Positions 1 to 32,000 of a stretch of DNA of 32,000 nt are shown here, in pieces. The position numbers and the translations under genes were made by a program. The notes beneath the pieces are model-generated. The model did not search any database, was not told the origin of the DNA, and worked only from the letters and a program-made list of their open reading frames with translations. Source of the stretch: Cupriavidus necator (lineage in GTDB: Bacteria > Pseudomonadota > Gammaproteobacteria > Burkholderiales > Burkholderiaceae); the NCBI RefSeq assembly GCF_016127575.1, contig NZ_CP066018.1, forward strand, positions 3,120,001 to 3,152,000, given 5' to 3'. Positions within the stretch are counted from its first letter, which is position 1. Each line of letters opens with the position of its first letter.

Positions 1-1
1 C

Positions 2-1096
2 GGCATCGTGGTGCAACGCGGCGCGACGCCGGTGGCAGCTTCGGGCCGCACGCTGTACGACTACACCACCACGGCCAACCTGCTGCAGCACTGCGCCGCG
101 CGGGCCACCGCGCTGACCCAGGCGCCGTTCTACACCAACCCGGCCACGGCGACGTTCTTTGCCAACCGCTGCCAGACGCTGGCGGAAAAGGGGCTGGTGA
201 GCGGCGCGAACACGGACGAACAGAGCGCCAGCGCGCTGCAGGCGCTGCATGACGCCGGCTGGGAAGCGGAATCGGACGATCTGCACCCGTCGCTGGCCGT
301 GTTCGACGTGGCCGCCGCGATCTCGGTCAACTATGCCAACGCCTATGCGCAGGCCAGCGTCACCGACCGGCTGTGCGGCTACAGCTTTGCCAGCACGCTG
401 ACCGACCTGAAGCCCGCGGCAATCGCACCCGCGGCGCTGGCGTCGATGTTCGCCACCGGCAACGGCGTGCCGCCGCAGCCGCCGGTCCAGCTGATCAATG
501 ACCTCGATCCGCAGCATGGCCCGTACCTGAACCTGGCGTCTGTTTCACCGTCGACGCTGCGTGAAGACCTGAACTACGACGGCGCCAACTGCCTGCGCAG
601 CCTGCTGGCCGGCTCCGACGCCGCGGCACGCGCCTTGCAGGCCGGCCAGGCGCTGACGCTGCGCAACGGCAACCTGCGCGGCAAGCCGGCGGTGATCGTG
701 CACGGGCGCAGCGACGGGCTGCTGCCGGTCAACCATACCTCGCGTCCGTATCTCGGCCTGAACCGGCAGCAGGAGGGCGTGACCAGCAAGCTGTCATACG
801 TGGAGGTCGAGAACGCCCAGCACTTCGATGCCTTCATCGGCCTGGTGCCGGGCTACAGCAACCGCTATGTGCCGCTGCACGTCTACCTGAACCGGGCCCT
901 GGATGCGGTCTACGACAACCTCACCGCGGGCAAGGCGCTGCCGCCGTCGCAGGTGCTGCGCACCACGCCGCGCGGCGGCACCCTCAACACGCCCGCGCCG
1001 GCGCTGCTGCCGTCCAACGTGCCGCCGTTCGCCGCGTCGCCTGCGGCCGGCAACGCGATTACCGTCAACGCTAATGCCGTACAGGTGCCTGACTGA
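2..1096 (+). CDS. C-terminal part (5' end cut by window edge) of an alpha/beta hydrolase, most likely D-(-)-3-hydroxybutyrate-oligomer hydrolase (3HBOH family)
   Basis: The frame is open from the window edge to TGA 1094-1096. The motifs VIVHGRSDGLLPVNHTSRPY and NAQHFDAF look like the Asp/His end of the 3HB-oligomer hydrolase family as I remember it. The stop overlaps the start of a MaoC hydratase gene, which fits a PHA-metabolism context. The family call is from memory. Confidence 0.55.
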   Translation, partial: GIVVQRGATPVAASGRTLYDYTTTANLLQHCAARATALTQAPFYTNPATATFFANRCQTLAEKGLVSGANTDEQSASALQALHDAGWEAESDDLHPSLAVFDVAAAISVNYANAYAQASVTDRLCGYSFASTLTDLKPAAIAPAALASMFATGNGVPPQPPVQLINDLDPQHGPYLNLASVSPSTLREDLNYDGANCLRSLLAGSDAAARALQAGQALTLRNGNLRGKPAVIVHGRSDGLLPVNHTSRPYLGLNRQQEGVTSKLSYVEVENAQHFDAFIGLVPGYSNRYVPLHVYLNRALDAVYDNLTAGKALPPSQVLRTTPRGGTLNTPAPALLPSNVPPFAASPAAGNAITVNANAVQVPD

Positions 1097-1977
1097 TGAA
1101 CGATGCCCTGCCGCGCGTGCTGTCGCAGCGCGACTTTGACCGCTTCGCCGCCTTGTCGCACGACGACAACCCGATCCACTGCGATCCGGCCTTTGCCCGT
1201 GGCACGCATTTCGGTGCCACCGTGGCGCACGGCATGTTCCTGTTTTCGCTGCTGTGCGCCCACACCTGGCGGCAGCTGCCAGGGCCGGCGTTGCCGGTCG
1301 GGCAGACGCTGATGTTCCCGACGCCGGCCTTCGTTGGCGACACAGTGCAGATCGCGCTGGCGCCGCAGCACACTCCGGCGGGACTGGCGGGCTACGGCAC
1401 CACCGTTGGCAGCGCGGGCGGGCCGGGCGAGGCGCAGCGCGTCACGGCCGTGGGCGAATCGCTCTGGCTGCCGGATGCCGGGCCGGAGGGACTGGCCCGG
1501 CTGCCCGGCGACACGGCACCGGCGCCAGAGGCGGGCGACGCCTCACTGTACGGCCTGCGCCCCGGTCAGGAAGCCGGTGCGGCACGCGCCTTCACCCAGG
1601 CGGACCTGGACGACTACATCACCCTGACCGGCGACGCCAACCCCTACCACGCCGATCCGGCCTTTGCCCGCGCGCGCGGGTTTGGCGGGCCGGTGGTGCC
1701 GCTGCCGCTGCTGGCCGGCATGTTCTCGGACCTGCTCGGCACGCGGCTGCCCGGACGGGGCACGGGGTGGATGAAGCAGTCGCTGCGCCTCGCTTCAGCC
1801 GCGCGGCTGGATGAGCCGCTGACGGCATGCGTGCGCATCATGCGGCTGCGCGCCGGCAAGGACCTGGTCAACCTGGCCAGCGTGGTCACCGGCGCGGACG
1901 GGCGCGTGGTGGTGCAGGGCGAATCACTGGTGCTGGTGCGCAACCTGGCGGACAAGGGGGCCTGCCGCGCCGCCTAG
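1096..1977 (+). CDS. MaoC-like (R)-specific enoyl-CoA hydratase/dehydratase with two tandem hotdog domains
   Basis: There are two MaoC signature segments: FAALSHDDNPIHCDPAFARGTHFGATVAHGMF and YITLTGDANPYHADPAFARARGFGGPVVPLPLLAGMF. ATG 1096 overlaps the upstream stop (TGATG), suggesting translational coupling. Confidence 0.8.
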   Translation: MNDALPRVLSQRDFDRFAALSHDDNPIHCDPAFARGTHFGATVAHGMFLFSLLCAHTWRQLPGPALPVGQTLMFPTPAFVGDTVQIALAPQHTPAGLAGYGTTVGSAGGPGEAQRVTAVGESLWLPDAGPEGLARLPGDTAPAPEAGDASLYGLRPGQEAGAARAFTQADLDDYITLTGDANPYHADPAFARARGFGGPVVPLPLLAGMFSDLLGTRLPGRGTGWMKQSLRLASAARLDEPLTACVRIMRLRAGKDLVNLASVVTGADGRVVVQGESLVLVRNLADKGACRAA

Positions 1978-2063
1978 CTGCGTATCGCTTGCGGCACTTG
2001 CGAGCGTGGGAGCGGCGGTTGTCGACATAGCAGCGGATCGGGGTCATTGCTTGCCGGCGCGGC

Positions 2064-2091
2064 CTTGAAATGTCGCGACAAAGCCTTATCT
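2064..2091 (+). promoter_or_regulatory. Candidate sigma-32 (RpoH) heat-shock promoter of clpB
   Basis: CTTGAAA (2064-2070), a 13-nt spacer, then CCTTATCT (2084-2091). The remembered consensus is CTTGAAA-N13/14-CCCCATnT. It lies about 110 nt upstream of the clpB ATG, and clpB is a classic RpoH regulon member. Confidence 0.55.
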
Positions 2092-2200
2092 TTCGGAAAG
2101 ACATCCAGTGTCCGGCAGGGCATACGGGCGCTCCGGCAGCGAAGACCGGCGCCGACGCCCCCGCATCAGGACACGACCTTATCCGAGAGAGGGAATCCTT

Positions 2201-4789
<2,589 letters not shown>

Positions 4790-4842
4790 GGCTACCGTGG
4801 CTCGATCGACTGCCGGAGCACACAGGCGGTCGATCATGGTCA

Positions 4843-4875
4843 GGCCCCTGCGCTGCATCGCAGGGGCTTTTTTTC
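4843..4875 (+). terminator. Rho-independent terminator of clpB
   Basis: Stem GGCCCCTGCG (4843-4852), loop CTGCAT, stem CGCAGGGGC (4859-4867), followed by a run of seven T. Confidence 0.85.
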
Positions 4876-5067
4876 GTCTTGCCATCGCGCGTTGCGTGTA
4901 AGGCGGTCCCGTCCCGTGCAATTTTTTCACGCCACGATGCCGCGGGTCGTCGCCAGCCGCGCCGTTCCGCGCCATCCGCCGAGTGGCACACTTCTCGCGT
5001 TGCGGAAGGGTTGAGTTTCCGTACAAGGCGCTGCGCTGACGCAGCCCCATCCCCAAGGAGCCCTTCA

Positions 5068-5607
5068 ATGACCGACAAGCCTTTCCTCTCTGACGTCAAG
5101 ACATTGCGCGAGCGCGCCCGCAAGCACATCGACGATGGCGCCGTGACCGCGGGCTATGCCGCGGATCGCGATACCGTGCTGAAGCTGCTCAACGATGCGC
5201 TGGCCACCGAAATCGTCTGCGTGCTGCGCTATCGCCGACACTACTACATGGCCAAGGGGCCCAACTCGAAGAGCGTCGCCGATGAATTCCTGGCCCATTC
5301 CAATGAAGAACAAGGCCATGCCGACCAGATCGCCGAGCGCATCGTCCAGCTTGGCGGCGAGCCCGACTTCGCACCCGACGGCCTGACCAGCCGCTCCCAT
5401 GCTGAATATGTGGCGGGTACTTCGCTGACGGAAATGATCAAGGAAGACCTGGTGGCCGAGCGCATCGCCATCGACAGCTATCGCGAGATCATCCAGTTCC
5501 TGGGAGAACGCGATCCGACCTCGCGCCGGATGATGGAGGGCATCCTGGCGGTGGAAGAGGAGCATGCCGACGAAATGGCTGACCTGCTCGCCCGCCAGGG
5601 CGGCTGA
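5068..5607 (+). CDS. Ferritin-like / bacterioferritin-family di-iron protein (179 aa)
   Basis: ATG 5068 is preceded by AAGGAG (5055-5060). It has a four-helix ferritin-like pattern with two ExxH ligand motifs (EEQGHADQIAERI and VEEEHADEMADLL). The track's 4879 start has no SD and non-coding-looking sequence. Confidence 0.75.
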   Translation: MTDKPFLSDVKTLRERARKHIDDGAVTAGYAADRDTVLKLLNDALATEIVCVLRYRRHYYMAKGPNSKSVADEFLAHSNEEQGHADQIAERIVQLGGEPDFAPDGLTSRSHAEYVAGTSLTEMIKEDLVAERIAIDSYREIIQFLGERDPTSRRMMEGILAVEEEHADEMADLLARQGG

Positions 5608-5744
5608 GGCGCAGGCGCGGCAGGCTGGCCCGCACTTGACCTTGATCAACCCCAGGTCGCAGGCAAGCCGATAACATTCGTCCTGTCATGGAGATGCGGG
5701 GGCGCTCTTCATGACTTGTCTACCCGTTTCCAGAACGGAAACTT

Positions 5745-5782
5745 CGCCCGCACCGGCTTGCCGGTGCGGGCGTTTTCTTTTT
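5745..5782 (+). terminator. Strong Rho-independent terminator 138 nt downstream of the ferritin-like gene stop
   Basis: A perfect 12-bp stem: CGCCCGCACCGG (5745-5756), loop CTTG, CCGGTGCGGGCG (5761-5772). It is followed by TTTTCTTTTT and preceded by a second small hairpin GTTTCC-AGAAC-GGAAAC (5726-5742). Confidence 0.8.
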
Positions 5783-6015
5783 GGGGCGTGACCCATCATC
5801 CTCCTTCCGCTCAGCGATGCCGCATGCCCCGTGCGCCGGCATGTCCATATTTCCGTCCGATCTTATGCAAAAAACAGCAAAGGATCGGCGAAACCATTCG
5901 TTCCGTTCAGATAGCCCCCTCGGTAGTCTTGCTCCTGACACAAGTCCGCCACCCAAGGCGGACAAGGCAAGAGGCGCCTCGCGCCCATTCACGACACTGA
6001 CGGGAGCAACACAAG

Positions 6016-7020
6016 ATGATCCGCAAACTGGCTATCAGCCTGGCCGTACTTGGCGCCCTGAGCGCGGCGCAGACCGCTGCGGCCGCCAACCTGCTGAACG
6101 TTTCCTACGATCCGACACGCGAGCTGTATGTCGATGTCAATGCCGCCTTTGCCAAGGCCTGGAAGGCCCAGGGCGGCGACGCCGTGACCGTGCGCCAGTC
6201 GCACGGCGGCTCGGGCAAGCAGGCGCGCTCGGTGATCGACGGGCTGGATGCCGACGTGGTGACGCTGGCGCTGGGCTATGACATCGACGCCATCGCCGAC
6301 AAGGGCCTGATCAAGCCGGACTGGCAGAAGCGCCTGCCGCACAACGCCTCGCCGTACACCTCGACCATCGTGTTCCTGGTGCGCAAGGGCAATCCCAAGG
6401 GCATCAAGGACTGGGGCGACCTGGTCAAGCCGGGCGTGCAGGTGATCACGCCCAATCCCAAGACCTCGGGCGGCGCACGCTGGAACTACCTGGCGGCGTG
6501 GGGTTATGCGCTGCGCCAGCCGGGCGGCAATGACGTCAAGGCGCGCGAGTTTGTCGGCGAGCTGCTCAAGCATGTGCCGGTGCTGGATTCGGGCGCGCGC
6601 GGTGCCACCACCACCTTTGTCGAGCGCGGCCTGGGCGATGTGCTGATCGCGTGGGAGAACGAAGCCATTCTGGCGATCAAGGAACTGGGCCCGGACAAGT
6701 TCGACATTGTCGCGCCGTCGGTGTCGATCCTGGCCGAGCCGCCGGTGGCGGTGGTCGACAAGGTGGTCGACAAGAAGGGCACGCGCAAGGCGGCCGAGGC
6801 CTACCTGCAGTTCCTGTACACCGACGAGGGCCAGGAGATCGCGGCCAAGAACTACTACCGCCCGATCTCGCAGAAGGTGGCGGCCAAGTACGCGGCCAAC
6901 TTCCCCAAGGTGAAGCTGTTCACCATCGATGAAGCCTTCGGCGGCTGGCAGAAAGCCCAGAAGACCCACTTTGCCGATGGCGGCACGTTCGACCAGATCT
7001 ACCAGCCCGGCAAGAAATAA
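6016..7020 (+). CDS. sbp: Sulfate/thiosulfate ABC transporter periplasmic binding protein
   Basis: 334 aa with a Sec signal ([24 protein letters not shown]). Mature region [13 protein letters not shown]...[15 protein letters not shown]...[14 protein letters not shown] is typical of Sbp/CysP. Confidence 0.9.
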
Positions 7021-7093
7021 CCCACGAGACCGGCGCGCCGGGCCGCGTGGGGCGGCCGCGGCGCCGACCGGTCCATCAGAAGAAGGAAGCGCG

Positions 7094-7717
7094 ATGTCCA
7101 TCCTGACGCTCTCCGGCAGCCCGTCGGTCCAGTCCCGCTCCGGCCTGGTGCTGGCGCACCTGCGTGCCACGCTCGAGGCTGCCGGCGAACGCACCCGCCA
7201 CCTCGACCTGCGCGAACTGCCGGCGGGTCCGCTGCTGGCGGCACGCGTGGACGACCCCGTCATCGCCGCCGCCACGCATGCCGTGTCCGAGGCGCAGGTG
7301 GTGGTACTGGCCACGCCGGTCTACAAGGCCGCCTACAGCGGCCTGCTCAAGGCCTTCCTGGACCTGCTGCCGCAGACCGGCCTGCGCGACAAGATCGTGC
7401 TCCCGATTGCCACCGGCGGCAGCCTGGCCCATGCGCTGGCGATCGACTACGCGCTGCGCCCGGTGCTGTCCGCGCTGGGCTCGCGCCAGATCCTGCCCGG
7501 CATCTTTGCCGTGGACCAGCAGATCGAATCCTTTGACGCCGCCGGCGTGCGCCAGGCGCGCTTCGATGCCGCGCTGTCCGCGCGCCTGGACGAGGGCGTG
7601 CTGCGCGTGCGCGATGCGCTGGCGCATTCCCGCATCGAGGTGCCGCTCGACGTGGTGCCCGGCGCCCTGGTCCAGCGTGCCGCCGCGATCGCGGTGGCCG
7701 AGCGATGTTCCGCCTGA
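7094..7717 (+). CDS. ssuE: NAD(P)H-dependent FMN reductase of the alkanesulfonate system
   Basis: MSILTLSGSPSVQSRS...ATPVYKAAYSGLLKAFLDLLP...LPIATGGSLAHALAIDYALRPVLSAL aligns closely with E. coli SsuE as recalled. ATG 7094 follows GAAGGAAG. Confidence 0.9.
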   Translation: MSILTLSGSPSVQSRSGLVLAHLRATLEAAGERTRHLDLRELPAGPLLAARVDDPVIAAATHAVSEAQVVVLATPVYKAAYSGLLKAFLDLLPQTGLRDKIVLPIATGGSLAHALAIDYALRPVLSALGSRQILPGIFAVDQQIESFDAAGVRQARFDAALSARLDEGVLRVRDALAHSRIEVPLDVVPGALVQRAAAIAVAERCSA

Positions 7718-7875
7718 ACTGACTGATTGACTGAAGTGGCGCCGGCCTGCCCGGCGCGACGGCAGCGACGCCATGCCACCCGCCACGCGGGGCCGGCAGG
7801 GATGCGTGCTGCCGCAGCCATCCTGGACATCAATCCGGCCAGCAGGGCATTGCCCCGGGCCATGGAGGACATCGC

Positions 7876-8904
7876 ATGACACTGACGAACCCGTTGCGCA
7901 CGGCCAACCAGCGCCGCCGCCTGATTACCGCCGCGCTGGTGCTTGCCACCGGCCTGGCCTATGGGCTACTGCCCGGCCGCGCCGAAGCGCAGTCGAAGAA
8001 CATCGACCCCAAGGTGCTGCGCATCGGCTACCAGAAGTACGGCACGCTGACGCTGCTGAAGGCGCGCGGCACGCTGGAAAAGCGTCTGGTGCCGCAAGGC
8101 ATCACCGTCAAATGGACCGAGTTCCCCGCCGGCCCGCAACTGCTTGAGGGGCTGAACGTCGGTGCCGTCGATTTCGGCACCGTCGGCGAGGCGCCGCCGA
8201 TCTTTGCGCAGGCCGCGGGGGCGCAGCTGGTCTACGTCGGCAATGAGCCGCCGGCGCCGGTGGCGGAAGCCATCGTCGTGCCCAAGGGCTCGGCGATCCG
8301 TTCGGTGGCGGAACTGCGCGGCAAGCGCGTGGCGCTGAACAAGGGCTCGAACGTGCATTACCTGCTGGTGCGCCAGTTGGAGAAGGCCGGCATCCCTTAC
8401 AACGAGATCCAGCCGGTCTACCTGCCGCCGGCGGATGCGCGTGCCGCCTTCGAGCGCGGCGCGGTCGATGCCTGGGTGATCTGGGACCCGTTCCTCGCCG
8501 CGGCCGAGAAGCAACTGGGTGCGCGCGTGCTCGCCGATGGCCGCGGCGCGGACGGCAAGAACGTGGTCAGCAACCACCAGTTCTACCTGGCCTCGCGCCC
8601 CTATGCACAAGCCAAGCCGGAGATCGTCAGCCTGATCCTGGACGAACTGGCCACGCTGGGCACCTGGGCGCAAAGCAACCCAAAGGAGGCCACCACGGTG
8701 CTGACCGGCGAAACCGGGCTGCCGGCCGATGTGCTTGAGCTCGCCGTTTCGCGCTTCTCGTACGGCGCACGCCCGGTCAGCGCCGGGGTGCTGGCCGAGC
8801 AGCAGCGCATCGCCGACGCCTTCCACTCGCTCAAGCTGATCCCCAGGCCAGTCAAGGTGGCCGATGCGCGCTGGGACGTGCCGCAGCAGCAGGCGAAGCG
8901 ATAG
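7876..8904 (+). CDS. ssuA: Aliphatic sulfonate ABC transporter substrate-binding protein
   Basis: 342 aa. The N-terminus has a Tat-like QRRRLITAALVLA signal. The body (LRIGYQKYGTLTLLKARGTLEKRL...) is of the SsuA/TauA NMT1 type. It sits between ssuE and ssuD. Confidence 0.85.
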   Translation: MTLTNPLRTANQRRRLITAALVLATGLAYGLLPGRAEAQSKNIDPKVLRIGYQKYGTLTLLKARGTLEKRLVPQGITVKWTEFPAGPQLLEGLNVGAVDFGTVGEAPPIFAQAAGAQLVYVGNEPPAPVAEAIVVPKGSAIRSVAELRGKRVALNKGSNVHYLLVRQLEKAGIPYNEIQPVYLPPADARAAFERGAVDAWVIWDPFLAAAEKQLGARVLADGRGADGKNVVSNHQFYLASRPYAQAKPEIVSLILDELATLGTWAQSNPKEATTVLTGETGLPADVLELAVSRFSYGARPVSAGVLAEQQRIADAFHSLKLIPRPVKVADARWDVPQQQAKR

Positions 8905-8938
8905 CCACCTCCATCGGCAAGAACAATAGGACAACGAC

Positions 8939-10102
8939 ATGCAAGTATTCTGGTTCATCCCCACCCACGGCGACAGCCGCTACCTCGGCACTTCGGAAGG
9001 CGCGCGCGAGGTCAGCTTCGATTACCTGAAGCAGGTTGCCGTCGCCGCCGATACGCTGGGCTACGAAGGCGTGCTGATCCCGACCGGGCGCTCATGCGAA
9101 GACCCATGGGTGGCCGCATCGGCCCTGGCCGCCGTCACGCAGCGCCTGAAATTCCTGGTCGCGGTGCGCCCCGGCCTGATGGCGCCGACGCTGGCTGCAC
9201 GGATGGCGGCAACCTTCGACCGCATCTCCAACGGCCGGCTGCTGATCAACCTGGTCACCGGTGGCGATACCGCCGAGCTGGAAGGCGATGGCCTGTTCCT
9301 GGACCACACCGCGCGCTACGAGGCCTCGGCCGAGTTCCTGCGCATCTGGCGCCAGGTGCTGGCCGCCAGCCATGACGGCGACAAGGTGGACTACGAGGGC
9401 AAGCACCTGAGCGTGAAGGGGGCCACCGTCCTTTATCCGCCGCTGCAGCAACCGCATCCGCCGGTGTACTTCGGCGGTTCGTCGGCGCCGGCGCATGCGC
9501 TGGCCGGCGAGCAGGTCGATACCTACCTGACCTGGGGCGAGCCGCCCGCTGACGTGGCGCAGAAGCTCGACGACGTGCGCCGGCAGGCCGCGCGTCATGG
9601 CCGCACGGTGAAGTTCGGTATCCGCCTGCATGTGATCGTGCGCGAGACCGAAGCCGCCGCCTGGGCTGCCGCGGACGACCTGATCAGCCGGCTCGATGAC
9701 GAGACCGTGGCGCGTGCGCAAGCCGTGTTCGCCAAGATGGATTCCGAAGGGCAGCGCCGCATGGCCGCGCTGCACGCGGGCGGCGCGCGCCGCACGCGCG
9801 AGGCGCTGGAGATCAGCCCCAACCTGTGGGCTGGCGTTGGCCTGGTGCGCGGCGGTGCCGGCACCGCGCTGGTCGGCGATCCGCACACCGTGGCCGAGCG
9901 CATGCGTGAATACGCCGAGCTGGGCATCGACACCTTCGTGCTGTCCGGCTACCCGCACCTGGAAGAGGCCTACCGCTTTGCCGAACTGGTGTTCCCGCTG
10001 CTGCCGCGCTCGGTGCGCGACAAGCTGCCGGGCAAGGTGCTGTCGGGCCCGTTCGGCGAAGTCATGGCGACTGGCATCGTGCCGCGCGCCGCGCAGAGCT
10101 GA
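8939..10102 (+). CDS. ssuD: FMNH2-dependent alkanesulfonate monooxygenase
   Basis: [18 protein letters not shown]...INLVTGGD... is the luciferase-like SsuD signature. It is 387 aa long, a typical length. Confidence 0.95.
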
Positions 10103-10115
10103 GGGGAGGGCAACC

Positions 10116-10919
10116 ATGAACGCTCCTCTATTGCAGCCGCTGCGCCAGGGACCTCGGGCGCTGGCGCGCGCGCTGGCTCCGTGGATCGTGCCGGTGCTGC
10201 TGATCGTTGTCTGGCAGCTGGCCTCGCAGAACGGCTGGCTCTCCAGCCGCGTGCTGCCGGCCCCGCTGGCCGTGGTGCAGGCCGCGTGGGAGCTGGCGCG
10301 CTCGGGCGACCTGTGGAAGCACGTCGGGGTCAGCACCTGGCGCGCGCTGGTGGGGTTTGCCATCGGCGGCGGGCTGGGCCTGCTGCTGGGGCTGCTGACC
10401 GGCACCTTCCGCACCGCGGCCACGCTGCTCGACAGCTCGCTGCAGATGGTGCGCAATATCCCGGCGCTGGCCTTGATCCCGCTGGTGATCCTGTGGTTCG
10501 GCATCGACGAGACCGCCAAGCTGTTCCTGGTGTCGCTGGGCGTGTTCTTCCCGGTCTACCTGAACACGTATCACGGCATCCGCTCGGTCGATACGGGGCT
10601 GGTGGAGATGGCGCGCAGCTACGGCCTGTCCGGCTGGCAGCTGTACCGCGAGGTCATCCTGCCCGGCGCGCTACCGGGCATCCTGGTAGGCGTGCGTTTC
10701 GCGCTCGGGTTGATGTGGGTGGTGCTGATCGTGGCGGAGACCATCTCCGCGCAATCGGGCATCGGCTACATGACCATGAACGCGCGTGAGTTCCTGCAAA
10801 CCGACGTGGTGCTGGTGGGCATCCTGCTCTATGCGCTGCTGGGCAAGCTGGCCGACTGGCTGTCGCGCGGGCTGGAGCGCTACTGGCTGCGCTGGCATCC
10901 GGGCTACGCCGCGGCCTGA
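10116..10919 (+). CDS. ssuC: Aliphatic sulfonate ABC transporter permease
   Basis: ATG 10116 follows GAGGGGAGGG. The 267-aa polytopic protein has a BPD-transporter EAA-like loop ([25 protein letters not shown]). The track's 9696 start lies inside ssuD in another frame. Confidence 0.9.
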
Positions 10920-10954
10920 CCGGCCCGTCGTCCCAATCAAGCAAGGAGATCGAG

Positions 10955-11866
10955 ATGCAGATGTATCCGGTAGAGCAGGCTGCGCTGGTGGAACTGGAAG
11001 CGGGCCTCGCGCGCCGCGAGGCGGCACAGCCGGCGGCAGAGGCGCCGCGCAAGGCAGGTGGCGTGGCGCTGCACGTGCGCCAGGTGGTCAAGCGCTATGA
11101 CGGCCGCGAAGTGCTGCACAACGTGGCGCTGGACGTGGCGCCGGGCGAGTTCCTGGCGATTGTCGGGCGCAGCGGCTGCGGCAAGAGCACGCTGCTGCGG
11201 CTGGTGGCGGGACTGGAAGCAGCCGATGGCGGCAGTATCACCGTCGACGGTGAATCCGCGGCGAAAGGCCGCGCGCGGCACGCCGACGTGCGCGTGATGT
11301 TCCAGGACGCAAGGCTGCTGCCGTGGAAGCGCGTGCTGGACAACGTCGCGCTGGGCCTGCCGCGCACACGCCGCGGTGAAGCCGCCGATGTGCTGGCGCA
11401 GGTGGGCCTGGCCGACCGCGCCAGGGAGTGGCCCGCGCGGCTTTCCGGCGGCCAGCGCCAGCGCGTGGCCCTGGCGCGCGCGCTGGTTCACCACCCGCAG
11501 TTGTTGCTGCTGGATGAACCGCTGGGCGCGCTGGACGCGCTCACGCGCATCGAGATGCAGGGGCTGATCGAATCGCTGTGGCGCCGCCTTGGCTTCACGG
11601 CGCTGCTGGTTACGCACGATGTGTCGGAGGCAGTGGCGCTGGCCGACCGCATCGTGCTGATCGAGGACGGCCGCATTGCCATGGATGAGCGCGTGGCGCT
11701 GGCGCGCCCGCGCGAACGCGGCGCGGCGGGCTTTGCGCAGCTGGAGGCCGCGGTGCTGAAGCGGGTGATGCGGCAAGCGCCGCAGGCGCAGGTACCGTCG
11801 CATGCAGGTGCGCATGCCGACCCGGCCGCCACGACCGCGCCGCTGAACGTGAGCTGGGCAGCGTGA
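10955..11866 (+). CDS. ssuB: Aliphatic sulfonate ABC transporter ATP-binding protein
   Basis: AAGGAG lies 6 nt before ATG 10955. It has Walker [14 protein letters not shown], signature [15 protein letters not shown] and Walker B LLLLDEP. The N-terminal extension of about 40 aa is unusually long. Confidence 0.88.
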
Positions 11867-12053
11867 CCGTGCCACCCGCGGCAATGTGCGCCGCGCATAT
11901 CGACAGGCCGTAATCTTCATTCGCTCGCGCGCGCTGACCTCCTATCATGAGCAGGCAGGCCGATGCGGTGCGACCGCACAGAGGGCGCATGGCGCGCCCG
12001 TCATCACTAATCCGACCAAGGGGCCGAGGGGCCCGGTCAACCCAAGGAATGCC

Positions 12054-12905
12054 ATGCCAGGCGTGCATGAACCCGCGGGCGCAGTGCCTGCGCTCCAACG
12101 TTATCTGGAATCGCTGCCGCGCCAGCCTCTGGCTGACCGGCAATTGTGGCGCGACGCGCGCGGGCAGGTGCAGGGCCAGTTCTTCAACTGCTCGCTGACC
12201 AGCGCGTTCGAGCCGCTGGTGACGCTGGCAGACCGGCAGGTGGTGGCGCATGAAGGTTCGATCCACACCTACGCAGAGGACGGCGTGGGCCTGGCGGCAT
12301 GGAAGCTGTTTGCGATGGCGGCCGACGACAACAGCCTGGTGTCGCTGGACCGGCTTTCGCGCCTGCTGCATGCCATCAACTACTTTGCCGCCGAGGGCGA
12401 GCACAAGCTGGTGCTGAACGTGCATAACCGGCTGCTGGCCGCCGTCACCGACGACCACGGCGCTGCCTTCCGGCGCGCATTGCAGTCGCTGGGGCTGCCG
12501 CTGGAGCGCTTTGTGATCCAGGTGCCGGCCAGCGCCAATGACGACCTGGCATTGCTATTGCATGTCGTTGGCAACTATCGGCGCAACGGCTTCGCGGTAA
12601 GCCTGCAGGCGTCGGATCCGGCGGAAGCCGGTGCGCTGATGGCGCACGCGTTGCCGGACTGGCTCAAGCTGGACATGCGCCGCACCTGGACCGACCGCCA
12701 GCTGTCGGGCCTGCGTGCCAGCGCGGCCAACGCCGGCGTAACGCTGATCGGGCGGCGCCTGCAGAACGCCGAAAGCGTCGAGCGCCTGCAGGCCGCGGGC
12801 ATCGGCCTGGGGCAGGGCGCCTTCGCCGGCGCGCCGGTCAGTGCGGCAGGGCTGCGCACAGGCCTGGCGAGCGCCGCGCATGCATTGGACAAGGAGGTGG
12901 TATGA
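12054..12905 (+). CDS. Stand-alone EAL-domain protein with degenerate catalytic residues (283 aa)
   Basis: ATG 12054 follows AAGGAA. The sequence is collinear with the EAL fold. FEPLV...VVAHEGSIH corresponds to YQPxV...EALxR, and LVLNV keeps the Asn. VIQVPAS replaces ExTE and SLQASD replaces DDFGTG. LKLDMR keeps the KxD. LIGRRLQ replaces AEGVE, and GQGAFAG keeps the QG. Confidence 0.7.
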   Translation: MPGVHEPAGAVPALQRYLESLPRQPLADRQLWRDARGQVQGQFFNCSLTSAFEPLVTLADRQVVAHEGSIHTYAEDGVGLAAWKLFAMAADDNSLVSLDRLSRLLHAINYFAAEGEHKLVLNVHNRLLAAVTDDHGAAFRRALQSLGLPLERFVIQVPASANDDLALLLHVVGNYRRNGFAVSLQASDPAEAGALMAHALPDWLKLDMRRTWTDRQLSGLRASAANAGVTLIGRRLQNAESVERLQAAGIGLGQGAFAGAPVSAAGLRTGLASAAHALDKEVV

Positions 12906-13573
12906 CCCAAGCGAACCGGCTATCCGGCGGCCATGGCACGCGCCTGGACATTCCGCGGCACCTGCAGGTGCTGACTGTACCGGGGCTGCACGGCAGCGGC
13001 CCGGGACACTGGCAGAGCCGCTGGGAGCAGCGCTTCCCCGACTGGCAGCGGGTGGAGCAGCACGACTGGTCGCGCCCCAGCCTGCCGCTGTGGGCCGAGC
13101 GCGTCTCCGAAGGCGTGATGCGCGCCCAGCGCGTGGCCGCGCGCGGCGCGGTGCTGGTGGCGCACAGCTTCGGCTGCCTGGCGTCGTTGCGCCAGGCGGC
13201 GCTGGATCCGGTCGGCATTGCCGGCGCATTGCTGGTGGCGCCGGCAGATCCGGACAAATTTGGCGTGGCGGCGCTGCTGCCGACCTACCGGCTGCCGTTC
13301 CCGACCATCCTGGTCGCCAGCCGCAACGACCCCTGGATGCCGCAGCGCACCGCTTTCAGCTGGGGCACGCTGTGGGGCAGTGAACTGGTCGATGCGGGCA
13401 GCCTGGGCCACATCAATGCCGATTCCGCACTGGGCGAGTGGCCTGAAGGCCTCGCGCTGCTCGATACCCTGATCCAGCGTATCGCGCAGGCAGGCGATAC
13501 CGGCTCCATAAGTGAATCATCCGGCGCCTGGGAGTCGGGCATCGAGGTAGTGTCTACTATCCCTTATATCTAA
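12902..13573 (+). CDS. YdeN/RBBP9-type alpha/beta serine hydrolase (PF06821-like)
   Basis: The start overlaps the EAL gene stop (ATGA). Motifs are LTVPGLHGSGPGHWQSRWE, nucleophile elbow AHSFGC, Asp in SRNDPWMP and His in SLGHINA. Confidence 0.75.
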   Translation: MTQANRLSGGHGTRLDIPRHLQVLTVPGLHGSGPGHWQSRWEQRFPDWQRVEQHDWSRPSLPLWAERVSEGVMRAQRVAARGAVLVAHSFGCLASLRQAALDPVGIAGALLVAPADPDKFGVAALLPTYRLPFPTILVASRNDPWMPQRTAFSWGTLWGSELVDAGSLGHINADSALGEWPEGLALLDTLIQRIAQAGDTGSISESSGAWESGIEVVSTIPYI

Positions 13574-13731
13574 ACCGTCTAAGAAAATTCATAAAGATTC
13601 GTTCTGTTTATAAGGATGACTCTGCAGAATCTGTCTCGTAGGCCGGCGCAATATGCGCTGGCGTCATAAAGAACGGCCCGCCGGGGCCAGCCATCATGGT
13701 CCGGCGGCGCACCGCTCACAGACGAGACGAC
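13574..13731 (+). promoter_or_regulatory. AT-rich control region upstream of cysTWA (probable CysB-family-dependent promoter)
   Basis: GC drops sharply here. Repeats present: the 9-nt direct repeat TCATAAAGA at 13589-13597 and 13664-13672, the palindrome TCTGCAGA at 13621-13628, and the hairpin/palindrome GCGCA-ATA-TGCGC at 13646-13658. No -35/-10 pair could be fixed with confidence. Confidence 0.35.
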
Positions 13732-14691
13732 ATGCCTCCATCCATTTCCCTCGCGGACACGCCGCCAGCCGCCCCTCGCGCCCCTGATTCCGGCGCCGCG
13801 CGCGCGCCGCGCAGGCCGTCCAGGCAGCGTTTTACGGTGCTGCCCGGCTTCGGCCTGTCGCTGGGCTTCACGTTGTTCTACCTGACGCTGATCGTCCTGA
13901 TCCCGCTGTCGGCCACGTTCCTGAAGACCTTCACGATGACGTGGGACGCGTTCTGGACCTCGGTCACGGCGCCGCGCGTGGTGGCGTCGCTGCAGCTGAG
14001 CTTTGGCGCGTCGCTGGTGGCGGCCATCGTCAATACGGTGTTCGGGCTGGTGGTTGCCTGGGTGCTGGTGCGCTACCGCTTCCCGGGCAAGCGCCTGATC
14101 GACGCGCTGGTGGACCTGCCGTTCGCGCTGCCCACTGCGGTGGCCGGTATCGCGCTGACGGCGCTGTTTGCCGGTAATGGCTGGATCGGCCGCTATCTCG
14201 AGCCGCTTGGCATCAAGGTCGCGTTTACGCCGCTGGGCGTGGTGGTGGCGCTGACCTTTATCGGCCTGCCGTTCGTGGTGCGCACGGTGCAGCCGGTGCT
14301 GGAGGATGTTGAGCAGGAGCTGGAGGAGGCCGCTTCCAGCCTCGGCGCCAACCGCCTGCAGACTTTCCAGCGCGTGATCCTGCCCGCCATCCTGCCGGCG
14401 CTGCTGACGGGGTTTGCGCTATCGTTCGCGCGCGCCACCGGCGAGTACGGCTCGGTGGTCTTTATCTCCGGCAACATGCCGATGGTGTCCGAGATCGCGC
14501 CGCTGATGATCTATTCCAAGCTGGAGCAATACGACTACGCCGGCGCCACCGCGGTGGCGGTGGTGATGCTGGTGATTTCCTTCGGGCTGCTGCTGCTGAT
14601 CAACCTGCTGCAGGCCTGGACGCGCCGCCATCAATCCGGTGTGCGCGCCGCGCTGGCACCTGAAGCGCCCGCCACGGGCAAGGAGTTCTGA
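13732..14691 (+). CDS. cysT: Sulfate/thiosulfate ABC transporter permease CysT (CysU)
   Basis: [29 protein letters not shown] matches the E. coli CysT N-terminal region as recalled, and an EAA loop [21 protein letters not shown] is present. The start is ambiguous: ATG 13732 is preferred, ATG 13696 is the alternative. Confidence 0.88.
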
Positions 14692-14692
14692 C

Positions 14693-15622
14693 ATGGCCGG
14701 CGCAGTTGCGGGACGCCTGGGCGGGCAAGCCAACGCCCAGGCCCATCACAGGTTTGACGCTACCGGCGAAGCGCCGTGGGTACGCTACACGCTGATCACG
14801 GTGGCGGTGCTGTTCCTCACGCTGTTCCTGTTCGTGCCGCTGGCTTCGGTGTTCTATGAAGCCTTGCGCAAGGGCGTGCAGACCTACTGGGAAGCGTTGA
14901 TCGAACCCGACGCACTCGCCGCGATCCAGCTCACGCTGACGGTGGCGGCGATCGCGGTGCCGCTGAACGTGGTGTTCGGCGTGGCGGCGGCCTGGGCCAT
15001 CGCCAAGTTCGACTTCCGCGGCAAGAACCTGCTGATCACGCTGATCGACCTGCCGTTCTCGGTGTCGCCGGTGATTTCCGGCCTGGTCTACGTGCTGCTG
15101 TTCGGTGCGCAGGGCTGGCTGGGACCGTGGCTGGAAGCGCACGACATCAAGATCATGTTCGCGGTGCCGGGCATCGTGCTGGCCACCATCTTCGTGACCT
15201 TCCCCTTTGTTGCGCGCGAGCTGATCCCGCTGATGCAGGCGCAGGGCAGTGAAGAGGAAGAGGCCGCGATCGTGCTGGGCGCCTCGGGCTGGCAGACCTT
15301 CCGCCATATCACGCTGCCCAATATCCGCTGGGGCCTGCTGTATGGCGTGATCCTGTGCAATGCGCGGGCGATGGGCGAGTTCGGTGCGGTCTCGGTGGTA
15401 TCGGGCCATATCCGCGGGCTGACCAACACCATGCCGCTGCATGTTGAGATCCTCTACAACGAGTACAACTTCGCGGCGGCCTTTGCGGTGGCTTCGCTGC
15501 TGACGCTGCTGGCGCTGGTCACGCTCGGCATCAAGACGCTGGTGGAATTGCGCGCCCGCAAGGAAACCGAAGAGGCTGCACCAGAGCGGCCGCTGGCAAG
15601 TTTGCAAGGACAAGCATCATGA
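14693..15622 (+). CDS. cysW: Sulfate/thiosulfate ABC transporter permease CysW
   Basis: ATG 14693 lies 1 nt after the cysT stop and follows AAGGAG (14680-14685). The 309-aa polytopic protein has the EAA loop [21 protein letters not shown]. Confidence 0.9.
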
Positions 15623-16728
15623 GCATCCAGGTCAAGAACGTAGAGAAGCGCTTTGGCGACTTTGTCGCGCTGGACAACGTCTCGCTCGATTTCGACGAAG
15701 GCGAGCTGACCGCGCTGCTGGGGCCGTCCGGCTGCGGCAAGACCACGCTGTTGCGCATCATCGCCGGCCTGGAGCGCGCCGATGCGGGCCAGATCGTGCT
15801 GGCCGGGCGCGATGCCTCGGACCAGCATGTGCGCCAGCGCCAGGTGGGCTTTGTGTTCCAGCACTACGCGCTGTTCAAGCATATGAGCGTGTTCGAGAAC
15901 GTGGCCTTCGGCCTGCGCGTCAAGCCGCGCGCCGAGCGCCCGAGCGAAGCGCAGATCCGCGACAAGGTGCGTTCGCTGCTGGAACTGGTGCAACTCGACT
16001 GGCTGGCCGACCGCTACCCGTCGCAGCTCTCCGGCGGTCAGCGCCAGCGTATCGCGCTGGCGCGCGCCCTGGCGGTGGAGCCGCGCGTGCTGCTGCTGGA
16101 CGAACCGTTCGGCGCGCTCGACGCCAAGGTGCGCAAAGAACTGCGCCGCTGGCTGCGCCGCCTGCACGATGAACTGCACGTGACCAGCGTGTTCGTCACC
16201 CATGACCAGGAAGAGGCGCTGGAAGTGGCCGACCAGGTGGTGCTGATGAACCGCGGCCACGTGGAGCAGTACGGCTCGCCCGAGGCCGTCTACAACCATC
16301 CGGCCACGCCCTTCGTGTTCGGCTTCCTCGGCAACGTGAACCTCTTCCACGGCCGGCTGGAAGTGGGCGAGAGCGGCGGCCTGCTGCATACCGGTGAAGC
16401 GGTGCTGCCGGTGGTCGGCAGCGGCCATGAGACCGCCGGCGACGCGGTGGCCTATGTGCGCCCCCATGACCTCGACCTGGAACGCTATTCGCCCGGCGCC
16501 GACGGCATTGCCGTGACGCTGCGCCGCGCGCTGACGCTGGGCCCGGTGGCGCAGCTTGAACTTGAACGTGAAGACAACCAGGACGTGATTGAAGTCGCGC
16601 TGCCGCTGGAGCGCTTCCGCCATGCGGGCTTCCGCGAAGGCGAACTGCTCGCGGTGCGCCCGCGCCAGCTGCGCGTGTTCACGCAACCGCGTACCACGTC
16701 CACCCAACAAGAAAAGGCGACGTCATGA
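15619..16728 (+). CDS. cysA: Sulfate/thiosulfate ABC transporter ATP-binding protein CysA
   Basis: ATGA overlap with cysW. It has Walker [14 protein letters not shown], signature [15 protein letters not shown], Walker B LLLLDEP and a C-terminal TOBE-like regulatory domain. Confidence 0.93.
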
Positions 16729-17669
16729 ACTTCCAGCAACTCCGATCGATCCGCGAGGCGGTGCGCCGCCAGTTCAACCTGACCGAAGTCGCCAACGCGC
16801 TCTACACCTCGCAGCCCGGCGTGTCGCGCCAGATCCGCGAGCTGGAAGAAGAACTGGGCGTGGAGATCTTCGAGCGCTACGGCAAACGCCTGACCGGCCT
16901 GACCGAGCCCGGGCGCGAGATCGTGCGCATCGTCGAACGCCTGCTGCTGGAGGCCGAGAACCTGCGCCAGGCCGGCGACGAATACGCCGGCCGCCATACC
17001 GGCCGCCTGACCGTTGCCACCACCCACACCCAGGCACGCTATGCACTGCCGCGCGTGGTGCAGGCCTTCCGCCGCGAATACCCGCATGTGACGCTGGCAC
17101 TGCAGGAGGCGTCGCCCACGCATATCGTTGAGCTGCTGCTGACGGGGCAGGCCGATATCGGCATCGCCACCGAGGCCCTGGCCACCGAGGCCGGGCTGAC
17201 CTCGTTCGAGGCCTACAGTTGGCAGCACGTGCTGGTGGTCTCGCCCGGCCATCCGCTCACGCGCCTGCCCGAGCCCACGCTCGAAGACGTGGCCGGCTTC
17301 CAGCTCATCACCTATGACGCCGGCTTCACCGGCCGCCGCAAGATCGACAGCGCCTTTGCCGAGGCCGGCCTGCAGCCGGAGATCGTGCTGACCGCGCTGG
17401 ATGCCGACGTGATCAAGACCTACGCCGAACTGGACCTGGGCGTGGGCATCATTGCCTCGATGGCCTATGACGAGCGCAAGGATTCCGGCCTGGTGCGGAT
17501 CTCGGCCGACCACCTGTTCGCGCCCAACACCACCAGCGTGGCGGTGCGGCGGGGCGCCTACCTGCGCGGCTATGCGCACGCCTTTATCAACATGTTCGCG
17601 CCGCACCTGTCGCCCGACACCGTCAGCAGCGCGCTGTCCGAGCAGGAGCGCCAGGCCCTGGCGGCCTGA
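16725..17669 (+). CDS. CysB-family LysR-type transcriptional regulator (CysB/Cbl/SsuR type)
   Basis: ATGA overlap with cysA. The N-terminus [49 protein letters not shown] closely parallels the E. coli CysB HTH as recalled. Which paralogue this is cannot be decided from the sequence alone. Confidence 0.88.
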
Positions 17670-17936
17670 TTCCGGCCTGGCTGTGGCCATCGCCAGGCGG
17701 CGCAGGGGGCACCCGGGCGCTGCCTGACAGCCGCCGTCCGCCCCGGCACGGTGCCGTTCGCGCCCCGTGCCCGCCGTTCGTCGCAAGAGACTTTCTTCGT
17801 GCCCGGGTGAGGGGTACATTCCTTGCACGTGCCCGCGGCTTGCCATCCGGCGAGCGCCGTACGTGTACCGCAGTGCAACAAAGTTTGCGCGCGGCCGCCG
17901 GTCTGCAAGGGCCGGACAAGGGAGACAGAGACGATC

Positions 17937-18305
17937 ATGCGCGACGACGAACCGCTGCTGCGCTGGCAGTGGCGCGGCTATGCCCGCAACCACCAGCATC
18001 CCCGCAACCTGCTGCTGCATATCGTGGCCGTGCCGATGTTCATGGCCGGCACCGTGCTGGGCCTCTACGGCCTGTTGCGCCTGAGCCTGCCGGCGGTGGC
18101 GCTGGGGCTGGTGTGCATGGGCATGTCGATGGCCCTGCAGGGCCGGGGGCACCGGCTGGAAGCCCACGCGCCGGAACCCTTTGCCGGGCCGGCGGACATC
18201 GCCGGCCGCATCCTGGCCGAGCAGTGGATCACCTTCCCGCGCTATGTGCTGTCCGGCCAATGGTGGCGCGCGCTGGCCGGCCGGCGTGCCGGGCAGGGTG
18301 GCTGA
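17937..18305 (+). CDS. Small membrane protein, DUF962/Mpo1-like (122 aa)
   Basis: ATG 17937 follows GGGAGACAGAG. The motif HQHPRNLLLHIVAVPMF resembles the H..N...H..P signature of DUF962, and there are two predicted TM helices. The family call is from memory. Confidence 0.5.
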   Translation: MRDDEPLLRWQWRGYARNHQHPRNLLLHIVAVPMFMAGTVLGLYGLLRLSLPAVALGLVCMGMSMALQGRGHRLEAHAPEPFAGPADIAGRILAEQWITFPRYVLSGQWWRALAGRRAGQGG

Positions 18306-18365
18306 GGTGGCCCGCGCTGCCCGCCTCATCACATTCCCGTTGCGCCAGGCTCAGTCCGCGCTAAC

Positions 18366-19541
18366 ATGAACGCCATGGACCGCTGCTTCTCCAACGTCGC
18401 CACCGCCATCCCCTCCCGGCTCAATATCCTCGGCCGCGACCTGCTGTTCGTGCTGTGCATGAACTCGGTGATCGCCATCAGCCTGAACTACGGCTTCCAG
18501 ACCGGCGGCAGCCTGTGGCACAACTTTGTCTACAGCCAGCTGATCGGCTTGTCGATCTGGGTGCTGATCGACATTCCGCGCGTGGTGATCTGGTGGAACG
18601 ACCGGCCGCGCCGCTGGCCCTTCCTGCTGCTGGCCGCCGCCGCGGTGCCCGCGGGCGTGGTGTTCGGCAGCTGGGCCACGCGCGTGGCGCTGGACCTGCC
18701 GCCCAAGTCGGCGGACGAAGCCGGCGGCATGCTGCGCATGTGCCTGGTGGTGGGCATGCTGGCCGCGGCCTCGATGATCTATTTCTACTGGTCGCGCGAG
18801 AAGCTCGCATCCCTGGAGCGCCAGGCCGCGCTGGACGCCCTGCAGCGCGAGGAAGCCGAAAAGCAGCTGGTGCGCGCACAGCTGATGGCGCTGCAGGCGC
18901 AGATCGAGCCGCATTTCCTGTTCAACTCGCTGGCCAACCTCGACGGGCTGATCGCCACCGACCCGCCCGCCGCGCGCCAGCTGCTGCAGCGCCTGATCGG
19001 CTTCCTGCGCATGTCGCTGGCGCATACCCGCGCCGAGCAATGCACGCTGCGGCAGGAGTTCGAGCTGCTGCGCAGCTACCTGGACATCCAGGGCATGCGC
19101 TTCGGCCAGCGGCTCTCGTTCGACATCGACCTGCCGCGCGAACTGGCGAAGGTGGAGATCCCGCCCATGCTGATCCAGCCGCTGGTGGAAAACGCGGTCA
19201 CGCACGGCATCGAGCCCTGCATGATCGGCGGCCATATCCGGCTGTCGGCGCGTGCGGCCGGCGACAATGCGGTGCAGGTCATCATCGCCGATACCGGCGT
19301 GGGCTTCGGTCATGCCTCGGGCAAGGGCTCGGGCCTGGGCATCACCCATGTGCGCGAGCGGCTGGCGCGCATCTTTGGCGCGGCGGCCTCCATGCAGATG
19401 GAGGAGAACACCCCGCGCGGCGTGGTGGTGCGGCTGACGCTGCCGCTGGAGCGCCCGGCCGAAGCGCCCACCCTGACCCAGACAGTCACCAGCGTGCCGG
19501 AGGGCATGCCAGTATCGGCCCCAGCCATGCAACGGCTCTGA
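18366..19541 (+). CDS. LytS/YehU-class (His_kinase PF06580) sensor histidine kinase with a 4-5 TM N-terminus
   Basis: Has the QIEPHFLFNSLANLDGLI phospho-acceptor box typical of LytS/AlgZ-type kinases, an HATPase region (LIQPLVENAVTHGI, DTGVGF, GSGLGITHVRERL) and a hydrophobic N-terminal half. Confidence 0.85.
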   Translation: MNAMDRCFSNVATAIPSRLNILGRDLLFVLCMNSVIAISLNYGFQTGGSLWHNFVYSQLIGLSIWVLIDIPRVVIWWNDRPRRWPFLLLAAAAVPAGVVFGSWATRVALDLPPKSADEAGGMLRMCLVVGMLAAASMIYFYWSREKLASLERQAALDALQREEAEKQLVRAQLMALQAQIEPHFLFNSLANLDGLIATDPPAARQLLQRLIGFLRMSLAHTRAEQCTLRQEFELLRSYLDIQGMRFGQRLSFDIDLPRELAKVEIPPMLIQPLVENAVTHGIEPCMIGGHIRLSARAAGDNAVQVIIADTGVGFGHASGKGSGLGITHVRERLARIFGAAASMQMEENTPRGVVVRLTLPLERPAEAPTLTQTVTSVPEGMPVSAPAMQRL

Positions 19542-19642
19542 GGCGCCCCGCCTGCCAGCAAGCCTGACAAGACGAACGGCTGGCACCGCCCGTGGCGGTG
19601 CCGCTGACAACGCCAGGACCCATCCACCACCCCAACGCCCCC

Positions 19643-20467
19643 ATGACCCCGACCCTTCTGATCGCCGACGACGAAGCGCTGCTGGCGCGCGTGCTGGAAT
19701 CCGAACTGATGTCGCTGTGGCCCGAGGCCCGTATCGTTTCCGTGGTCCACGACGGCGTGGCCGCGCTGGCGGCGGCGCGCGAGCACCAGCCGCGCGTGGC
19801 CTTCCTGGATATCCGCATGCCGGGCATGAGCGGCATGGACGTGGCGCGCGAACTGATCGAATTCGACACCCCGCCACTGGTGGTCTTCGTGACCGCATAC
19901 GACCAGTTCGCGCTGGAGGCGTTCGAGCGCGCCGCGGTGGACTATGTGCTCAAGCCGGTCCAGCGCGAACGGCTTGAGGCCACGGTGCAGCGTCTGAAGG
20001 ACCGCCTGGCCGGCCCCGCCGACGATGAAGACACCGAGGCCGAAGCCTCGATCGCGGAGACGGACCGGCTTGGCCAGCTGCTGGCGCGGCTGGAATCGCT
20101 GGAGCACGCCACGCCAGGCCCGGGCGGTGCGCCGCAGCGGCAGTACCTGCGCTTTATCAAGGCACTGGTGGGGCAGGAGGTGCGCATCATCCCCGTGGAC
20201 GAAGTCATCTACCTGGAGGCCACCGACAAGTACGTCAACGTGGTCTCCGGCGCCGGCGAAGCGCTGATCCGCACCAGCCTGCGCGAGCTGACCCAGCAGC
20301 TGGACCCGGAGCGCTTCTGGCAGGTGCACCGCGGCACCGTGGTCAACATCACCTGCGTGGCCAGCGCGGTCAACCAGTCGCTGGGACGGCTGTCGCTGCG
20401 GCTGCGCGACCGTCCTGAACTGCTGCCGGTGGCGCGACAGTACGCGCACCTGTTCAAGCAGATGTAA
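19643..20467 (+). CDS. LytR/AlgR-family response regulator (REC + LytTR DNA-binding domain)
   Basis: MTPTLLIADDEALLARVL...AFLDIRMPGMSG is the REC domain. The C-terminal segment IPVDEVIYLEATDKYVNVV...FWQVHRGTVVNI is LytTR. The track's 19592 start (GTG) adds 17 non-conserved residues. Confidence 0.88.
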   Translation: MTPTLLIADDEALLARVLESELMSLWPEARIVSVVHDGVAALAAAREHQPRVAFLDIRMPGMSGMDVARELIEFDTPPLVVFVTAYDQFALEAFERAAVDYVLKPVQRERLEATVQRLKDRLAGPADDEDTEAEASIAETDRLGQLLARLESLEHATPGPGGAPQRQYLRFIKALVGQEVRIIPVDEVIYLEATDKYVNVVSGAGEALIRTSLRELTQQLDPERFWQVHRGTVVNITCVASAVNQSLGRLSLRLRDRPELLPVARQYAHLFKQM

Positions 20468-20529
20468 GCGCGGTTGGCGGGAGGCGTGGCCGCCACCTGG
20501 CTGCAGAGGACAGGGGTTTTCCTCTATGA

Positions 20530-20554
20530 TGCGGGCTTCGGCCCGTATTTTTTT
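20530..20554 (+). terminator. Weak Rho-independent terminator after the two-component pair
   Basis: TGCGGGC-TTCG-GCCCGTA followed by TTTTTTT (20548-20554). It lies inside the track's extended MFS ORF, which supports the later ATG 20601 start. Confidence 0.5.
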
Positions 20555-20600
20555 GGGCTGCCGCCTTCCGTCCTGCCGCATAGCCCCTGCCACCAGCGCC

Positions 20601-21878
20601 ATGTCCACCGCCGCACTCGATCCCACGCGCAACCCTCTTCGTCATGACGCCCAGGTGATCGGGCTGGTTGGCCTGGCTCACGGGGTCTCCCACTTCTACC
20701 ACCTGCTGCTGGCTCCGCTGTTCCCATGGATCAAGGCGGAATTCGGCCTGAGCTATGCCGAGCTGGGCCTGCTGATGACGGTGTTCTTCGCGGTCTCGGC
20801 GGTGGTGCAGACCGCGTCCGGCTTTGTGGTCGACCGCTTCGGCGCGCGGCCGGTGCTGTTTGCCGGGCTGGCCTTCCTGGGCGCCGCGGCCTTGCTGCTG
20901 TCGACCAGTTCCGGCTACGCCGCGCTGCTGTTCGGCGCGGCCGTGGCGGGGCTGGGCAATGGCGTATTCCACCCGGCCGACTTCACGCTGCTGAACAAGC
21001 ATGTGTCGCAGCCCCGGCTGGGACACGCGTTTTCGGTTCACGGCATTTCCGGCAACCTGGGCTGGGCGGCGGCGCCGCTGTTCCTGGTGGCGATCGCCAA
21101 CCTCGCCAGCTGGCGCGTGGCGCTGGCGGCGGCCTCGGCAGTCGCCTTTATCGTGCTGGCCGTGCTGGTAGTGCTGCGCCATGTGCTGGACCCGCGCGAA
21201 GTGCAGGGCGCCGTGGGCCGGCCCGCGGCCAAGGCTGCGGCCGGGGTGGCCACATCCGGCGGCAGCGTGCTGGGCTTTCTGCGCCTGCCGCAGGTGTGGG
21301 TGTGCTGGGCCTTCTTCCTGCTGACCACGTTCTCCGCGGCCGGCATCCAGAGCTTTGCCCCGACCGCGCTGACCTACCTGTACGGCATGCCGTTCACGCT
21401 GGCGACCGCGTCCTACACCATCTACATGCTGTGCAGCGCCGGCGGCATGATAGTCGGTGGCTTTGCCGCCGGCCGCACCAGCAACCATGACCGGCTGATC
21501 GCGGTGAGCTTCACGGTATCGGGGCTGATGGCGGTGCTGGTCGGGTTGAACCTGGTGCCGGCGCTGCTGGTGCCGGTGCTGATGGGCGTGATCGGCTTTG
21601 GCGCCGGTACCGCCGGGCCGTCGCGTGACCTGCTGGTGCGCGCCGCCGCCCCCGCCGGTGCCACCGGGCGCGTCTATGGCGTGGTCTACTCGGGCCTGGA
21701 TATCGGCCTGGCGTGCGGCCCGCTGTTCTTCGGTGCGCTGATGGATGCAAAGCTGCCGGCCTGGGTGTTCTTCATGATCGGCGGTTTCCAGCTGCTGTCG
21801 ATCTTCACCGCGGTGACAGTGGGCAACGGCAACCGCTCGCGCCGCGGCGCGGCGGCGGGCCAGGCGGAGGCCGCCTAG
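20601..21878 (+). CDS. MFS transporter (425 aa, 12-TM type)
   Basis: Hydrophobic repeat architecture. The N-terminal motif is GLAHGVSHFYHLLLAPLFPWIKAEFGLSYAELGLL, and an MFS loop-like GFVVDRFGARP is present. Confidence 0.85.
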   Translation: MSTAALDPTRNPLRHDAQVIGLVGLAHGVSHFYHLLLAPLFPWIKAEFGLSYAELGLLMTVFFAVSAVVQTASGFVVDRFGARPVLFAGLAFLGAAALLLSTSSGYAALLFGAAVAGLGNGVFHPADFTLLNKHVSQPRLGHAFSVHGISGNLGWAAAPLFLVAIANLASWRVALAAASAVAFIVLAVLVVLRHVLDPREVQGAVGRPAAKAAAGVATSGGSVLGFLRLPQVWVCWAFFLLTTFSAAGIQSFAPTALTYLYGMPFTLATASYTIYMLCSAGGMIVGGFAAGRTSNHDRLIAVSFTVSGLMAVLVGLNLVPALLVPVLMGVIGFGAGTAGPSRDLLVRAAAPAGATGRVYGVVYSGLDIGLACGPLFFGALMDAKLPAWVFFMIGGFQLLSIFTAVTVGNGNRSRRGAAAGQAEAA

Positions 21879-21935
21879 CCCGGGCCGGGCCACCCAAGCA
21901 CCGCCTTCCGAATTCGATTGCCTGAGGATGCTTTC

Positions 21936-23675
21936 ATGTCAATGACGCCGGCCAACACCACCCAGCCTGACGATCCCGAACACGGCACGCCGCTGCCGGG
22001 CGGCCATATCCTGGTCGATGCGCTGCTGGCGCACGGCGCCGAGCTGGCCTTCGGCGTGCCGGGCGAAAGCTACCTGGCCGTGCTCGACGGCTTCCACCGC
22101 CGCCGCGATCAGTTGCGCTTCATCATCTGCCGCCAGGAGGGCGGGGCCGCGGTGATGGCCGAGGCCTACGGCAAGCTGACCGGCCGCCCCGGGCTGGCCT
22201 TCTGCACGCGCGGGCCGGGCGCCACCAATGCCAGTATCGGCGTGCACACCGCCTTCCAGGACTCGACGCCGATGATTCTGTTCATCGGCCAGGTCGGCAC
22301 CGACTTCATGGACCGCGAGGCCTTCCAGGAAATCGACTACCGCCGCATGTTCGGCCAGATGGCCAAGTGGGTGGCGCAGATCGACCGGGTCGAACGCATC
22401 CCCGAATACATTGCGCGCGCCTACCAGACCGCCACCTCGGGCCGTCCGGGCCCGGTGGTGCTGGCGCTGCCCGAAGACATGCTGGCGCAGACTGCGGTAG
22501 TGCCGCAGCTGCAGGCCTACCAGCGCGTCATGAGCTGGCCCGGCGAGGCCGACCTCGCGCGGCTGGCCGAGATGCTCGACGCCGCCGAGCGTCCCTTCGT
22601 GCTGGCCGGCGGCAGCGGCTGGACGCCGCAGGCCTGCGCCGACCTGCAGGCCTTTGCCGAGCGCTTCGCGCTGCCGGTGGGCTGCGCCTTCCGCGGCCAG
22701 GACCTGTTCGACAACTGCCATCCCAACTACGCCGGCGATGTCGGCATTGGCATCAACCCAGCGCTGGCCGAGCGCGTCCGCAATGCCGACCTGGTGCTGG
22801 CCATCGGCCCGCGCCTGGGCGAGATGACCACCGGCGGCTACGCGCTGATCGCCGCGCCGCGGCCCGCGCAAAAGCTGATCCACGTGCACGCCGGCGCCGA
22901 GGAGCTGGGCAGCGTCTACCAGGCCGACCTGATGGTCCAGGCGTCGATGCCGGCCATTGCCGCGCGCCTGGCCGGCCTGCAGCCCACGGCCGAGCCGCGC
23001 TGGCAGGCGTGGACAGAAGCCGCGCACGCCGACTACGAACGCTACCTGCAGCCGCCCCCATTTACGGGACAGGGGGTCGACATGGCCGAAGTCATCCGCA
23101 CGCTGGACCAGCTGCTGCCGGCCGACGCGGTCGTGACCAATGGCGCCGGCAACTACGCCGGCTGGCTGCACCGCTATTTCCACTATCGCCCGTTCACCAG
23201 CGGCGGCCGCGGCCAGCTGGCCCCGACCAGCGGCGCGATGGGCTATGGCGTGCCGGCGGCGGTCGGCGCCAAGATCGCGTTCCCGCAACGCACCGTGGTG
23301 GCGTTGGCCGGCGATGGCTGCTTCCTGATGAATGGCCAGGAACTGGCTACGTCGATGCAATACCAGGCGCCGGTGATCTTCATCGTCGTCAATAACGGCA
23401 TGTACGGCACCATCCGGATGCACCAGGAACGCGAATACCCGACCCATGTCTCGGGCACCGAGCTGCACAACCCCGACTTTGCCGCGCTGGCGCGCGCCTA
23501 TGGTGCGCGCGGCGCCACCGTGACCACGACCGAAGCCTTTGCCCCGGCACTGCGCGAGGCATTGGCCGCACCGGTATCCACGCTGATCGAGATCCAGGTG
23601 GACCCGGACGTGATCACGCCGCGCACCACGCTGAGCGCCATCCGCGCGCAGGCGCTGGCCAGCCAGCAACAGTGA
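21936..23675 (+). CDS. Thiamine-diphosphate-dependent enzyme, acetolactate-synthase-like (IlvB/PoxB superfamily)
   Basis: ATG 21936 follows GAGGA (21924-21928). Has the N-terminal PYR domain (GVPGESYLAVLDG...CRQEGGAAVMAEAYGKLTGRPG), the ThDP motif GDGCFLMNGQELAT...VNNGMYGTI, and no recognisable small subunit nearby. Confidence 0.85.
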   Translation: MSMTPANTTQPDDPEHGTPLPGGHILVDALLAHGAELAFGVPGESYLAVLDGFHRRRDQLRFIICRQEGGAAVMAEAYGKLTGRPGLAFCTRGPGATNASIGVHTAFQDSTPMILFIGQVGTDFMDREAFQEIDYRRMFGQMAKWVAQIDRVERIPEYIARAYQTATSGRPGPVVLALPEDMLAQTAVVPQLQAYQRVMSWPGEADLARLAEMLDAAERPFVLAGGSGWTPQACADLQAFAERFALPVGCAFRGQDLFDNCHPNYAGDVGIGINPALAERVRNADLVLAIGPRLGEMTTGGYALIAAPRPAQKLIHVHAGAEELGSVYQADLMVQASMPAIAARLAGLQPTAEPRWQAWTEAAHADYERYLQPPPFTGQGVDMAEVIRTLDQLLPADAVVTNGAGNYAGWLHRYFHYRPFTSGGRGQLAPTSGAMGYGVPAAVGAKIAFPQRTVVALAGDGCFLMNGQELATSMQYQAPVIFIVVNNGMYGTIRMHQEREYPTHVSGTELHNPDFAALARAYGARGATVTTTEAFAPALREALAAPVSTLIEIQVDPDVITPRTTLSAIRAQALASQQQ

Positions 23676-23723
23676 GGCCGAGCGGCCCGACCGGATACTT
23701 TCTTGCCTATCAGGAGACCATCG

Positions 23724-24221
23724 ATGAAGCCTGTCACCACCGACCTGTGCGACGCGCATGAAGACCGCCTTGCCGACGGCACCCTGCGCGTGATGGCGCC
23801 GGTGTTCCGCGCCTTCGGCAAGCAGGGCGCCTTTGCCGGCCCCGCGGCTACGCTCAAGGTGTTCGAAGACAACTCGCTGGTGCGGACCGCGCTGGAAGCG
23901 CCGGGGCAGGGCCGCGTGCTGGTGATCGACGGTGGCGGCTCGCTGCGCTGCGCGCTGGTGGGCGGCAACCTTGGCCTGCTGGCCGAGAAGAACGGCTGGG
24001 TCGGCATCGTCGTCAACGGCTGCATCCGCGATACCGCCGAGCTGGACGTGTGCGACATCGGCATCCGCGCGCTGGCCGTGCATCCGCAGAAAAGCCAGAA
24101 GCGCAACGTTGGCGAAAGCGACGTCGCGGTGCAGATGCCCGGCGCAGTGGTGCGCCCGGGCAACTGGATCTACGTCGACGCCGACGGCGTGCTGGTCTCG
24201 GACGAAAGGCTGGGGAACTGA
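23724..24221 (+). CDS. rraA: RraA family protein (RNase E regulator / HMG-CHA aldolase-oxaloacetate decarboxylase fold)
   Basis: ATG follows AGGAGA (23712-23717). [16 protein letters not shown]...[21 protein letters not shown]...GESDVAV parallels E. coli RraA as recalled. Confidence 0.85.
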
Positions 24222-24223
24222 GC

Positions 24224-24640
24224 ATGCCGCGCGTCTTTGTCTACGGCACGCTGCGCGCCGGCGAGGTCAACGACCTGAACGCCGCCGCGCAGCGCCACGG
24301 CATTGCCGCGCCCACGCTGCTGGGCACGGGTACGGTGGCCGGCAGGCTCTATGACTTCGGCACCTATCCCGGCCTGGTGCTGGACGCCAGTGGCGGGCCG
24401 GTCGTGGGCGATCTCTACGAGATCGCCGACGCGCTGTTGCCGGTGCTCGACGAGATCGAAGAGGTTTATCCCGGCCAGGCCACGCTGTTCGTGCGCGAGG
24501 AACGGGCCGTGTTGCACAACGGCCAGCCAGTCGCCTGCCTGCTGTATCCGGTGGCCGAGTCCGCGGTGGCCACGCTGCCGCGCATCGACAGCGGCGACTG
24601 GGTGGCCTATCGCCGCGCACGCGATACCGCCGCGGCCTGA
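24224..24640 (+). CDS. Gamma-glutamylcyclotransferase (AIG2/GGACT-like) family protein
   Basis: Starts 2 nt after the rraA stop. Has the MPRVFVYGTLRAGEVN (YGTL) signature, ...GRLYDFGTYPGLV... and LDEIEEVYP. Confidence 0.8.
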   Translation: MPRVFVYGTLRAGEVNDLNAAAQRHGIAAPTLLGTGTVAGRLYDFGTYPGLVLDASGGPVVGDLYEIADALLPVLDEIEEVYPGQATLFVREERAVLHNGQPVACLLYPVAESAVATLPRIDSGDWVAYRRARDTAAA

Positions 24641-24662
24641 GCCCCGGCTCGTTTCAAACGGA

Positions 24663-24695
24663 CGGCGCCCATTCGCGGCGCCGTTTGCTTTTGCG
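24663..24695 (+). terminator. Probable Rho-independent terminator after the GGCT-like gene
   Basis: CGGCGCC (24663-24669), loop CATTCGC, GGCGCCG (24677-24683), followed by TTTGCTTTTG. Confidence 0.55.
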
Positions 24696-24722
24696 TAGCA
24701 TGGCCGGCGATGACATCGAACA

Positions 24723-25691
24723 ATGGAATCGACGGCCATGAACGCTCCGCAATCCCTGCCGCCGCAGGTCTTCCCCCGGCAGTGCTTTATCCACGCCGGC
24801 GACGTGCGGCTGTGCGCCACCAGTTGGGGCGAGCCCGGGCCAGGGCGGCCCACCATCGTCCTGGTGCACGGCTATCCCGACAGCAGCGAGGTCTGGCACG
24901 ACGTGGCGGCGCAGTTGGCGGGGCGCTTCCACGTGGTGGCCTATGACGTGCGCGGGGCAGGGCGCTCAACCGCGCCGCGCGCGACTGACGCTTACCGGCT
25001 GCAGAAGCTTGCCGATGACTTCATCGCAGTCATCGACGCGGTCTCGCCGCAGCGCCCGGTGCACCTTGTCGGCCATGACTGGGGTTCGATCCAGAGCTGG
25101 GAGTTCGTGACCGATGCTCGGCTGCAAGGGCGCATCGCCTCATTCACCTCATGCTCTGGTCCCTGCCTGGACCACGCGGCAATCGGCTTGCGCGAACTGC
25201 GCGGGCAGCGGTCGCTGGCTGCGTTGGGCAAGACCCTGCGGCAGCTCGCAGCATCGTGGTATATCGGCGCCTTCCACCTGCCGTGGCTGCCTGAACTGAC
25301 CTGGCGGCTGTGGCTCGGCCGTGCGTGGCCGCGCTACCTGCGCCTGACCGAGGGCCTGCGCACGGGGCCCAGCCCCACACAAACAGCCGACGGTTGCCAT
25401 GGTGTGCGCTTGTACCGTGCCAACTTCGTGCCCGTACTGCGTGCCCCGCGCCACTGTCATGCCCATGCGCCGGTGCAGGTGATCGTGCCGTTGCATGACC
25501 GGTATGTGAAGCCGGCGCTAACTGAAGACGTGCACCGCTGGACCACGCAACTCTGGCGCCGCACCGTGCCCGCGCACCATTGGCTGCCGCTGGCCGACGC
25601 CCAGGGCTTTGCCATCATGGTGCGGGAATTTGTCGAGCATATGGAAGGGGAGCCGGCCTCACCGGCGCTGCTGGCCGCTCGCCTGCGCTAG
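24723..25691 (+). CDS. Alpha/beta-fold hydrolase (epoxide-hydrolase/haloalkane-dehalogenase-like subgroup)
   Basis: IVLVHGYPDSSEVWHDVAAQLAGRFHVVAYDVRGAGRS, with nucleophile elbow VGHDWGS (Asp nucleophile type). The start is uncertain between ATG 24723 and ATG 24738. Confidence 0.8.
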   Translation: MESTAMNAPQSLPPQVFPRQCFIHAGDVRLCATSWGEPGPGRPTIVLVHGYPDSSEVWHDVAAQLAGRFHVVAYDVRGAGRSTAPRATDAYRLQKLADDFIAVIDAVSPQRPVHLVGHDWGSIQSWEFVTDARLQGRIASFTSCSGPCLDHAAIGLRELRGQRSLAALGKTLRQLAASWYIGAFHLPWLPELTWRLWLGRAWPRYLRLTEGLRTGPSPTQTADGCHGVRLYRANFVPVLRAPRHCHAHAPVQVIVPLHDRYVKPALTEDVHRWTTQLWRRTVPAHHWLPLADAQGFAIMVREFVEHMEGEPASPALLAARLR

Positions 25692-25712
25692 CGAAGGCAG
25701 CGCATCCTGCGC

Positions 25713-25816
25713 ATATTTCACGATGTGGAAAGATGTTTTGGACCGCAAAAATACATGGTTTGCGGAGCACAAGGCCATTTCTCATGATGGAAGATCATTT
25801 CCCGCATCGTGAAATA
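25713..25816. promoter_or_regulatory. Perfect 12-bp inverted repeat pair bracketing an AT-rich 80-bp spacer in the aceA upstream region
   Basis: TATTTCACGATG (25713-25724) and its exact reverse complement CATCGTGAAATA (25805-25816). An inner inverted repeat CCGCAAA-N9-TTTGCGG lies at 25743-25765. A possible sigma-70-like TTGTTG-N18-TACACT lies at 25877-25906. Confidence 0.45.
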
Positions 25817-26026
25817 AAATCTATAAGCCATTGAATTATTGTAAGAAAAAAACTAAGCGAGGACTGCAGATCAATGTTGTTGCAACGCGGGAGGGTTCTC
25901 TACACTCTTATATAAGACTCATGACATGAGGCGCGAAAAACAGCAGGCGACGCAGCCACCGCGACGTAGCCCAGGTCAGGTGATCAACAGATTCTCAGCC
26001 ATCCCCGCATCATCAGGAGAGTGACC

Positions 26027-27322
<1,296 letters not shown>

Positions 27323-27402
27323 CTCTCCTGGTCACCCCCGCCGGAACGTGGGTCCGGCGGTTAAGGAAGGCGTGCGACCATCACGCCTTCTGATTTAGGC
27401 GC

Positions 27403-27440
27403 CGCGCCGTTCTCTCTCAGGGACGGCGCGTTTTTTTATT
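27403..27440 (+). terminator. Rho-independent terminator of aceA (third of three consecutive hairpins)
   Basis: CGCGCCGT (27403-27410), a 12-nt loop, ACGGCGCG (27423-27430), then TTTTTTTATTTT. It is preceded by the hairpins CCGCCGGA/TCCGGCGG (27338-27360) and GAAGGCGTG/CACGCCTTC (27366-27390). Confidence 0.85.
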
Positions 27441-27922
27441 TTCCAATGCTGGGGGCGGGTTAGCGGGTAGCTGTTCAACGGGTGTTCAAAACTCAAACTC
27501 CATGCAGAGTTACCGCCCAAGCCTGGCCGGGTTCACGCCGGCTATTTAGAAGCCTGACGCGGGACAGGTCAATGCCCGCATCTTCCAGAGCGGCGCGCAT
27601 TCTCAAGTTATGTGTGCCGCCCCTTTTGCTTCGTGCCTTACCGCCTTTTCAATTCTTCACAATTGGAAAGTTCTGAAGCGTCAGCGCAGTCCATGTGTCC
27701 GCACGTCTTTGCGGAATAGGGATCCTAACGCGATTTCAGTCTTGCTTAATTCTGTTTTCAGGCGTTTTGGGCTGCGTAATTAGGAATCGTCTGATTTATT
27801 CCCCACTTCGCTGCTCCTATTATCGAGGCCGCGTTGCTGCACTCTCATTGGCTGGTCGATGGACGACCGAGCCACTGGCTGCTGACGGCGGCGACAGTCC
27901 ACTTTCCACGGAGCGTGATTGC

Positions 27923-30373
27923 ATGGGTAGCCGATTGCGGTTTTCCTTCCGTACCGTCACCGTTTCCGGCGACGGTCTGCCGGAACTGTTGGGGCAGCCA
28001 TTGCTGCTGTTCTCCAAACTGTCCGGCACCGAGAGTATCAATTCCCTGTTCGAATACGAACTGGAACTGAAGACGCCCGACGAACGCAACGTGCTATACG
28101 GGCCGGCGGGTGACTTTGATATGGAGGCCATGCAAGGCAAGGAGTTGACCGTCAGCATCGAGCTGGACGGCTCCGGCACCGGTCCGGATGGCGGCTTCGG
28201 CAGCGGCAAGAGAGAGATTACCGGCCTCGTCACGGACGTACGCGGCCCCTACTACGAACACGAACGCATCCTGTACCGCCTGACCCTGCGCCCGTGGCTG
28301 TGGCTGGCCACGCTCACCAGCACCATCCGGCCTTATCAGAACATGACTGTGCTGGAAATCGTGGAGGCGGTGCTCAGCAAATACACTTTCCCGGTCGAGC
28401 GCCGCCTGCTGGATAGCCAGTATCCCAAGCGCCGATTTCAGATGCAGGCCGGCGAGACGGACTACCAGTTCGTGCGCCGCCTGCTCGCGGAATGGGGCGT
28501 GAATTTCCACTGGGAGCATTCGGACGGCCACCACCGCATGGTGTTGACCGATGGCAATGGCGCTTTCCGGAATATCCCCAGCCCTGCCTACCATGCCATT
28601 AGCTGGTATCCATCCTCGGACCGGGCGGACGAGGAACACCTTCACGAATTCGAGGTGCGCGACCGGCTCGTCTCGGGGGCCTGGGCGCAAGGCGATTACG
28701 ACCACAACCAACCGCGCGCCGACCTCAATGTCTGCGCCGCCGACCCGCGCGACACCAGCCACGCGACCTATGAGCTGTATCACTGGCCGGGCGATTACGC
28801 CGAACCCAAGAGCGGCAACGATGCCCGCAAGGAAGGCGAGATGCTGGCGCGCATCAACATGGAACGCCTGCGGCAGCACGGCGTACGGACGCGCGGCAAG
28901 GGTAATGTGCGCGCGATGGCGTCGGGCCATACCTTTACCCTCAAGCGCTTCCTGCGCACCAAGGCCAACTGCGAGTACCTGATTTTCGCCACGCGCCTGC
29001 TGATCGAGGACGTGGGCGAGTTCGCCGGCAGCGGCCAGTCCTGGCGCTGCGAGGTCGAGTTCGAGGCGCAGCCCACTAGCGAAATCTTCCGGCCTGAACT
29101 GGTCGAAAAGCCCTACATCGGCGGTCATCACAAAGCCAGGGTCGTCGGCCCAGCCAATCAGGAAATCTGGTGTGATGACCTGGGAAGGGTGCGCTGTCAA
29201 TTCGTCTGGGACCGCTATGGCAGCTACGACGAGAATAGCTCCTGCTGGATTCGCGTCACCGGCTTCTCCTCCGGCGACCGCTTCGGCAACACGCACCTGC
29301 CTCGCATCGGCCAGGAAGTCATTGTCAGCTATGAGGGTGGCGACCCGGACCGGCCCATCATCATGGGACCGGTCAATAACCGGCTGAACCTGCCGCCGTG
29401 GGATCTGCCGAGCCAGCATGCCTTGTCCGGCTACCAGAGCAAGGAACTGTTCGGCGAAGGCCGCAACCACACGCTTTACGACGATACCCAGGGCCAGCAG
29501 CAGGTGCAGGTCGCGTCGGACCACCAGAACAGCCTGCTGGCGCTGGGCCACAACGTCCGCGTCAACGATTGGGAGGGGCGCAAGGACAAGCGCGGCGAAG
29601 GCTTTGAGCTTCGAACCGATGCGCATGGAGCACTGCGTGCCGCACTCGGCATGCTTATCACCACCTTCTCGCGCCGGAACGCCGAAGGCAACATGATGAA
29701 TGTCAGCGATGTCATTCAACTGATGCAAAAGGCCCTGGATATCGCCAGCACCATGGGCGACAAGGCGACCGAGGCGCAGGCGCAGGATGGCGAACAGCGC
29801 GACATTGCAAGATTGCTGGAAAAGCAGTTTGAGCAAATCCAGGGCGGTGGCGAGCTGAAGGAGTTCACGGCGCCGCACCTGGTATCAGCGAGCCCCGCTG
29901 GCATTGTCTCGACCGCAGCGGGTTCCACGCACATCGCCAGCGGCACGCATACTGCGTTGACTACCGGGGAGCACCTGTCCGTGACCACGGGCGGGGGCTT
30001 CTTTGCCAGCATTCGCAAGGCACTGTGTCTGTTCGTATATGAAGCCGGCATGAAGCTGGTTGCCAACATGGGCGACATCGACCTGCAAGCTCTCAAGAAC
30101 AATATCAACCTGTTGGCAAAGCTTGAAATCAACGCCACTGCCGGGAAGATCAGCCTCAAGGCAAAGGAAGTGCTGCTCGACGGCGGTGGCAGCTACATCA
30201 AGCTGAACGAAGGCGGCATTGAGAACGGCACCAATGGCGGGTGGATCGTGCACGCGGCCAGCAAGAACCTGACCGGTCCCAGCAGTCTTCCGGTGGAGCT
30301 AAAGGCGAGGCAAGTCTGCCTGGAATGCCTGCTCAAGGCGGCCGCACGCAATGCCGCCGTGGTTCCTCGATAA
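27923..30373 (+). CDS. vgrG: Type VI secretion spike protein VgrG/TssI (gp27-gp5 core + DUF2345 + short C-terminal tail; 816 aa)
   Basis: ATG 27923 follows GGAG (27910-27913). N-terminal motifs are LSGTESINSLFEYELELKTPD and YRLTLRPWLWLATLTS. The gp5 OB-fold is GQEVIVSYEGGDPDRPIIMGPVNN. A DUF2345-like beta-helix follows, ending GGSYIKLNEGGIENGTNGGWIVHAASKNLTGP. The track's 27695 start covers low-GC, non-coding-looking sequence. Confidence 0.93.
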   Translation: MGSRLRFSFRTVTVSGDGLPELLGQPLLLFSKLSGTESINSLFEYELELKTPDERNVLYGPAGDFDMEAMQGKELTVSIELDGSGTGPDGGFGSGKREITGLVTDVRGPYYEHERILYRLTLRPWLWLATLTSTIRPYQNMTVLEIVEAVLSKYTFPVERRLLDSQYPKRRFQMQAGETDYQFVRRLLAEWGVNFHWEHSDGHHRMVLTDGNGAFRNIPSPAYHAISWYPSSDRADEEHLHEFEVRDRLVSGAWAQGDYDHNQPRADLNVCAADPRDTSHATYELYHWPGDYAEPKSGNDARKEGEMLARINMERLRQHGVRTRGKGNVRAMASGHTFTLKRFLRTKANCEYLIFATRLLIEDVGEFAGSGQSWRCEVEFEAQPTSEIFRPELVEKPYIGGHHKARVVGPANQEIWCDDLGRVRCQFVWDRYGSYDENSSCWIRVTGFSSGDRFGNTHLPRIGQEVIVSYEGGDPDRPIIMGPVNNRLNLPPWDLPSQHALSGYQSKELFGEGRNHTLYDDTQGQQQVQVASDHQNSLLALGHNVRVNDWEGRKDKRGEGFELRTDAHGALRAALGMLITTFSRRNAEGNMMNVSDVIQLMQKALDIASTMGDKATEAQAQDGEQRDIARLLEKQFEQIQGGGELKEFTAPHLVSASPAGIVSTAAGSTHIASGTHTALTTGEHLSVTTGGGFFASIRKALCLFVYEAGMKLVANMGDIDLQALKNNINLLAKLEINATAGKISLKAKEVLLDGGGSYIKLNEGGIENGTNGGWIVHAASKNLTGPSSLPVELKARQVCLECLLKAAARNAAVVPR

Positions 30374-30394
30374 ATAACCAGGAACAGCAGCTCG

Positions 30395-30967
30395 ATGACA
30401 GAAGAAGAAAGCGTAGTTCATATCTACGTGCTGGCCGATGGCGCCGTGCATCCGACTCGCATTGGTGCATTGCTGCGCGAATCGGGCGCCGATTTTCGAA
30501 ATGTGTATGCCGGCCTGCCCGAAGCCGATGCCGGCGACGCCTGCCTGTTCCTGGCGCGGGTGGACGATCCCAAAGCACCCTGGCTGGCGCAATTCGACGC
30601 GATGGATTTGCGGGCGCCATGCTTCACGCTCATCTGGAGCCGCGTGGACATTGACCGCCTCGCCCGTCATTTGCATCAGTTTCTCGTTGCGGACATTGGC
30701 GAAGGCATGACCGCCCTGATTCGCTACTACGACCCGCGCAACCTGCTGGTGACGATGGAAGTCTGGGGCGACGACATCGTGGAGCGGATCATGCAACCCA
30801 TTCAGCAATGGAAATACCGCGGCTACAGCGAGGAATGGCAGTGCATTGACGGGCCGATGGAGGGCGAGAGCACGCAGGATACGCCGCTTTCCATCCAGCT
30901 TAGCCAGGAGCAACTGGACCGACTGCGGAACACTGCGAGCCGGATCAGTTGCTCGCGGCGCTCGTAG
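30395..30967 (+). CDS. DUF4123 T6SS adaptor/chaperone (Tap/Tec family), N-terminal portion; apparently truncated by a frameshift
   Basis: IYVLADGAVHP...ACLFLARVDDP...LARHLHQFLVADIGEGMTALIRYYDPRNLL is the DUF4123 pattern (yallDaa...RfyDPrvl). Its position directly after vgrG is canonical. The ORF ends in an atypical tail (ASRISCSRRS), while the family-typical continuation is in the -1 frame. Confidence 0.8.
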   Translation: MTEEESVVHIYVLADGAVHPTRIGALLRESGADFRNVYAGLPEADAGDACLFLARVDDPKAPWLAQFDAMDLRAPCFTLIWSRVDIDRLARHLHQFLVADIGEGMTALIRYYDPRNLLVTMEVWGDDIVERIMQPIQQWKYRGYSEEWQCIDGPMEGESTQDTPLSIQLSQEQLDRLRNTASRISCSRRS

Positions 30968-31254
30968 AGGATAGCGTGGTGGATGGGGCAGGTCCCTATC
31001 TCGCGCGCTTCATGGATTTTCTGCCCCGTTACCAGCGTGCCGCCGAGTGGGGGCTGACAGAGCCAGCGGATCGAATGTACTTCTGCGAACTCTCGTACCG
31101 ATACGGCCGCGACTTCGACGCCCACGATGAAATGCGACGCGCCTTGGAAGAGCGTGCTCGTTCCGGGCAAGCCATGATCGCCTGCGCGGATGGGGTGCAT
31201 CCATCCGTCTGGGAGCAGTTGGCGAAAAATGCGAACCGGGAGGTCAACGCATGA
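30949..31254 (+). CDS. ORF encoding what looks like the C-terminal remainder of the DUF4123 adaptor (the frame is open from 30904); if expressed alone, a ~100-aa hypothetical protein
   Basis: The frame is open from 30904 and reads ...CEPDQLLAALVEDSVVDGAGPYLARF...GLTEPADRMYFCELSYRYGRDFDAHDEM.... This resembles the C-terminal half of full-length (~280-300 aa) DUF4123 proteins as I remember them. It has no ATG start (the track uses TTG 30949) and no SD. Its stop overlaps the next gene's ATG (ATGA). Confidence 0.5.
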   Translation: MLAALVEDSVVDGAGPYLARFMDFLPRYQRAAEWGLTEPADRMYFCELSYRYGRDFDAHDEMRRALEERARSGQAMIACADGVHPSVWEQLAKNANREVNA

Positions 31255-31874
31255 AATCCTTGTTCATGTCGGCCTTGATGGCGGTATGCCTCGCGATTCT
31301 GCCAGGCTGCAATCAAAGCTCCGTTGTTGGCACTCTCCCAAACGACGATCCTGACGCCCTGATGTCAGGCGATGTTGAGGGCCTGAACTACACCCCTTAC
31401 TACGTTCACACCTTCAACATAGCGGGGCACGACAACGGCATCGGAGGCGGCGGGCCAAACATTGTTCCGGTAAGACCCGACTATATACCGACAGAGAGCG
31501 GTGGCGCCTGCTGTGGCACGTTTCCGGTCCGCTGGCGGCCAGGGCTAAAGGTCACGGTCCGCTGGATCGCCAACAAGAAACTTGATGGGCACGCATGGGG
31601 TTCCTGGTACAAGGCTGAGGCGGAAATTCCCGAATATGGCACAACCACTTATGGCATGTGGGTCATTTTCCTGCCAGGAGATCGCGTCAAGGTCATGGTT
31701 ATGGATGGAAATGCAAACGGCTACAACAGGGTAAGGGCTCGGCCTGCTGACGACGATCCTTACGTGGCAGTCGGGCGGGTGGACGACGAAGCGAATCGTG
31801 AGGAAGAGGCAGCGCGCTTAGTGAGATTCGGCGAGGTAATTAAGGCGGACCCATCAATCGGAGGGTTGAAGTAA
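31251..31874 (+). CDS. DUF3304-family lipoprotein (putative T6SS immunity-type protein)
   Basis: Has a lipoprotein signal MKSLFMSALMAVCLAILPGC (lipobox LPGC). The body motifs CCGTFPVRWRPGLKVTVRW and YGMWVIFLPGDRVKVMV fit DUF3304 as recalled. GC is lower, with 55-58% hand-counted on two lines. Confidence 0.75.
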   Translation: MKSLFMSALMAVCLAILPGCNQSSVVGTLPNDDPDALMSGDVEGLNYTPYYVHTFNIAGHDNGIGGGGPNIVPVRPDYIPTESGGACCGTFPVRWRPGLKVTVRWIANKKLDGHAWGSWYKAEAEIPEYGTTTYGMWVIFLPGDRVKVMVMDGNANGYNRVRARPADDDPYVAVGRVDDEANREEEAARLVRFGEVIKADPSIGGLK

Positions 31875-32000
31875 TGAACGTATTGCGTTGGCCGGAGAAA
31901 ATGCCAGAGGGCGGCCTGCTTTCGCCCGCGCCATTGAGGACCCGCACGGCAAATGCGACCTGATCGAGTTGTTTTATCTCGTCATGAGCCTTGGGTTCAT
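31870..32000 (+). pseudogene. DotU/TssL-like reading frame without a start codon (possible 5'-truncated remnant), running off the window
   Basis: The frame opens after TGA 31867-31869 and reads SNERIALAGENARGRPAFARAIEDPHGKCDLIELFYLVMSLGF. The DLIELFYLxxSLGF block resembles the conserved LLELfYlCLsLGF(eGrY) core of DotU/TssL. About 80-90 N-terminal residues of the domain are missing. Only about 43 codons are visible. Confidence 0.35.

Follow-up and report, generated by a model that had tools for sequence, protein, structure and literature searches.

The 3′ end of the window, by which the whole analysed stretch of 32,000 nucleotides is meant, very probably holds the decayed 3′ part of a vgrG-linked auxiliary T6SS island of the Tle1 type, with an orphan Tli1-like immunity gene. 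The orphan status is directly visible at the locus: the DUF3304 ORF is intact and the cognate tle1 is absent from the island. For comparison, the contigs with the closest adaptor and DUF3304 homologues were examined, namely L011 (CP196450.1, the closest strain), L012 (Cupriavidus sp. GA3-3), L007 and L008 (C. malaysiensis).

The ORF list and direct reading of positions 29800–32000 show four successive plus-strand frames. The long ORF that ends at 30373 (27695–30373) encodes VgrG (Pfam Phage_GPD, E-value 1e-86, together with Phage_base_V, T6SS_Vgr and DUF2345). Within it the vgrG gene occupies 27923–30373 on the plus strand. It is intact and is the first gene of the island. The VgrG models of both Pfam and NCBIfam (TIGR03361, 401 bits) score far over their cut-offs. 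The product has 816 aa in the source genome and exactly the same length in the L007 and L012 orthologues. Two overlapping plus-strand frames follow. The first (30395–30967, 190 aa) matches Pfam DUF4123 (PF13503) with an E-value of 2.5e-22 and 79.7 bits at a cut-off of 25.8. The second (30949–31254, 101 aa) lies in another frame and has no Pfam match when searched alone.

The DUF3304 lipoprotein gene (31251–31874, plus strand, 207 aa) is intact. An HMM check had been proposed for this ORF, and it is indeed DUF3304-like: the match to PF11745 (2.1e-22, 79.8 bits, cut-off 22) spans profile positions 1–97 of 97. The TGA of the adaptor (31252–31254) overlaps the ATG of the DUF3304 gene (31251–31253) in the sequence ATGA, and no effector fits between them. 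Sequence reading and Pfam thus bear out this abutment, which an earlier note on the same DNA had described. The families named there are correct as well, with Pfam matches to DUF4123 and DUF3304 and with Tle1 (DUF2235), the suggested partner, present in the intact islands. The GC content of the island is 0.60, compared with 0.677 in the remaining window, which fits horizontal acquisition. The isocitrate lyase gene (aceA, 26021–27322) is located upstream of vgrG. The remaining window is made up of housekeeping genes, including those for a 3HB-oligomer hydrolase, ClpB, sulfate/sulfonate transport and a CysB-like LysR protein.

At the same chromosomal site, between aceA and the M48-Usp-LysR-HAD-malate synthase genes, an intact island is found in L007, L011 and L012. 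The flanks are 95–99% identical to those of the window. These islands consist of vgrG, the DUF4123 adaptor gene (286 aa), two or three DUF3304 genes, a Tle1-like gene (746–747 aa) and a DotU-like gene (334 aa); that of L007 additionally contains a PAAR gene. Their vgrG, adaptor and first DUF3304 copy are orthologous to those of the window, and all three islands are collinear with it save for a deletion. Unlike the window, they have kept two to three DUF3304 copies, tle1 and the full DotU-like gene; in L011, unlike in the window, vgrG is split. In the intact islands the Tle1-like protein gives matches to PF22137 and, with 112.9 bits, to PF09994; a GFSRG motif lies at about residue 201. A Tle1-family phospholipase (PF09994, GxSxG) is thus present in these orthologous islands and not in the window. 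In C. malaysiensis (L008) the module has the identical order at another chromosomal site. Further DUF3304/Tle1 islands occur in Cupriavidus genomes.

In many other adaptor/effector families the adaptor gene is followed by the effector gene. The earlier note gave this order as the normal one. The abutment would also arise if an effector gene had originally separated the adaptor gene from the DUF3304 gene and had then been lost by a clean excision; the sole support for such an excision is the order just named, real in other families. It is nevertheless extremely improbable. The same overlap of adaptor and DUF3304 gene exists in islands that do carry tle1 (L007 at 5068/5071, L008 at 10861/10864, L011 and L012), the collinearity of the window with L011 runs at 98.5% identity right over this junction, and a true tle1 remnant stands 3′ of the DUF3304 gene.

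A survey of gene order agrees with these islands. Sixteen loci were annotated with phmmer, 11 from a scan of a genome collection with the adaptor alignment; the scan used a single peptide pattern, and the 11 loci establish gene order, not frequencies. DUF3304 genes precede tle1 in all related loci surveyed, with one to seven copies before tle1. Among the adaptor-first Cupriavidus and Paraburkholderia loci with a readable next gene, a DUF3304 gene directly follows the adaptor in every case (8/8). Since the order adaptor-DUF3304-tle1 is found in eight loci and in P. aeruginosa PAO1, the abutment is the norm, and the expectation of an effector directly after the adaptor is wrong for Tle1 islands, where the order is vgrG-DUF4123-DUF3304-Tle1. 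The abutment is the ancestral arrangement and unrelated to the deletion.

The deletion itself lies further downstream. BLAST aligns the window to L011 in two collinear blocks: window 27251–31915 corresponds to L011 2681–7344 (98.5% identity) and window 31924–33450, which runs on into the source genome, to L011 11573–13097 (98.6% identity). L011 7345–11572 (4,228 bp) is missing from the source genome. Located in the missing segment are tle1, the second and third DUF3304 copies and 558 nt from the 5′ end of the DotU-like gene. The deletion amounts to about 4.2 kb relative to L011 and 3.0 kb relative to L007.

On the left side of the junction the first 17 codons of tle1 are preserved (31874–31924, plus strand, MNVLRWPEKMPEGGLLS), as identified by alignment to the tle1 starts of L011, L012 and L007 (MSVLRWPEKMPEGGLLS). 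The ATG of this remnant overlaps the DUF3304 stop codon (TAATG). The deletion junction is located at 31924–31925; left homology ends at 31924 and right homology begins at 31924 (BLAST). It links tle1 codon 17 with the DotU-like gene at its codon 187 (ARAIEDPHGKCDLIELFYLVMSLGF...), with an overlap of one nucleotide (G), and the tle1 stub and the DotU-like remnant are out of frame with each other. Thus, the first option of the earlier note, an effector deleted and an orphan immunity gene retained, stands in its substance; the deletion is placed at 31924, downstream of the DUF3304 gene, and not between adaptor and DUF3304 gene.

The right side of the junction is the 3′ half of the DotU/TssL-like gene (31924–32000 in the window and on to the window-equivalent position 32370, plus strand; partial Pfam DotU match and BLAST). 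This fragment covers only positions 103–204 of the 205 positions of the Pfam profile, compared with 1–204 for the intact orthologue. It aligns to residues 185–334 of the intact 334-aa protein.

A CTGCTG hexamer adjoins both breakpoints in the intact relatives, which suggests illegitimate recombination. In the DUF3304 arrays the 5′ end of tle1 recurs after each copy, so that stubs are visible between the copies. The arrays of paralogues go back to tandem duplication of a unit made up of adaptor 3′ end, DUF3304 gene and first tle1 codons. The present state could stem from a multi-copy ancestor that underwent one deletion, or the DUF3304 array could have collapsed first and tle1-DotU been deleted afterwards. 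With tle1 5′ ends recurring in this way throughout the array, the two paths cannot be told apart.

An intact effector gene downstream of the lipoprotein gene, past the edge of the window, was the second option of the earlier note. The position of tle1 in all intact relatives, immediately 3′ of the DUF3304 genes, speaks for it. The source genome itself, however, contains no effector gene in the 10 kb downstream, and a canonical effector just past the window is likewise absent. This part of the chromosome consists of an ORF of 123–160 aa with a partial DotU match, followed by genes for an M48 peptidase, Usp, LysR, HAD, malate synthase and other housekeeping functions. With only 17 tle1 codons left next to a DotU-like fragment and housekeeping genes, a displaced intact effector has next to no probability.

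The adaptor gene is damaged as well. The two frames 30395–30967 and 30949–31254 are one gene split by a single-base deletion, a DUF4123 (Tla1-like) adaptor pseudogene at 30395–31254 (plus strand; Pfam, homologue coverage and DNA alignment). At the frameshift site (30925–30926) one A is missing: the window reads GACTG-CGGAAC where L007 and L008 read GACTGACCGAAC. In the DNA alignment with two intact orthologues the adaptor gene has 860 nt in the window and 861 nt in L007. After repair of the frameshift the protein has 286 aa. Homologues of 284–302 aa cover 97–100% of the repaired protein, and the best of them is 93% identical and exactly 286 aa long. In L011 the adaptor gene is intact (286 aa). 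The two-domain adaptor ORF, with an N-terminal DUF4123 domain and a C-terminal effector-binding domain, is therefore not intact in the window.

The 101-aa ORF 30949–31254, which aligns to residues 178–286 of intact adaptors, represents the C-terminal third of the adaptor protein. The corresponding part of Tla1, the P. aeruginosa homologue, is the one in contact with the effector (PMC13133936). The L007 adaptor, 93% identical to the repaired adaptor of the window, scores 70.3 bits with the NCBIfam model Tla1, under the cut-off, which marks it as distantly related to Tla1.

Single-base indels are a common type of error, and both the frameshift and the deletion could in principle stem from sequencing or assembly. 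The sequence 30395–32000, however, is present exactly in six assemblies, one complete NCBI chromosome and five from separate public sequencing runs, which makes an artefact hardly conceivable. All exact copies go back to a single strain lineage, which has repeatedly been sequenced anew. The decay of the island looks recent.

Owing to the frameshift, translation of the adaptor stops 284 nt before the DUF3304 start. Coupling of translation via the ATGA overlap, if there was any, is consequently lost. A Shine-Dalgarno-like motif, GGGAGG, is located 7 nt 5′ of the DUF3304 ATG (31238–31243, plus strand, direct sequence reading) and presumably acts as a working ribosome-binding site. Translation of the DUF3304 gene would then not need to rely on the broken coupling.

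The DUF3304 protein starts with a lipoprotein signal, read from the translation as MKSLFMSALMAVCLAILPG/C with the lipobox LPGC, and ends in a charged tail (DDEANREEEAARLVRFGEVIKADPSIGGLK). It is 96% identical to copy 1 of L011 and 80–82% identical to the other paralogues. By this measure the gene is the orthologue of the first copy in the sister strains. The 5′ 35 nt resemble L007 copy 1 and the body resembles L007 copy 2. A recombinant hybrid of these two copies is nevertheless a needless assumption for a straightforward L011 copy 1 orthologue that is collinear at 98.5% identity. The identical protein is present on many contigs, the longest of them chromosomes labelled Cupriavidus necator by their sources.

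The earlier note had called the charged C-terminal extension unusual. The extension is present, but it is conserved among the DUF3304 paralogues of the clade. In each of the 92 DUF3304 homologues the conserved motif RPxDDDPYVxxG is followed by a tail that is variable and mostly charged. A tail of the form DDEANxxEE...KADPSIG is common to seven protein clusters, and those named or traced belong to C. necator or close relatives. With the NCBIfam model Tli1a_fam (NF053804) the protein scores 54.6 bits at a cut-off of 110. Judged by this score it is a family-level relative of P. aeruginosa Tli1a and not an equivalog. Among the solved structures in the Protein Data Bank, a search by DUF3304 protein sequence yielded chance matches only (E about 0.8).

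The integrity of the DUF3304 ORF and its good Shine-Dalgarno motif could also be taken to mean that the effector-less state is ancestral and functional, and that the lipoprotein, the 101-aa ORF with no Pfam match of its own, or both have a role independent of any toxin. Such a role, which the earlier note had offered as its third option, is very unlikely, if somewhat less so than the other alternatives. The ~100-aa product corresponds to residues 178–286 of the adaptor, cut off from the rest by a one-base deletion that the relatives lack. That the effector-less state is derived follows from the tle1 stub and the truncation of the DotU-like gene. Furthermore, the lipoprotein does not stand out in any feature from its paralogues beside tle1.

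The decay of a Tle1-type island therefore remains the preferred reading, and the following course of events is proposed. The island, which sits between aceA and the M48 peptidase gene on chromosome 1 of a C. necator H16-like strain, would have been acquired horizontally. By analogy with the P. aeruginosa homologues, its adaptor would have loaded the Tle1 lipase onto the VgrG spike, and its DUF3304 lipoproteins (Tli1) would have neutralised Tle1 in the periplasm. Two lesions are evident in the sequence. One is a deletion, in which all of tle1 after codon 17, the first 186 codons of the DotU-like gene and any additional DUF3304 copies were lost. In the other, the loss of one base put the adaptor out of frame. 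With these two lesions the island can no longer deliver a toxin, and what is left 3′ of the intact vgrG is a single intact DUF3304 gene with a presumed ribosome-binding site of its own. This gene may still be expressed and may protect against Tle1 fired by kin with an intact island.

The gene order and the domain families match those of vgrG4a (PA3294)-tla1-tli1b-tli1a-tle1 (PA3290) in P. aeruginosa PAO1 (PMC13133936). In PAO1 and in the Cupriavidus islands alike, the adaptor stands directly before a duplicated set of DUF3304 lipoprotein genes, with the effector gene after them (PMC13133936). For one of the duplicated immunity genes of PAO1 pseudogene status has been suggested, and experiments support a role of DUF3304 proteins in immunity to Tle1 (PMC13133936). 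In sequence the two systems are distant, with both the Tli1a_fam score (54.6 bits) and the Tla1 score (70.3 bits) under the equivalog cut-offs. The Cupriavidus islands also differ from PAO1 in a DotU-like gene, and sometimes a PAAR gene, 3′ of tle1; in the window, moreover, tle1 is deleted and the adaptor frameshifted. It is conceivable that the DotU/TssL-like gene at the end of these islands, truncated in the window, contributes to Tle1 delivery in a way not yet described.

The Tle1 modules of Burkholderia and Paraburkholderia (L020–L022 and L025) are composed of the same families, and DUF3304 genes again stand before tle1. The order differs, however, with the adaptor 3′ of tle1 (vgrG-DUF3304 in several copies-tle1-DUF4123-PAAR). 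The module of P. lycopersici sits between tssF and tssG. The Tle1–Tli1 pair of B. thailandensis, reportedly described by Russell et al. in 2013, is said to belong to the same families and is grouped with these modules.

Decay of the same kind is found in a sister genus, in the Ralstonia solanacearum species complex, where vgrG or toxin genes are likewise hit by deletions and frameshifts while immunity genes are kept (PMC11481896). In Ralstonia 23.5% of 1,066 vgrG-linked auxiliary clusters have decayed via deletions, frameshifts and IS insertions, and of the 25 cluster types, 13 have structural variants with orphan immunity genes, both Tle1 types among them (PMC11481896). The clusters aux6 and aux11 are of the Tle1 type with DUF3304 immunity genes (PMC11481896). 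They belong to another genus and another insertion site, and aux6 and aux11 are compared with the present island by their description.

Comparison with the orthologues gave dN/dS ratios for vgrG, the DUF3304 gene, both adaptor halves and the DotU fragment. With only 6–24 substitutions per gene relative to the closest strains, these ratios permit no inference on selection for the orphan gene or on relaxation in the pseudogenes. The value for vgrG is 0.15 (versus L012). That for the DUF3304 gene is 0.35 versus its orthologue, from 15 differences, which are too few to show selection. It is conceivable, though rather doubtful, that selection has kept the intact vgrG and the single DUF3304 gene since the toxin was lost; the lineage would then be disarmed yet immune, and able to withstand Tle1 attacks by C. 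necator kin with the intact island at this locus. The literature found on the T6SS of C. necator concerns strain JMP134 only and contains nothing on T6SS activity in the H16 lineage.

Decay that leaves an orphan immunity gene is common and well described; the present island is one more example and holds little surprise for the specialist. Since immunity genes precede the effector in Tle1 modules, an adaptor that abuts a DUF3304 gene is to be expected and is no sign of loss. For the annotation of C. necator H16-type genomes, the frames 30395–30967 and 30949–31254 would best be treated as one DUF4123 pseudogene and the short downstream DotU ORF as a gene fragment. The DUF3304 gene would accordingly be listed as an orphan immunity gene, Tli1-like, that belongs to a decayed Tle1 island. 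The occurrence of the intact and the decayed island at one locus in different C. necator strains may offer a simple natural system for the study of protection by orphan immunity genes.

Between aceA and vgrG, a 600-nt spacer of lower GC content (27323–27922) forms the left edge of the island in the window. The complete island interrupts a glyoxylate-cycle neighbourhood, with isocitrate lyase encoded upstream and malate synthase approximately 4 kb downstream of the island.

The DUF3304 immunity genes of the related loci form arrays of two to seven copies. The repeat unit of this tandem duplication includes the 3' end of the adaptor gene as well as the opening codons of tle1, and the DUF3304 copies are therefore separated by short stubs of tle1 and DUF4123. 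Such array and stub regions are located at 5682–5830 of L007 and at 7303–7380 and 8001–8160 of L011 (both Tle1 islands at the chromosomal site of the window) and at 10794–15927 of the related locus L016. Some downstream DUF3304 copies in L007, L011 and L012 (Cupriavidus sp. GA3-3, same site) have lost the ATG of their own, which is replaced by ATT in copy 2 of L007. These copies are called from the ATG of the tle1 stub, so that an N-terminal extension of 25–45 aa precedes the lipoprotein signal. The extended copies may be non-functional.

A 93-aa PAAR gene is present between tle1 and the DotU-like gene in L007 (8707–8988) and in L008 from C. malaysiensis (14699–14980) and is absent from this position in L011 and L012. 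In L011 (C. necator, CP196450.1), vgrG is broken into two ORFs of 119 and 701 aa (3352–5801), and the same strain retains an intact tle1. Thus, different parts of the same island are inactivated in different strains.

The adaptor gene follows the effector gene in loci L020, L021 and L025 from Burkholderia. The same holds for Paraburkholderia lycopersici (L013/L022, 387–10281), with the order vgrG, a 98-aa ORF, two DUF3304 genes, tle1, DUF4123 and PAAR. Both DUF3304 proteins are of double length (428 aa each). This module lies inside a T6SS core cluster, flanked by tssF and tssG.

The conserved final gene of the adaptor-first Tle1 islands is DotU/TssL-like. It is found at 31924–32000 of the window, running past its edge, and in L007 (8975–9979), L008 (14967–16016), L011 (11015–12019), L012 (11638–12642), L016 (approximately 18495–20147) and the related loci L019 (approximately 15658–17013) and L024 (approximately 15344–16714). 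The product comprises 334–349 aa where called and at most 550 aa from stop to stop, and scores 181 bits against TIGR03349, above the cut-off. For TssL paralogues in Tle1 auxiliary modules, no previously described role was found. The gene is present at several distinct chromosomal sites. Therefore, it moves with the Tle1 module and is not a leftover of an adjacent core cluster.
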